Assembly (NCBI GenBank): GCA_963771885.1
Contig: CAVYVF010000022.1
Location: forward strand, 224,001 to 288,000
DNA: 64,000 nucleotides
Source: Candidatus Bathyarchaeota archaeon
GTDB taxonomy: Archaea > Thermoproteota > Bathyarchaeia > TCS64
Direction of reading: 5' to 3'
The notes beneath the pieces were generated by a model that did no database searches, had not been told where the DNA came from, and saw only the letters and a list, made by a program, of their open reading frames with translations. Shown piece by piece: positions 1 to 64,000 of this stretch. Within the stretch, counting starts at the first letter, position 1; every line of letters starts with the position of its first letter. The position numbers and the translations under genes are program-made.

Positions 1-725
1 TGGAGGCGAACACTGAGAAGATAGTGCCAGTCACCTCAGCGCGCGAGATACTCGCCGCTAAGGAAGTGGGGAAGTGCAGCGGACTCCTTGCCATCGAGGG
101 CGGTGAGCCCCTTATGGGCGACCTCAGCGTCCTCCGCAACTTCTACAAGCTCGGCGTCAGGATGCTCAGCTTCACGTGGAACTGGCGCACCCCCTTCGCT
201 GACGGCCTCTCGGCGTCCCGCGCAGGCAGCAAGCTCACCGACCTCGGCATCAAGGCGATCGAGGAGATGGACCGCCTCGGCATCGTCCTCGACACCAGCC
301 ACATAAGTGATACATGTTTCTGGGACATTGCCGAGGTCAAAAAGGGTCCCTTCATAGCGAGCCACAGCAACAGCCGCGTCGTCTGCGACCACCGCAGAAA
401 CCTCACAGACGATATGCTTCAGACAATAGCCGATCACGATGGCGTAGTAGGGATGAACTTCGCCCCAGACTTCGTCGCCAAGGAAGGCGCCACCATCGAA
501 AAGCTCGTCGACCACATAGACTACATAGTGAAGCTGGTGGGACCAGACCACGTGGGTCTCGGCTCAGACTTCGACGGCATCGGCAATCCCCCGGTAGGAT
601 TAGAGAACGCCTCCAAGATGCCAAACATCACCCGCGAGTTAGTGCGCCGCAAGTACTCGGAGGAGGACATAAAGAAGATACTCGGCGGTAACACCCTCAG
701 GGTCCTCGGCTCCGTCCTCAAGTAA
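1..725 (+). CDS. Membrane/renal-type dipeptidase (M19), 5'-partial
   Basis: IEGG, DTSH, ASHSN and VGLGSDFDG motifs; frame open to the window edge. Confidence 0.9.
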   Translation, partial: EANTEKIVPVTSAREILAAKEVGKCSGLLAIEGGEPLMGDLSVLRNFYKLGVRMLSFTWNWRTPFADGLSASRAGSKLTDLGIKAIEEMDRLGIVLDTSHISDTCFWDIAEVKKGPFIASHSNSRVVCDHRRNLTDDMLQTIADHDGVVGMNFAPDFVAKEGATIEKLVDHIDYIVKLVGPDHVGLGSDFDGIGNPPVGLENASKMPNITRELVRRKYSEEDIKKILGGNTLRVLGSVLK

Positions 726-804
726 CGTCACGTGACTGCAATATTTCTATCAACCCAGACATGTAGTCCTAATCGGGGCCGTATTCGAGGTTCTTCTGAA
801 GGTT

Positions 805-969
805 ATGCAGAGAGGCGCGCTCCTTGCGCTCAGCGAGAGACGCCCCTCCATGAGGGTCTATACTTGGTGCAACAGGATCAACGAGATCATCGAGCGCGCG
901 CCGAAGAGCAGGCACGCCTTCAACAAGTACCACCGCGAAGTGGACAGGCTCTTCAAGGGGCTGTCCTGA
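805..969 (+). CDS. Possible small hypothetical protein (54 aa; alternative ATG at 850)
   Basis: Manual translation MQRGALL...HREVDRLFKGLS*; host-like C/G-ending codons; below ORF-track cutoff. Confidence 0.35.
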   Translation: MQRGALLALSERRPSMRVYTWCNRINEIIERAPKSRHAFNKYHREVDRLFKGLS

Positions 970-1023
970 GCTGCTCATTACCCTTAAATGGCGCTCTCCG
1001 TCCCCTTGGTCTAGGTGTAAGAT

Positions 1024-1737
1024 TTGCCAACGGCGGGGAAGGTCTTCGTCTCAACCGAGTACAAGAAGCTCGCGGACATCGCGGCGGCGCTCGAGGGCCA
1101 CAAGATAGAGGAGGAGTACGCCGAAGGCGATTTCAAGCTCACTCTACTCACCGAAGTCGCCAACGTCAACGTCACCGAGGGCGTACTCACCGGACTCTAC
1201 AGCTACGATCACGTCGTCTACAACTACCATCGTGGGAAAGTCCTCCCAGCCGCCGCTACGAAGGAAGTCCTATTCAGTATGAACGAGCACGAGAGTCGAG
1301 TCTACCTCGTCGTCGTCGACAAGAAGGCCATTGCCAATAAGATCGCGAACAAGTTGAGCGAGATCGCCTTTGGCGAGATGGGTGTAATCGTCGAGGCGCG
1401 CATACTCCCTGAGACTATGAAAAAGTTCCACATCGCCAATAAGGAGGGTACCAAGGTGATCTTCTTCGAGAACATGGACATCCCGAATATAAACAAGCTC
1501 AGCCTCTACGGGCCGGACCTTGTCGACACGAAGCTTTTCAAGGAGTACGACAGCATCGGGGACCCCTGGTACGTGCTAGCGAAGAGCAAAAAGTTCGGAT
1601 ACACCGTGGGACTCGTCCGCGATGGTTCGGTGACAATCTTCAACACGGTTGATCAGGGGCAATACCTTCAATACGTGCGGGAGGACGTGATCCCAATGAC
1701 TCAGCCACCGAGGGCTAGGAAGGAGGAAGAGGAGTAA
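1024..1737 (+). CDS. Hypothetical protein, 237 aa
   Basis: Host-like codon usage; TAATG overlap with next gene. Confidence 0.8.
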   Translation: MPTAGKVFVSTEYKKLADIAAALEGHKIEEEYAEGDFKLTLLTEVANVNVTEGVLTGLYSYDHVVYNYHRGKVLPAAATKEVLFSMNEHESRVYLVVVDKKAIANKIANKLSEIAFGEMGVIVEARILPETMKKFHIANKEGTKVIFFENMDIPNINKLSLYGPDLVDTKLFKEYDSIGDPWYVLAKSKKFGYTVGLVRDGSVTIFNTVDQGQYLQYVREDVIPMTQPPRARKEEEE

Positions 1738-1961
1738 TGACTGACAAGGTACTTGACTGCACGGGGCTCTTCTGCCCCGAACCCGTCTTCAGGACACGCA
1801 TGGCGCTCGACGAGCTCGCCTCGGGACAGACACTTGAGGTCCACGCCGACGACCCAGCAGCCTTCGAGGACCTCCGCAGGCTCACGGAGCGCCTAGGCCA
1901 CACCGTCGTCTCCATAAAGAAGGAAGGCGACGAGACCACCATCGTCATCAAGAAGAAGTAG
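1737..1961 (+). CDS. TusA/SirA-family sulfur carrier
   Basis: LDCTGLFCPEP motif, 74 aa. Confidence 0.9.
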   Translation: MTDKVLDCTGLFCPEPVFRTRMALDELASGQTLEVHADDPAAFEDLRRLTERLGHTVVSIKKEGDETTIVIKKK

Positions 1962-3020
1962 CTATTGTATACTTTTCACGCCCTCGCTTACCAGGGTGTA
2001 GAGGGCTCCGAGGTTCGAGGCGAGGCCAACGGTCCCCGCCACCTGCCCGAGTTCAGCTGCGCTCTTGACGCAAAGCAGCTTGAGGTTGATCTTCGCCACG
2101 GGGTGGGTATTCACAACTCCGCCGACGGTGCCTACACTGAGCGGCATCTCCAGCTCGCCAATGAGTCCGCCTTGCTGATCCCTCGTCCAACGGGAGAGAG
2201 GCTTGTATGCCCCTCTGAGGGAGGCATAGGCGTGTGCCCCGGCCTCGACGGCGCGTGTATCGTTGCCAGTGGCGAGGAGCACTGCTGAGACGCCATTCAT
2301 TATCCCCTTGTTGTGGGTGACGGCGCGGTAAGGATCGGCCTCGGCGAACGCGGACGCCTTCACAATCCTGTCTGCAATCTCACCGTTGATCCGCTCCTCT
2401 GGGACGCTGGCGCGTACCCGGACCATGCGCCCCGTGGAGAGGTTCGTCAGGATAGCCATGTTCACCCTCCCACCCGTCAGAGCCTCGACTGCGGGCCTGA
2501 TCAGCTCACACATCGAGTTGACGACGTTAGCCCCCATCGAGTCCTTGACATCGACGTGGACCTCAGCGATGATCATTGGTCCCGCATCTGTGTCGAGCCG
2601 GCGTGTAGTCAAGTCTAGTGCCTTACGGGTCGTGGAGACTGTGTTCATCTCGATGAGCAGGTTCGACCTCTCCGCGAGGATGCGGCGGATTCCCTCCTCG
2701 ATATTTGGGGCGCCGACAACCTGAATTTGCCCCATCATGATCTGCTCACTGCTGTCCGCCGTGTAGACGGCGAGTCCCGCGCCACGTCGCACCATTTCCA
2801 CGACCCCCCTCTCCTCGATCGCGAGTGGCACCATAAATCCACGCCCGTTCAACGTGAGCCCGTCTACAACGCCCAGCGGCACGTGCAAGAGTCCCAGCAC
2901 GTTCTCCCGAAGCTTATCCGCGTGCTCAATGGAGAGGGCGTCCCTAGCACCCAGCGTCTCCACCTCTTCGGAAGTAAGCTTCTCAAGCAACCGCGACCTT
3001 ATCCCGCCCACCGAGGACAT
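1962..3020 (-). CDS. Class II HMG-CoA reductase-like protein, C-terminal flap absent
   Basis: ENVLG, DSMGAN, THNKGIMNG, GNDTRAVEAGAH, GTVGG motifs. Confidence 0.85.
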   Translation of the reverse strand: MSSVGGIRSRLLEKLTSEEVETLGARDALSIEHADKLRENVLGLLHVPLGVVDGLTLNGRGFMVPLAIEERGVVEMVRRGAGLAVYTADSSEQIMMGQIQVVGAPNIEEGIRRILAERSNLLIEMNTVSTTRKALDLTTRRLDTDAGPMIIAEVHVDVKDSMGANVVNSMCELIRPAVEALTGGRVNMAILTNLSTGRMVRVRASVPEERINGEIADRIVKASAFAEADPYRAVTHNKGIMNGVSAVLLATGNDTRAVEAGAHAYASLRGAYKPLSRWTRDQQGGLIGELEMPLSVGTVGGVVNTHPVAKINLKLLCVKSAAELGQVAGTVGLASNLGALYTLVSEGVKSIQ

Positions 3021-3364
3021 ACAGACTCACCACTAACCCAACCGGAATAAGTATTCCTCTACATTCCAATACCCCAAAAAAACGAGATCACTGAATATCT
3101 GAAAATTAGGCTTGAATCGGGTAAATATCTTACGAAACGGCCCCATTCTTGATCGGATCTAAGAAAAAGGGGTATATATTCGCTAAATACATGCACCTCA
3201 AAAAGGGAGGGGGTTTCTGTGATAAAGCTCGAAAACTCACCTGTTGAGAAAAAGGAGCCGTAATATCTACCAACCAACCGATCATCGTGTCCAAAAGTGA
3301 GACAAAATACACTGAACCAGATAACCCTAAATCCAAAAACCCCCACAAGAGACCAGAACACACC

Positions 3365-4312
3365 ATGAGCCTAAACGAAGCGAAGACAGCGGAGATATAC
3401 CGTGTCATGGTCCGCATAAGGACCTTCGAGAACGCCGTCAGGAGACTCACGAAGGAGGGGAAGATACCTGCTCGCTTCGGACTCTACACGGGACAGGAGG
3501 CGGTCGCCGCCGGTGTCTCCATCCACCTCAGGAAGGGGGATCAGATCGCCTCCACCCACCGCGCCCTCGGGCACCTCATCGCCAAGGGCTGCAGCCTCGA
3601 CAGGCTCATGGCGGAGCTCATGGGAAAGCAGACAGGCTTCAATCATGGTAAGGCAGGGCCCTACCATACATTCGACCCCAGCGTCGGCGCCATAGGGGCT
3701 AACGGCGTTGTCGGCGGAAGCGTCCCAACCGCAGCCGGCTACGCACTCGCCGACCAATTAGAAGGCAAGCGCAAGATCGCCGTCTCCTACTTCGGCGAAG
3801 GTGGAAGCAACCAGGGAGGTGTACAGGAGACCTTAAACCTCGCCGCCTGCTGGAATCTCCCAATCGTTTTCGTCTGCGAGAACAGCAGTCCAGAGGTCCA
3901 GCGCATGCTCGGCCACGAGATAGACTACCCCCAGCTTAGCATTGATAAGGTCAGCTTGCGCGCAAAGAACTACGCGATGCCCGGATACACCACAACCGGC
4001 TGGGACGTCGACGCCGTCTACAAGGCTGCAGGAAAAGCAGTCAGACGCGCACGTGCCGGGAAGGGACCTACTCTCCTCGAGTTCAAGGTACACCAGCTCG
4101 AGGGAAACCTCGAGGGACGCCTTGAGTCCAACGAGAAGGAGCGCCAGTGGGACCCCATAAACCTCCTAAAGCAGAGGATGCCCCGAACGATTGAGGAGCA
4201 GATACGCTCCGAGGAGGCAGCAAACGTCCAGAAGGCCATTGACTACGGGTTAAAGAGCCCCGAGCCCACACTGGACCAGGCATATGCCTGCGTCTTCAGG
4301 GAGGCGGACTAG
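3365..4312 (+). CDS. 2-oxoacid/acetoin dehydrogenase E1 alpha subunit (divergent)
   Basis: GQEA, STHR, GEG...CENS ThDP-type motif, GPTLLE. Confidence 0.88.
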   Translation: MSLNEAKTAEIYRVMVRIRTFENAVRRLTKEGKIPARFGLYTGQEAVAAGVSIHLRKGDQIASTHRALGHLIAKGCSLDRLMAELMGKQTGFNHGKAGPYHTFDPSVGAIGANGVVGGSVPTAAGYALADQLEGKRKIAVSYFGEGGSNQGGVQETLNLAACWNLPIVFVCENSSPEVQRMLGHEIDYPQLSIDKVSLRAKNYAMPGYTTTGWDVDAVYKAAGKAVRRARAGKGPTLLEFKVHQLEGNLEGRLESNEKERQWDPINLLKQRMPRTIEEQIRSEEAANVQKAIDYGLKSPEPTLDQAYACVFREAD

Positions 4313-4313
4313 T

Positions 4314-5285
4314 ATGCCCGCACGCGAGATCACCTTCGGCCAGGCGCTTAACGAGGCACACATGTCCGAGATGGAACGCGACCCCAAGGTCATTGTTTTC
4401 GGCGAGAACGTCTCCAGTCAGTGGCGCGAGGCGACGAAAGGGCTAAAGGAAAAGTTTGGACGCGAGCGCGTCCGCGACGCCCCCATCACGGAGACCGCCT
4501 TCATCGGCGCCGGCGTCGGAGCTGCTATCGCAGGCTACCATCCCGTCGTCGAACTCATGCTCGTCGACTTCGGACTCGTTGCAATGGACCAGATACTAAA
4601 CCAGTTCGCCAAGACACCTTACATGACCGGCGGAGCTGTAAGCGTCCCAATGACTCTCCGTGTCCTTAACGGTGCAGGGACGAGCAGCGGCGCTACACAT
4701 AGTGAGAGCCTCCATGGACTATTCGCGCATACCCCGGGGCTCAAGGTCGTCGTCCCAAGCAATCCCTACGACGCGAAGGGGCTACTCATCTCCAGTATAC
4801 GCGACCCGAACCCCAAGATATTCATGGAGCACCGCCTCCTGTACCCCGTCAAGGGCCAGGTTCCCAAGGAGCCCTATGAGGTACCACTCGGCGTCGCCAA
4901 CCTCGTCCGCGAGGGAAAGGATGTCACCGTCGTCGCGACGAGTCTTATGGTGCAGGAGGCGATGAAGGCGGCGGATGAACTCAAAGGCAAGGTGAGCGTC
5001 GAGGTCATCGACCCGCGCACACTCGTCCCCCTCGATGAGGAAGCGATCGTCAACTCAGTCAAGAAGACGGGGCGCCTCGTCGTCGTGGACGAGGACTACC
5101 ACAGCTTCGGCTTCAGTGGCGAGGTAGTCGCCATAGCTGCGGAGAAGGCGCTGAAGAGCCTCGTAACTACCCCGATACGTGTCGCCACACCAAACATACC
5201 CTTCCCATTCAACCCTCGCCTCGAAAAGGAGTTACTCCCCAACAAGGACAAGATAGTCGCCGCCATCAGGAAGGCGGCAGTTTAG
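4314..5285 (+). CDS. 2-oxoacid/acetoin dehydrogenase E1 beta subunit
   Basis: DAPITE, PGLKVVVPSNPYDAKGLL, VIDPRTLVPLD. Confidence 0.92.
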   Translation: MPAREITFGQALNEAHMSEMERDPKVIVFGENVSSQWREATKGLKEKFGRERVRDAPITETAFIGAGVGAAIAGYHPVVELMLVDFGLVAMDQILNQFAKTPYMTGGAVSVPMTLRVLNGAGTSSGATHSESLHGLFAHTPGLKVVVPSNPYDAKGLLISSIRDPNPKIFMEHRLLYPVKGQVPKEPYEVPLGVANLVREGKDVTVVATSLMVQEAMKAADELKGKVSVEVIDPRTLVPLDEEAIVNSVKKTGRLVVVDEDYHSFGFSGEVVAIAAEKALKSLVTTPIRVATPNIPFPFNPRLEKELLPNKDKIVAAIRKAAV

Positions 5286-5339
5286 CCCCCACACTAACTC
5301 TTATTACACCCGGGTTTCAGCTAATTCGGGGGGAGCCAC

Positions 5340-6140
5340 TTGGTTAAGTGCGACAAGTGCGGCGTCGAGACCTATATGCCCTACCGCTGCAACTACTGTG
5401 GCGGCTACTTCTGCGACCAGCATAGGCTACCCGAGTTCCACGACTGCACGGGGAAATATGATCAGGCAAAACCGAATACTGTGCACATAGGCAGCTACTC
5501 CTCGACCGGAGACTTTCAAGGCAACTACTCGACGAGCCAGGTCATACGACCCTACTGGTTCAGCAGTAAGGAGTTACGAGACCTCGCGATCGGGCTCGTC
5601 ATCATCATGGCGCTCCCGCTCTTCAAGGTGTGGAGCTACTTTACAGTGGCGCCATTCTTCGTTATTGGTATTGCCTCGGTCCTTGCCCTTGCCTTCATCC
5701 TTCACGAGCTGGCTCACAAGTTCGCGGCGCAGCACTTCGGGATGTGGGCAGAGTTCAGGTTGAGCACGATAGGAATGCTTTTCACCCTTTTCTCATTCGC
5801 CCTACTCCAGTCCGACGTACTCCCGATAATGATAGTCGCTCCCGGCGCCGTGATGATAGCCGGCGTTATGAACCTTACGGAGTACGGAAAGATATCGATA
5901 GCCGGCCCGACAACGAACATCGCTCAGGCGCTCATCTACCTCGTCGTCTACCTCTTCTCGCCGGACAGTCTCATCAGCGTCATCGCCTTCTACGGCGTCC
6001 AGATAAACGCGTTCCTCGCCCTCTTCAACCTCATCCCCTTCGGAGCTTTCGACGGACTGAAGATATACAACTGGGACAAGAAAGCCTGGGGCGCAGCAGT
6101 AGCGATCGCAGGCGTCCTCGTCTTATTCACCTGGTTCTAG
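5340..6140 (+). CDS. AN1-type zinc finger fused to M50 (site-2) intramembrane metalloprotease
   Basis: N-terminal CxxC...CxxC...CxxH...HxC; HELAH; AGP; NLIPFGAFDG. Confidence 0.85.
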   Translation: MVKCDKCGVETYMPYRCNYCGGYFCDQHRLPEFHDCTGKYDQAKPNTVHIGSYSSTGDFQGNYSTSQVIRPYWFSSKELRDLAIGLVIIMALPLFKVWSYFTVAPFFVIGIASVLALAFILHELAHKFAAQHFGMWAEFRLSTIGMLFTLFSFALLQSDVLPIMIVAPGAVMIAGVMNLTEYGKISIAGPTTNIAQALIYLVVYLFSPDSLISVIAFYGVQINAFLALFNLIPFGAFDGLKIYNWDKKAWGAAVAIAGVLVLFTWF

Positions 6141-6180
6141 GGGTTCCCCTTATCTACCGGATACGACAATCCTCCCCCGT

Positions 6181-7071
6181 ATGATCGTCATACCCGGTCC
6201 CTCTTCTCTAGGGCTCGGCTGGAGGATAGCGGAGCGCCTAGGCGTTGAGCCTACGCCGGTAGAGCACCGCGTCTTCCCCGACGGGGAGAGTTATATAAAG
6301 CTCACGAAACAGGTGGCGGGGGAGAGCGTCGTAATAGTCCAGACGACAGCGCCCAACCCGGATACCCGACTCATGCAGCTCCTCCTCATGGCGAGGACCG
6401 CCAAGGACTTCGACGCTGAGAAGGTCGTCGCTGTCGTCCCCTACCTCGCTTACGCACGCCAGGACAAGCGCTTCACCGACCTAGAGTCACTCAGCCTAGA
6501 CATAATATTCGGCATGCTCGAGTGCGCGGGGGTCACCGATCTCGTCACGGTCAACATTCACAACGAGGCGTCCACCCGCGGGGTCGAGAAAAGGCACAAG
6601 GTAAGGTTCCACAACATCAGCGCCATACCACTCCTCGCCGAGTACCTCAAGAAAGAGGGTTTCGGCGGCGCCTACAGCCTCTCCCCCGATAAGGGAGCCA
6701 TCTACATAGCTGAAGCCGCCTCCAAGGTCCTCGGCGGGGGCTACAACTACTTCGAAAAGACCCGCGACCGCAAGACGGGCGAGATAACAATGGCTGTCAA
6801 AGACCTCAACATAGGCGGGCGCAAGGCTGTGGTCTTCGACGACATGATAAGCAGCGGCGGGACTATGGCGAAGGCAGTCGAAGCCCTCACAGCCCAGGGC
6901 GCGGAGAAGGTCGCAACCGCCTGCACACATGTACTCTATATGCCCGGCGCTGAGGAGAAGATCAGAAAGGCTGGCGCAGACCCGATAATCGCAACCAACA
7001 CCATCGAGACCCCCTTTAGCAGGGTCAGTGTAGCAGGGATCATCGCCGACAAGCTCAGGGAAATAGCCTGA
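6181..7071 (+). CDS. prs: Ribose-phosphate pyrophosphokinase
   Basis: FPDGE, YLAYARQD, VFDDMISSGGT. Confidence 0.95.
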   Translation: MIVIPGPSSLGLGWRIAERLGVEPTPVEHRVFPDGESYIKLTKQVAGESVVIVQTTAPNPDTRLMQLLLMARTAKDFDAEKVVAVVPYLAYARQDKRFTDLESLSLDIIFGMLECAGVTDLVTVNIHNEASTRGVEKRHKVRFHNISAIPLLAEYLKKEGFGGAYSLSPDKGAIYIAEAASKVLGGGYNYFEKTRDRKTGEITMAVKDLNIGGRKAVVFDDMISSGGTMAKAVEALTAQGAEKVATACTHVLYMPGAEEKIRKAGADPIIATNTIETPFSRVSVAGIIADKLREIA

Positions 7072-7109
7072 GCTAACCCCTTTATACCGCCACGGCGAAC
7101 AACAGGGCG

Positions 7110-7454
7110 ATGATAAGCTCCAAGATTCGCATCAAGGTCCAGAGCGTCCGCTCAGTTAAGGACCCAGAGAACAGGGAGTGCTTCCAGATCGAGTTTGTCG
7201 AGGTCCGCCAGCGCCCACCCATGGTTATGATGAGCAACCCAGAGGTCCCCGACGAGATCAATCAGATGGTCGTTCAGGTCACGAAGAGCTTCCAGGGCTT
7301 CATGCCCGGCGGAGGCGCGAAGGAGTACGAGCAGATGAAGATCACCCTGATAATGACGGGTGAGGAGCTTGAGAGCTTCAGGCTCAAGCCCTACCCGAAC
7401 CAGCTCTATGAGCTGACCATCACCGATGGCGCGCTGAGCTTCGCCGAGGTCTAG
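7110..7454 (+). CDS. Arcadin-1-like protein
   Basis: 114 aa; DP...I(E/D)xVE, PGGG, ITLxxTxEExExF pattern resembles crenarchaeal arcadin-1 (from memory). Confidence 0.65.
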   Translation: MISSKIRIKVQSVRSVKDPENRECFQIEFVEVRQRPPMVMMSNPEVPDEINQMVVQVTKSFQGFMPGGGAKEYEQMKITLIMTGEELESFRLKPYPNQLYELTITDGALSFAEV

Positions 7455-7500
7455 GCAACCTATTAATCCAGCCCCGCCCAACCCTCAGACGATAGCCCCT

Positions 7501-7839
7501 TTGTCAATCACGGAGATCCTCTACACGGACTGGGACACCGCCGTCTCCAAGGCGGAGGGTCCAGTTGTCGTAGAGTTCTGGCATGTGAACTGTCCGACCT
7601 GCAAGAAGATCGAGACGGCGGTCCAGGAACTACCCGGAAAAATCGGGAAGGCTAAGCTCATTCGGCTCAACGTCCTAACTGACAGGGAGACCCGCAAACT
7701 GGCGATCGGGAAGGGCGTCATAGGCACGCCCACATTCAAAGTTTATTGCAGGGGCGTAGAGATCGGTGAGGTCGTCGGCCTCGAGACGCTCACCAACTTG
7801 GTTGGAACGCTAAACAACATCCTGAAGGACTGCGCCTGA
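7501..7839 (+). CDS. Thioredoxin family protein
   Basis: VVVEFWHVNCPTC; GTPTF cis-Pro motif. Confidence 0.88.
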   Translation: MSITEILYTDWDTAVSKAEGPVVVEFWHVNCPTCKKIETAVQELPGKIGKAKLIRLNVLTDRETRKLAIGKGVIGTPTFKVYCRGVEIGEVVGLETLTNLVGTLNNILKDCA

Positions 7840-7848
7840 GGACCTTGT

Positions 7849-8766
7849 ATGTACGACGTGATCGTTCTTGGGGCTGGCCCCGCTGGATTGACCGCGGCGC
7901 TCTACACGGCGCGTGCGAAGATGAAGACACTTGTCGTCGCCGGCCCGATGGTCGGCGGTCAGATCGCCTTCACATACCAGGTAGACAACTACCCCGGCTT
8001 TGCTGAGGGGATAACGGGGCCTGACCTCTCATACAAGTTCAAGGTACACGCGGAGAGGTTTGGCGCCGAGTTTCTCGACGCCTCAGCGACGGAGGTGGAC
8101 TTCTCGGGGAACCCATACAAGATTATGGTCGGTGAGAGGGTGTTCGAGGCTAGGTCCATTATTGTCGCAATGGGGATGAATCACAGGAAGCTAGGCGTCC
8201 CAGGCGAGGACAGGCTCATGGGGAGGGGCGTCTTCGTCTGCGCCACATGTGACGCTGCCTTCTACGAGGATCGTAAGGCGGTTGTTGTAGGCGGAGGCGA
8301 CTCAGCGATACAGGAGGCATTGGACCTCGCGAAGTTCGCCTCCGAGGTGACGATCGTCCACAGGAGGGGTGAGGCACGCGCTTGCAGGTGCCTCATTGAG
8401 AAGGCGATAAACGAGCCCAGGATAAGGTTTCAATACAACACAGAGGTCACCGAGATACTCGGGGACAAGAGGGTGAGCGGGGTCAGGCTCAGGGACCTGA
8501 AAACGGAAGAGAGCCGCGTCGTTGAGGCTGATGGGGTCCTCCTCGCCATAGGATGGGACCCCAACACATCCATACTGCGAGGGCACATTGAACTAGACGA
8601 GGTCGGGTTTCCACTGACGGATGGTGTGAAGACGGGAATTAAGGGGGTCTTCGTGGGGGGTGATCTAATCGACAAGACTTACAGGCAAGTCGTGACGAGC
8701 TGCGGGAGCGGCTGCGCTGCCGCCTTAGAAGCAGTGCACTGGCTCGAGGGAGTTCCCAGCGGGTAG
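7849..8766 (+). CDS. trxB: Thioredoxin reductase
   Basis: GAGPAG, CATCD, GGGDSA, HRR. Confidence 0.93.
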   Translation: MYDVIVLGAGPAGLTAALYTARAKMKTLVVAGPMVGGQIAFTYQVDNYPGFAEGITGPDLSYKFKVHAERFGAEFLDASATEVDFSGNPYKIMVGERVFEARSIIVAMGMNHRKLGVPGEDRLMGRGVFVCATCDAAFYEDRKAVVVGGGDSAIQEALDLAKFASEVTIVHRRGEARACRCLIEKAINEPRIRFQYNTEVTEILGDKRVSGVRLRDLKTEESRVVEADGVLLAIGWDPNTSILRGHIELDEVGFPLTDGVKTGIKGVFVGGDLIDKTYRQVVTSCGSGCAAALEAVHWLEGVPSG

Positions 8767-9677
8767 TGGCCTTGAGGGTAGTCTTCCTCGGTACCAGTGG
8801 GAGCATGCCGACCCCGGAGAGGAGTTCTTCGTCCGTCGCCATCAAGATAGGGCGAGGCGTTATGCTCCTCGACTGCGGCGAGGGGACGCAGAGGCAGATG
8901 GTCGCCGCCCACATAGGCTTCAGCAGGGTCAAGCTCATCTTCATCACCCACCTGCACGGCGACCATGTCCTAGGCGTCCCCGGACTCCTCCAGTCCATGA
9001 CCCTCCAGAGGCGCGAGGAGCCGCTCGCTGTCTATGGACCGCGGGGACTACATGCGTTCCTGCAGGGGGTCTCCAGCACCCTCGGCGGACCCGGGTTCCC
9101 CGTTTCTGTACACGAGATATGCGAGCCCGGCATCGTTCATGAGGGAAAGGGCTTCAGCGTCGAGGCGCGTAAGTCGGAGCACAGGTTAGAGTCCTGGTCA
9201 TACGCTTTGCTGGAGAGCCCGCGCCCGGGGAAGTTCTACCCAGACAGGGCGAAGGCGCTGAGTGTTCCCGAGGGTGCCATCTGGAAGAGGCTTCAAGACG
9301 GCGAGGAGGTCGAGGTCGAGGGGAGAGTTGTGAGGTCGCTCGACGTCTCCGACTCACCGCGTCAGGGGCGCAAACTGGTCTACTCGGGAGACACCAAGCC
9401 GAGCGAGAACGTAGTCGGGCTCGCTGTCGGTGCTGATCTCCTGATACATGAGGCGACGTTCGGCGATGAACTCGTCGATAGGGCTGCTGAAGATGGGCAC
9501 TCGACGGCGAGCCAGGCTGCGAGCGTCGCAGCAAGAGCCGGTGTCAAGAAGCTGATACTCACACACATAAGCAGCAGGTACGGTGATGTGGCTCCAATGC
9601 TCGCGGCGGCACGTGCAATCTTCCCCCACACCTTGATCGCTGAGGATCTCCTCGAGGTCGAGGTCCCACACGCATAA
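8766..9677 (+). CDS. rnz: Ribonuclease Z
   Basis: FLGTSG, DCGEGTQRQ, HLHGDH, HEATF, HST. Confidence 0.95.
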   Translation: MALRVVFLGTSGSMPTPERSSSSVAIKIGRGVMLLDCGEGTQRQMVAAHIGFSRVKLIFITHLHGDHVLGVPGLLQSMTLQRREEPLAVYGPRGLHAFLQGVSSTLGGPGFPVSVHEICEPGIVHEGKGFSVEARKSEHRLESWSYALLESPRPGKFYPDRAKALSVPEGAIWKRLQDGEEVEVEGRVVRSLDVSDSPRQGRKLVYSGDTKPSENVVGLAVGADLLIHEATFGDELVDRAAEDGHSTASQAASVAARAGVKKLILTHISSRYGDVAPMLAAARAIFPHTLIAEDLLEVEVPHA

Positions 9678-9718
9678 CCCTTTTATGCCCTCCTTTCCCC
9701 GGACACATTAGGTCGGTT

Positions 9719-10895
9719 TTGATGATCTCGGTCAAAGAGGGCATATACTGGGTCGGTGCCGTGGACTGGAGTATAAGGAACTTCCACGGCTACATCACAC
9801 ACAGGGGGAGCAGTTACAACTCGTACCTCGTCGTCGACGAGAAGGTGGCGCTAATTGACTTCGTCAAAGCGCCGTTCGCCGAGGAGCAAGTCACCCACAT
9901 TAGTGAAGTCATTGACCCCAAGAAGGTCGACTACATCGTCGCCAACCACGCGGAGCCTGACCACTCGGGCAGCATAAGGCGCGTCATCGAGGCATGTCCA
10001 AACGCCGAGGTCATAGCAACCGAGCGTTGCATCAACACCCTACGGAAGTACTATGGCGACGACCTCAAGATCACCCCGATTGAGAAAAAGCCAACGCTAA
10101 AGCTGGGGAAGAGGAGCCTCACATTCGTCCCAGTCCCCATGGCGCACTGGCCCGACTCGATGGTCAGTTACATGCCCGAGGAGAAGCTGCTCTTTAGTAA
10201 CGACGCCTTCGGCCAGCATCTCGCCTCCAGTGGGCGCTTCGACGATGAGGTAGACGAGGGAGAGCTAATTCAGGAGGCATCTACCTACTACGCGAACATA
10301 CTGATGCCCCTTTGGAGGAGCGTCTCGCGGGCTTTAAAGGCGCTCGAAGGTGTACAGGTCGAGATGATAGCGCCGAGTCACGGCATAATCTGGCGGAAGA
10401 ATCCAGGGAGGATACTCGGGCTTTACCAGAGGTGGATCGCTGGCGAGACAAAGAAAAGGGCGGTAATCGTCTATGATACGATGTGGGGGAGCTACGCAGG
10501 TTCTCGCACGCGCCATCGCAGACGGGATTGCCTCTAAGGGTGTGGAGGTGAGGCTCCACAGCCTCCAGTCGAGCCCGAACAGCGACGTAATTGCCGATCT
10601 CCTAGAGGCGAAAGCGATCGTCGTCGGCTCCCCGACGCTTAATAACCAAATCTTCCCGACGGTCGCCGGCTTCCTCGCCTACATGAGGGGATTGAAGCCG
10701 ATGAACAAGATCGGTGGCGCCTTCGGCAGCTACGGCTGGGCGGGCGGGGCGAAGAAGATAGTCGAGGCGGAGATGCAGGCTGCGGGGATACAACTCGTCG
10801 AGAGCGACATCGACTTTGTCTTCAAGCCGAATGGCGACGAGGCGAAGCGTGCCTACGAGTGGGGCACCGCGCTGGGCGAGAAGATAGTTGCCTAA
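9719..10895 (+). CDS. fprA: FprA-type flavodiiron protein; +1 frameshift in G run 10485-10489
   Basis: HAEPDH, HWPD, NDAFG, PSHG, then flavodoxin domain (GSPT, FGSYGW) in another frame. Confidence 0.9.
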
Positions 10896-11009
10896 ACTAT
10901 GAAATACGTGTTCCTTTTGCTTAGATCCGGACCCTTTTTTAGGCTTAGGTAATGAAATTGGGCATGCAATAACTGTTGGATTGTATACCACATTTCTATT
11001 ACCGATTAT

Positions 11010-11600
11010 TTAGATGAGGATGGTGTGCATATAGTAGCTCATCTGGAACCAGGTGAGTACACTGCTGAGCACGGCACCGACAGCTACTTGCATAACCGTG
11101 TGTGCCTTCAACTCGACCCTCGCCCAGGCGACGGGTATGACGACGAGAAGGAGAGGCAGCATTACGCCTCCGAGGAGGAAAATGAGAGCCGTCACGGGAC
11201 CCGTAACGCCGCTCGCGTGTATACTAATCTTCCACTTAAGTGTGATGACTATAAGGACGAGCCCGTTGACGAAGTAGCAAGCCATCAGCGCTGTCACAGC
11301 CGCTGGTGCCGAGACAAGTATCAGGCTTAAGCACCCGAGGAGGTAGAAGAAGGTCGTCCAGAGGAAGGGTAGGAAGCGCGTCGCCCTGTCTCGGGCGTAA
11401 AAGTCCTTTATCAAGTCGAGCTTGAGTAGCCCGATGACCATCGCGAGGGGTAGGACGCAGCCGAAGAGGCTGGTTATCGCGATGAGGAGCCCCGCCGAAT
11501 CTGCGCCGTAGAATAGTATAAGGGGAATGAACGTTACTACGGTTATCAGGGGGGCGTTGAGCGCAGCGGATAGACGTGATGCGAGCTTCGTCTTGTCCAA
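11010..11600 (-). CDS. PAP2-like integral membrane protein
   Basis: Multiple TM segments; KISIH and WARVELKAHT motifs. Confidence 0.7.
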   Translation of the reverse strand: MDKTKLASRLSAALNAPLITVVTFIPLILFYGADSAGLLIAITSLFGCVLPLAMVIGLLKLDLIKDFYARDRATRFLPFLWTTFFYLLGCLSLILVSAPAAVTALMACYFVNGLVLIVITLKWKISIHASGVTGPVTALIFLLGGVMLPLLLVVIPVAWARVELKAHTVMQVAVGAVLSSVLTWFQMSYYMHTILI

Positions 11601-11641
11601 GAACTGTTCGCCTTGTGGAGATGCTGTTGTATTCCCCGCGG

Positions 11642-11782
11642 CTACGCCTTTTTAACAGTTTTCTTTTGTAGTCGCTCGCAGCAGCAGATGAGGGTCTTCT
11701 CATCGCCCTTGCCAACCATTAGGTCACAGCTCTCCCCCTTCTGGTACCCGCACATAGGGCACTTCTCTACCTTCTCATTCAC
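11642..11782 (-). CDS. Cys-rich microprotein (46 aa, CPxCG)
   Basis: GTG overlaps iscU stop (GTGA); MNEKVEKCPMCGYQKGESCDLMVGKGDEKTLICCCERLQKKTVKKA*. Confidence 0.65.
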   Translation of the reverse strand: MNEKVEKCPMCGYQKGESCDLMVGKGDEKTLICCCERLQKKTVKKA

Positions 11783-12159
11783 TTCCTCTTCTCCTCCTTC
11801 TTTTTCCGGTAGTCCTTGATAGCCTCCTGTAGGGCGTCCGAGGCGAGGTTGCTGCAGTGCATTTTAACTGGTGGTAGCCCGTCGAGTGCGTCGGCGACAC
11901 TCTGACGGGTGATCTTCTCCGCCTCATCGACTGTCTTGCCGAGCGCTAGCTCGGTGGTCATGCTGCTCGTCGCGATGGCGGCGCCGCAGCCGTAGGTCTT
12001 GAACTTGATGTCGGCGATCTTGTCGCCTTTGACCTTGATATACATGGTCATCATATCGCCGCAGACGGGGTTGCCGACGGTGCCGACGCCGTCTGCGTCC
12101 TTGATCTCGCCGACGTTGCGGGGGTTCTTGAAGTGGTCCATGACCTTGTCGCTGTACAC
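11779..12159 (-). CDS. iscU: Fe-S scaffold IscU/NifU
   Basis: NPRN, CGD, GCG, LPPVKMHC. Confidence 0.95.
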   Translation of the reverse strand: MYSDKVMDHFKNPRNVGEIKDADGVGTVGNPVCGDMMTMYIKVKGDKIADIKFKTYGCGAAIATSSMTTELALGKTVDEAEKITRQSVADALDGLPPVKMHCSNLASDALQEAIKDYRKKKEEKRK

Positions 12160-12160
12160 T

Positions 12161-13360
12161 CTACTTCAGCTCCTCTGGGGTTATGCTCGACATCGCCCTC
12201 AGCCGCTTGACGATGGCTGGGAGTTTCTCGATAACGTAGTCAATCTGCTCCTTATTATTGGCTTTGCCGAGAGTGAAGACGAGGCTCCCGTGGGCGTCCT
12301 CCGGCTTGAGGCCTGTCGCTAGTAGGCAGGCGCTGGGCTCCAGGGTCTTTGCGGCGCAAGCTGAGCCGGTGTTGACCTGGACGCCTACATCGTCGAGGCT
12401 TAGGATGAGTGCCTCGCCTTCGATGTAGCTGAAGCGGATGTTGGCGTTGTTGGGGGCTCTATTGGTGGGGTGTCCGTTGAGGTAGGACTCGGGTATGGTG
12501 GAGGTTACGCCTTTGATTAGGTAGTCCCGTAGCTCGGTGAGGCGCTTTGCCTCCGTCGGGTAGCTCCTGCTTGGCGAGTCTCTGCGGCCTTGCCGAATCC
12601 GACGATGCCTGGGGTGTTCTCGGTACCGCTGCGCAGCCCTTGCTCCTGACCGCCGCCGATGATGACTGGGCGGATGCGCATGCTCTTCTTCATGTAGAGT
12701 GCGCCGACGCCCTTGGGTCCGCTGATATCGTTGCTGCTCAGAGTCATCATGTCGATGTCCATGGCTTTTAACATCGAGCGGTATCTTGCCGAGTGCTGCC
12801 GTAGCGTCTGTGTGGAAGAAAGCGCCCTTCTCGTGGGCGATCTTGGCGGCTTCCTCGATGGGCTCAATGGTGCCTATCTCGCCGTTCACCGCCATCACGG
12901 AGACGATGACGGTCTTGTCGTTTACGAGTTCCTCGAGCTTGTCGAGGAGAACGACGCCGTACTTGTCCACGGGCGCCTGCAGGTATTCCCAGCCGCTGCG
13001 GGTGAGCTCCTTGCAGATGTTGACGGTGCTTATGTGCTCGACGGCGCTCGAGACGACGCGGTTGCCCTTGTTCTTGTAGCGGTTGGCGCCGCCGATGATG
13101 GCGAGGTTTGTCGCCTCAGTGGCGGAGGCTGTGAAGAATATCTCGGCGGGTTCCGCGTTTATGAGGTCGGCTATCTGTTGACGCGCCTTGTTTATTGCGC
13201 TTAGCGCCTTGAAGCCCTCACTGTGGAAGCTGCTCGGGTTTCCGACGTGTTCCGTGAAGTAGGGGAGCATCTCCTCGAGCACGCGCGGGTCGACGGGGGC
13301 TCCTGAGCCGTTGTCGAGGTATGCCTTCAAGTCTCTCGCCTTACGGGTGGATTGGGGCAT
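12161..13360 (-). CDS. iscS: IscS/NifS-family protein with Asp at the PLP lysine; three +1 indels (about 12767, 12579, 12559) that sum to in-frame
   Basis: [36 protein letters not shown]; middle segment in shifted frames. Confidence 0.9.
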
Positions 13361-13433
13361 TTGGGGGATTAAAACCTTCAGCGCGGTAAGGCTTATGGCG
13401 TGCTTTAACTGCTCATAATGAGAAAAAATATTT

Positions 13434-13654
13434 CTATGATTGCTTGGCCTGGTCGGGCTTCTTGGCTAGGATTGCTTTCACCCTGCCAACCTTCCCGTCG
13501 GCTAAGCGGACCTTTATGCCGTGGGGGTGGAACTGGCTCCCCGTCAGAAGCTCCTTGACGACACCTCGGGTCAGCTTACCTGTCCCTGGTCCTGTTTGAG
13601 AACGATATCGACGGTGTCCCCGGGGTGTATTTCGCTCCTCTTCGTGCCGGCCAT
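13434..13654 (-). CDS. YwbE-family small protein; -1 frameshift near 13585
   Basis: MAGTKRSEIHPGDTVDIVLKQDQ + TGKLTRGVVKELLT...HPHGIKVRL.DGKVGRV. Confidence 0.8.
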
Positions 13655-14151
13655 CCCGTTTTTGGAGTGCCCGCTGGTTTAAATCTGGATCGCTAGAGAG
13701 CTGAAGATCGCTACTACGCATCCTGAGTATGCGAGGCGAGCTGGCGAATAGCTGTTCCTTCACGGGAGGTAGACGGGTGGTCTTGAATCAGGACGTAGGC
13801 CAGCGATTCCGCGAGCAGCCATCAGGTACATGACCTGACTTTACCGATCGACTTTTCCATCGGGGCTCGTCGGCATTTTTCAAGTAGGGGAACCAAGCAT
13901 CGGCTCATTGATGGCAGGTTAGACTCGCAAGTTTCCGTGTCGTCGCAAATAATCATCACTGAAGGTCGCATCTTCAACATGAGCATATCGTGCTGGGCTA
14001 CTTATCTATGAATTCGCCGTGATATTGACATCTAGGGGCCTCCGCATTCGACGTGGACTATCGGATGGACTCGTGCCTATGAAGGACTAATGGTCGGACT
14101 TATTTCATTGGAATCATGATGCTAGGTTTGAATGGGTTTATGCAGTAAAGA

Positions 14152-14262
14152 TGGCGGGCCCGGAGGGATTCGAACCCTCGATCTCCGGCTTAGAAGGCTT
14201 GCGCGTCGGCGTCGGGTTGCGGCGACCGACTAGGCGCCTTATCCTGGCTTGGCCACGGGCCC
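14152..14262 (-). tRNA. tRNA-Arg(TCT) with 33-nt intron at non-canonical position 29/30 (14199-14231), encoded CCA
   Basis: Acceptor GGGCCCG/CGGGCCC, T arm GAGGG-TTCGAAT-CCCTC, loop CTTCTAA, BHB with GCGC/GCGC helix. Confidence 0.85.
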
Positions 14263-14385
14263 CTACCGACACAGGAGGCGCAGCCTCTTTTTAAGAATTG
14301 ATACTAACCTCACGCAAGTGAGGAGTATAATTGCATCACTTGGACATATTTGATCCAGTAATTCGATGCGCGAAAGAATAATTGA

Positions 14386-14896
14386 TTACCACTCATTGAT
14401 GTGGATCTTCTTCTCGTCGTACCTGTTGCCCGGAGGCTTCTCCTCAGAAGGCCGCCCGACTGAGATGATGCAGAAAGGCACCTTCCTCTCAGGTATCTTG
14501 AGAAGTTCGCGGAGCCCCTTGACGAGTGCCTCATTCGGGTATACGCCTAACCAGACGGCGCCGAGGCCCGTCGCCTTCGCGGCGAGGAGTATGTTCTCCG
14601 TCGACGCCGCACAGTCCTGCACCCAAAAGCCAGTGCCTGCCTCGAGGTCGAGGTCGCCACATACCACGATGGCGAGGGCGGCCTGTTCAAGCATTTTCGA
14701 GTAGTTGTGGAACTTGGGTATCGCCGAGAGCTTGGCCCTATCCTTGACGACGACGTAGTGCCAGGGCTGTCTGTTGTGAGCGGACGGCGCCGCCATCCCG
14801 GCCTCGAGCAGGCACTTGACCTCCGCAGTCGGTCACGGGCTCGCCCGTGTACTTCCTTATGCTTCTCCTCCCGAGTATAGATTCCATAGCTTCCAT
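14386..14896 (-). CDS. Nitroreductase family protein; +1 frameshift near 14827
   Basis: ILGRRSIRKY N-terminus in one frame; AAPSAHNRQPW, QDC, GLGAVW in another. Confidence 0.87.
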
Positions 14897-14898
14897 GT

Positions 14899-15405
14899 TT
14901 ACCATTTCTCCATATGGACGGACTCCGTGAGCGGCTTCGCCTTGCGTGGTCCCGGCTTCTCGTCGGGGAGGCCGAAGGTGACTATGCAGACGACGGTCGC
15001 CTCGGAGGGGATGCCGAATTCCTTCTTTACCTCGTTTTCCTTGAAGTCACCGATCCAGCAGCTGCCGACGCCCTGAACCTCGGCGGCAAGCACCATGTTC
15101 TGCAGTGCTATCGTCGTGTCTATGACGCCGAACTTTCTGCTGGTGTCATCGAATGGTAGGGCGACACCTATGACGGCGAAGGCGGCGTCCTTGACGAAGC
15201 CGGACCACCTGCCCTTGGAAAGCTTCTCTTTGGCGGCAGTATTCTCGCAGACTACGAAGTGCCACGGCTGCCGGTTGGCGGCGCTCGGGGCGAGGCGTCC
15301 AGCCTCGAGTATCTTCGCCTTCACCTCAGTGGGGACGGGCTCCTTCTTGTACCGCCGAATGCTACGGCGGCCCAATATCTTGTCGATGCAGCTCAGAAGT
15401 CTCAC
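14899..15405 (-). CDS. Nitroreductase family protein (tandem paralog)
   Basis: RRSIRRY, APSAANRQPW, GVGSCWIG. Confidence 0.9.
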   Translation of the reverse strand: MRLLSCIDKILGRRSIRRYKKEPVPTEVKAKILEAGRLAPSAANRQPWHFVVCENTAAKEKLSKGRWSGFVKDAAFAVIGVALPFDDTSRKFGVIDTTIALQNMVLAAEVQGVGSCWIGDFKENEVKKEFGIPSEATVVCIVTFGLPDEKPGPRKAKPLTESVHMEKW

Positions 15406-15474
15406 CGGGGTATCGTGGTTTCATGGGTTTTTAGGGTGATCGCCCTTTTACCGGGGCAGCGCATAGCTTATGCC

Positions 15475-15849
15475 ATGGAGATCAGGGTGGAGAGGGGGCT
15501 CCTCGAGGAGATGCTCGCCTTCGCCAAGGACTGTCACCCGCAAGAGGCTATACTCCTGCTCAGGGGCGAGGCGAAGAAGGAGGCAATCACCCTCAGCGAC
15601 TACCTCTTTCCACCCTATGCAAGGACGGACAGCGTCTCCGCCAGCTACCCCATCTACATGCTCCCCATCGACTTCTCGATTATGGGCACGCTCCACAGTC
15701 ACCCATCCGGCTCGGTTGAAGCCTCGGCGGTGGATATGTCGAACATGTATGGGAGGTTCAGCATGATTACGGCGCACCCCTATGGGTTAGGCGACGTGGC
15801 GGCCTACAACAAGCAGGGCGAGCGAATCATGATACGCGTGACCGACTAG
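15475..15849 (+). CDS. JAMM/MPN+ metalloprotease
   Basis: HPQE...HSHPSG...S..D JAMM motif. Confidence 0.88.
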   Translation: MEIRVERGLLEEMLAFAKDCHPQEAILLLRGEAKKEAITLSDYLFPPYARTDSVSASYPIYMLPIDFSIMGTLHSHPSGSVEASAVDMSNMYGRFSMITAHPYGLGDVAAYNKQGERIMIRVTD

Positions 15850-16046
15850 CCGCCGCTGACGATGGGGAATAAGGCGACGCGGTCCCCCGCCTTTAGCGGC
15901 TTCGACGGCCACCCACCCTCACCATTCACAAGGACGACGATCACACGCTGTTCATAGGCGTACCGTATCTCCGGTCCCAGGCCTTCGATTAACTCGCGCA
16001 GCGTCGCGGGCTTCTCCACGGTTATGGTCTGGGGGCTGGGGAACAT
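15846..16046 (-). CDS. MoaD/ThiS/SAMP ubiquitin-like protein
   Basis: VLVNG...LKAGDRVALFPIVSGG with C-terminal GG. Confidence 0.85.
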   Translation of the reverse strand: MFPSPQTITVEKPATLRELIEGLGPEIRYAYEQRVIVVLVNGEGGWPSKPLKAGDRVALFPIVSGG

Positions 16047-16073
16047 CCGAGAACCGCTCTGGAGGCGAGGCGC

Positions 16074-16472
16074 TTAATCCTTTCTGAGGCCGAGCTCCTT
16101 ACGCTTGCCCTGCAGCCTCTTGAACCAGACGTCGACGTTCTCGCGTGTGACGAAATTCTTGTGGTGTCGGAATCCGCCCTGGAAGCTATGGGGCACGTGC
16201 ATTAGTTCGTGGACGAGCACCTTGTCCTGCCCGTCTCGGCTCAGGGGGTCAAACTGCTCCGATATGACCTCGATTATATAGGTCGCCTCGGTGCCCATGG
16301 CGAGCTGCCATATTCTACCGAGGCCGTGGATTCGGGCTATGGTGCGCCGGGACTCGCTCCCCCTGCTCCTGATGCAATAAATGCAGCTGGGTTTACAGTG
16401 TTCGAACATCAGAAGCTCGATGATCTCGTCTACCCTCTTCTTGATGTCCGGTGCGGGGTAGTACGTGATCAA
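16074..16472 (-). CDS. Putative HEXXH metallopeptidase
   Basis: IARIHG, VLVHELMHVP..F.GG.R.H. Confidence 0.8.
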   Translation of the reverse strand: MITYYPAPDIKKRVDEIIELLMFEHCKPSCIYCIRSRGSESRRTIARIHGLGRIWQLAMGTEATYIIEVISEQFDPLSRDGQDKVLVHELMHVPHSFQGGFRHHKNFVTRENVDVWFKRLQGKRKELGLRKD

Positions 16473-17101
16473 ACTGTAGCCGCTTTCTGCTTCGTCTCGT
16501 GGCTATTCAACATTTCCGGGAGGCGTTGGACGCCTTGGATGACGGGCGGGGCGACTACTGCGAAGATGACCGTATTGGTCACCGTGTGGATGATCGGCGG
16601 CCACGCGTAGTAGAGTGGGACGAAGGTTAGGTAGAGCGACTCGACGAGTGGGAAACCATAGGCGACGGCGAATCCCGCGCTCGAGGCGAGGTCGTAGAAG
16701 AGGGTGAGTGCGAAGCCCATTGCGGCGAGGGAGAGACTGAACCTGCCCCAACCGGCGGGCTTGAGTACGCGAGATGCGAACGCACCCGCCGCACCGAACA
16801 CGCCACCGATAGCCGACATGACGACAAGCAGCAACGGCGAAGTTGTGTAGAGCCACGCCGCTGGGTGTGCAAGTGGGTAGGGTACGAGCATGTAGATGGT
16901 GAGGCTGATTACGCCCACGCTGACGCCGACACCCGCACCGAAGCAGAAGCCAGCGATGAAGATGAGAACGGTCATGAACTCGAAGACCCCGGGTAGACTG
17001 GATGCGGCGAGTCCCCTGCTGTAGGCGACGACTATAGCGAGAGCAGATATAATAGCTATGAGGGCGATCTGCTTTGTATTCACAATGGCTGGATTATCCA
17101 T
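16469..17101 (-). CDS. ECF transporter S-component-like membrane protein
   Basis: TKQIALIAIISAL start; about 6 TM segments. Confidence 0.7.
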   Translation of the reverse strand: MDNPAIVNTKQIALIAIISALAIVVAYSRGLAASSLPGVFEFMTVLIFIAGFCFGAGVGVSVGVISLTIYMLVPYPLAHPAAWLYTTSPLLLVVMSAIGGVFGAAGAFASRVLKPAGWGRFSLSLAAMGFALTLFYDLASSAGFAVAYGFPLVESLYLTFVPLYYAWPPIIHTVTNTVIFAVVAPPVIQGVQRLPEMLNSHETKQKAATV

Positions 17102-17158
17102 CCAGTCTTATATGGTTTACCCAAGAGCTTAAGCCCGGAGAACCCAGAAAAGAGACAG

Positions 17159-17761
17159 ATGAGCTTCAAGAACCTCCTGCAACGCGTCGCGGAGAAGACG
17201 AGTCCAGGAAGGACACCCGGGTACGGCGAGGCACAGGCACTCAGGGCACTCGAAATAGCGGCGGAGAAACCGATGGGTAGAGCCGCGCTGGGTAACCGAC
17301 TCGGCGTCGGGGAGGGTGTCGTGAGGACGCTATTGAGGCGCCTCGCCTCAGAGAGGCTCGTCGAGGTATCGACTAAGGGCATCACAGCGTCGGAGAACGG
17401 ACGGAGGATCCTCGATGATGTACATTCCATCATAGTTCGAGGCGCAATCGCGCCTGCAACCGAGGATACCGTAGGAGGACACAACTACGCCCTTCTCGTC
17501 AGAGGCGCGGCACATAAAGTCAGGAAGGGATTGGAACAGAGGGACGCCGCGCTCCTCGCAGGCGCCAGAGGGGCGACCACAATAACGATCAACGGAGGTG
17601 CTGTCCTCATCCCCGGGATGGACAGGAAACCAGCTAAGCCGCTGCTGAATCTCATCGAGGCTCTAGGCGCCGACGAGGGCGACGCCGTCGTAATAGGTAC
17701 CGGCGACACGGAGATAGATGCAGAGACCGGAGCCTACTCCGCAGCCCTTATGCTCGCCTAG
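17159..17761 (+). CDS. Winged-HTH protein (CggR-like N-terminus)
   Basis: MGRAALGNRLGVGEGVVRTLL; GLEQRDAA..AGARGATT. Confidence 0.75.
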   Translation: MSFKNLLQRVAEKTSPGRTPGYGEAQALRALEIAAEKPMGRAALGNRLGVGEGVVRTLLRRLASERLVEVSTKGITASENGRRILDDVHSIIVRGAIAPATEDTVGGHNYALLVRGAAHKVRKGLEQRDAALLAGARGATTITINGGAVLIPGMDRKPAKPLLNLIEALGADEGDAVVIGTGDTEIDAETGAYSAALMLA

Positions 17762-19023
17762 TCCTCGACCTTATCAGAGTCCTTGATCTGGGTTATGAAG
17801 AGAATGCCGAGGACGACAACAGCGGCACTGAGCAGAATCCACGGCAGCGAGTTGTTGTACCGGTAGACATAGCCGCTAAGAAGGCTTCCAGCTGTCATGC
17901 TGAGCATTGCTATGACGCCGGTACCCCAGGCGCCTCCCATGAACCAGACGCCTCCGCCACCAACGGCAGCTATCATACGCCCCCTCTTCTCTCTGGGCAC
18001 CATGTCGGCGAACATCGCCTGGAAGCTGGGGTTGAGGAACGTGTTTGGGAGGGTGATGAGGACGCCGAGGGCGAGGACCTGCCAGAAACTCGTCGCGTAG
18101 AGGAAGAGGTAGATGGGTATGGCGCTGAGTATCAGGCAGACGCCAGCGATGAGGCGCTTGCTGTGCCTGTCGACGAAGCCGCCAGCGGGGAGGCTCAGCA
18201 GCACATTCACCGCGCCGTTCACGAGCAACAGTATGCCCCAGTCCGCCGTGGAGAGGCCGATCGTCTCCTTGGCCCTGATGATCCAGAACGGGGAGACGAG
18301 GCTCACGATGAAGGTGCATCCCGCTATGAGGAGGCTAAGCACGAGGAGGCGGCGCGGCGCCTCCCGGACGACGCGTATTATGTCGCCGTACGACTTCAGT
18401 ATTAGGCCGGGGACGGAGCCTACTGTGATCTTCATGCTCTTCCCAGGGTTTGTCTCTTTGAGGAACTTGAGGCGTAGCGTTGCGACGAGTATGGCGACGA
18501 AGAAGCCGGCGAGGTAGAGTCCCTTGACGGCGGTTTTTATTCCTAGGACCTCGATGAGCCAGCCGCCGAGTATAGGGGAGGCAAGGCCGAAAGCGCTCGG
18601 GATGGCCATTGTCGCCGCGAATCCTAGCCCCCTCTTTCCTGGTGGCAGCGAGTCAGCCATCAACGCCTGCATCGCCGGGATGTAAAACGTGATCAAGCTC
18701 TGAGCGAACATGCCTACACCCACCCAGACCCAACTGTCCGTGAAGACGAAGATGAGGAATGTGAGGCTGTAAACGTAGGTCATGTACGCCATGACCTTGA
18801 TTCTACCCTGGTAATCGGCGATGTAGCCACCGAGTGGGTATAAGATGAGTGAGGCGAGGTTTCCGATCGCCATCACTTGCCCGATGGTCTCGTACTCTCC
18901 GCCTAAAGCCATTATATAGAGGGCGAGGAAGGGCCAGATGATGTCGATGCTTATCCGCCAGAGGATGCTGCAGACCGTGAGGGTGAGGACGTTGCCCTTC
19001 ATGAAACTTAAGGAACCTGCCAA
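17758..19023 (-). CDS. MFS transporter
   Basis: GYIADYQGR motif A; about 12 TM segments. Confidence 0.9.
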   Translation of the reverse strand: MAGSLSFMKGNVLTLTVCSILWRISIDIIWPFLALYIMALGGEYETIGQVMAIGNLASLILYPLGGYIADYQGRIKVMAYMTYVYSLTFLIFVFTDSWVWVGVGMFAQSLITFYIPAMQALMADSLPPGKRGLGFAATMAIPSAFGLASPILGGWLIEVLGIKTAVKGLYLAGFFVAILVATLRLKFLKETNPGKSMKITVGSVPGLILKSYGDIIRVVREAPRRLLVLSLLIAGCTFIVSLVSPFWIIRAKETIGLSTADWGILLLVNGAVNVLLSLPAGGFVDRHSKRLIAGVCLILSAIPIYLFLYATSFWQVLALGVLITLPNTFLNPSFQAMFADMVPREKRGRMIAAVGGGGVWFMGGAWGTGVIAMLSMTAGSLLSGYVYRYNNSLPWILLSAAVVVLGILFITQIKDSDKVED

Positions 19024-19115
19024 CGTCCAACCACCTGGAACTAGCCAGCCAGATAGGCTCTCCGCGGTTTAAACGTGGCGGATAAGCTCAAATTGCGACG
19101 CGGTTCTCTTGATGC

Positions 19116-19565
19116 GTGCTCCACTTCGCTTACGGCTCCAATCTCTCCCCGAGCTTCCTCCGCCAGTACTGCCCAACGGCTGTCTTCCAAATGAGGGCCG
19201 AACTCCCCAACTACAGGATCGCCTTTCCCTTCTTCAGCCAGAAGCGGCAAGGCGGCATAAGCAGCATAGTCCACGCCCCCGGTGAACTGACACGGGGCGT
19301 CGTATACGAGATCAGCGAAAAGGAGATGGAGGAGTTCGACGTCGTCGAGAGCGTGCCACAGGGTCTCTACGTTAGGGAAACCTACCTTGTCCTCGGCGAG
19401 GATAGGCGCTGGCACTCAGCCGACCTCTACCGCTGCGCTAAGCCGACTGGGCCGTACGCCCCAGCTCGGAGTTATGTCGAGCTAATGCTCGATGGCGCCG
19501 AGAAACACCAGCTAGACCCCAAGTATGTGCAAGAGCTGCGTTGGCTCATAGCCTCTCTCAACTAG
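19116..19565 (+). CDS. Gamma-glutamylcyclotransferase family protein
   Basis: FAYGSNL, GVVYEI, D..E. Confidence 0.88.
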   Translation: MLHFAYGSNLSPSFLRQYCPTAVFQMRAELPNYRIAFPFFSQKRQGGISSIVHAPGELTRGVVYEISEKEMEEFDVVESVPQGLYVRETYLVLGEDRRWHSADLYRCAKPTGPYAPARSYVELMLDGAEKHQLDPKYVQELRWLIASLN

Positions 19566-19570
19566 GCGTG

Positions 19571-20182
19571 ATGCCTATGGGTGACGAGTTCTTTGTCGTC
19601 GCGGCCCTCGGAGACAGCCTGACGCGCGGCTACAGGATGAGAGATCCCTTCGCCGTGGACCCGCGTGTGCCTTACCCCGCCCAGCTCGAAATGTTACTCA
19701 GGGTGAAGCTGGGGAGGATGGTCTTCGTTGTCAACTCTGGAGTGAACGGTGACCTGACCGAGGGCATGATTAAGAGATTCAACGTTGACATCGCATCCGA
19801 GAGGCCGGACGTCATAGTTGTCTGGGGAGGTATAAACGACCTCGGCCACGCTAGGACACCGGAGCACGTCATGGCTAACCTTGCGAAGCTATATGGGATG
19901 TGCACAGAGAACAAAGCGACCCCAATAGCCTGCACACTCGCGCCGACTCGCCACACGAGCACAGCGATGTTGCGACTAAACGACATGATAAAGGCGCACA
20001 CTTCTGAAAAGGGCATCATCCTCGCTGACCTCTACCCCGCCTTCGCTGATGCCGAGGGAAACCTGAGGCAGGAGTACTCGGACGACGGAGTCCACCTCAC
20101 GGTTGAGGGCTACCGCCGCGTCGCTGAGGTCGTCCTAGACGCCCTCACACCCATCCTCCCGAATAAGAGTCCTGACCAGTAG
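19571..20182 (+). CDS. SGNH/GDSL hydrolase
   Basis: GDSLT, NSGVNG, GGIND, DGVH; start uncertain. Confidence 0.9.
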   Translation: MPMGDEFFVVAALGDSLTRGYRMRDPFAVDPRVPYPAQLEMLLRVKLGRMVFVVNSGVNGDLTEGMIKRFNVDIASERPDVIVVWGGINDLGHARTPEHVMANLAKLYGMCTENKATPIACTLAPTRHTSTAMLRLNDMIKAHTSEKGIILADLYPAFADAEGNLRQEYSDDGVHLTVEGYRRVAEVVLDALTPILPNKSPDQ

Positions 20183-20225
20183 GATTTATAACAAGGTGCC
20201 TCACTAATCTGCTGAGGTTTCAGAT

Positions 20226-20537
20226 TTGACGAAGAAGAGGAGCAGCGGAGGCCATAGCGGTGGCAACAAGGGGAGCTCCGGGTTGGTGCAGTGTAGCATC
20301 TGTGGGGCTCAGGTGCCCCGCGATAAGGCTAAGAGACAGACGAGGTACACGAGCCTCGTCGACTCCCGCCTCCTGAAGGAGCTACAGACACAGGGCTCCA
20401 CAATCCAGCGCACAAAGGTGACAAAGTACTACTGCATCAGCTGTGCAGTACACCGCGGCGTTGTCAAGGTGCGTGGAAAGGAAGAGCGTAAGTTCGTGCC
20501 GAAGCGCCGCAGGACCCGCTCCAGTTCCAGTCTTTAA
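20226..20537 (+). CDS. rps26e: 30S ribosomal protein eS26
   Basis: CSICG..VPRDKA, YCISCAVH. Confidence 0.93.
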   Translation: MTKKRSSGGHSGGNKGSSGLVQCSICGAQVPRDKAKRQTRYTSLVDSRLLKELQTQGSTIQRTKVTKYYCISCAVHRGVVKVRGKEERKFVPKRRRTRSSSSL

Positions 20538-20565
20538 ACCCGTTCTTTTCCGCTTTTCACTTGGA

Positions 20566-21159
20566 CTACTTCGAGTTCCTGTGAAAGTGCAAGGTTCGCT
20601 GAATCACCGTTAGGTGTGAGATGATCGCTAAGAGTATGACACCGTAGTTTAGGAAGTCAAGCCAGTATACCGCAGCGAAGGTCACGGCCGCCAGTATTAT
20701 CATCCTCTCAGCTCGTTCTGCCAATCCGACCCCCGCCATAGCAACGCCCGATGCCTCGGCTCGGGAACGCGTGTAGCTCACCATCAGCGACCCGATGAGA
20801 GCGGCAAATCCGGCTATTGGATCGCAGAGCCCTCCGAGGGTCACACCGGCAAGCACGAAGGCATCGGCGTACCGATCCGAGACCGAGTCGAAGAATCCAC
20901 CGAACTTGGTCACCTTCCCCGTCGTCCTCGCTATCACGCCGTCGATTGCATCGAGAAGCCCTGAGAGGAGTACGAGCACTCCCGCGGTGATGAGCAGAAG
21001 TGGCGACGAGCCCCAACTGTAATAGCAATAAGCTGAGACAAAAGAGACGAGGAGGCCGAAGAGTGTAACAATGTTGGGCGTTATCCCAGCGTCCGCAAGC
21101 GGCTTGACGCCCGCCGCGACGATCCCCTCGAACCGTTTCTTCAGCTTGCTTGAGACCAA
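20566..21159 (-). CDS. CDP-alcohol phosphatidyltransferase (probably archaetidylinositol phosphate synthase)
   Basis: DAIDGVIAR...G..FDSVSDR; SYTRSRAE; ERAER. Confidence 0.88.
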   Translation of the reverse strand: MVSSKLKKRFEGIVAAGVKPLADAGITPNIVTLFGLLVSFVSAYCYYSWGSSPLLLITAGVLVLLSGLLDAIDGVIARTTGKVTKFGGFFDSVSDRYADAFVLAGVTLGGLCDPIAGFAALIGSLMVSYTRSRAEASGVAMAGVGLAERAERMIILAAVTFAAVYWLDFLNYGVILLAIISHLTVIQRTLHFHRNSK

Positions 21160-21237
21160 ACCGCTGAGAACTAAGGCACTGAGGGTATAAGTGTGACGCG
21201 GGGGTGCACCTACAAGTCGTTGCGTTAAACGTGTTAA

Positions 21238-21255
21238 TTAGCACGTATATGTTAA
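21238..21255. promoter_or_regulatory. Inverted repeat TTAGCA-N6-TGTTAA upstream of the purC promoter
   Basis: Precedes GAAAG-TTCATATA BRE/TATA; similar site lies upstream of purS. Confidence 0.4.
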
Positions 21256-21315
21256 AAGAAAGTTCATATACCGAGCAACCTCGGGTATCAGTATTACCTG
21301 TTTACCCGCTTAGAA

Positions 21316-22275
21316 GTGAGATCGATGAAAGAAGCCCACATGGTCGATGATCCCCTAGCCAAGGGGAAGATAGAGGTCGTAAGATACAGCGACGCCGTCA
21401 AAGGTGTCGAGCCCCGCCGTGGCAAGGTACGCGACGTCTACGACCTCGGCAAGGAGATGCTCATAGTTACAACGGACCGGATAAGCGCCTACGACGTCGT
21501 CTTCCCCACACTCATCCCCCACAAAGGAGAGAGCATCAACCGCCTCTCCGAGTTCTGGTTCGGCAAGACGAAGAAGGTTATCCCCAACCACTTCATCAAA
21601 GTCGAGGACGAACGCAGCATGCGCGTCCGCAAGGCAGAGAGGATAGACGTCGAGTTCGTTTGCCGAGCCTACCTATACGGCTCCGCGTGGCGTGCATACC
21701 GCGACGGCGCCCGCACAGTAAGCGGCGTCAAGATCCCCGACGGACTGCACATGGCGGACAAGCTCCCTGAGGTCATACTCACACCGACCACCAAGGCAGA
21801 GGCGGGTCACGACATGGAGATAAGCGGCGAGGAGGCGATCGCCCAAAAACTCGTCACAAAGGACGAGTGGAAGGAGCTAGAGGAGTCCACACTCAAACTC
21901 TTTGCCACCTACCAGAGCCACGCCAAGAGCCGCGGTTTCATCATCCCCGACTTCAAGCTCGAGTTCGGCCGCCTAGACGGCGAGCTCATCCAGATAGACG
22001 AGCCCCCGAGCCACGACTCCGCACGCTTCTGGGCCGAGAAATTCTACGAGCCCGGCAAGCCACAGGAAGCCCATTGCCTCGACAAAGAGTTCCTCCGCGC
22101 CTACCTACGCGAGGTGGACTACATGGGGAATGGCCCCGCCCCCGAGATCCCCGCGCCCGTCGTCAAGCAGGTGTCTATGCGCTGCGTGGCCAGCTACGAG
22201 GTCCTCAGTGGAAAGAAGAGCCTCGGCGACTATGCGCTGAAGAACGTCGATCAGGTTATGAGGGAACTCAAGTGA
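21316..22275 (+). CDS. purC: SAICAR synthetase (start could be 21325 or 21340)
   Basis: GKVRDVY, TDRISAYD, TPTTK, DFKLEFG. Confidence 0.95.
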   Translation: MRSMKEAHMVDDPLAKGKIEVVRYSDAVKGVEPRRGKVRDVYDLGKEMLIVTTDRISAYDVVFPTLIPHKGESINRLSEFWFGKTKKVIPNHFIKVEDERSMRVRKAERIDVEFVCRAYLYGSAWRAYRDGARTVSGVKIPDGLHMADKLPEVILTPTTKAEAGHDMEISGEEAIAQKLVTKDEWKELEESTLKLFATYQSHAKSRGFIIPDFKLEFGRLDGELIQIDEPPSHDSARFWAEKFYEPGKPQEAHCLDKEFLRAYLREVDYMGNGPAPEIPAPVVKQVSMRCVASYEVLSGKKSLGDYALKNVDQVMRELK

Positions 22276-23719
22276 GCCTTGCGGAGAAGTGTGGCGTCTT
22301 CGGCGCCTATGTGGATGGGGACGTTTTTCCCACCCTTTACTGGGGGATGCTCGCCCAGAACCACAGGGGGCACCAGAGCCACGGCTTCGCCACATGGAAC
22401 GGCCAGATTGACTTCTACACCCAGCTCGGACTCATCCCACCGAACCAGGGATTCGGATACAACATCAAGAAACTAGCCGGCTCAGTCGGTATAGCAAACG
22501 TCCGCTACGCGACATCAGGCAGCCTAGACGTCGGATCTAGACAACGCGACGCCATGCCTATACTCGTCAAGGGCGAGAAAAGGAGCCTCGTAATAAGTTT
22601 CAACGGAAATATTGTGAACGTCCGCGATCTGCAGAAGCGGGTCGGCGTTGACCAGAGCTACTCCGACACCCACGCCTTGGCCCTGCTCATCCTCCAGACA
22701 CTGGAGAAGACGGGAAGCATCGAGGAGGCTGCACGCGCCTGCATGGCGGGGATAGACGGCAGCTTCGCAGTCACCGGCCTCGCCGACGACGGCACGCTCT
22801 TCGCTTTTAAGGACTCGATAGGCGTCAAGCCCCTCTGCTACGGCAAGTCGAACGAGTCCACGCGTTCAGCTCGGAGAGCGTCGGACTCGATATAAATGGC
22901 ATAAAGTTCGACCACGAGTTACGCCCCGGCGAGTTCATGGCCGTCGAGGAGGGTGAGGCGCTCAAGAGGCAACTCGCCACGAGCTCTCGGCGGGCTTTCT
23001 GCGCCTTCGAGTTCGCATACTTCATGCGCCCGGACAGCCGCGTCGACGGGAGATTTGTCTACCAGGCGCGCGTCGACTTCGGCAAGGCGCTCGCACGCGT
23101 CTACGAGGAGAAGGCGAAGAGATGCGACATAGTCGTCAGCCTACCCGAGACGGCGGACGATGCCGCCTACGGCTTCCACGAGGAGGCTGGCATACCCTGG
23201 GAGCGCGCCACGAGGCGTCACCGCTACGTCACCCAGCGCGCTTTCATAACGGATGCCGAGGATAGGAAGAGCGTCATCTTCAGGAAGGTCAACATTCTGG
23301 AGCCACTCATCAAGGGCAAGAGCCTAGCCGTCGTCGACGATAGTATAGTCCGCGGCGACACGACGAAGGGCACCGTCAAGAGGCTGCGTGCTGCCGGGGC
23401 GAAGGAGATTCACCTCTTCATAACCTACCCCAGAATCATTGGGCCCTGCTTCTACGGGATCGACATGGCGACTTACTCGCAGCTCATAGGCGCACGCATG
23501 ACCCCAGAGGAGATCGCGAAGGATGTGGGCGCGGATAGCGTCAACTACCTTGGCATCGACGACTACATCGCCTGCACGGGCTTCTCGAAGGCCCAGCTCT
23601 GCCTAGGCTGTATAACGAATGGCTACCCTACGCCAATGGCGGACTCCCTCGCAAAGCAGATGTGGGAGCGTGTCAAGCAGGGCGGCTCCGAGAAAGGGCG
23701 TATCTACGAGTCGGTCTAG
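22272..23719 (+). CDS. purF: Amidophosphoribosyltransferase; -1 frameshift near 22856
   Basis: EKCGVFG, HRG, RYATSG, CAFE, VDDSIVRGDT, PCFYGID. Confidence 0.9.
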
Positions 23720-24513
23720 GCGCTACTCTTGAGCGTCCTGTAAGTGTCGAAGGCAGCCCTCGAAATCATGTGCGCCAGCATCGACCTGTATACCCACGAC
23801 TCAGGGTTCTGCTCGTAGTACTCCTTCACGTCGACGCGCCTCCCGTCGGGGAGTGTCATCTCCTCGCGCTTGAGCCGCGTCTCCCACTCCAGCCCCTCAA
23901 CCTCAGCGTAGTCGATCTTCAGGTTCGACTTGCAGAGGAGGATCGTCGGCCACTCAGAGTCTGAGTCGAAGAAGCGCCCTTTAGAGTAACGGAGGATGAC
24001 CTCCGCTGCCTCACTAGAGATGCCACGGGATGCGGCGGTGATGTCAACGTTTTTCCTGTAGATGAGTGAGAATACCCTGTTCGCTATCGCCTCGGTTTCT
24101 ATCTGGTTCCGGGGGTGAGTCAGGAAAGCCCTGGGGGTCCTGCCTAGGATCATGAAGTCATTCAAGGAAATACGCGCCACAGTCTCGCGCAACTCACTAG
24201 GGAAATTCGACGCCCAGTGCAGCACCCGATCCATGTCAACAATATGGAAGTGACTTGTACTGCCGTTCAGCCCCGCCCTGAGCACCCTGCGGCGCGAGTC
24301 TGAGATATAGTCGACGCCAATATTGCTCTTGGGCGCGACGAGAACCCAGCCTGACGTTTCGAGGGCATCAACCACTTTCGGGCTCGTCATCTTGGTCACG
24401 ACAACAAGTCGCCGGTCGTAGAGTTCCCCGAGGAGCTGCGCCTGCTCATTGAGAGGGGCTATACTCCACCCGACCGAGTCGTGGAGCGTCGAGACGAGGG
24501 TGACGCGGGGCAT
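23716..24513 (-). CDS. Hypothetical protein, possible GT-A-like fold
   Basis: Long ORF with VDMDR (DxD-like) motif. Confidence 0.65.
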   Translation of the reverse strand: MPRVTLVSTLHDSVGWSIAPLNEQAQLLGELYDRRLVVVTKMTSPKVVDALETSGWVLVAPKSNIGVDYISDSRRRVLRAGLNGSTSHFHIVDMDRVLHWASNFPSELRETVARISLNDFMILGRTPRAFLTHPRNQIETEAIANRVFSLIYRKNVDITAASRGISSEAAEVILRYSKGRFFDSDSEWPTILLCKSNLKIDYAEVEGLEWETRLKREEMTLPDGRRVDVKEYYEQNPESWVYRSMLAHMISRAAFDTYRTLKSSA

Positions 24514-24544
24514 GCTGTAAGAGGACGGAGCCACAAATTTATCT

Positions 24545-24739
24545 CTACACGCTTGTGCTGAGCCACATCAGTGCTAAGCCGATGACAGCGAGCACGGTCC
24601 CGACGACACGCCTGTTCTTCTGAAGGAACTCCACTTGACCGAGCATCTCCCTCATGAAGGGGGAGTTGGTGGCGAGGACGACGCCGATGAGGGCTAAGAA
24701 GAAGCCGATTGGAAGCAGAAACTGGCCGAAGGCACTCAT
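24545..24739 (-). CDS. Small 2-TM membrane protein
   Basis: 64 aa, two hydrophobic helices. Confidence 0.65.
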   Translation of the reverse strand: MSAFGQFLLPIGFFLALIGVVLATNSPFMREMLGQVEFLQKNRRVVGTVLAVIGLALMWLSTSV

Positions 24740-24781
24740 GACGATATACTACGCAGTACACCCCGGATAAGGGTTCCCCGC

Positions 24782-26047
24782 CTACTCCTCGGGCTTGGCG
24801 GGGTCCTTAACGAGCAGGATAAACAGCAAGCCAATCACCAGCATCGCCCCAGCGAGGATAAGCCAAGGGAGTGATGTGTCGAAGCCGTACACATACCCAC
24901 TCAGGAACGCCCCGATGGTAAGGAAGGTCTTCGAGAGTATGCTGTTTGCCATAACGTTCCTCATCATGTGCAGGCCCCCTCCACCGACGAGGGCCATCGC
25001 CCTCCCCCTCACGCTTCTGGGGGTAAGATCGGCGAAGAGGCTCCTCAGTGACGGATTGAGGAAGGAGTCCACAACTGCCCCCGCGAATGCAAGAACGAGC
25101 ACCTCGGTATAAGAGGATGCTACGAGGAACATGAACGATATAGTGCCCCCCGAGATAATGCAGATACCCGCAACCAGTTTCTTAGACATCCGGTCAACAA
25201 GTTGCCCCGCAGGTATCCCGAGCACGACGCCCACTACCCCTGAAAGCATGATCACCGTTGCCCACTCGCCTAAGCTCAGCCCGATGATCTGCGTAGCCCT
25301 GATGATCCAGAAGCTATTCGCGAACGAGGCGGAGAAGACGAGAGCGGTAACGAGGATCGACACGATCCAGAGCTCCCTCGTGATCCCAGACAATGTCGTA
25401 AAGACGCCCTTATATGAGTCGACGAGCAGGCGGGCGATGCCCCGCGGCGACGTGTCGAGCCTCTTAGGGTCAGTTAGTGTCTCCTTGAGGAACCTCAGCC
25501 TGAAGAGGGCGAGGGCCGAGGCGATTATGAAAGAGCTGAAGTACAGGCCCCTCATCGCGGTCCGCATGCCGAGCACCCCGATGAAGAACGCGCCTGCCAG
25601 CGGCGCGATGAGGCCGAAGGCAGCGGGAACGGACTCTATGACGGCGAAGCCGAGTCCCCGGTGCCGCGGCGGAATAGAGTCCGCCATAAGCGCCTGTATC
25701 GCTGGCCAGTAGAAGGTAGTCAGGTTCTGAAGGAACATGCCGAGGGCGAGCCACTGCCACGAGTCACCGAGACCCGTCACGAGGAACGCGAAGGCGTACA
25801 TGAAGGTCATGTAGCCGATAAGCTTGATCCGCCCCTGGTAATCGGCGATGTACCCGCCGAGAGGGTAGAGGAGCATGCTCGCGAGACTCGCCCCAGACAT
25901 GATGTACCCGATCGTCTGGTAATTGCCGCCCAGTTCCAGCACGTAGAGGCTGACGAAGGGCACAACAATGTCAACTGTTGACCTCCAGACGCACTCACAC
26001 ACCGTCATAATGAGGGCGTTTCCCTTGAGGAACTCGGGCAGTTTCAT
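24782..26047 (-). CDS. MFS transporter (paralog of 17758-19023)
   Basis: YPLGGYIADYQGRIK and QALMADS shared with the paralog. Confidence 0.9.
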   Translation of the reverse strand: MKLPEFLKGNALIMTVCECVWRSTVDIVVPFVSLYVLELGGNYQTIGYIMSGASLASMLLYPLGGYIADYQGRIKLIGYMTFMYAFAFLVTGLGDSWQWLALGMFLQNLTTFYWPAIQALMADSIPPRHRGLGFAVIESVPAAFGLIAPLAGAFFIGVLGMRTAMRGLYFSSFIIASALALFRLRFLKETLTDPKRLDTSPRGIARLLVDSYKGVFTTLSGITRELWIVSILVTALVFSASFANSFWIIRATQIIGLSLGEWATVIMLSGVVGVVLGIPAGQLVDRMSKKLVAGICIISGGTISFMFLVASSYTEVLVLAFAGAVVDSFLNPSLRSLFADLTPRSVRGRAMALVGGGGLHMMRNVMANSILSKTFLTIGAFLSGYVYGFDTSLPWLILAGAMLVIGLLFILLVKDPAKPEE

Positions 26048-26143
26048 GGGGGCAACCTGACGAAACGATTGAGGCACGCCAACGCAATATAACATCTCCC
26101 CCGCGGAGCTACTTTCATAAGCTGACCAGGGGGATTCTAAGCC

Positions 26144-26584
26144 ATGCCAAAGGTCGCCATAATCGTCGGCAGCGACTCGGATAAGGAGCTGAGCGAGGCA
26201 GCCGCCACCATCCTGAAGGAGTTCGAAGTCGATTACGAGCAGAAGACCCTCTCCGCCCACAGGAACCCGAAAGCCCTCGCCGAGTACGTCGAGGGCACCG
26301 ACGCACAGGCATTCATCTGCATCGCGGGCCTCGCCGCTGCCCTCCCCGGGGTCGTCGCCGCGCAGACCATCAAACCTGTTATCGGCGTCCCAAAGGAGGT
26401 CAAACTCGGAGGCATGGACTCCTTGCTAAGTATAGTACAGATGCCAACGGGCGTCCCAGTGGCCACGGTCGGGATAGATGGCGCTAAGAACGCTGCGCTC
26501 CTCGCCGTCGAGATACTCGCCATATCCGATAAGAAGCTGAGCGACCGCCTCAAAGAATACAGGCACAAACGTGCATCCGCGTAG
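26144..26584 (+). CDS. purE: N5-CAIR mutase / AIR carboxylase
   Basis: GSDSD, SAHR, SIVQMP.GVPVATV. Confidence 0.95.
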
Positions 26585-26699
26585 AATATTGCTGAGCGAC
26601 AAGCAAATGCCCTAAATAAACGTCAAGATTACTCTTTTCCTACCAAAACTGAGGTATAGACCTAGGAAAATGACGTAGATAAAGGAAAAACGGTGAAGA

Positions 26700-27512
26700 C
26701 TAGAAGCGCCTCTCCGTGTACCTGACGATGCTCTCATAGAAGGGGCGACCGTCGCCGTAGCGCTTCATCCCCTTCCTCGTCCACTCGGGCATGAGCCAGC
26801 CGTCGTAGGCGCGCTCCGGGTGTGGCATCAAGCCGAGCACTGTCCCCTCGGGGTTGCAGATGCCCGCGATGTCGTGGAAGGCGCCGTTTGGGTTCTCAGG
26901 CCAACTCCCCTCCGCGTACGAGCCGTCTGCCTTAACGTAACGCCAGACGAGCATGTCGCGGTCATAGAGGCTCTTGAGCATCTCATCCTCGCCCTCCTTC
27001 GGGAAGACGAAGCGCCCCTCACCGTGGGCGACGGGACACGCTATCACGTGGTCCTTATCAAGGTAACCCATCATCCCGCAGTTGCCCCGCCCTATGTACT
27101 TCATCCTGATCCACCGGTTCTGGTACCCGTGGGTGCTATTCGCCAGCGCCGCCTGTGGGTACTTGCTCTTCCCCTCGAAGGCGGGGAGGAAGCCAAGTTC
27201 AACGAGCTGCTGGAATCCGTTGCAGACGCCGAGTACGGGGCGGCCTTCGTCCACGAACTTTTCCAACTCGGGGCCAATCCTGTACTCGCACTCCTTCGCC
27301 CAGATGGCGCCGCTGCGGACGTAGTCGCCGTAGCTGAAGCCGCCGGGGAAGACGAGCACGTTGTAGTCGAGGAGGTTCTTCGTCTTGAAGACGTCCTGCG
27401 TGTGGCGGAGATCGACCTGTACTCCCAGGTCCCTGAAGGCGCGCACCGTCTCAAGGTCACAGTTCGTGCCCGGGGCGCGCATTATCAGGACCCGTATGTC
27501 TTCGCGCTTCAT
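26700..27512 (-). CDS. purQ: FGAM synthase glutaminase subunit
   Basis: PGTNCD, PGGFSYGD, GVCNGFQ, MPHPER. Confidence 0.95.
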   Translation of the reverse strand: MKREDIRVLIMRAPGTNCDLETVRAFRDLGVQVDLRHTQDVFKTKNLLDYNVLVFPGGFSYGDYVRSGAIWAKECEYRIGPELEKFVDEGRPVLGVCNGFQQLVELGFLPAFEGKSKYPQAALANSTHGYQNRWIRMKYIGRGNCGMMGYLDKDHVIACPVAHGEGRFVFPKEGEDEMLKSLYDRDMLVWRYVKADGSYAEGSWPENPNGAFHDIAGICNPEGTVLGLMPHPERAYDGWLMPEWTRKGMKRYGDGRPFYESIVRYTERRF

Positions 27513-29881
27513 CGTCTCGCCTCCAGAGGCGTCTTCCACGCCTTAATCGTCTCCTCGTTCGCCAGGTCGATCACGGTCTTCTTACCCTTCTTTATCCTGA
27601 GATGTGTCTCGGCTGTCACGGTGCCGATGTGCGCCAAAGGTGAGCCCTTCATAAGCTTCTCGAATGCCTCCGCGTCCGCCTCAGGAACCTCGACGAGCAG
27701 GCGCCCATTCGATTCGCTGAAGAGGAGCATGTCGTCCCTCATCTTCTCGGTGGCGGGCACCTTGGCGAGGTCAACCTCGAGCCCTAGCCCACCCGTGAAA
27801 GCCATCTCGGCGAGCGAGACCGCGAGCCCGCCCTCCGACAGGTCGTGACAGGCCCGCACATAGCATGCGTCGATAGCCGCTGTTAGCCGCCTGTAGGCAG
27901 TCGATGTCTTTGCTGCGTCGAGTTTAGGCACAGACGCGCCGAGGAAGCCCTGCATGTGGTAGTACTCCGAGCCACCAAGCTCGGGAGCCGTCTCCCCTAC
28001 TAAATAGAGCCTGTTCCCTGCCGCTTTGAGGTCCATCGTCACGACGCCCTCTACACTCGGCACGATGCCCAGGGCGGTGACTAGGAGCGTCGGTACGATG
28101 GGGCCAAGGGGCGACTCGTTGTAGAGGCTGTCCTTCCCCGAGATGAATGGGGTGCCATATGCTATTCCGAAGTCGTGACATGCTCGGCACGCCTCGACGA
28201 GGCTTCCGATCCTGTCAACGTACTCTGGACTGCCCCAGGTGAAGTTGTCAAGGAGGGCTATCCTGCGCCCGCCTACGGCTACGTTGTTCCTGATCGCCTC
28301 GTCGATGACGCTCGCCGCCATCCAATAGGGGCTAATTTTCCCGTAGCGCGGGTTGATGCCCGAGCTTATCGAGACTCCGACCATGGAGTCGACGAGGGGC
28401 TTGACGACGGCGCCGTCGCTGGGGCCTGCATTCCAGCCCTGCATGGGTTTGACGACGGTCTGTCCTTTAACTTCCTGGTCGTAGCGGCGTACAACCTTCT
28501 CCTTGCTCGCGATGTTGTATGAGGAGAGGAGCTTGAGGAGCACGGCACCGAGATCCTTGGGCGCGTCGAACTTCGGCTCCTCGAGCTTGGGGTCCGTCCA
28601 CTCCGCTTTCCTCGTCGTCTTCGGTGGGTTGAAGAGGGACTTGAGGTGAATGTCAGCGACCTTCACGCCCTTGTAGGTGAGCTTAGCGAGACCCGAGTCG
28701 TTATAGCGACCAATTGCGTTCGCCTCGGTCTGCTCGTCCCTGAAAATCTTGAGTACGCGGTCGAGGTTTTCCGGGGGCACGACGAGGAGCATCCGCTCCT
28801 GGCTCTCAGAGATCCAAATCTCCCAAGGAGCCATCTTCGACGCCTTGAGCGGGATCTTATCGAGGTCGACGTCGATGCCCAAGCCATATTTCTCGGCGGT
28901 CTCGCAGACTCCGCAGCTGAGCCCTCCGCCACCTATGTCAGTGATGGCGGAGCCTAAGCGCAGCTCGCTGATCTGCTGTATGGCGCGCTTGAGTTTCTCC
29001 TCCTCGATGGGGTTAGCGATCTGCACCGCAGGTCGGCTGACCTGCTCCGACTCCTTCGTCAGCTCAGCCGAGGCGAATGTGACTCCATGTATACCATCGA
29101 GCCCCGTCCGCCCCCCGGCGAGGACGCAGTAATCACCCGCCTTCGCTCGGTGGATATACTGGTCAGCCTTGAGGACGCCAACACATCCCGCGTAGACGAC
29201 TACGTTGCCTGTGTATTCGTCCGCGAAGAGGACCGCACCATTCACCGTTGGAATACCTATACTATTGCCGTAGCTACCAATGCCGTCGACTACGCCGCTG
29301 AAGAGATACGACGGGTGCTTCACGCCCTCGGGCAGCTTCCCCCACGGATAGTCGAGGGGACCAAAGCAGAGCACATCGGTACAGGCTATAGGGTCAGCCC
29401 AGACGCCGAGGATATCCCTTATGACACCGCCTAGACCAGTAGCGGCACCGCCGAATGGCTCGATTGCCGACGGGTGGTTATGGGTCTCGACCTTGATGGC
29501 GACCTTGTAGTCCCCCTCGAGGTCTACAATACCCGCGTTGTCCTCGAAAACGCTGAAACACCATGACGGCTTCAGCTCCTCCACGACGCTCCTGATGTAT
29601 GTCTTAAGGAGACCATCGACCCTACCCCTTGGAGTCTCGATGAAGCCTCGGAAGGTCTTGTGACTACAGTGCTCGCTGAAGGTCTGATCGTAAGTCTGTA
29701 GCTCGATGTCCGTAGCCTTCCTCTCGCGGAGCAGGTAGTGATCCCTTATGTACCTGAGCTCCTCGATGCTAAGGCCGAGCCCAAGGGTCTTGCCTATCTC
29801 CCTCAGCTCGTCGTCCTTCGCGTTCAGCAGGTCTACCTCGAAGTGCTCGAAGGCCTGCTTGCTCCGAGTGATCCTGCTCAT
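27509..29881 (-). CDS. purL: FGAM synthase subunit PurL
   Basis: SEHCSH, ETHNHPS, GAATG, SESQERM, HDLSEGG. Confidence 0.96.
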   Translation of the reverse strand: MSRITRSKQAFEHFEVDLLNAKDDELREIGKTLGLGLSIEELRYIRDHYLLRERKATDIELQTYDQTFSEHCSHKTFRGFIETPRGRVDGLLKTYIRSVVEELKPSWCFSVFEDNAGIVDLEGDYKVAIKVETHNHPSAIEPFGGAATGLGGVIRDILGVWADPIACTDVLCFGPLDYPWGKLPEGVKHPSYLFSGVVDGIGSYGNSIGIPTVNGAVLFADEYTGNVVVYAGCVGVLKADQYIHRAKAGDYCVLAGGRTGLDGIHGVTFASAELTKESEQVSRPAVQIANPIEEEKLKRAIQQISELRLGSAITDIGGGGLSCGVCETAEKYGLGIDVDLDKIPLKASKMAPWEIWISESQERMLLVVPPENLDRVLKIFRDEQTEANAIGRYNDSGLAKLTYKGVKVADIHLKSLFNPPKTTRKAEWTDPKLEEPKFDAPKDLGAVLLKLLSSYNIASKEKVVRRYDQEVKGQTVVKPMQGWNAGPSDGAVVKPLVDSMVGVSISSGINPRYGKISPYWMAASVIDEAIRNNVAVGGRRIALLDNFTWGSPEYVDRIGSLVEACRACHDFGIAYGTPFISGKDSLYNESPLGPIVPTLLVTALGIVPSVEGVVTMDLKAAGNRLYLVGETAPELGGSEYYHMQGFLGASVPKLDAAKTSTAYRRLTAAIDACYVRACHDLSEGGLAVSLAEMAFTGGLGLEVDLAKVPATEKMRDDMLLFSESNGRLLVEVPEADAEAFEKLMKGSPLAHIGTVTAETHLRIKKGKKTVIDLANEETIKAWKTPLEARR

Positions 29882-30129
29882 TTCAGCTCACTTATCTCGA
29901 AGCGGTAATCGTCCTTCGTGGGGTTTGTGAGGAGGCGGCGGCACATCTCGTCGATGAGTTTCTCCGCCTTCGCCCTGTTAGCGGCCTCGAAAGCTACTTC
30001 GTACGCCTTGCTCGAGCGCACGTCATCAACCTTGTAGCCTAGCCCCCTGAGGGCGTGGGCGGTAGTCTCTCCCTCGGGGTCGCTATACCCCGCCTTGAGG
30101 GTGACGTAGACTGAGGCCTTGAACTTCAT
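29878..30129 (-). CDS. purS: FGAM synthase subunit PurS
   Basis: DPEG...LLTNP; overlaps purL start. Confidence 0.92.
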   Translation of the reverse strand: MKFKASVYVTLKAGYSDPEGETTAHALRGLGYKVDDVRSSKAYEVAFEAANRAKAEKLIDEMCRRLLTNPTKDDYRFEISELK

Positions 30130-30208
30130 GCCTATTCCATCCACGGTAGGGCTAAAAGCCCTTGGGATAAACAAATGGGTTAATTATTAAAAGGATTTCC
30201 CAGCAAGA

Positions 30209-30226
30209 TTAACACATTCATGTTAT
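30209..30226. promoter_or_regulatory. Inverted repeat TTAACA-N6-TGTTAT upstream of the purS promoter
   Basis: Upstream of minus-strand GAAA..TTTTAATA BRE/TATA; matches the purC site. Confidence 0.4.
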
Positions 30227-30302
30227 ACACCGGGGAGCTGTTTTGTTGCTTCGAAAATGTTTAAGAAGAGAAAGGGTTGGGGTTGGGCGCTCGCCCTACG
30301 GT

Positions 30303-30764
30303 CTACTTGTTCACCATCAGGATGGTGACAATCAGACCGTAGATGGCGAGACCCTCACCGAGAGCGACGAAGAGCAGAGCCCAGATAGAGAGCTCTGGCC
30401 TCTCCCTCAGCATCTCGGACCCTGCCTTGGCGGCGACCATGATACAGAGCGCGGCGGCGAAGCCGGCTCCGATCATCGTGAGCGCACCAGACAGTAGGGG
30501 CCACGCTGTTTCAGGTATCATTCCTTCTCCTCCTCCAAGGATTACTATTAGCGCAAAGAAGACACTCAGCACCACCATGAAAGCGCCGAACGCGTTTAGA
30601 GACGCGCCCCAGACGGTGCTCTTCCCCTCGACCTCGGCAGATGCGTTGATCGTCGAGCCCTGGATCATCGCCCAGGCAGCCGCGAGAATCGTGACGCCTA
30701 TGATGATCGCGGAGGGAAGCATGTCCACTTGCGCCGTTTCGGCGGCGACTAGCAGCGGAATCAT
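30303..30764 (-). CDS. A/V-type ATPase proteolipid subunit K (c), 4 TM
   Basis: ERPE loop and ALGEGLAIYG with conserved Glu. Confidence 0.85.
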   Translation of the reverse strand: MIPLLVAAETAQVDMLPSAIIIGVTILAAAWAMIQGSTINASAEVEGKSTVWGASLNAFGAFMVVLSVFFALIVILGGGEGMIPETAWPLLSGALTMIGAGFAAALCIMVAAKAGSEMLRERPELSIWALLFVALGEGLAIYGLIVTILMVNK

Positions 30765-30827
30765 TCTAATTCTTCTCCTTTTTCTCCTATACGTCCACCG
30801 TTCCGTTTATAACCTTTTCCGGCGGGG

Positions 30828-32997
30828 TCATTGAGCCACTTTCCTCTCCCGGGGAACCGTGAACGGTTTGAACGGCACTCCCTGACCCGTCGAAGAACTT
30901 ACCCATGAACTCGTAGTAGAGGAGCCTCAGGCTCTGCACTGTACTCGAGATGAGCTCGAAGCTCATGGCGACGATGTTCATGATCAGGAGTCCTACCGGT
31001 ATTGGTATCGGCAGAACGATCGCCTCGTTCAGTGCCTCCGCGGCGATTGCAAGGCTCGCGTGTGCGAGTGCGAATGCCGCGATACGCAGGAAGCTGAAGA
31101 GATTAGCGAGACCCTCGACGAAGGTCATCAGCAGACCGCCTATGCCCTCGCCGATGCTCTCCATGCCGACTCCGTGACCGTGCTGTATGCTGTGGATCAC
31201 AGGCTCAGCGAAACTAAGTAGCATTCCGAGAATCATGACGTAGAAGCCCCAGTAGCTCAGCGCTTGCATGAAGTTCATGCCGATGCTGATGAAGTACATC
31301 GCCGTCATGTATAGACCACCAACGTAGAGGATCATGCCCAAGCCGTGTTCGCCTAGTGCGCCTACTGGGTTGCCCTTCTTAATCTGGTTGTATGCGCCGA
31401 TCACGAGACCGATTATTACCTCAATGGCTGCTATCAGGAAAACTAGCTTCAACAGCGACGTGGTATCATGTATGGGGTTGGGCATTATTGGTTGGTAGAG
31501 GTGGTGCAGGAACTCCTCGTTGAGGAATATAGAGCCATAGAGGAAGCCGAAGATGATGGCTGATACTCCCATCGGAATGAAGAGCCCACCGAGGTACTTG
31601 AGCATCCCTCGCGTGTACTTGCGTGATAGGAAGATGCCTATCAGGAGAATTAGTAGGCCTTGGCCTACATCTCCGTACATGAGGCCAAACTGGAATGCGA
31701 AGACTATAATGCTGAGATAAGCGGGGTTGAACTCGTTGCTATTAGGGTAACCGCGCAGCGTCGTGAGTTTCCAGTTTGACTGGAGGAAGCTGGGGTGCAT
31801 TACAGGCGCTGGAGTCGGGACACCCCTGTCGCCGGGGTTTACATCGTCTACGTCGTAGATGATCTTCTCGCCCGTCTTTTGCTCGACTTCCTTGATTGCC
31901 TCGTGGAATTCACCGATGTTCTCGGCTGGCGTCCACCCCTGCAGTATGCTGAAGACCTTAGTCCTCATAACAGGTGCGCGGGCGTCAGTGGCTAAGCGCA
32001 GTGTATTGTAGCAGAACGTCGCCTCGCTGAGCGCCGTCATCTCACTCGCTTTAACGTCGGCTAGGACGTTCGCGTAACGCTCCTTCACCGACTCGGTCGC
32101 GGCCTGTAGCTTAGCGGCTTTCTCCTCTTCGATGAGTTTGATAGCGCTCTGGTGCTCTGCTTCTAGGGCAGCGAGTTTTTCATCAAAGGCCTCGCCTGGC
32201 GCCTGTATGCCCTTTATCCAAGCACTAACTTCATTCTGGTACTTTTCGAGCACTTTGCCTCGGTTATAGGGGTCAATGATCGTCTTGGCGTCCTCACTGA
32301 GAACGACAACGAGATCATATACCTCAAAGACAAGGAAGTGGTCCAACACAGATTTCTTAGCCGACTCAGGTCCAGACACTATGATGAAGCTCTCGGAGGC
32401 GTTTATCGTGTTCGCCTTGATCTTTACCTCCGGCTGCTTCGCTAGGTGCTGCTCCAGGCGCTTCAGGAACTCGGTGTTTATTATGCCGAATGCCAGGCTG
32501 TTCTTTAGATCCTCGGTACCAAGGGCCTTGATGAGCTCGATCTTCGTGTCCCAACGGGACTTTTGCTCGACGAGGCTTCGCCTTTTCTCGTGGAAAAGTG
32601 CGCTGCCCATGCTGATCTTCTCATCGTACTCCTTTGAGAGACGCTCGGACTCATTGGCTTGAGCCTCCCTGACATCCTTGAGTTTACCGATGACTCGGTC
32701 GAGGTGCCGAATAGCTTGCTTGGTCCTGACTTCGGGGTTTCGAGTGTAATCACGGAGCACGTCTAGTAGCGGCGTTGTCATCTCGATCTCGAAGTTTATG
32801 AGTTTCTTGAGCTCCTTGTAGCGGGGTGCGATCTCGTCGTATAGAGTCTTGTACTCTGGCCCCTTGACCTCCTTCTTGTACTCGTCGTAGTCGGGGCCTT
32901 TGACCTCGGTCAACTGTGTCACGCCCGCTGCGCCGAGGGAGTCGAGGACAAGGCTCTCATACTCCGGGAAGGTGATGATTGTGACTTTTTTCATCAA
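30828..32997 (-). CDS. A/V-type ATPase subunit I (a); +1 frameshift near 30881
   Basis: GLMYGDVGQG, SFLRIAAF, QSLRL.YYEF..KF; conserved G.PFKPF tail in shifted frame ending at 30828. Confidence 0.9.
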
Positions 32998-33060
32998 GGC
33001 GACTCACCTTAATGCGGTTCTTCCCATTAAAAACCTTAGGGCGAATATATGTTCTGCGCC

Positions 33061-33327
33061 TTACCCAGTCGGCTTTGAATCGGGTTTGGGGCTCAGTTGC
33101 CCCATTCTCTTGAAGACGAGGTAGGTCGTCACGAGGAAGAATACCATTGAGAGGAGTATTAGCACCTCTATGAGAATGAGGTTCCTCGGTTGTATCATAT
33201 AGATAATGATCATGGCAGCAATCATACCCGTGAGCGGGAAAAACATCATGAGGATGAAGAGGGGGCGTATCCTCCTTATAGTTTCCTCGAGCGTCAGCTT
33301 CTTCTCAGGGTTTCTGCGCTCGGCCAT
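33061..33327 (-). CDS. Small 2-TM membrane protein
   Basis: 88 aa, hydrophobic hairpin. Confidence 0.65.
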   Translation of the reverse strand: MAERRNPEKKLTLEETIRRIRPLFILMMFFPLTGMIAAMIIIYMIQPRNLILIEVLILLSMVFFLVTTYLVFKRMGQLSPKPDSKPTG

Positions 33328-33373
33328 GTTTATCGAAGCAGAAGAAAGTCCCGAGGCGTTAAAAAGGCTTAGC

Positions 33374-34333
33374 CTAGACCGAGATTGGGGTTGAGAGGGG
33401 CACGTCGAACGTCTGCGACACTGAGTCTAATGGCGCTGTTGCCTCTACGAGGCCGCGGAGCCTGTTCCTCAGCGTGACCTCCGTTGTCCCTGCCGCGTTT
33501 GCGACTTCTTTCTGGATGCGCCTATCGTCGTTCTTGAGGCATGCCATGTATAGTGCTGCAGCAGCTAGACCGCGTGGATCCTTGCCTGTTAGTCCTTGTC
33601 TTAGCTTCGCCGATCGTAGTATGTTGATTGCTTTGATCTCTGTGTCGTGTCTGAGTCGTAGCTTCGCGGCGATACTTGGGACGAACTTCGTCGGTTCATC
33701 CACAGGCATGCGTAACTTTAGCTCCTTGATTAGCAGCCTATAGGTCCTCGCCACCTCGTCGTGAGTCCTCGTGCTCGCCTCGGATACCTTCTTGATCGGG
33801 CGCGGCACCTGGGATGATCTGCACGCGGCGTAGACGGATGCCGCCACAAAGGCGTCGATGCTCCGACCGCGTATCAGATCAGCTTTCAAGGCCTTACGAT
33901 AGACAAGCGCTGCCTGCTCCCTCACCGGACTAGTGAGGTGTAGCAGAGCTGCGATCCTGTCGAGCTCCGCCATGGCCGCGCTTAGGTTTCTGCGTGTGGT
34001 CTCGTCGAACTTTGTCCTATTATCGTAGCGTCTTAGGCGGTCCATCTTGTGGCGCGCCTCACCTGACAGCCTCTTACCCGAGGCGTCCCGGTCTCCCCTG
34101 AACACGGTCGAGAGCCCCTTGTCGTACAGTGTTAAGGTTGCCCCTAACCCAGTGCGGCTTCGGCTACTCTTCTCGTCGACCGTGAATGCCCTCCACTCGG
34201 GACCCATGTCTATCGGCGTCTCCTCTAAGACTAGGCCACATTGGCTGCAGACGCGTTCACCATTTTCAGGGTCGCTGATGATGTTCGCGTTCCCGCACTT
34301 TGGGCACTTCCTCGTATCTTCTTGTATTTTCAT
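33374..34333 (-). CDS. tfb: Transcription initiation factor B
   Basis: CPKCG...CSQCG Zn ribbon, GPEWRAF, RGRS, GTTEVTLRNR. Confidence 0.96.
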   Translation of the reverse strand: MKIQEDTRKCPKCGNANIISDPENGERVCSQCGLVLEETPIDMGPEWRAFTVDEKSSRSRTGLGATLTLYDKGLSTVFRGDRDASGKRLSGEARHKMDRLRRYDNRTKFDETTRRNLSAAMAELDRIAALLHLTSPVREQAALVYRKALKADLIRGRSIDAFVAASVYAACRSSQVPRPIKKVSEASTRTHDEVARTYRLLIKELKLRMPVDEPTKFVPSIAAKLRLRHDTEIKAINILRSAKLRQGLTGKDPRGLAAAALYMACLKNDDRRIQKEVANAAGTTEVTLRNRLRGLVEATAPLDSVSQTFDVPLSTPISV

Positions 34334-34444
34334 ACTCTCTCACCCTTCTTCGTCTTCTCATGGTGTGTTAGCCCTGAGAAGAGTGTATTTTACATATACG
34401 TAAGTTATATATACCGGTGGCGCTTATAAGTCTTCTGGTATAAA

Positions 34445-34753
34445 TTGCCTAAACCACGGGGTACCTGCGGTGCCACAAAGATGAAGATCCTCGCTATAAT
34501 CTCCAGCAACTCGGAAAACGGGCAGGAATCCTACGGATACGACATCTGGAAGACAATGAAGAACCAGTTCCACATTTATCTTAGTGATAATGACATAGGT
34601 AATGTCTACCACCACCTCAACGACCTCTGCTCCCTAAACTACGTCTCGAGGGGAGACGAGGTCGACGGCAGATGCTTCTACGGGATTACGGATGTCGGAC
34701 TCTCTCTAAAGGCTAGATACAGACAATACATAGACATAATGAAGAAGGATTGA
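34445..34753 (+). CDS. PadR-like wHTH regulator
   Basis: SYGYDIWK...VYHHLNDL...FYGITDVG. Confidence 0.75.
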   Translation: MPKPRGTCGATKMKILAIISSNSENGQESYGYDIWKTMKNQFHIYLSDNDIGNVYHHLNDLCSLNYVSRGDEVDGRCFYGITDVGLSLKARYRQYIDIMKKD

Positions 34754-34758
34754 ACGGA

Positions 34759-35223
34759 CTACTCACTCTTCACTATACTGACGCGATCGCCTTTCCTGAG
34801 CGGAATATTCTCATCCGATGTTAGGCGTATCGTGACCTCTACCTCACGTTGACCCTTCTTGATGTCCTTCACGGTACCAGAGAAAAAGAGTTGGGGCAGC
34901 GACTCGGACGCACGCCTCATCTGCTCCCTTAGGTTCTCGAATTCTATGAGAAACGTTTTACCACGTGTTGTGAGTTCCGCACCGCCACCCCCTGATTTGC
35001 CGCCCTTATGAGCTAAGAGAAGGGGTTCACCGAGCTTCTCCTCTGCCTTCCGGATGAGCCCCCACGCGTATCGGTAGCTCATGCCGAGCTCGGTCGACGC
35101 CTCTTTGAGGGTGCCCACATCCATGACCTTCTTTAAGAGGCTATACACTCCAGGGCCGAAGACATAGCCGTCCTCTGTCTCCATCCAGACTTTAAAGGCG
35201 GGATGGGGCTTGCTGTGCTCCAT
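34759..35223 (-). CDS. ModE-like regulator (wHTH plus short TOBE-like tail)
   Basis: VFGPG, LGMSYRYAW, KGGKSGGGAELT. Confidence 0.85.
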   Translation of the reverse strand: MEHSKPHPAFKVWMETEDGYVFGPGVYSLLKKVMDVGTLKEASTELGMSYRYAWGLIRKAEEKLGEPLLLAHKGGKSGGGGAELTTRGKTFLIEFENLREQMRRASESLPQLFFSGTVKDIKKGQREVEVTIRLTSDENIPLRKGDRVSIVKSE

Positions 35224-35264
35224 GTTGGAGAAATGGTGTACTACGTTGAAATGCTTTTTCAAGG

Positions 35265-37091
35265 CTAGGGCTTCTCGGACTCGGTCTTGAACTGCATCTC
35301 ATAGAGCCTCTTGTAGAGCCCACCTTTGGCCATAAGTTCATCGTGTTTCCCAGCCTCAGCGATGACCCCGTTCTCAATGACAACAATCTGATCAGCGTTT
35401 CGCACCGTGGAGAGACGGTGTGCTATGACTATAGCTGTCCTCCCTTTCAGTATCTTATCCATCGCCTTCTGGATTAGTAGCTCCGTATAGGCGTCGATAC
35501 TGCTTGTCGCCTCATCCATGATGAGTATTCGCGGGTTCGCAATTAGTGCCCTCGCCAGGGAGACAAGTTGTCTCTGGCCGACGCTGAGTCTCCCGCCGCG
35601 CTCCTTGACCTCCGTCTGGTATCCCTCTGGGAGCCTAGTTATGAACTCATGAGCCCCGACCGCCTTTGAGACGGCTATAACGTCCTCATCCGTTGCCCCG
35701 GGGCGGCTGTATCTTATGTTCTCCATAATCGTGCCGCTGAAGAGGAATGGATCCTGTAGCACGATGCCCATCTGCCTCCTGAGGGATTCTATGCTTATCC
35801 GCCTCAGGTCTCTACCGTCGATCAATATCCGACCCTCGGTCGGGTCATAGAAACGGTAGAGGAGATTGATCATTGTCGTTTTTCCGACGCCAGTCGGGCC
35901 GATGAAGGCGACGGTGGTGTTAGGCGCTATTCTGAGGTTTATGTCATGTAAGATCCGGTTGTCATTGTCATAGCCGAAGGTCATATGGTCATAGACTATC
36001 TCGCCTCTGATTGCTATAATGGGCTCCGAGTCGGATGAGTCCTCTATGCCAATGGGAGCGTCCACTATGTTGAATACTCTCTCCGCCGCCGCGAAGGCAG
36101 ACTGTATGCTCGTCCAGATGTTGCTCAGCTCCTGGATGGGCATGAAGAAGCGGGTGATATAGCTCATGAAGATAAAAAGTGTGCCAACCGTAACGGCGTG
36201 TTGTATGACAGCCATGCCACCGAACCAGAGCACCAACGCCTGCCCGACTGAAGTGAAGAACGTGACGGTCGGGAAGAAGGCCGACATGACGCGTCCCGCC
36301 TCCGTATTTGCGGCGCGGTTTGACTCGTTCACGTTTCGAAACTCGCGTCTAGTTTCGTCCTCTTTGCTGAAGCTCTGTATCTCCCGTATCCCGCTAACAG
36401 ACTCCTCCATCTGGGCGGAGACGCTGGCGATCGACTTTCGGGTCTCGCGGTAGACCGTTCGCACACGCTTGCCCCAAACGATCATCCAGACGAGCATGAC
36501 CGGGATTATGGCGAAGCTGACGAGGCTAAGCTGTGGGTTGATGGAGAACATGATGACGACGATGCCAGCGATGGTCAGTAGGTCAGCTGCAGCTGTGATT
36601 ATCCCCGAGCTTATGAGCTCAGAAAGTTTGTCGATGTCGTTCGTGGCGCGGCTGACTAGGCTGCCTGGCTCCTTATCTGCGAAGTAACCTAAAGAGAGCC
36701 TCTGGAGGTGGTCGAAGACGTCCTTCCTAAGGTCGTACTCCATCCTGCCGAATAGCCACTCGATGAGGTAGTTCTGCGTTGACTGGGCGGCGTAGGTCGA
36801 GACGGCGACGACGACGTATCCGGCGGCGACTAGCGCGAGCCCTGCGGCATCTAGGCCGGGTATGTATGTGTCTATCGCCATTCCATAGAGTAGTGTGGGT
36901 AGGAGGTTGAGTCCCGTTGTGGCTACGACAGTTATGAACATCAGGGCGGCTCGTCGCTTGTACTTGAGGACGTACCTGAACATTCGGATGGCTAGTACGG
37001 AGTCTGGTACCTGTCGAAAGGCGTTTTCTTCCTCGTCAACTACTATGCCGTGGAAGCCTCCGCCGCCACCTCCCCCACCGCGCATTCCCAT
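35265..37091 (-). CDS. ABC exporter, fused permease/ATPase
   Basis: GPTGVGKT, LSVGQRQ, DEATS, AHRL. Confidence 0.93.
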   Translation of the reverse strand: MGMRGGGGGGGGFHGIVVDEEENAFRQVPDSVLAIRMFRYVLKYKRRAALMFITVVATTGLNLLPTLLYGMAIDTYIPGLDAAGLALVAAGYVVVAVSTYAAQSTQNYLIEWLFGRMEYDLRKDVFDHLQRLSLGYFADKEPGSLVSRATNDIDKLSELISSGIITAAADLLTIAGIVVIMFSINPQLSLVSFAIIPVMLVWMIVWGKRVRTVYRETRKSIASVSAQMEESVSGIREIQSFSKEDETRREFRNVNESNRAANTEAGRVMSAFFPTVTFFTSVGQALVLWFGGMAVIQHAVTVGTLFIFMSYITRFFMPIQELSNIWTSIQSAFAAAERVFNIVDAPIGIEDSSDSEPIIAIRGEIVYDHMTFGYDNDNRILHDINLRIAPNTTVAFIGPTGVGKTTMINLLYRFYDPTEGRILIDGRDLRRISIESLRRQMGIVLQDPFLFSGTIMENIRYSRPGATDEDVIAVSKAVGAHEFITRLPEGYQTEVKERGGRLSVGQRQLVSLARALIANPRILIMDEATSSIDAYTELLIQKAMDKILKGRTAIVIAHRLSTVRNADQIVVIENGVIAEAGKHDELMAKGGLYKRLYEMQFKTESEKP

Positions 37092-37092
37092 G

Positions 37093-38964
37093 TTAATCGC
37101 CTCCTTTCCTATCGGAGCCTGAGACCTGCGTCTCGTATAGCTTCCGATAGATGCCGTCCCGCTCTATGAGTTGTTCGTGTGTGCCCTCTTCGGTCACAGT
37201 GCCGTCGTCGAGAACAACAATGTAGTCCGCCTTCTTGATGCTGCTCAGGCGCTGAGTGATGATGAAGGTGGTCCTGTCGGCGAGCAACTCGTCTAGGGCT
37301 TGTTGGATGTCGTGCTCGGTTTGAGTGTCGACGCTGCTCGTTGAGTCGTCGAGGATGAGTATTTTCGGATTTTTTAGGAGGGCACGCGCGATCGCGATGC
37401 GTTGTTTCTGACCTCCCGAGATGGTGACCCCGCGCTCCCCGACCGGGGTGTTGTAGCCCTTCGGCGTAGAGGCTATGTAGTCATGTATCTTCGCGCGCTT
37501 CGCCGCTGCTTCAATGTCCTCAAGCTTCGCATTCTCGACTCCATAAGCGATGTTCTCCCTGAAGGTTGTGCTGAAGATGAAGGGGTCCTGTCGGACTATC
37601 CCTATGTGTTCTCGGAGTGACTTGATTTTATAGTCACGGATATCACGTCCATCTATCTTGATTGAGCCCGCTGTTACGTCGTAGAATCGTGGAATGAGGT
37701 TGATTATGCTGCTCTTGCCACTACCAGTCGCCCCGAGAATCGCCACTGTCATCCCCGGCTTGACGTCGAGGTTCACGTCGTGCAGCACGAGGTTCTTCTC
37801 GTCGTATCTGAAGTCGACTTGGTTGAACTCGACGTGGCCGATTAGTTGGGATATATCGACGGCGTCTGGCTTGTCGTGCACCGCTATTTTTGCGTCTATC
37901 GTCTCGAAGACGCGCCCAGCCGCTGCGTCAGCCCTGAGGAGCAGGTTGGAGATGTTCCCGAGCATTCTAACGGGCTGGGCGATGCGTGTCAGGTAGAGGT
38001 AGAAAGCGATGACGCTGCCTATACTGAGGGCACCGGCTATCACTTGGTTGCCGCCGTACCAGAGTATGAGGACGAATCCTGCGCTTGTGATCAGTGTCGC
38101 GAGGGGTAGGAAGAAGGCGCGGTACTTCGCCGTCATTACGTGGAGATCGAAGTACTTTGTGAGCTCGCGTTCAATCTTGGCCTCTTCCTGCTTCTCCTGG
38201 GCGAAGCCGCGGACTACGCGCAGTCCCATGAGGTTCTCCTGGAAGATGCTCGTTATCTCGCCGTATTGTTGGCGCATCCTCTGTGTCACGGGGAAGGACT
38301 TGCGCCCGAAGGCGAGCATCGTGACGAAGAGGAAGGGGAGCACTATGAGCGTGATCATTGTGAGTGAGGCATCCGTGTTCCAGAGGTTCCAGAAGACGAG
38401 GGCGATCAGGAGTATCGTTGAAATGCTCATCCTGAGCCCAACGTCGAACCACCTATCTATCTGGTCTATGTCCCCCGTTGCGCGGGCCATGAGCTGCCCA
38501 GTCCTCTGCTTGTCGTAGAAGCTGAAGCTCTGTTCGAGGAGGCTGTTGTACATGTCGCTACGGAGCCCATATGTGCCGCGCTGGCTGATCCACGCGCCGC
38601 CATAGCGTACAGCGTAATTCAACAACGCTACGCCACCCGCCACAAATATGAGACTGAAAATGTAGGTTGCTAGGGTTGCATAGCTCGGGTCGTAGTCGAG
38701 GCGGGAGGCGACCCACTGCGAGGCAGGTAGCAGTAGTATGCCCATAAGTCCGCCGTCCCAGCCTGAGAGGCTCCCCCCTGTGGATATGCTGCTAATGAGG
38801 TCGATGATGTCGCCTATCATCATGGGCATCTGAACGTCTAGGAACGTGGATACGAGTATGAGGGCGACGACGGCCTTTAGCTGCCAAAAACCGGTGACGT
38901 AGCCCATCATGCGCCCGAAGTTGCCCCGCTGGTTGCCCCGCCGTTCTGCCGACATACGCAACAC
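37093..38964 (-). CDS. ABC exporter, fused permease/ATPase (degenerate-site partner of a heterodimer)
   Basis: GATGSGKS, ISGGQKQ, DDSTS, TQRL. Confidence 0.93.
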   Translation of the reverse strand: MLRMSAERRGNQRGNFGRMMGYVTGFWQLKAVVALILVSTFLDVQMPMMIGDIIDLISSISTGGSLSGWDGGLMGILLLPASQWVASRLDYDPSYATLATYIFSLIFVAGGVALLNYAVRYGGAWISQRGTYGLRSDMYNSLLEQSFSFYDKQRTGQLMARATGDIDQIDRWFDVGLRMSISTILLIALVFWNLWNTDASLTMITLIVLPFLFVTMLAFGRKSFPVTQRMRQQYGEITSIFQENLMGLRVVRGFAQEKQEEAKIERELTKYFDLHVMTAKYRAFFLPLATLITSAGFVLILWYGGNQVIAGALSIGSVIAFYLYLTRIAQPVRMLGNISNLLLRADAAAGRVFETIDAKIAVHDKPDAVDISQLIGHVEFNQVDFRYDEKNLVLHDVNLDVKPGMTVAILGATGSGKSSIINLIPRFYDVTAGSIKIDGRDIRDYKIKSLREHIGIVRQDPFIFSTTFRENIAYGVENAKLEDIEAAAKRAKIHDYIASTPKGYNTPVGERGVTISGGQKQRIAIARALLKNPKILILDDSTSSVDTQTEHDIQQALDELLADRTTFIITQRLSSIKKADYIVVLDDGTVTEEGTHEQLIERDGIYRKLYETQVSGSDRKGGD

Positions 38965-39555
38965 CTAGATATCCAGTAGCTGGGTGAGTTCCTGGATCGC
39001 TGCTGAGTGTTCGCGGTCCTTGGCGAGGGTGATATGGGTCAGCAGCTGTAGGAGGGGGCGCTGAACCTGTTTTTCGAGGGTCCCCGGGTCGGTCTGGCGT
39101 TCGACTACCTCCTCGAAAGCCCGGCGTTCAGCGTCGACGCATTTTCGTATCAGGGATAGGGCACGCGCCTTCTTCGCCTCCGGGACGTCTACGCTGAAGA
39201 TGCCGAGCCCGGGTATCATCTTCTTCAGAACCGCGTCCTGGTACTGAGCGTATTCGTCGTCCTTTTGGAGGCTCTCGCTGAGGGAGTAAGAGATTATGAA
39301 CCGGTGGGCTGTGGCGTGGTAGTAGGGTTGTATCATGTTTCGGACTTTCTCCTCGCGCGTCTGCGCCACGAGCCCCGCGCCGATGAGCTGGTTGAGGTGG
39401 TGCTGTATGCTTGAGAAATTCTTGTCGAGGGCCTTAGCGAGGTCGGCTGGTGACATCTCCTTGTGCCTTAGCATGTGTAGTATGCGTCGGCGGGTGTCGT
39501 CTGCGAGCAGCTTGGCGACCTCGGGGTCCTTGATGATCTTTATGTCGGCACTCAA
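38965..39555 (-). CDS. ArsR-like wHTH regulator
   Basis: LADDTRRRIL...IQHHLNQL..AGLV. Confidence 0.85.
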   Translation of the reverse strand: MSADIKIIKDPEVAKLLADDTRRRILHMLRHKEMSPADLAKALDKNFSSIQHHLNQLIGAGLVAQTREEKVRNMIQPYYHATAHRFIISYSLSESLQKDDEYAQYQDAVLKKMIPGLGIFSVDVPEAKKARALSLIRKCVDAERRAFEEVVERQTDPGTLEKQVQRPLLQLLTHITLAKDREHSAAIQELTQLLDI

Positions 39556-39653
39556 CGGAGTCAGCTACAGGACATTGTAGCGATATATAAAAATGTAACT
39601 TGGGCGGTGGGGTTAAAACGCCAATTGGGGCCTATTTCGTGTGTTCCCGTCTG

Positions 39654-40238
39654 GTGAAGCGTTTGGATAAGGCGAGGCTTTTCGCAGAGCTTGTCGAAGA
39701 CGTCGCTGATTGTCATGACTGTGGACTCTGCGAAGGCGCCAAGAACAGGGTGAACGGGGAGGGCGACCTAGACTCACGCGTCGTCTTCGTGGGTGAGGCG
39801 CCGGGGCGGAGAGAGGATGAGTCGGGTCGCCCCTTCGTCGGCTCGGCGGGCAAACTCCTCGACAAGCTCCTCGCTGGCGCTGGGCTTAGCAGGGATAGTG
39901 TCTTCATATCGAACGTCGTGAGATGCCGCCCCCCGGGTAATAGGAGGCCGAAGCGGTCCGAGGTCGAAGCCTGTTCGCGCCATATAGAGAGGCTGTTGGG
40001 GATTATTGCGCCTCGTGTCGTTGCACCGATGGGGAACAGCGCCGTTGGGTTCCTTTTCGAGAGGCATAGGCTCGGGGAGGCGGTGATAGGGGATGTTCAT
40101 GGAAAGCCGATAAAGGTCGAGATGCCCTGGGGGAGGGTTATTATCTTCCCGCTCTACCATCCGGCGGCTGCGATCTACAACAGGAAGCTGCTAGGGGAGC
40201 TAGAAGCGGACATGAAAGCGCTGGCGGCGCTACTTTAG
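39654..40238 (+). CDS. Family 4 uracil-DNA glycosylase
   Basis: CxxC.LC, GEAPG, PFVG, CRPPGNR, YHPAA; start uncertain. Confidence 0.93.
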   Translation: MKRLDKARLFAELVEDVADCHDCGLCEGAKNRVNGEGDLDSRVVFVGEAPGRREDESGRPFVGSAGKLLDKLLAGAGLSRDSVFISNVVRCRPPGNRRPKRSEVEACSRHIERLLGIIAPRVVAPMGNSAVGFLFERHRLGEAVIGDVHGKPIKVEMPWGRVIIFPLYHPAAAIYNRKLLGELEADMKALAALL

Positions 40239-41180
40239 CGCATGCAGCCTCTTGACGATGTTGGGGTGGGTGCTGAAGAGCTCGAGGAAGCTGTCGATGC
40301 CTGTGACTCGGCGGCTGAGAATGTCGTCGACTAGACGCTGGTCTGGTTCGCCGCCTCTCGCGGTCTGGAGCTCGGCGACGTCTATGCCTGCCCTGTCGGG
40401 GTCGGCGATGAATAGGCTCTTGAAGCCACTCTCCGCGATCTTCTCCCCTCGGCGCTGCTGGGTCCAGGTGCCTGTGCTTATCTTTGCGAGACCCTCGCTG
40501 AGTTTTCGGGCGCCGTCAGGTATTACTGAGGCAGCGTGTTTGTCGGCGAAGTATTCGCGTTGGCGGCTTAGGCTGAGGTTTAGGAGGGTCAGGATGAAGT
40601 AGACGAGCATGCTGATGCCTCCTACCGCGGCGAGTGCTGCTCCGCCCTCGCTTTTACGGGCTTTTCCCCCGAACCAGTTGCTGTAGAGTAGGCTTCTGGC
40701 GGCTATGTAGAAGAGGCTTGGGAGTAGGCTTGCGACCATCATTATCTGGGTGTCTCTGTGTTTGAGGTGTCCTACCTCGTGGGCGATGACTGCTTCGACC
40801 TCGTCGGGTTGGAGGGTTGTGATTAGTCCCTCGGTGACTGCGACCATGTTGCCGGTTAGGGGTGAGCCGTAGGCGAAGGCGTTGGGGATGGTGAGCTTAC
40901 TGAGCATTAGGGTGGGGGTCTTTATGCCGCTGTTCTTTGAGATGGTTTCGAGGCTGCTCTGTAGCTGGGGGTTGTCTGCCTTCTTTACGCCATACATCGC
41001 GTTTACGATGTAGGGGGCTAGGAGCCATTGGGCGAGGTTGAAGATGGCGACTGTGGCGATGAGGGTTGTGAGGTTTAGTGCTTCTAGGTACCAGAGGATG
41101 CCGGTTAGGGCGAGTGTTGTGACGGCGATGATTGTGGCGACGGTCGCCGCCATTGTGAGTTGGAGCCTCGTGGTGTTCAC
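40230..41180 (-). CDS. htpX: HtpX-family M48 zinc protease
   Basis: PNAFA, AHEVGH, SRQREYFAD, FSTHP. Confidence 0.92.
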   Translation of the reverse strand: MNTTRLQLTMAATVATIIAVTTLALTGILWYLEALNLTTLIATVAIFNLAQWLLAPYIVNAMYGVKKADNPQLQSSLETISKNSGIKTPTLMLSKLTIPNAFAYGSPLTGNMVAVTEGLITTLQPDEVEAVIAHEVGHLKHRDTQIMMVASLLPSLFYIAARSLLYSNWFGGKARKSEGGAALAAVGGISMLVYFILTLLNLSLSRQREYFADKHAASVIPDGARKLSEGLAKISTGTWTQQRRGEKIAESGFKSLFIADPDRAGIDVAELQTARGGEPDQRLVDDILSRRVTGIDSFLELFSTHPNIVKRLHALK

Positions 41181-41226
41181 GGGGTGGTTGGTGTGTGGCG
41201 GCGGGATTTAAGGGATAGTCTCGCGT

Positions 41227-41339
41227 GGGGGAGCGGGGCTGGGGGGTGGGGGTTGATGGATTGGCGTTAATTTTCGGGGGTTTCGGGGGCTAGGGGCGGT
41301 ATTTAGCGGGGGTTTGTGTTACGTGTTTCTTCGCGGGGG
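41227..41339 (+). repeat. G-tract cluster with two G-quadruplex-type motifs
   Basis: G5-G4-G6-G5 at 41227-41252; G5-G5-G4-G5 at 41276-41312. Confidence 0.6.
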
Positions 41340-41386
41340 ATTTAGTGCGCACGTATTTTATCGCGGCCGTGAATAAGTAATCCAGG

Positions 41387-42526
41387 ATGCCCGTAGCCTC
41401 GCGCGAGTACCAGGTATTCGTCAAGCCAGGGGGAGCCAGCTGCAACCTCGGCTGCCAGTACTGCTACTACCTCGAGAAGGGGCGCCTCTACCCCGGGGAG
41501 GAGTCGTTTAAGATGTCGGACGACCTCCTCGAGTCCTACATCGCTCAGCACATCGAGGCATGCCCCTCGGAGACTGTCTTCTTCTCGTGGCATGGGGGGG
41601 AGCCCACGGTGCTCGGGCGGGGCTACTTTGAGAGGATAGTAGACCTGCAACGTAGGCATAACCCAGCTGGAAAGAGGATAATCAATGGCGTGCAGACGAA
41701 TGGCACGCTCCTCGACGAGGGCTGGTGCCGATTCCTCGCCGAGAACGGGTTCTACGTCGGGATAAGCCTGGATGGCCCCGAGGACATCCACGACGAGTAC
41801 AGGCGCACGAGGGACGGGGGGTCGACGCACCGCGACGTGGTCCGCGGTTACAGGCTTCTGCAGGGGCATGGCGTCCAGCCAGAGATTCTCTGCGTGGTCA
41901 ACGCGCGTAGCGCCCAGAACCCCCTCAGGGTGTACAGGTACTTCAAGCAGCTCGGCGCCCGAAACATCACGTTCCTGCCCCTAGTCGAGCCGGGGGTGAA
42001 GCCCTGCGTCAGCGAGAGGAGCGTGCCACCGGAAGCCTGGGGGCGTTTCCTCTGCGCGGTATTCGATGAGTGGGTCCGGGAGGACATAGGTGGGGTGAAG
42101 GTGCAGATATTCGAGGAGGCTCTGAGGACAGCCTTCGGGCAGGAGCACTCCCTCTGCATCTTCAGGTCCACCTGCGGCGACATACCCGTCCTCGAGCACA
42201 ACGGCGACTTCTACTCATGCGACCACTTCGTAGACGAGGATCACCTGCTCGGGAACCTGAGGGATAAGAGTCTGATCGACCTCGTCGAGGACCCCCGGCT
42301 GAGGGTTTTCGGGGAGGCTAAGCTCGGGGGTCTGCCGAGGCTCTGCAGGGAGTGCCCGGTCAGGGACATGTGCAACGGTGAATGTCCCAAGAACCGGCTG
42401 GGGACGACTCCAGTCGGGGAGCCTAGGCTGAACTACCTATGCGAAGGTTACAGGCGATTCTTCACACACTGCAGGCCCTTCGTGTCCGAGGTCGCCAGGG
42501 TGTGGAAGATGCAGAACAGGGGCTAG
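41387..42526 (+). CDS. Anaerobic sulfatase maturase-like radical SAM/SPASM enzyme
   Basis: CNLGCQYC, WHGGEPT, QTNG, YSCDHFV, CNGECPKNR. Confidence 0.92.
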   Translation: MPVASREYQVFVKPGGASCNLGCQYCYYLEKGRLYPGEESFKMSDDLLESYIAQHIEACPSETVFFSWHGGEPTVLGRGYFERIVDLQRRHNPAGKRIINGVQTNGTLLDEGWCRFLAENGFYVGISLDGPEDIHDEYRRTRDGGSTHRDVVRGYRLLQGHGVQPEILCVVNARSAQNPLRVYRYFKQLGARNITFLPLVEPGVKPCVSERSVPPEAWGRFLCAVFDEWVREDIGGVKVQIFEEALRTAFGQEHSLCIFRSTCGDIPVLEHNGDFYSCDHFVDEDHLLGNLRDKSLIDLVEDPRLRVFGEAKLGGLPRLCRECPVRDMCNGECPKNRLGTTPVGEPRLNYLCEGYRRFFTHCRPFVSEVARVWKMQNRG

Positions 42527-43233
42527 GTCTTCAGCTTCTCGTCGAAGAACTTGATGGTTCGGCTCCAGGCGAGCTTCGCCGCCTCATTGTTGAATATTGG
42601 CCTGGTGTCGTTGAAGAAGCCGTGTCTGGTTCCCGGGTAGACGTACTGCTTGTAGTCCACTCCGGCTTTCTTCAGCGCCTCCTCGTAGGCAGCCATGCCC
42701 GCGTTGATGCGCTCGTCCTCTCCGGCGTAGTGTATGAGGAGGGAGGCCTTGATCCTTGGCACATCCTCCGGCTTGGGTTGCATCCCGTAGAAGGGGACCG
42801 CCGCGTCTACGTCGGAGTTGGCGGCGACCTGGTTCGACATGCCGCCGCCCCAGCAGAATCCGGTGACTCCTACCTTGCCTGTTGACTGGGGGTTGGTCTG
42901 GAGGTACTTTACGGCTGCGGCGAAGTCCTTGACGGTCTTCTGGTAGTCGAGTTTCTGCATCATCGCCCTCGCCTCGTCGTCGCTGCCGGGTGATCCACCG
43001 AGCGGGGATAGGGCGTCGGGGGCGATGACGAGGTAGCCTTCCAGCGCGACGCGTCTCGCGACGTCCTCGATGTGCCTGTTTAGGCCGAATATCTCCTGGA
43101 CGACTATGACGCCGGGGTGCTTACCGGGTCCCTTTGGTCTGGCCTGATACGCCTTAACCTTCCCCGTTTCGCCGGGGTACTCGATTCGCTTCGCTTCGAG
43201 TCGGGGGTCAGTCTCGGATACTTTTGACAACAC
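42523..43233 (-). CDS. Dienelactone hydrolase family protein
   Basis: QEIFGL, GFCWGG, HGFFND. Confidence 0.92.
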   Translation of the reverse strand: MLSKVSETDPRLEAKRIEYPGETGKVKAYQARPKGPGKHPGVIVVQEIFGLNRHIEDVARRVALEGYLVIAPDALSPLGGSPGSDDEARAMMQKLDYQKTVKDFAAAVKYLQTNPQSTGKVGVTGFCWGGGMSNQVAANSDVDAAVPFYGMQPKPEDVPRIKASLLIHYAGEDERINAGMAAYEEALKKAGVDYKQYVYPGTRHGFFNDTRPIFNNEAAKLAWSRTIKFFDEKLKT

Positions 43234-43310
43234 TCATCCCTGAGATGAGTTGGCTGCAGTGTTAATAAAGATGAAATGTCGGCCACGGCTAGGTTTTTAG
43301 CGGGATGTGG

Positions 43311-45242
43311 TTACATCCGCTCGGGGGCCTCGATGCCGAGTGCGGCGCAGCCGTTCCTGAGGACAACGCGGACGGCGTCTACGAGTGCGAGGCGTGCCCC
43401 GACTAGTCCGGGGGTCTCAGCGTTTAGGACTCGTAGGGCGGAGTAGAAGCTGTTGTACTTGTCGGCGAGGCTGTTGAGGTAGGCGGTGATTGTGCCGGGT
43501 TTGAGTACGTCGGCAGCCTCGGCAAAGACCTCGGGCCAGTTGGCGACGGCGCTGACTATCTCTCGTTCCTTTGGATCCGTGAGCTGGCTGAAGTCGGGGG
43601 CTGGGCGTGTCTCCACTTTCTTCAGTATGTTGCAGCAGCGTGCGTGGCTGTACTGGATGAATGGGGCGCTGTTAGTCTCGAAGTTCAGGGCCTTTACCCA
43701 GTCGAAGATGACCTGCTTGTTGGCGTCGACGCTGAGGAGGGTGTACTTGATGGCGCCGAGGCCGACCATGCGTGCGATGTCGCGGCGCTGCGCCTCGGGG
43801 AGGTCTGGGGTGCGCTTTATGACCTCATCCATGGCGAGTTCGATGCTCCTGTCCATCACGTCGTTCAAGGCGACGTACCTGCCGAGGCGTCCGCTCATCT
43901 TGCCCTCGGGGAGTTTGACAAACTCGTAGCCGTAATGTATTTGGTTGTCGCCCATCTCTGGCTTGCCGATGGCGACGAGGGCGATCCGGAGCTGTAGCTG
44001 AGCGAGCGCCTGCTCCTGACCGATGACGTTGATGACCTTGTCCATGCCGGTGCCGAACTTGTAGATGCTATAAGCCATGTCGCGAAGGGTGTAGAGTGTG
44101 GTGCCGTCGCTCCTGACGAGGACGAGGCGGGGTATCTCGTGGTTAGGTGCTAATCCCCAGCGCTGCTTGAGGGCGTAGATGTTGGCGACGGAGTTGCAGT
44201 TGAGAACTAGGGCACCCTGGTCCTGCTCGACGAAGTCGGTGTGCCTGAGTGTATCTAATACCTCGTCGGCCTTCTTCTCCCAGACGAGGTTGCTCTCGTA
44301 GTCGAATGAGTCGTACTTGATGCCCATCTCGCCCATTGTCTGGATGAATCCGTCTATGCATATCTTGACGAGGCGGCGGACCGCCTTGACGGTCTCGGGT
44401 TCGTTGTTCTCGTAGGCGGTGTTTAGCTTGGCGATCTCTACGGCTGGATTGGAGTAGGCAGCGATCTTCTCCCTGAGGGCGAGGTATGTCTTGGGACTCG
44501 TCTTCTCGAGGTCGGCGGCAGCGGTCTCGAACTTCTCCTGCTCCTCCTGTAGCTCGGCAATCATGGGGACGTCGCCCTTCTCCTCGGCGACCTTTGTCTC
44601 CCTGGCGACGCGGAGTAGCTCCATGCTTACGTTTGTGGAGGCGTAGATGGCGCCGATGAATAGCTCGCCGCGGATGTCGGGCTCGGGCTTGCCGAGGAGC
44701 GTCCAGCCCCACGTGGCTAGGGCGACTTGGCGTCCCATGTCGTTGACTAGGAAGTCGACGCGCATGGAGTTGCCGCGTAGGCGTAGCATGTTGGCTAGGC
44801 AGGCGCCTGTGATGGCGTTGCGGGCGTGGCCGATGGTGATGGGGTGGATGGGGTTGGCGGATGTGTGCTCTACCATGACCCTCTTGGGCTCCGTCGCTTT
44901 GAGGTAGCCGTACTCGGGGTCACTCGCCGCCGTCTCGAAGACGAGCCGGTAATAGTTAGCCTCGTCGGCGTGGAAGTTGACGTAGCCGTTTACTGCCTCG
45001 GCGGAGGCGACTAAGGTGCTCTTCTTGACATGTTTAGCGATGTTTGTGGCTATATCGGCGGGCTTCTGCCTCAGAGCCTTCGCGAGCTGGAATGATGCTG
45101 CCGATGCTAACTCCCCCATCTTTGGGTCGGGGGGCTGGCTCCATTTGGACTCGGGGAGTGTTGTGCCGGGGTATGCCGCCTCTGTTGCTACGGCTAGTTG
45201 GCGATGGCACTCCTCTCTCAGCTTCGCGAGGGGGTTTGACAT
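43311..45242 (-). CDS. argS: Arginyl-tRNA synthetase
   Basis: EHTSANP..P.TIGH.RN, RSDGTTLY, KMSGR, PERM C-terminus. Confidence 0.95.
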   Translation of the reverse strand: MSNPLAKLREECHRQLAVATEAAYPGTTLPESKWSQPPDPKMGELASAASFQLAKALRQKPADIATNIAKHVKKSTLVASAEAVNGYVNFHADEANYYRLVFETAASDPEYGYLKATEPKRVMVEHTSANPIHPITIGHARNAITGACLANMLRLRGNSMRVDFLVNDMGRQVALATWGWTLLGKPEPDIRGELFIGAIYASTNVSMELLRVARETKVAEEKGDVPMIAELQEEQEKFETAAADLEKTSPKTYLALREKIAAYSNPAVEIAKLNTAYENNEPETVKAVRRLVKICIDGFIQTMGEMGIKYDSFDYESNLVWEKKADEVLDTLRHTDFVEQDQGALVLNCNSVANIYALKQRWGLAPNHEIPRLVLVRSDGTTLYTLRDMAYSIYKFGTGMDKVINVIGQEQALAQLQLRIALVAIGKPEMGDNQIHYGYEFVKLPEGKMSGRLGRYVALNDVMDRSIELAMDEVIKRTPDLPEAQRRDIARMVGLGAIKYTLLSVDANKQVIFDWVKALNFETNSAPFIQYSHARCCNILKKVETRPAPDFSQLTDPKEREIVSAVANWPEVFAEAADVLKPGTITAYLNSLADKYNSFYSALRVLNAETPGLVGARLALVDAVRVVLRNGCAALGIEAPERM

Positions 45243-45308
45243 GTTTAAGCCCATTATGGCGGGGGGTCAGGGCGTTAAAATGAGTATCGCTCTAGGCTAC
45301 TTCTTCAC

Positions 45309-45938
45309 CTAGCGGGGGACCATCGAGATCGCGCCGGTGGAGCATGTGGAGACGCAGACGCCGCAGCCCATACACTTCGACGCATCATAAACCAGCGCGC
45401 CCTCGACGAGCTTCCTCGCTTTGAATATGCAGCGGTCAACACAAATGTCACATGCAATGCACTTGTCGTGATCGTCTTCGGCGATCTGTTTGGAGGTCAG
45501 TATGAGGTCAAATGTACCCTTCTCGATCATAGGGCCGAGTGTGGTACAGCAACAGCCGCAGCAGCTGCAAAGGATCTTGGGCCTGTCGGCACCCTTGGCA
45601 ACGTACGCAATGTGGACGAGTCCGGCCTCATGACTGCGCTTGAGTATGGCTAGTGCCTCGTCTAGTGTGACCTCACGGTTGTTTCCACCGTGGCTGATCG
45701 ATGTGTCTGCCTGCTCGTCGAGGCTGAGGCAGACGTCGATGGGGGCGTCGCAGTTGTGGTGCTCGGACCTGCAGGGGCAGTCGCCCACGGTTATTCTCCT
45801 CGCCTTCTTCAGTATTGCCTTAGCTTCGGAGAGGTCAAAGACGGTGTGGTCGGCCTCGATCCTGATGTTGACGGGGAGGGTGATGCCGTGGTCGAGCTCG
45901 TCGTTGGCCTGTTGTTCCTCGTGGGAGTCGGGCGCCAT
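45309..45938 (-). CDS. Cys-rich 2x[4Fe-4S] ferredoxin-domain protein
   Basis: CPCR, CSCCGCCC, CIACDICVDRC, CMGCGVCVSTC. Confidence 0.88.
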   Translation of the reverse strand: MAPDSHEEQQANDELDHGITLPVNIRIEADHTVFDLSEAKAILKKARRITVGDCPCRSEHHNCDAPIDVCLSLDEQADTSISHGGNNREVTLDEALAILKRSHEAGLVHIAYVAKGADRPKILCSCCGCCCTTLGPMIEKGTFDLILTSKQIAEDDHDKCIACDICVDRCIFKARKLVEGALVYDASKCMGCGVCVSTCSTGAISMVPR

Positions 45939-46013
45939 GTTCGTCCCCGGCGTTTCTCGGGATTTATGCCTTAGCGGGGCAAGTCTCTTATGGGGTATCG
46001 GTGAGGGCATATC

Positions 46014-46478
46014 ATGCTCTACTTCGCCTATGGCTCGAACCTCTCAACGAAGTACGTGAGGCAGTACACGCCGAGCGCCGTCTTCGTCAGGCGCGCCCTC
46101 CTATCGAACTTCCACATAGAGTTCCGTCGCTACTCGGACAACCTGAAGGGTGGGATAAGCACGATAATCGAGGCGCCGGGGGAGATGGTTCACGGCGTCA
46201 TTTACGAGGTCGACCCGAAGGAGATCGCCGCACTGGACATACTGGAGAAGGTGCCGCTGGGCGTCTACAAGAGGGAAGGCTTCAAGGTCCTCGGCGAGGA
46301 TGGGGTATGGTACACGGCGGACCTTTACCGTGTCGTCAAGCCGGAGGGGCCGTACACGCCGGCGAAAAAGTATGTCTCATGGATGGTCGAAGGCATGAGG
46401 GAGCACGGCATCGACCCCACCTACGCGAAGAGGTTCATAGACATCTACCCGACGCTGCCCGAGTCCTCAGAGAAGTAG
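46014..46478 (+). CDS. Gamma-glutamylcyclotransferase family protein (paralog of 19116-19565)
   Basis: YFAYGSNL, GGIS, VLGEDG, GPY.PA. Confidence 0.88.
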   Translation: MLYFAYGSNLSTKYVRQYTPSAVFVRRALLSNFHIEFRRYSDNLKGGISTIIEAPGEMVHGVIYEVDPKEIAALDILEKVPLGVYKREGFKVLGEDGVWYTADLYRVVKPEGPYTPAKKYVSWMVEGMREHGIDPTYAKRFIDIYPTLPESSEK

Positions 46479-46554
46479 TGGCGAGCCCGGTGGGATTCGA
46501 ACCCACGCTCTCCGGCTTCGGAGGCCGACGCCTTATCCGCTGGGCTACGGGCTC
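46479..46554 (-). tRNA. tRNA-Arg(CCG), intronless, encoded CCA
   Basis: GAGCCCG/CGGGCTC acceptor; TCGGC-CTCCGAA-GCCGG; GTGGG-TTCGAAT-CCCAC. Confidence 0.95.
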
Positions 46555-46984
46555 AACCACCTAGCCAACGAAGATTAAGGTTAAAATCGTTTCCACATTG
46601 GACATAAATTGGACTTTAAAAAAATGGGAGAGTATGATTGGAAAGATTTCCTAAAAATTCGTATCACTTATGAAATTCGTTCGGGTGTATATTGGAAATA
46701 ATATACTTGAAATTAGAAATTTTCCCAGCTCCGTACAAGAGTTATTCAAAATCGTATCTGTTCTCTCCGACAATATTAGCTAACGAATTAGTGTTCATGC
46801 CTTAGTTAAACTGATTCAATATTCTCTCTCTTATTAGTTGGAATATCCATCTCTCCGACGTCTTCATCGATGCAAATCGCCACTATCTCATCCAGACTAC
46901 CTGAGGAGAGGCCGCCGTGCGCGACAGAAAACACTTGCCCTGAGGCATAAGGAGATAAAAAGGCGATACGCCTATCCATCACCC

Positions 46985-48127
46985 ATGTCGCTTCGGCGTG
47001 TCATCGTCTGTACAGGCCCCCCCGGCAACGGCCGCGACGAGATGCTCACAAAGATGAAGGAGAAGGCAAGCTTCCACTACTATCATCTATTCCAATACAT
47101 AGTCGACGAGGCAAAGGCCGACGGCACGAACCTCAGCAAGCTCAACATACTGGACTTCTACGACAGCCAGCCTGAGAAGATGGACGCCCTACGCGAGGCC
47201 GCCGTCGCCCGCATTGAAGCCGAGATCAAGGAGCACCCCGGAGTCCACATAATCAGCACCCCCCACCACTTCGAGTGGAAGGGCAACCGCTTCAAAGGAC
47301 TCGACCGCGGCGACGTCGAACGCCTCGACCCCAATCTCTTCATCGTTGTATTCGACGACATCATACGCGTCCGCGAGCGCCTCGCCGCCGACCCGCAGTG
47401 GAGCGACCACCGCTACACACTCGGAGAGATAGCAAACTGGCGCCGCGAGGAGATGGCCGATGTCTACGAGCAGGCACGCGGCTTCACCCCCCGTAAGGAG
47501 GTCCAGATAGTCGCCTATGAGAATGGCCCAGACTTCCTCCGCGACCTCATCTTCAACAGCCGCAAGGAGAAGTTCTACCTCAGCCACCCCATCACGGGCG
47601 AGGAGGAGGACAGCTTCAAGCGCTTCACAAAGTTCGCCACTTCCCTCAAGGACTACTACATTGTCTACGACCCAATCATGATCAAGGACTGGGAGATAGT
47701 CGAGTGCTGGCGCGACGCCCTCAACGCGGCTATCGACCTCGGCGAGCCACGCCCCGCACGTATCCCCGTCAAGATACAGTACCGCGACGGCCCCAAAGAG
47801 GTCATACTCGACACACAGGAGGTCGAAGCCGCCGTCAAGAACCTCCGCTTCCAGATAATAGACAGCGACTACAAGATAATAGAGAACAGCCAGCTCGTCG
47901 TCGTCTACCACCCACGCCAAAGCATAAGCGCAGGCGTCATGTGTGAGATGGTCTACGCCAAGAGCCTCGCCAAGCTCGTCTACGTCTACTACCCCTACGA
48001 GCCCAGTCCATTCTTCGAGTGGTATAGCACACGCATCTTCAAGGACGAGGGCGAGCTACGCGACTTCCTGATCAAAGAATCGAAGCTCACGGGGCAGACG
48101 CCCCTCGACCTCTACTCCAAGCCCTAG
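46985..48127 (+). CDS. AdkA-like P-loop kinase domain fused to a nucleoside 2-deoxyribosyltransferase-like domain
   Basis: TGPPGNGR P-loop, LDPNLFIVVFDD; C-terminal FYLSHPIT, DYKII, SAGVMCEMVYA. Confidence 0.65.
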   Translation: MSLRRVIVCTGPPGNGRDEMLTKMKEKASFHYYHLFQYIVDEAKADGTNLSKLNILDFYDSQPEKMDALREAAVARIEAEIKEHPGVHIISTPHHFEWKGNRFKGLDRGDVERLDPNLFIVVFDDIIRVRERLAADPQWSDHRYTLGEIANWRREEMADVYEQARGFTPRKEVQIVAYENGPDFLRDLIFNSRKEKFYLSHPITGEEEDSFKRFTKFATSLKDYYIVYDPIMIKDWEIVECWRDALNAAIDLGEPRPARIPVKIQYRDGPKEVILDTQEVEAAVKNLRFQIIDSDYKIIENSQLVVVYHPRQSISAGVMCEMVYAKSLAKLVYVYYPYEPSPFFEWYSTRIFKDEGELRDFLIKESKLTGQTPLDLYSKP

Positions 48128-48165
48128 CTTCTAATACCCCCGTGATCGACTGATAATAGATTAAA

Positions 48166-50262
48166 ATGGCGGTCAGGAGGGTCAAGAAACGAGACGGTGG
48201 GGTAGTCGACTTCGACCAATCCAAGATCACTAACGCCATCTACAAAGCCCTCATGGCCGTCGAGGGCAAAGGCGACGCCGCCCAAGCCATCAGCGACAAG
48301 GCCGTCGAGAAGCTCCACGCCAGATATGCCGACAAGATTCCAGGCGTCGAGAACATACAGGACATAGTCGTCGAAACGCTCCACGAGTCCGGCTACGAGC
48401 GTGTTGCCGACGACTACCAAGCGTACCGCACCCGTAAGGCTGAGCTGCGCGCCCTACGAGGCGAACTGGGCATCCTCGACGAGCCAAAGCTCAGTGTTAA
48501 TGCCATCGAGGTCCTTGAGAAGCGCTACCTGCTCAAGGACGATAAGGGCACCCTCGCTGAGACCCCTACTGGGATGTTCCTGCGCGTCGCCAAGGGTGTC
48601 GCGGAGGCAGAGAAGCTCTACGGCGAGGACCCAGACGTCGCCGCACGGGAGTTCTACGGCGCTATGAGTCGCCTCGAGTTTCTCCCCAACAGCCCCACAC
48701 TCTTCAACGCTGGAACAAAGACCAACTTCGCCCTCAGCGCCTGCTACGTCCTCCCCGTCGAAGACAGCCTCGACGGCATCTTCACCACCCTCAAGAACAT
48801 GGCACTCATCGAGCAGACCGGCGGCGGAGTCGGCTTCGACTTCAGCAGGCTCCGCCCCGCCGGCGACATCGTCAGGACCACAATGGGCGTCGCCTCCGGC
48901 CCCGTTAGCTTCATGAAGATATTCGACGCCGCCACCGAGGTCATAAAGGCAGGGGGCAGGCGCCGCGGCGCCATGATGGCGATCCTTCGCGTCGACCACC
49001 CCGACGTAACCGAGTTCATATCCGCCAAAGCCCGCCCCGGCGTGCTCACGAACTTCAACATAAGCGTCACAGCCACGGACGCCTTCATGAAGGCCGTCGA
49101 GGAGGGAAGCGACTACGACCTCGTCAACCCGCGCACTAAGCAGCCGGTGAGGAGGATAAGCGCCCGTTACATCTGGGACCGCTTAGTTGACAACGCGTGG
49201 CGCAGCGGCGACCCCGGCATAGTCTTCATAGACGAGGTCAACCGCCACAACCCCACCCCACAAATCGGGAGGATGGAGTCGACCAACCCCTGCGGCGAGC
49301 AGCCACTCCTCCCCTATGAGAGCTGCAACCTCGGAAGCATAAACCTCGCCAAGATGGTTGCGGGCGACGCCGTCGACTGGGAGAAGCTCCGCCGAACCAT
49401 CCACACGGGCATACGCTTCCTCGACAACGTCATAGACATCAACCCCTACCCCATCAAGGAGACTAGTGAGATCACCCACGCCAACAGGAAGATAGGCCTC
49501 GGCGTCATGGGCTTCGCCGACCTCCTCATCCTTCTCGGTGTCCCATACGACTCCGACCGCGCCGTGGAGATCGCTGAGGAGATTGCCCGCTTCATAAACG
49601 AGGAATCGGGCAAAGCCTCCGAGCAGCTCGCTCTAAAGAGGGGGAACTTTGCGAACTTCAATGGGAGCATCTGGGAGGGTAAATTCAAGGCACGCCGCAA
49701 TGCCACCGTCACGACGGTCGCCCCCACGGGCACCATAAGCATTATCGCTGGCTGCTCCTCCGGCATAGAACCCCTATTCGCAGTCGCCTTCATGCGCCAC
49801 GTCCTCGAGGGCGCACGCCTATTTGAACTGCACCCAATCTTCGAGCGGATGGCAAAGGAACGCGGCTTCTACGGCGGAGAGACGCTTGAGAGGATAGTCG
49901 CACACGGTACCATCAAAGACGTCGAGGGCGTCCCTGAGGACGCGCGACGCCTCTTCGTCACCGCCCACGACATAATCCCCGAGTGGCACATCAGGATGCA
50001 GGCCGCCTTCCAGCGCCACTGCGAGAATGCTGTCTCAAAGACCGTCAACCTACCTGAGGACGCCAGCATAGGCGACGTAGACAAGGTCTATCGCCTCGCA
50101 TACCAGCTCAAGTGCAAGGGCGTAACCATCTACCGCTACGGCAGCAAGGGGGCGCAGGTGCTCAACCTCGGCGTCGAATCCCGCGGCGAGCCGAAGGTCG
50201 CTACGGCGGAGGCCGAGTACGCCGGAGGACGCCCTATAGAGGGCTGCGAGGTCTGCGGGTGA
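48166..50262 (+). CDS. nrdJ: Class II (B12-dependent) ribonucleotide reductase with ATP cone
   Basis: VKKRDG, FLPNSPTL, SAC, TNPCGEQPL, CNLGS, APTGTIS. Confidence 0.95.
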   Translation: MAVRRVKKRDGGVVDFDQSKITNAIYKALMAVEGKGDAAQAISDKAVEKLHARYADKIPGVENIQDIVVETLHESGYERVADDYQAYRTRKAELRALRGELGILDEPKLSVNAIEVLEKRYLLKDDKGTLAETPTGMFLRVAKGVAEAEKLYGEDPDVAAREFYGAMSRLEFLPNSPTLFNAGTKTNFALSACYVLPVEDSLDGIFTTLKNMALIEQTGGGVGFDFSRLRPAGDIVRTTMGVASGPVSFMKIFDAATEVIKAGGRRRGAMMAILRVDHPDVTEFISAKARPGVLTNFNISVTATDAFMKAVEEGSDYDLVNPRTKQPVRRISARYIWDRLVDNAWRSGDPGIVFIDEVNRHNPTPQIGRMESTNPCGEQPLLPYESCNLGSINLAKMVAGDAVDWEKLRRTIHTGIRFLDNVIDINPYPIKETSEITHANRKIGLGVMGFADLLILLGVPYDSDRAVEIAEEIARFINEESGKASEQLALKRGNFANFNGSIWEGKFKARRNATVTTVAPTGTISIIAGCSSGIEPLFAVAFMRHVLEGARLFELHPIFERMAKERGFYGGETLERIVAHGTIKDVEGVPEDARRLFVTAHDIIPEWHIRMQAAFQRHCENAVSKTVNLPEDASIGDVDKVYRLAYQLKCKGVTIYRYGSKGAQVLNLGVESRGEPKVATAEAEYAGGRPIEGCEVCG

Positions 50263-50267
50263 CAGCC

Positions 50268-50831
50268 ATGGGCCACATCTACCTCTACTACGGCACAGGC
50301 GGAGGCAAAACGACTGCGGCGCTAGGCATCGCCCTCCGAAGTGTAGCCCACGGCCACCACGTCACAGTCATCCAATTTCTCAAACATTGGAAGGAGACCG
50401 GGGAATACAAGGCCGCGAAGACCCTCGGCCCGCTCTACGATATCCGGCAGTTCGGCAGGCAGGGTTGGATAAAGGCCGCAAAGGCCAAGGACGAGGTGAG
50501 CGTCGGGGGATTCAAGGCAACCCTGCGGAGACCATCCGAGGAGGACAAGTTGGCCGCCGCCGAGGCGCTCAGGTACGCGGAGAGGGTCATCAAGGGCGAC
50601 CACCCGCCGGAGCTCCTAATTCTAGACGAGGTCTGCCTCGCCGCACATATAGGCATCATCGATGCCGCCGACGTCCTCGCCTTACTCGACAAGCTGCCAA
50701 AGGAGACGGACGCGATACTGACAGGGCGATACACGCCCCAGAAACTCATAGACAGAGCCGACTTCGTAAACGAGATCAGAGAGGTCAAGGCTCCGAAGAC
50801 CTTCGTCTCACGCGAGGGTATACAGTTCTAG
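50268..50831 (+). CDS. cobO: Cob(I)alamin adenosyltransferase (CobA/BtuR type)
   Basis: YYGTGGGKTTAALG, QFLK, LILDE, LTGR. Confidence 0.92.
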   Translation: MGHIYLYYGTGGGKTTAALGIALRSVAHGHHVTVIQFLKHWKETGEYKAAKTLGPLYDIRQFGRQGWIKAAKAKDEVSVGGFKATLRRPSEEDKLAAAEALRYAERVIKGDHPPELLILDEVCLAAHIGIIDAADVLALLDKLPKETDAILTGRYTPQKLIDRADFVNEIREVKAPKTFVSREGIQF

Positions 50832-51115
50832 GTTATGCCGCCCTTTCCTATCCAGCCAATAACGTCCTCTATCTCCTTCAGCTTCTCAGCGACGAACCTG
50901 CCCTGCGGCGATAGAAATACCTCGTCCTCGTATGGCGCGCTGCGTCTGTCGTAGGCTTCGAGGAGGTCCGTCTCCCTCAGGGCGTCGATGGCGTGGACGA
51001 GGCTGCCGTGCTGCGTGCCCATCTCCTCCGCGAGCTCGGGGAGGGTCATCCTCCTGCCCTTCCCGAGCAAAATGAGCATCGCCTTCATAGAGAAAGTGTG
51101 GCTTAGTGACTCCAT
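50828..51115 (-). CDS. Small wHTH protein
   Basis: MTLPELAEEM...LSPQGRFVAEKL. Confidence 0.7.
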   Translation of the reverse strand: MESLSHTFSMKAMLILLGKGRRMTLPELAEEMGTQHGSLVHAIDALRETDLLEAYDRRSAPYEDEVFLSPQGRFVAEKLKEIEDVIGWIGKGGIT

Positions 51116-51152
51116 GGATGATCCCCGAAGAGCGGGGGAAATAAACCGAACC

Positions 51153-51884
51153 CTAGTCGGGGTTCTCCGCACAGGCGACCCTGTAGCTGCTCTTGAGGAG
51201 AGTCTGGGCGTATTCCACGATCGTAGGTCCTATGCCCCCCACCTCGGAAAGGGGACCCGTCAGCTTCTTCGTCTTTCCCGAGGCTGAGGCGTGGATCTCC
51301 GCGGAGGCGAGTTCTTCGATCACCCTTAAGGGCGTGTCGAACTTCTCGAGCAGGTCCTCGGCTGACGTGGTGCCTATCTGCTGGAAGCCGGAGAGGAGGA
51401 AGAGCTGCTGCTTGTTCAGGGGCAAGCTCCTGTCCACGTTTCTGAGTTGTATCGCCCGGTTGTCTTTCGCCTGCTCCCTGTAGGCGAGGCGCTGCAGCAG
51501 AATGGCTGTCGAGTCCGTATCCTCGGTCGGCAGCACACTGATACCGTAGTCGAGGGCGAGGCTGCTGAGGGCCCCGTAGACGGAGGCCGGCTTCATGGCG
51601 CTACGCTTCAACGCCCTGCTGACCTGTCCCTCAAGGATTAGGACGGGCCGCTCATACGCCTCGACCATCGCCTTCGCCTGGCTGAAGAGGCGCCCGTCCT
51701 TCATGCTGCCGAGGAAGTCGGAGACATCCTTGCGCTCGACACCGACACGGTCTGAAACGATATAGTCACACACGGTCAGCTTTTGGATGTCGACGACGAC
51801 GCCGCTGAGGCGCAGATAGTTGAGTATGTCTCGGCGGCTGCTCGCCTCGTTGCTGTCGACGCAGATATGGAGCTCCTCAGGCGT
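51153..51884 (-). CDS. Short XPF/ERCC4 structure-specific nuclease; probable ACG start
   Basis: ICVDSNE, CDYIV, VERK..SDF, GRLFSQ, HhH motifs; frame open 37 codons upstream of the ORF-track start. Confidence 0.88.
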   Translation of the reverse strand, partial: TPEELHICVDSNEASSRRDILNYLRLSGVVVDIQKLTVCDYIVSDRVGVERKDVSDFLGSMKDGRLFSQAKAMVEAYERPVLILEGQVSRALKRSAMKPASVYGALSSLALDYGISVLPTEDTDSTAILLQRLAYREQAKDNRAIQLRNVDRSLPLNKQQLFLLSGFQQIGTTSAEDLLEKFDTPLRVIEELASAEIHASASGKTKKLTGPLSEVGGIGPTIVEYAQTLLKSSYRVACAENPD

Positions 51885-52635
51885 AGTCCCTCACCTCGAA
51901 CTCCAGCTCGACCTTATGTGGCGACTGGCTCCCTTTCAAGGTCTTCATGAAGCCCAGCACAACATTGGCGAGGGCGGAGCCGGTGAACTTGTTCAGAGGT
52001 ATCACCGAGCCATCGACGCGGAGGACGACATCTGAGCCGTACTTAACGCACTTCTCGGCGTCCTCCTCGCCCGCAAGGATTGCGCGTCCGAGTTCGCCGC
52101 AGGTCTTGAAACCGCATCCCTTGCAGTTCAGCCCCGCGAGGAGCGGGTAGGCGCGCACCTCGACTATGTCGGCGAGGGTGCCGGGGTCGTCGAGGGCAAC
52201 GACGGGCAGGTCGCCTGCCTCGAGCACCTTCTTCTCGACGTCGACGGAGGCGATCTCGAGCCCGATCGTCAGTTTCTCCACCTCCTCGCTGCTCCTCGGT
52301 ACGATGATCCGTGGCGCGATGTCGAGTGTCTTGAAGCCCTCGAGCACGATGAAGTCGACTTCTCCGAGGGTGTCGGCTGCCTTCTGGATGTTCATGGCGC
52401 GCCTGAGGAAGATCGCTGTGCGGTTGTCGGAGAGGATGGCCGTAGAGACGGCGCCCGCCTCGGCGTGCCTGTAGGTGTCCGTCCCCTCCTTGTCAAGAGG
52501 CATATCCTCGGCCGTGTGCTTGAGCGTCCCGACCCTGTGCCCCCTCCTGGTGAGCTCGGCGACGAGCGACTCGACTACGCGCGTCTTCCCAGCCGCCTTG
52601 AAGCCCACTACGGCGACTGCCCTAGGTGCCCCCAT
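51877..52635 (-). CDS. mobB: MobB with C-terminal Fe-S domain
   Basis: GFKAAGKT, LKH, D..GTDT, EGFK, NCKGCGFKTC. Confidence 0.9.
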   Translation of the reverse strand: MGAPRAVAVVGFKAAGKTRVVESLVAELTRRGHRVGTLKHTAEDMPLDKEGTDTYRHAEAGAVSTAILSDNRTAIFLRRAMNIQKAADTLGEVDFIVLEGFKTLDIAPRIIVPRSSEEVEKLTIGLEIASVDVEKKVLEAGDLPVVALDDPGTLADIVEVRAYPLLAGLNCKGCGFKTCGELGRAILAGEEDAEKCVKYGSDVVLRVDGSVIPLNKFTGSALANVVLGFMKTLKGSQSPHKVELEFEVRDYA

Positions 52636-52716
52636 GCCCAGAAGTTGCCGCGACGCCGTAATAATCCCTGCGGACGCGTTCAACGGATAAATAACAGTGT
52701 GGAGGGGAATCCCTTG

Positions 52717-54075
52717 ATGGTCGAGCTCAGGTTCTACGGAGGAGTCGGGGAGATAGGCGGGAACAAGATTCTCCTCGTCGACGGCGACACGCGCCTCTGG
52801 CTCGACTTCGGCAAGGGCTTCACCTGCGGCGACGACTACTTCACGGGCTACCTCGCCCCGAGGGGTATCGCCGGCCTGAAGGACTACTTCGAGTTCGACC
52901 TGCTCCCAAAGGTCGATGGCCTCTATTCGGAGGAGATGCTCGGGGAGACGGAGGTGCGCCACTGCGAGCCGCGCTTCGATGGCATAATCATCAGCCACGC
53001 CCACGGCGACCACGTCGGCCACCTCGGCTTCGTGGACCCCCGCATACCCGTCCACACTGGCGCGGGGACAAAGCTCTTCATGGAGGCTGCCGACGAGACG
53101 AGCAATTACAGGCTTGGGGATCACGCCTACCACACCTTCCGCACCGACCTCAGCTTCCGCGTCGGCTCCGTCGAGGTGCGCCCGATACACGTCGACCACA
53201 GCATCCCCGGCGCCTACGGCTTCATCATCTACACCTCGAAGGGCCCCCTAGTCTACACGGGCGACATGAGGGCGCATGGCCCAAAGGCAGACATGACCGA
53301 GGAGTTCATCGAGGCGGCCGCCGGCGAGAAGCCCGTCGCTATGATAACGGAGGGCACACGCGTCACCCCTAACGAGGGCAGACAGAGCCTATCCGAGCAG
53401 CAGGTCTACAACGGTGTAGCCGCGACCTGCAACAAGCCCGCCCACAAGGGCAGGCTCATACTCTACACACACGGACCGCGCGACATGGACAGGCTCGGCA
53501 CATTCTACACAGCAGCCGTCGTCTCTGGCAGACGCGTAGTAATAAGCCCGAAGACCGCCCACCTCCTCTCCAAGCTCGTCCGCGACGAGCACCTCGACCT
53601 ACCCGACCCGAGCAAGGACGAGAACATCGCCGTATACTACAGGCGCAAGAAGAGCGGCAGCTACAACGAGAACGACTACTACAAGTGGGAGCGCCCCTTC
53701 CTCGACAGGATGGTGACCCCCACCGAGCTCAAGAAAGACCCCGGCAGGTACATGGTATACATCGACTTCTCCGGACTCACAGAGCTCATCGACATACGCC
53801 CCCAGCGCAGCACCCCCTTCATCTACAGCATGAGCGAGCACTTCACCGAGGACGACGTCGAAGGCACCGTGCTCAGGAACTGGATAGCCCACTTCGGCCT
53901 CGAGTACGTGCAGCTTCACGCCTCGGGGCACATAAGCCGAGGCGAACTCGCCGAGGCGATAACCCGCGTCGGAACACGCAAGCTATTCCCCGTTCACACG
54001 GAGCACCCCGAGATGTTCAAGGAGATGCACGGCGGCACTGTGACGCCAGAGAAGGGGAAGACCTACAGCCTCTAA
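52717..54075 (+). CDS. Beta-CASP metallo-beta-lactamase (RNase J-like)
   Basis: GGVGEIGGN, HAHGDH, VDHS, YTGD, HASGH, PVH. Confidence 0.88.
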   Translation: MVELRFYGGVGEIGGNKILLVDGDTRLWLDFGKGFTCGDDYFTGYLAPRGIAGLKDYFEFDLLPKVDGLYSEEMLGETEVRHCEPRFDGIIISHAHGDHVGHLGFVDPRIPVHTGAGTKLFMEAADETSNYRLGDHAYHTFRTDLSFRVGSVEVRPIHVDHSIPGAYGFIIYTSKGPLVYTGDMRAHGPKADMTEEFIEAAAGEKPVAMITEGTRVTPNEGRQSLSEQQVYNGVAATCNKPAHKGRLILYTHGPRDMDRLGTFYTAAVVSGRRVVISPKTAHLLSKLVRDEHLDLPDPSKDENIAVYYRRKKSGSYNENDYYKWERPFLDRMVTPTELKKDPGRYMVYIDFSGLTELIDIRPQRSTPFIYSMSEHFTEDDVEGTVLRNWIAHFGLEYVQLHASGHISRGELAEAITRVGTRKLFPVHTEHPEMFKEMHGGTVTPEKGKTYSL

Positions 54076-55451
54076 TCCTTCCCCTTGAAGGGGTCGACGC
54101 CGGTTATGCAGAATGTGCAGATGTGCCCCAGGGGCAGCCCGATCGACTCGACTATGTTCTCCGGCGTGTTGTAGAGGACGTGGTCGATGCTCGGAAGACC
54201 CTTCGCCACAAGCTCACCTATCTCCTCGATACTCTTCCCCTTGAAGGGCTTCGCGGCGAGCGGCTTGTCCGCTGGGTCGCTGAAGCAGGGGTAGAAGATT
54301 GGGGCGTAGCTGACCAGGAAGTCGACCTCCGTAGCACCTGCCTTACGGAGGCTCTTGGCGACCGACTCGCTGACCGTCCCCCTGACGATGCTGTCGTCGC
54401 AGATGGCGACCTTCTTACCGCCCACGGTGGCGCGTATCACATTGTGCTTCAGGTCACTAGCCGTCTTCCTGAAGTTTGGGTCGTAGATGAGGTATGTACG
54501 GCCCAGGTAGGCGTTCTTTATAATACCCTCGTCCGCGGGGACACCGAGCCCCTCGGCTACACCCGTGCAGACGCTCCTTCCTGAGTCCGGGACCGGGATG
54601 ACGGCCAAGTCCTTCCGCGGCCCCTTCTCGACACCGTACTCCTTCTTGAGGTCGTGGGTCTCCACGAGGGCGTGCCCGAGGTTCTTCCTCGCAGCGTGAA
54701 CACTCTTCCCCTCCATGACAGAGTCGGGGCGCCCGAAGTAGACCCACTCGAAGGCGCAGTGCGCTGGGCGTGGCTCTATCACCTGCTCCTCGTGAATGCC
54801 CTCGGGGCTGGCGTAGATGATCGACCCGGGGACGACGTCACGGCGGTCGTCGAAGATCTCCCCCATCCCCTCCATCACATCGACGGGTGCCGATTCGGAG
54901 GCGACGAAAAGCGTCGTCTTCGTCCTCGCGACATGTAACGGCCTTACGCCGCGCGGGTCACGCGCCGCGAAAAGAGTACTCGTTCCCGCCTTCTTATCGA
55001 GCACGGCGGCGACGAGGCTGTAATAAGCGGTTGGTAGGCTCCACATCGCCTCCTTTAGGGCGGGGATGATACTGGCTCCCTCCAGCTTTGACCTGAGAAC
55101 GTCGAAGAACGCCTTCTCGTTCGAGTCACCCGCCTTCTTCGGCAGGTAGCCATCGATGGCGAGGGCGATCCTATACCTCTCGGTCTCGAGAACCCAGGGG
55201 GTCAGCCCACCCGCCACGTCCTCGCCGGAGGCGCAGCCGACGACTATGTAATCGTCAGGGTGGCTGAACGGCTGATATCTCTCGTCGAAGACTCTTGAGA
55301 CGAGGCCCTGGCCGTTCCATACCCTGAGGCTGCGGTCGCCCGCCGCGGCGACGCCTGCGCTCTCCTGCCCCCTGTGCTGTACACCGTAGAGTGTATAGAG
55401 GCTCTTCCTGCCGACGTCCTCCCGCGCATATACGCCTATAACGCCCTGCAT
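54072..55451 (-). CDS. Amidophosphoribosyltransferase paralog lacking the N-terminal catalytic Cys
   Basis: MQGVIG, QHRGQESAG, CAFEWVYF.RPDS, VPDSG, DDSIVRGT, CTFC. Confidence 0.87.
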   Translation of the reverse strand: MQGVIGVYAREDVGRKSLYTLYGVQHRGQESAGVAAAGDRSLRVWNGQGLVSRVFDERYQPFSHPDDYIVVGCASGEDVAGGLTPWVLETERYRIALAIDGYLPKKAGDSNEKAFFDVLRSKLEGASIIPALKEAMWSLPTAYYSLVAAVLDKKAGTSTLFAARDPRGVRPLHVARTKTTLFVASESAPVDVMEGMGEIFDDRRDVVPGSIIYASPEGIHEEQVIEPRPAHCAFEWVYFGRPDSVMEGKSVHAARKNLGHALVETHDLKKEYGVEKGPRKDLAVIPVPDSGRSVCTGVAEGLGVPADEGIIKNAYLGRTYLIYDPNFRKTASDLKHNVIRATVGGKKVAICDDSIVRGTVSESVAKSLRKAGATEVDFLVSYAPIFYPCFSDPADKPLAAKPFKGKSIEEIGELVAKGLPSIDHVLYNTPENIVESIGLPLGHICTFCITGVDPFKGKD

Positions 55452-55490
55452 GCCGTTTCAATCGGCGGAGCGCGGATAAAAAACAGTCGC

Positions 55491-56906
55491 CTAGGAGGCC
55501 ATACTCATCGCCCTGCGCGGCGAGAGGATGAACGGGGGCAGGTAGGCGGGTATGTTACTGAAGGGCAGCACCTCAGGGGCAAGCTTGAGCCCCAGTTTCC
55601 CGGTCATGAACTCCCTACGTGCCTCTATGCGGCCCCACGCCTCGGGATACTTCTCCGATAACTCGCTACGGAGCCTCCGGTCGGCGAGGCAGAGCCCGTC
55701 CTCAATGTTCGACGTGAAGTACCTCGTCCCCGTCCCCGGGATCACGTCCACTTGGATCGCCATGCCGGACACTAGTTTCTCCTTTGACCCCTCGTAGCTG
55801 GGGCTGCTCAGCCACTCGTCGAGGCTCGTGAGGTGGCCCGGGTTGAGGTGGACGCCGAAGAAGGGGTCGCCTATACGCCCGTGAACCGCCTTCCAGAGGT
55901 CACCTCCTGTTGCACCTATCCGGAGCTTTTCGTACCACACGGCCACGGCCTCGAAGTAGGGTGCAACAAGCTTCGGCACGTAGTCCCTGATCTGTCTCGG
56001 CAGCTCCGCCTCTGACTCCACCATGAAGCCGGCGCGACTGTTGAGACTCCCCCATGCCCCGTAGGCCGTCGTGAAGGGTTCGCCCCTCTGGATAACGCGG
56101 CTGCTCGGGCTGGGCAACCCCATCGAGGCGCGAGGCCCAGCGCTAAGCATCAGGTGACAACTCAAAGGCAGCCCGTTAAGACGCATCAACTGCACCGCCT
56201 CGTACTCCGTCATGCCGGGGCGGATGCCGAAGAGGACGCCCCTAAGTGCCTGGCTCGTGAATGTACCCGCGTACTCGAATCGGGCGAGCTGGTCAACGTC
56301 GTTCACGGAACGTAGCCCGCCGACGGGGTGAAGGAGAAGGGTGTTCGCATTGAATACGTTGCCCCTCCCCGCCACTCGGCGTAGAGTGTCCACGATGTAG
56401 CTAGGGATCTCCAGCGCCGCCTCGGGGTCGTCCACCTCGATGACTGTGTAGTACTTCCACCCCGCGGCACCGACCTTGCCGCCCCGCTTGACGCCGCCGA
56501 GGCGGAAGATGCCCTTCAGTGGCCTGCTGTCGCCGCGGGGCTGGCTGACGAGGCTGAAGCTCTGGTAAAGGGCGATTCGAAGCCTCTTCTCGATCGGGCT
56601 GATACTCGTGTACCCCTTTCCCTCGTTGCCGACGACTAGCAGTGGTTTCCCGCACCCCTTCAAGTCAAGGATAAGTAGCGCCTCCTCGAATCGGGGGTCA
56701 TAGCCGGTGAGCCACGTAAGGTTGGCGAAATGCTCACGGTCACCATAGACGACGAACGAGTCGTAGCCCGCGTCTCTCGCCTTCCCGCTCAGGGCTTCGA
56801 TCCTCGCGAGGTACGTCTCAGGGGGTATAACGGGCTCCACAGTTGGAAGCCCGAATTCGGGCAACTCCAGCTCGGCAAGCTCAGCATGGCGCGGCAAACT
56901 GTACAC
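55491..56906 (-). CDS. Creatinase/aminopeptidase P-like (M24 fold) protein, divergent
   Basis: YGDREHFANL.WLTG, RPGMTE, NPGH, IED. Confidence 0.75.
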   Translation of the reverse strand: MYSLPRHAELAELELPEFGLPTVEPVIPPETYLARIEALSGKARDAGYDSFVVYGDREHFANLTWLTGYDPRFEEALLILDLKGCGKPLLVVGNEGKGYTSISPIEKRLRIALYQSFSLVSQPRGDSRPLKGIFRLGGVKRGGKVGAAGWKYYTVIEVDDPEAALEIPSYIVDTLRRVAGRGNVFNANTLLLHPVGGLRSVNDVDQLARFEYAGTFTSQALRGVLFGIRPGMTEYEAVQLMRLNGLPLSCHLMLSAGPRASMGLPSPSSRVIQRGEPFTTAYGAWGSLNSRAGFMVESEAELPRQIRDYVPKLVAPYFEAVAVWYEKLRIGATGGDLWKAVHGRIGDPFFGVHLNPGHLTSLDEWLSSPSYEGSKEKLVSGMAIQVDVIPGTGTRYFTSNIEDGLCLADRRLRSELSEKYPEAWGRIEARREFMTGKLGLKLAPEVLPFSNIPAYLPPFILSPRRAMSMAS

Positions 56907-56983
56907 CTAACTGATATTCAGCTGGTTTCAGTTATCAGTCTTAACCCTCGTATTCTTTAGGTAGCACGGTGGAGCGTTGATCG

Positions 56984-58465
56984 ATGGGTTTCTACTTGGG
57001 CATCGACTGCGGATCGCAGGGGACAAAGGCGGTCGTCGTCGATGGGGGTGACGGGCGCGTCGCGGGCAGCGGCTATGTGGGTTATGGCTACATTGAGGGT
57101 CTGCCGCCGGGGCACAGGGAGCAGGAGCCAGGCATCTGGGTCGTAGCAATGATCAAGGCGGTGAGGGACGCCCTCGCCCAAGCAGGTAGCAACAGGGTCG
57201 AGGGCATAGGAGTCTCCGGGCAGCAGCACGGCTTCGTCCCCCTCGACGCCTCGGGGAAGGTCATACGCCCCGCTAAGCTCTGGAATGACACAAGCACCAC
57301 TGAGGAGTGCATGTGGCTCATCGAGCGCCTCGGCGGCATCCGCAGGGTCGTCGAGCTGACGGGTAACACGATACTCCCCGGCTTCACGGCGGGGAAGATA
57401 CTCTGGCTCAAGAACCACGAGCCCGGGAACTACCTCCGCCTCGCCACCGTGCTGCTCCCCCACGACTACCTCAACCTCTGGCTGACTGGACACGCCACGA
57501 TGGAGGCGGGAGACGCCTCTGGGACCGCCCTCATGGATGTCCGCGCCCGGGAGTGGAGAGAGGAGGTCGTTGAGATGATCGACCCCGGCCTTATGGCGAA
57601 GCTGCCGGAGATACAGCCCTCCGGCGAGCCGGCGGGGACGCTGAGGAGGGAAGCGGCGGAGGCACTTGGGCTATCGGAGGGAGTTACAGTAAGTGCGGGC
57701 GGCGGCGACAACATGATGGGCGCCATAGGCACGGGGAACACGCGTCCCGGGATTTTCACCGTCAGCCTCGGCACATCGGGCACGATCTACGCCTACTCGG
57801 CCAAGCCCGTCGTCGACCCCCTCGGCGAGGCACACGCCTTCTGCGACTCAACGGGTGCTTGGCTCCCCCTCGCCTGCACCATGAACGTGACGGTCGCAAC
57901 GGAGGTGGTGAGGGGGCTCCTCGGCCTCAGCCACGGTGGGCTCGAGGAGGCGGTGGACGTTACGCCCGTCGGCTCAAACGGCGTCGTCCTACTGCCCTAT
58001 CTCACGGGAGAGCGGACGCCAAACGTACCAGACGGGAAGGGGGTGCTCTACGGCCTTACACCCGAGAACCTCACACCGGGCAACCTCGCACGCGCCGCTA
58101 TGGAGGGCGCCACGATGGGCTTGAACTTCGGCTTCAACCGCCTCAAGCAGATGGGGATAGAGCCGGGGGAGGTGCGCCTCACGGGTGGCGGCTCGAAGAA
58201 CGGGGCTTGGAGAAGGATGTGCGCCGACGTCTTCGGAGTAGAGACGGTCTGCCTGGGCGTTGACGAAGGCGCAGCCTACGGGGCGGCCCTACAGGCGCTC
58301 TGGACCCGTGAGGGGGGCTCGATCTCTGAGATAACCGACAGGTTCGTGCGCCTCGACGAGGCAACGCGCTCCAAGCCCGACCCAGCGAACGTGGAGAAGT
58401 ACAGGAGACTCCAGGGGCTGCAGGACAGGCTTAGCACCGACCTACGCGGCGTCTTCTCTTCGTAG
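56984..58465 (+). CDS. xylB: Xylulokinase
   Basis: LGIDCGSQGTK, SGQQHG, GGGDN, LGTSG, GERTP. Confidence 0.93.
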   Translation: MGFYLGIDCGSQGTKAVVVDGGDGRVAGSGYVGYGYIEGLPPGHREQEPGIWVVAMIKAVRDALAQAGSNRVEGIGVSGQQHGFVPLDASGKVIRPAKLWNDTSTTEECMWLIERLGGIRRVVELTGNTILPGFTAGKILWLKNHEPGNYLRLATVLLPHDYLNLWLTGHATMEAGDASGTALMDVRAREWREEVVEMIDPGLMAKLPEIQPSGEPAGTLRREAAEALGLSEGVTVSAGGGDNMMGAIGTGNTRPGIFTVSLGTSGTIYAYSAKPVVDPLGEAHAFCDSTGAWLPLACTMNVTVATEVVRGLLGLSHGGLEEAVDVTPVGSNGVVLLPYLTGERTPNVPDGKGVLYGLTPENLTPGNLARAAMEGATMGLNFGFNRLKQMGIEPGEVRLTGGGSKNGAWRRMCADVFGVETVCLGVDEGAAYGAALQALWTREGGSISEITDRFVRLDEATRSKPDPANVEKYRRLQGLQDRLSTDLRGVFSS

Positions 58466-58503
58466 CGCGGAACTGTTTTACCGCCCCGCGCCACCCTCAT
58501 GCC

Positions 58504-59646
58504 ATGTTAGACCTGAGGCAGCAGAGGACGGAGAGGAGCCCCGAGGAGATGCTCAGGCACCTCAAGGCAACGAAGCTGAAGCCGAGGTTCAGCCTGGGCG
58601 TCTGGTACTTCTACCCCGGCGGGGGGCGCTTCCACGACGCATACGTCGAGAAGGGCACGATCGCGGAGTGCATCGATAAGATCAAGGCAATGAAGGACGC
58701 GGGAATAGTGAACGGCTCCCTCGGCGTCGAGGCTCACTACCCCAACGAGGTCAATAGGGACAACGTCCACCTCTACAAGGAATTGGAGAAGGAGACGGGT
58801 ATTAAGCTCATCACGTGCATCCCGATGCTCTTCTTTGATAGGCAGTTCGAGTTCGGCAGCCTCAGCAACCCGGACGTCAAGGTGCGAAAGGTTGCCACAG
58901 ATCGCCTCATGGAGAGCCTGAGGCTAAACAAGGAGTTGGGTACGGACGTCTGCGTCATCTGGCCGGGGATCGACGGCTACGAGGTCCCTTTCGGCCACGA
59001 TTACTACGGTATGTGGAGCCGATTTGAGGGCGCCGTCGCGGAGGCGATGGACGAGGTCCCCGGGATGCGCGTCGCGATGGAGCCGAAGCCCTACGAGCCC
59101 CGTGGTAACAATATCTATAGGAACACTGCGAACGGCCTCCTCTTCGCGAGGAATGTCGAGGCGCTACTCAAGCACAGGGAGAACGTGAAGCTGCTTAAGG
59201 ATGGGCACGCGATGGTCGGCCTCAACCCGGAGGTAGGCCACGTGCTGATGGGGCATGAGGATCTCCCCGGTGCATTCGCCTCGGTGCTCCGTGAGGGGCG
59301 CCTTGCTCACAGCCACTGGAACAGCCAGCCCCTAGGCAACTACGACCAGGACCTGAACGCTGGCGTCCTCGGAATTGACCAGATGCTCTCCACGCTCCTC
59401 GTCTTCAAGATGTACGCCTATGCGGGCTTCTACGGCATCGATATCAATCCCGAGAGGATGCCCGTTGAGAAGGCAATTACGCTGAACTTGAACGCGTTAA
59501 ACGCGGGGGCCGAGGTTGTTAATGGGCTCGACTATGATTCCCTTGTCCCCGCGATATACGACCCGGCGGGGCATAGGGGAGTCATCGAGGAGACACTCAC
59601 AAAGGCGTGGGCACCGAAGGGAACCAAGCTGAGAAAGCTTTCCTAA
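58504..59646 (+). CDS. xylA: Xylose isomerase-family sugar isomerase
   Basis: WPGIDG, EPKPYEPR, NPEVGH, YDQD; follows xylB; substrate inferred. Confidence 0.8.
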   Translation: MLDLRQQRTERSPEEMLRHLKATKLKPRFSLGVWYFYPGGGRFHDAYVEKGTIAECIDKIKAMKDAGIVNGSLGVEAHYPNEVNRDNVHLYKELEKETGIKLITCIPMLFFDRQFEFGSLSNPDVKVRKVATDRLMESLRLNKELGTDVCVIWPGIDGYEVPFGHDYYGMWSRFEGAVAEAMDEVPGMRVAMEPKPYEPRGNNIYRNTANGLLFARNVEALLKHRENVKLLKDGHAMVGLNPEVGHVLMGHEDLPGAFASVLREGRLAHSHWNSQPLGNYDQDLNAGVLGIDQMLSTLLVFKMYAYAGFYGIDINPERMPVEKAITLNLNALNAGAEVVNGLDYDSLVPAIYDPAGHRGVIEETLTKAWAPKGTKLRKLS

Positions 59647-59695
59647 CCTCGTTACTGCTTAAATAAGAGGCTCAATCAATAATCGACGAAAGCCG

Positions 59696-61477
59696 TTGAG
59701 GGTCGCCGTAGTCGACAAGGAGAAGTGCAAGCCCGACAAGTGTGACGAGGTCTGCGTCAGGTTCTGCCCCATGGTGAGAACGCGCCGCGAGGCGATCCGA
59801 ATGGGAGACGACGGGAAGGCCTACGTCGCCGAGATGATATGCAGCGGCTGCGGCATCTGCGTGAAGAAGTGCCCATTCGACGCTCTCCGCATAGTCAACC
59901 TCCCCGACGAGTTGAAGACCGACCACACACACCGCTTTGGTCCCAACGCCTTCACTCTCTACAGGCTCCCCACGCTCAAGCAGGGGAGCGTCGTCGGCCT
60001 CCTCGGACGCAACGGCATAGGAAAGTCAACGATCCTACGCATCCTGAGCGGGGAGATGGTGCCGAACCTCGGTAAATACATGGAGCCGCCGATGAGGGAG
60101 GAGGTCAAGGAGAACTACGCGGGAAGGCCCATGTACGACTACCTAGATGCCCTCTACGGAGGGCGCATGCAGGTGGTACACAAACCCCAGTACGTCGATA
60201 AGATACCCAAGGTCGTTAAAGGTACAGTCGGCGAGGTCCTGAAGAGGCTGGACCAGCGCGGCTTGGCTGCGCAGGTCGCTAAGGACCTTGAGCTGGAGCA
60301 TCTGATGGACAGGACGCTCGATGTCCTCTCGGGTGGCGAACTACAACGCGTAGCGATCGCCACAGCCGTTCTGCGGGACGCCAAGGTCTATCTCTTCGAC
60401 GAGCCGAGCAGCCACCTCGACATCTACCAGCGCACAAAGGCGGCGCGCGTAATCAGGAGCCTCGTGGACGCGGATAAAATGGTCGTCGCCGCCGAGCACG
60501 ACCTCGCCGTCCTAGACTACATGAGCGACGATGTCTTCCTCCTTTACGGAGAACCCGATGTCTACGGCATAGTCAGCAAGATCCACAGCGTCCGCGAGGG
60601 CATCAACATCTACATAAACGGCTACATCCCCGACGAGAACATCCGCTTCAGGGAGCACCCGATAATCTTCCACGACAAGCCGCCGAACCCCGAGAGGAAG
60701 GGATCGCGCCCGCTCCTGCAGTGGACGGAGCTGAAGAAGCGCTACGGCGGCTTCAGCCTCGACGTGGAGGCAGGGAAGATTGGCGTCGGCGACGTCGTTG
60801 GCATCCTCGGCATGAACGGCATCGGAAAGACCACATTCATCAAGATGCTCGCAGGCGTCGAGAAACCCGATGAAGGCGCAGTAACCAACCCGACCCTCAG
60901 GGTGAGCTACAAGCCCCAGTACATAAGCCAGCAGAGCGTCGAGGGTACAGTAGAGCAGGTCCTACGCAAGGCGGCAGGCGATAAGTACGGTGAGCAGTGG
61001 TTCACCGCCGAAGTCGTCGAGCCGCTACACGTCAGGAGGATGCTTGAGAGGGACGTCAAGGTGCTCTCCGGCGGCGAGCTACAGCGCCTCGCCATCGCGG
61101 AGTGCCTCAGCAGGGACGCCGACATCTACCTACTCGACGAGCCTTCGGCATACCTCGACGTCGAAGAACGCCTCGCCGTGGCACGCGCCATACGCCGCAT
61201 CACAAAGATGCGCGGCGTCACAGCCTTCGTCGTCGAGCACGACATAGTCACTCAGGACTTCATCGCGGACAAGCTCATGGTCTTCACCGGCGAGGCGGGA
61301 AAAAGCGGCCACGCAGGTCAGCCGCTCAGCCTCGAGGACGGCATGAACGCCTTCCTAGAGCAGATGGGTGTCACCTTCCGCCGCGACGCCGACACGAAGA
61401 GACCCCGCGTCAACAAACCAGGTAGCAGGCTCGACAAGGAGCAGAAGGAGTCGGGCAACTACTACTACACGAGCTAG
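59696..61477 (+). CDS. ABCE1/Rli1 ribosome recycling ATPase
   Basis: N-terminal 2x[4Fe-4S]; twin ABC domains LSGGELQR; RPRVNK.GS. Confidence 0.96.
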   Translation: MRVAVVDKEKCKPDKCDEVCVRFCPMVRTRREAIRMGDDGKAYVAEMICSGCGICVKKCPFDALRIVNLPDELKTDHTHRFGPNAFTLYRLPTLKQGSVVGLLGRNGIGKSTILRILSGEMVPNLGKYMEPPMREEVKENYAGRPMYDYLDALYGGRMQVVHKPQYVDKIPKVVKGTVGEVLKRLDQRGLAAQVAKDLELEHLMDRTLDVLSGGELQRVAIATAVLRDAKVYLFDEPSSHLDIYQRTKAARVIRSLVDADKMVVAAEHDLAVLDYMSDDVFLLYGEPDVYGIVSKIHSVREGINIYINGYIPDENIRFREHPIIFHDKPPNPERKGSRPLLQWTELKKRYGGFSLDVEAGKIGVGDVVGILGMNGIGKTTFIKMLAGVEKPDEGAVTNPTLRVSYKPQYISQQSVEGTVEQVLRKAAGDKYGEQWFTAEVVEPLHVRRMLERDVKVLSGGELQRLAIAECLSRDADIYLLDEPSAYLDVEERLAVARAIRRITKMRGVTAFVVEHDIVTQDFIADKLMVFTGEAGKSGHAGQPLSLEDGMNAFLEQMGVTFRRDADTKRPRVNKPGSRLDKEQKESGNYYYTS

Positions 61478-62112
61478 ACCTCGCCGAGGATCAGTGCGAT
61501 CACCGCGACGAAGACGCCGGCAACCACCATCTGCAGTCCCGCTACTACGGCTCGCTTCTCACTTAATCTTCCAAGGAAAACGCCCAAGACGAATAATACG
61601 AGGAGGCTCGCCCCGATGCTCACGTAGAACGCGAGCTGGATCGGCATGAGGCCGAGCATCGTGAGGGCAAAGGGGATTATGCAGGGGAGGGAGGCGAGGA
61701 AGGGCGCCGAGCCGTCTATAACCGCGGCGAAGACAGAGACGAAGCGGGATGCCCGGCCGTACATTGTCGCACCCATGTCGATCAGCATCGCGTCCTCGAG
61801 CTCGTTCAGGCTCCTCGCCCTCTCGGCGCTCTCCGTCATGTAGGTGCCAGAGAAGCCAGAGACCGCCATGGCGACTCCGCTCATCAGTATGACGTTTATG
61901 ACGATGTGAGGGTCGCTTAACGCAGCGATATAACTGCCGATTACGACGCCGAGACTGGTCATCGCGCCGTCAAAGGCGTTCATAACGAAGTAGCGGCGGA
62001 GGATCCCCTTGGCGCGGGTAACCTGAAGGTACTCTGCGATGTTCTCTCTATAACCGCTTATAATGGCGCCGAGGTCCCAATGGGACGGCTCCCCGGCTTC
62101 CGAACTACCCAA
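61474..62112 (-). CDS. VIT1/CCC1-family (Fe/Mn) transporter-like membrane protein
   Basis: RRYFVMNAFDG, SG..GTYMTE.AER; multiple TM segments. Confidence 0.82.
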   Translation of the reverse strand: MGSSEAGEPSHWDLGAIISGYRENIAEYLQVTRAKGILRRYFVMNAFDGAMTSLGVVIGSYIAALSDPHIVINVILMSGVAMAVSGFSGTYMTESAERARSLNELEDAMLIDMGATMYGRASRFVSVFAAVIDGSAPFLASLPCIIPFALTMLGLMPIQLAFYVSIGASLLVLFVLGVFLGRLSEKRAVVAGLQMVVAGVFVAVIALILGEV

Positions 62113-62330
62113 TTAGGCTCTATGCACTCCTGGGGCCGGCGTCCGTCGGCCCGACGGGAGAATACTCTCCTACGAGAATACTCTACGCTCAGGCGTATAT
62201 GAGGGGCGGGCGATATTAAGAGTTATGAATTTCGAAAACTCGCGTGAATGAGGATGAAAGGTCTTAATATCAACCACCCAAGTGTAATAGCCGCAAACCC
62301 CCGAACAGTGGTTCGGAGGATTGAGCAAAA

Positions 62331-62591
62331 ATGAAGAGACTCGGTATCAAGTTTTTAGTTCTAGACGTTTTGAAGCCACACCAACCACCGCTGGCGGAGT
62401 TCGCGGAATACATAGGGGAGCTGAAGCCCATCACGAAGGTCGACGTCGGCCTCGAGGAGATTGATGAGAGGACTGAAAGCCTCAAGGTAACCGTCGAGGG
62501 GAACAGCATCGACTTCGATGAGCTCAAGGAGCACATAGCGCGCATAGGGGCCGTCGTCCACAGCGTCGATAAAGTGGTAGTCGCAGAGTAG
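62331..62591 (+). CDS. DUF211-family protein
   Basis: LVLDVLKPHQP...GAVVHSVD. Confidence 0.85.
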   Translation: MKRLGIKFLVLDVLKPHQPPLAEFAEYIGELKPITKVDVGLEEIDERTESLKVTVEGNSIDFDELKEHIARIGAVVHSVDKVVVAE

Positions 62592-62594
62592 GGA

Positions 62595-63393
62595 TTATTG
62601 AGGCTTGTAGGCCTCGACTGTGACGCTCTTGACCTTGAAGTCGATGTCGTACTCGCTGGTGTCATAGAAGGACTCTTTGAGTATCTTAGGCGTCTTGAAG
62701 CCTGCTGCCTCGATGTACTTTATGTACTCCTCCTGCGGGAGGGCGCCTGAGACACAGCTGGCCCAGGAGTCGAGGTCCTTCCTGATCTCCTCGGGTATCC
62801 TTCCCTCCGTGACTATGTCGCTTACGGTTATCCTGCCTCCGGGCTTGAGGACGCGGTGCGCCTCGCGGAAGACCTGCGCTTTGTCTGGACTGAGGTTGAT
62901 GACGCAGTTACTGATTATCGCGTCGATTAGTGGCGTCTTCGATCGGCATCTGCTCTATCTCGCCGAGGCGGAACTCGACGTTCTCGAAGCCGTACTCTTC
63001 AGCGGCCTCCTTCGCCCTCCTGATCATCGATTCGTTCATGTCTACGCCGTAGACTTTGCCCTTGGAGCCGACCTTCTTCGCGGCGAGGAAGACGTCTATG
63101 CCTCCGCCGCTGCCGAGGTCGAGGACGGTCTCGCCCGCCTTGAGCCCTACATAGCCCACGGGGGAGCCGCAGCCGAGGCCCAGTATCGCCTCCTGGGGTA
63201 TCTCCTCCAGCTCCTTGACGTTGTAGCCGATCATGGCGGCAGCCTGCTTGGGGTCTCCGCCGCCGCAGCAGCTTGCCTCCTCGCTGCCGCAGCCACAGCC
63301 GCTGTCGCCGCACCCGCAGCCGGTGTTCCTGCTCTCGGCCACAGCCGTGTACCTCGCCTTTACGGCTTCCTTGATCTCCTTCGCGCTCGCCAT
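62595..63393 (-). CDS. arsM: Arsenite methyltransferase; +1 frameshift near 62928
   Basis: [17 protein letters not shown], then [14 protein letters not shown] in shifted frame. Confidence 0.88.
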
Positions 63394-63487
63394 TATGGTT
63401 CTCAAGAGGCTACCGCAGCTACATATTTAAAAATATTGATATGAATACGCGTAAGGCTTTTCAAGGCACCCACCCCTCGCTCAACCC

Positions 63488-64000
63488 ATGAGGGAGACCT
63501 GCGGCTGGGGCACCGGCGACCTCGAGATGGAGGCCTACCACGACTGCGAGTGGGGCGTACCCGTCCACGACGACCGCCTACACTTCGAGTTCATAGTCCT
63601 TGAGGGCGCCCAGGCGGGGCTGAGCTGGCGCACGGTCCTCCACAGGCGCCCTGCCTACAGGGAGGCCTACGACAATTTCGACCCCGCCAAGGTATCGAAG
63701 TACACCGACACAGACGTTGAGAGGATCATGGCGCACCCAGGGGTCATCCGCAACCGCAGGAAGATCGAGTCTGCGATCCAGAACGCCCGCGCCTTCCTCG
63801 CCGTCCAGAAGGAGTTTGGCACATTTGACGAGTACATCTGGGGCTTCGTCGGCGGCAAGCAGAAGCTGAACTCATTCACGAGTTTCAAGGAGATGCCCGC
63901 CGAGACCGAGGAGAGCAGAGCCATGAGCAAGGACTTAAAGAGGAGGGGCTTCAACTTCGTCGGCCCCACGATCTGCTATGCCTACATGCAAGCGGCCGGC
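63488..64000 (+). CDS. tag: DNA-3-methyladenine glycosylase I, 3'-partial
   Basis: Manual translation: CGW, YHD.EWG.P, LEGAQAGLSW, IRNR.KI, FVGPTICYAYMQA; absent from ORF track. Confidence 0.93.
   Translation, partial: MRETCGWGTGDLEMEAYHDCEWGVPVHDDRLHFEFIVLEGAQAGLSWRTVLHRRPAYREAYDNFDPAKVSKYTDTDVERIMAHPGVIRNRRKIESAIQNARAFLAVQKEFGTFDEYIWGFVGGKQKLNSFTSFKEMPAETEESRAMSKDLKRRGFNFVGPTICYAYMQAAG

Follow-up and report, generated by a model that had tools for sequence, protein, structure and literature searches.

Introduction

The described system closest to the operon analyzed here is the IscS2-IscU pair of Archaeoglobus fulgidus. According to PMC8918507, the A. fulgidus IscS has Asp199 and bound PMP, lacks desulfurase activity and contributes a Cys ligand to the IscU cluster. 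Sulfide is given there as its hypothesised sulfur source, and the supply of sulfur to the lysine-less IscS-IscU pair is named as an open question (PMC8918507). IscS1 of Methanosarcina acetivorans is also described as having no catalytic lysine (PMC7585200). MIS, the minimal iron-sulfur system, is presented as a cysteine desulfurase and a scaffold without additional components, and it is called unclear which electron donors or further factors serve it (PMC13066941).

For the third gene of our operon the relevant family is the TRASH domain, described as binding metal through four Cys, with a C-terminal C-x3-C pair completing the ligands (PMC4626032). Among TRASH proteins, a metallochaperone role is described for CopM and MerH (PMC5328820, PMC3600143), CopM is also described as a chaperone (PMC5328820, PMC7830388), and a small TRASH protein beside merA is the arrangement given for MerH (PMC3600143, PMC3466566).

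A lysine-less IscS is in itself already known, as the A. fulgidus type, and what we add is its wide spread in uncultured archaea. Our operon lies in a 64,000-nucleotide stretch of a Candidatus Bathyarchaeota assembly (hereafter the window; GCA_963771885.1, contig CAVYVF010000022.1), from a genome of 2.46 Mb that is 92% complete. In the IscS tree and the IscU tree alike, the proteins of its relatives group with records titled Bathyarchaeota, which points to Bathyarchaeia as its class. An original prediction, made from the letters of the window alone, had described it as an Fe-S operon with an unusual IscS and a Cys-rich microprotein.

Results

Operon layout

Three genes follow each other on the minus strand in the order iscS, iscU and a 46-aa ORF. 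A single base (12160) lies between the iscS stop and the GTG of iscU, and the GTGA at 11779-11782 is an iscU stop that overlaps the start of the small ORF, so the three genes are as tightly coupled as had been predicted.

We annotate iscS at 12161-13330, with a likely start at TTG 13330 and not at ATG 13360. Ahead of the gene is a BRE plus TATA-like block (CTGAAGG TTTTAAT, 13368-13381, minus strand) that we take as a putative promoter, and the same or nearly the same block stands 5' of iscS in all six same-genus stretches that we read. The sequence AAGGCGA is conserved ahead of the iscS start as well. We favor TTG 13330 because of this conserved promoter-like block and the conserved AAGGCGA; ATG 13360 is just 8 bases beyond the conserved TATA-like box.

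The iscU gene (11779-12159, minus strand) encodes a 126-aa scaffold matching Pfam NifU_N. It scores over the NCBIfam TIGR03419 cut-off (212 bits vs 187.9), and all of the features of an IscU/NifU-N scaffold are present: three Cys (C33, C58, C102), an Asp (D35), a His (H101) and LPPVK. In four relatives we considered a TGA inside IscU as a selenocysteine codon and rejected this, since the TGA is a normal stop. In one genome (G378, locus L226:2262-3752, plus strand) IscU contains an intein, itself with a LAGLIDADG domain, that sits just ahead of the first cluster-ligand Cys, making that Cys the first residue after the intein.

Some neighboring genes were also recorded. Next after the microprotein in most loci within the family, although not beyond it, is a gene for a 196-aa membrane protein (window 11010-11600, minus strand), one homologue of which has a faint PAP2 match (E 0.008). 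Genes at window 7110-8766 (plus strand) and 15259-16046 encode, upstream, an Arcadin-1-like protein, a thioredoxin and a thioredoxin reductase and, downstream, a JAB-domain protein and a ThiS-like protein. Small desulforedoxin-like Cys-rich proteins are found near the operon at L035:736-873, L052:3670-3792 and L060:1014-1142.

An Asp-type IscS

The codon at the position of the PLP lysine (12727-12729, minus strand) is GAT, as the original prediction had read it, and it belongs to an SSND motif. Both residues of the usual SxHK are replaced, the His by Asn and the Schiff-base Lys by Asp. The loop Cys of GSAC can be read at 12356-12358 (minus strand) and is retained, again as predicted. The window Asp aligns with Asp199 of A. 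fulgidus (ssndiygpkg in PDB 4eb5, ssnkiygpkg in the D199K chain 4r5f). The intact IscS of a relative (L002) has 4eb5 as its best PDB match at 434 bits, compared with 350 bits for the best chain from outside Archaeoglobus, which supports the assignment to the A. fulgidus type. The IscS of another relative (L003) falls under every NCBIfam cut-off shown.

We did not find Lys at this codon in any of the closest loci: the motif was read in 28 of the 30, with Asp in 27 and Glu in one. In locus L026 (genome G028) it is Glu that replaces Asp at the PLP-lysine position. The loop Cys is at the GSAC column in 118 of 119 Asp-type proteins. The Cys loop is altered (SSSPC, TSSAC) in some Asp-type IscS, four of them from Thermoplasmata (L044, L046, L061, L099) and four from records titled Hermod- or Thorarchaeota (L076, L078, L083, L110); the Thermoplasmata copies have no iscU downstream within the DNA fetched. 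Six loci (L158, L161, L162, L164, L168, L169) have a more diverged IscS with neither SxHK nor SSND, beside a longer IscU and often adjoining a SufS gene.

Frameshifts and assembly quality

The motif and the Cys that had been assigned to iscS are both there, but the 399-aa ORF at 12161-13360 has no in-frame SSND. Between 12555 and 12771 (minus strand) the assembly has three single extra bases, at about 12762-12771, 12576-12580 and 12555-12560, which appear as gaps against all four relatives aligned. They put SSND out of frame with both the start and the loop Cys, and split the Pfam Aminotran_5 match over two frames, while the three together restore the frame. We believe that these bases are probably assembly errors, and we infer that iscS is intact in the cell.

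It would be a different matter if iscS were a true pseudogene in a decaying operon, and the crowding of three insertions inside about 215 bases could be read in that way. So could the control set from the same assembly, where just 1 of 21 conserved ORFs is frameshifted, except that this ORF encodes an essential protein, RNA polymerase subunit B. Damage is also not confined to iscS in its own neighborhood, since the FprA-like flavoprotein is split in all five queries and an SMC-like gene nearby is split too. The remaining genes of the operon do not look decayed, with iscU 95% and the microprotein 96% identical to the nearest relative, and we found no SufB in the host genome as an alternative. 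Taking these together, we consider a pseudogene quite unlikely.

Indel errors of the assembly are visible in the genes for the FprA-like flavoprotein and a nitroreductase (window 9719-10895, plus strand; 14386-14905, minus strand) and in rpoB (G000 C23). In public sequencing runs, which shared at most 27% of words, we found no reads of this organism over the iscS insertions and no contig that spans them. In one contig of a relative from an RNA run (about 93% alike, depth 3), the Asp codon is replaced by one for Glu, and the loose end of the contig agrees with a frame without the extra base near 12770; we did not count either observation as evidence.

Spread of the Asp type and its sulfur source

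A pattern scan of GTDB for the Asp-type IscS gave at least 120 loci, and the hosts among the matches listed are Bathyarchaeia, Hadarchaeota, Asgard groups, Thermoplasmata, Methanoperedens, Geoglobus and some bacteria. Within the class of the host, the Asp motif is present in 80 of 201 genomes, a count from which we dropped an Asp-pattern match in G402 and a second match in G355 that do not read as the IscS motif. In a quick tree, 116 of 120 Asp/Glu IscS proteins group with Geoglobus (support 86); the tree, with two changes, does not establish a single origin.

SufB was found in 13 of the 80 Asp genomes vs 70 of the 121 others, in a comparison where kin are not independent and all genomes are incomplete. 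A SufB was likewise not found in the 92%-complete host genome. Judged by gene content, these lineages likely rely on the Asp-IscS-IscU pair as their main scaffold system.

The original prediction had suggested a sulfide-fed module, and as stated this is not supported. The host genome encodes two TusA and a SufS-like protein of the Lys type, in which HK and GHHC motifs can be read (449 bits vs a cut-off of 475). A tusA in the window (1746-1955 as the Pfam match range, plus strand) is about 11.4 kb away and is a candidate persulfide carrier with a possible role for the operon; in several relatives tusA is directly 5' of iscS. Among the GTDB matches listed, 47 of the 54 Asp-IscS loci with full flanks have TusA or DsrE no more than 2.5 kb away (13 of 17 loci that have the microprotein and 34 of 37 that do not), a count that leaves out 40 of the 120 GTDB loci, which had no flanks, and 26 of the other 80, which had under 1500 bases on a side. 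Because of the SufS-like protein and the TusA/DsrE neighbors, we think that a persulfide relay is no less likely than a supply of free sulfide. A strict pattern for the HK-type motif gave no match in 23 of the 80 Asp genomes, which are incomplete, and 21 of these 23 are also without SufB. A supply of sulfide is plausible in those 23.

A conserved microprotein

The 46-aa ORF (11642-11782, minus strand) was predicted as a six-Cys protein. Six Cys are present, at 8, 11, 19, 33, 34 and 35, but just five of them (C8, C11, C19, C34 and C35) are invariant in the 57 aligned members, and C33 is variable. Six Cys alone would be weak evidence for a gene, because the host genome has 7352 ORFs of 40-60 aa and 58 of them contain six or more, so it is conservation that carries the case. 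Over 66 pairs from 12 same-genus copies pS is 0.763 and pN is 0.143, and both Cys codons are in use at all six Cys positions in these copies. Among the loci of the 29 closest relatives, the ORF is intact after iscU in 26, fused to the C-terminus of IscU in one (L019), broken in one (L026) and not found in one (L030). With both the peptide and five of its cysteines conserved in this way, the sequence evidence tells us that the ORF is a real gene.

Homologues are carried as hypothetical proteins in public sets. A literature search that covered few subscription journals gave no paper on this microprotein or on a TRASH protein with IscU, although genome papers may list it in their supplements. AlphaFold2 models built from 25 and 57 sequences had pLDDT of 52.5 and 53.1 with a helix at 36-42 only, which is too poor to choose between readings of its function.

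What the microprotein travels with

In 61 related genomes, all 29 matches at E<1e-8 are directly after iscU, and so are all 14 strong loci fetched from a search of the phylum. At locus L039 the microprotein stays with iscU even though about 890 bases part iscS from iscU. In the class sample of 201 genomes, 71 have the microprotein: 65 have both it and the Asp motif and 6 have it alone, while 15 have just the motif and 115 have neither. By their listed places, the two are adjacent on one contig in 61 of the 65 genomes with both and on different contigs in 4. Of the six microprotein-only genomes, one has Glu for Asp and the other five belong to a single family (f21), where iscU and the microprotein have no adjacent iscS, tusA is upstream in four, and a Lys-type IscS is elsewhere in the four of five genomes in which the motif was read. 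In that family (L225-L228, L218) the tusA-iscU-microprotein operon is followed by a HAD hydrolase gene and faces an FdhD sulfurtransferase gene.

We also looked at loci with the other type of IscS, and none of the Lys-type iscS-iscU loci had the microprotein (20 further loci fetched). The Asp loci that we read in Asgard archaea, Methanoperedens, Thermoplasmata, Geoglobus and bacteria do not have it, and it is present in Hadarchaeota and Terraquivivens records and in ones titled Methanocellales. The class of Geoglobus had two matches in 81 genomes, with no iscU within the DNA fetched (one flank was short). Since 36 of 99 classified IscU next to an Asp-type IscS are without the microprotein, and nearly all of the genomes in the class of Geoglobus have no match, it must be dispensable. 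Stand-alone copies away from iscU occur at L229:3202-3354 and L230:3161-3322 (both in G367), where Ser takes the place of the second Cys of CC, and at L254 and L255.

The original prediction had proposed the microprotein as a dedicated third component. A conserved gene tied to the operon is what we find, but it is not dedicated to the Asp variant, with 15 of 80 Asp genomes lacking it and 6 genomes having it without the Asp motif. The motif-only genomes, family f21 and the stand-alone copies lead us to conclude that the tie is to a branch of IscU and not to the loss of the lysine. That it is a tie to IscU follows from all strong matches being after iscU, from the L019 fusion and from the retention beside iscU in f21 and L039.

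These distributions bear on whether the microprotein could be a sulfur carrier that makes up for a dead IscS, which the original prediction allowed as one option. The CC or CCC near the C-terminus could provide free thiols, and 4 of the 17 full-flank listed loci with the microprotein have no TusA/DsrE nearby. However, the other 13 of those 17 do have TusA/DsrE, and in family f21 the microprotein is kept beside iscU in five genomes whose IscS, where the motif was read (four of five), has Lys. Its ancestry points to metal binding instead (see below), and we give a sulfur carrier very little credence.

TRASH/YHS ancestry

The window microprotein matches no Pfam or NCBIfam family, and no member of its family is over a Pfam cut-off, the best being 29.6 bits vs 30.3 for YHS. 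More distant members are clearer, as all 16 that we scanned match YHS, TRASH or zf-FCS models at E<=0.01, and the family grades continuously into members with the pattern CxxC...C...FCCxxC. When 301 genomes of the phylum were searched, the iscU-linked matches were followed in rank by 12 small proteins encoded next to merA-like genes, and a profile comparison with the merA-linked TRASH proteins gave 83% at E 9e-6. The TRASH/YHS fold is a treble-clef.

The N-terminal CxxC pair of TRASH/YHS is present as C8 and C11 in 57 of 57 members. The C-terminal C-x3-C pair is incomplete in the window copy, which has C34 but Leu at 38. Of 69 iscU-linked copies, 28 retain the last TRASH Cys, 6 have His in its place and 35 have lost it, the window copy among them, so the metal site in the window copy is not canonical. 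The middle Cys is present in all 69 iscU-linked copies vs none of the 12 merA-linked ones. By sequence, then, the microprotein is TRASH-derived, and the window copy has fewer than the four ligands. In a TRASH tree, a single clade for the iscU-linked copies is neither shown nor rejected (p-AU 0.197, 49 columns). The ESM Atlas gave weak unnamed matches for the window protein, and for member L060 unnamed clusters at 0.95-0.96 with TRASH-clan leads under 0.9. Two other candidate relatives were rejected: the match to desulforedoxin is not significant (E 0.076) and the TRASH link is continuous instead, and a match of the family to a phage zinc finger is not significant either.

Relatives of this kind could mean that the microprotein senses metal, or that it is a stress protein transcribed along with the operon, without contact to IscU in either case, such as a copper or mercury buffer that hitchhikes on the operon. 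The nearest outside relatives serve mercury or copper resistance, stand-alone copies exist, the protein is basic in most members, and one source names a member "transcriptional regulator". A hitchhiker fits poorly with an overlap with the iscU stop that is kept across several archaeal groups, with the one fusion to IscU (L019) and with the lack of the middle Cys in the merA-linked copies. We consider a sensor or hitchhiker very unlikely.

The microprotein might instead take the finished cluster from IscU to its targets, like the C-terminal domains of NifU. Five invariant Cys exceed the needs of one metal site, and the L019 fusion is behind IscU at the place of the extra domains in the NifU layout (described in PMC13066941). 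None of the known carrier families of Pfam or NCBIfam resembles it, though, it is very small, and TRASH ancestry suggests the handling of single metal ions, so that a cluster carrier seems improbable to us.

Extensions of IscU

Among the 99 classified IscU that adjoin an Asp-type IscS, 63 have the microprotein, 17 have a thioredoxin-reductase-like extension, 19 have neither and none has both. The fusions are found in Methanoperedens and kin (L055, L051, L067, L068, L091, L104), in Asgard archaea (L033, L036, L037, L059, L073, L074, L096, L102) and in bacteria (L034, L079, L103). The domain is whole in Methanoperedens (about 444 aa, no CxxC) and partial in Asgard archaea and some bacteria (about 265 aa), and it is a candidate for a built-in electron supply on IscU. 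Some IscU without the microprotein have His-rich C-terminal tails (L069, L075, L080, L081).

In the ISC system the electron donor is ferredoxin. The 17 extended loci hint at electrons rather than metal at IscU, and the microprotein could itself be an electron donor, reducing the persulfide sulfur of IscU by means of a dithiol or an Fe(Cys)4 centre. The 63 and 17 with no overlap would fit this, although the two accessories sit in different clades and the exclusion may be history alone. In Methanoperedens the fused flavoprotein domain has no CxxC at the usual place, and reductases of the ferredoxin-NADP type have none at that place. The electron donor of MIS is called unclear in the review cited above (PMC13066941). 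The weak profile match to desulforedoxin (CxxC...CC, E 0.076) would also fit, but it is not significant while the TRASH link is continuous. In addition, we know of no TRASH protein that acts as an electron carrier. We regard an electron donor as unlikely, if less so than the carrier and sensor readings.

Discussion

Our preferred reading, to which we would give slightly less than an even chance, is that of a three-gene minimal operon in which an IscS without the PLP lysine partners IscU and the TRASH-derived microprotein is a predicted metal-handling accessory of IscU. By analogy with A. fulgidus, the Asp-type IscS would be a non-catalytic partner that docks IscU and lends its loop Cys as the fourth cluster ligand. 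Sulfur would arrive as persulfide from a separate Lys-type desulfurase (the SufS-like protein in this host) through TusA, or as sulfide where no Lys-type desulfurase exists. Some of the microprotein cysteines may hold a structural metal, and the subfamily-specific C19 and C35 may be spare thiols that hand iron to IscU or remove competing zinc or copper.

A bolder version, which is tentative and which we hold to be somewhat doubtful, is that the lysine-less IscS marks a distinct and widespread archaeal Fe-S system made of TusA/DsrE, Asp-IscS, IscU and one swappable accessory, and that this is the main scaffold where SufB is missing. The accessory slot would be filled by the TRASH microprotein in Bathyarchaeia and Hadarchaeota, or by the fused thioredoxin-reductase-like domain in Asgard archaea and Methanoperedens. 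The microprotein would then supply the iron or the electrons for which the minimal system has no donor so far, and so be a counterpart of frataxin or ferredoxin with a length of 46 residues.

With at least 120 GTDB loci and 80 of 201 genomes of the class, the Asp type is no oddity of Archaeoglobus. It is found mostly where SufB was not, and it has candidate partners in TusA/DsrE in front and in the TRASH microprotein or the reductase-like fusion behind IscU. All of the parts are small and soluble, so the question of sulfur supply can be tested by reconstitution. If our reading is true, TRASH domains gain a role outside heavy-metal resistance, and the microprotein is a component not described before in a minimal assembly system that is itself poorly understood.

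Comparison with known systems

The operon shares with A. fulgidus IscS2-IscU (PDB 4EB5, 4EB7, 4HVK; D199K 4R5F) the Asp of SSND, the loop Cys and a single-domain IscU partner. It differs in having a third coupled gene, whereas the passages on the A. fulgidus pair in PMC8918507 and PMC7585200 mention no third protein. Further differences are that sulfate reduction is not shown for the host of the window and that this host has a SufS-like protein. The likeness to IscS1-IscU1 of Methanosarcina acetivorans is in an IscS1 without the catalytic lysine, and is by description only (PMC7585200).

MIS (MisS-MisU) resembles the operon in pairing an IscS-like with an IscU-like protein and in having no genes for a chaperone, a ferredoxin or a carrier alongside them. 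However, MIS is defined by two components, while the window operon has a third coupled gene and an IscS without the catalytic Lys.

The microprotein resembles desulforedoxin (PDB 1CFW and related) in being tiny with CxxC and CC, and differs from it in their spacing. Its likeness to MerH and CopM, the stand-alone TRASH proteins of Sulfolobales, is in a length of about 50 aa and in a CxxC followed after about 20 residues by FCCxxC in the deeper members. In contrast to MerH and CopM, the microprotein family is linked to iscU and not to merA or copA, and it has an extra, invariant middle Cys.
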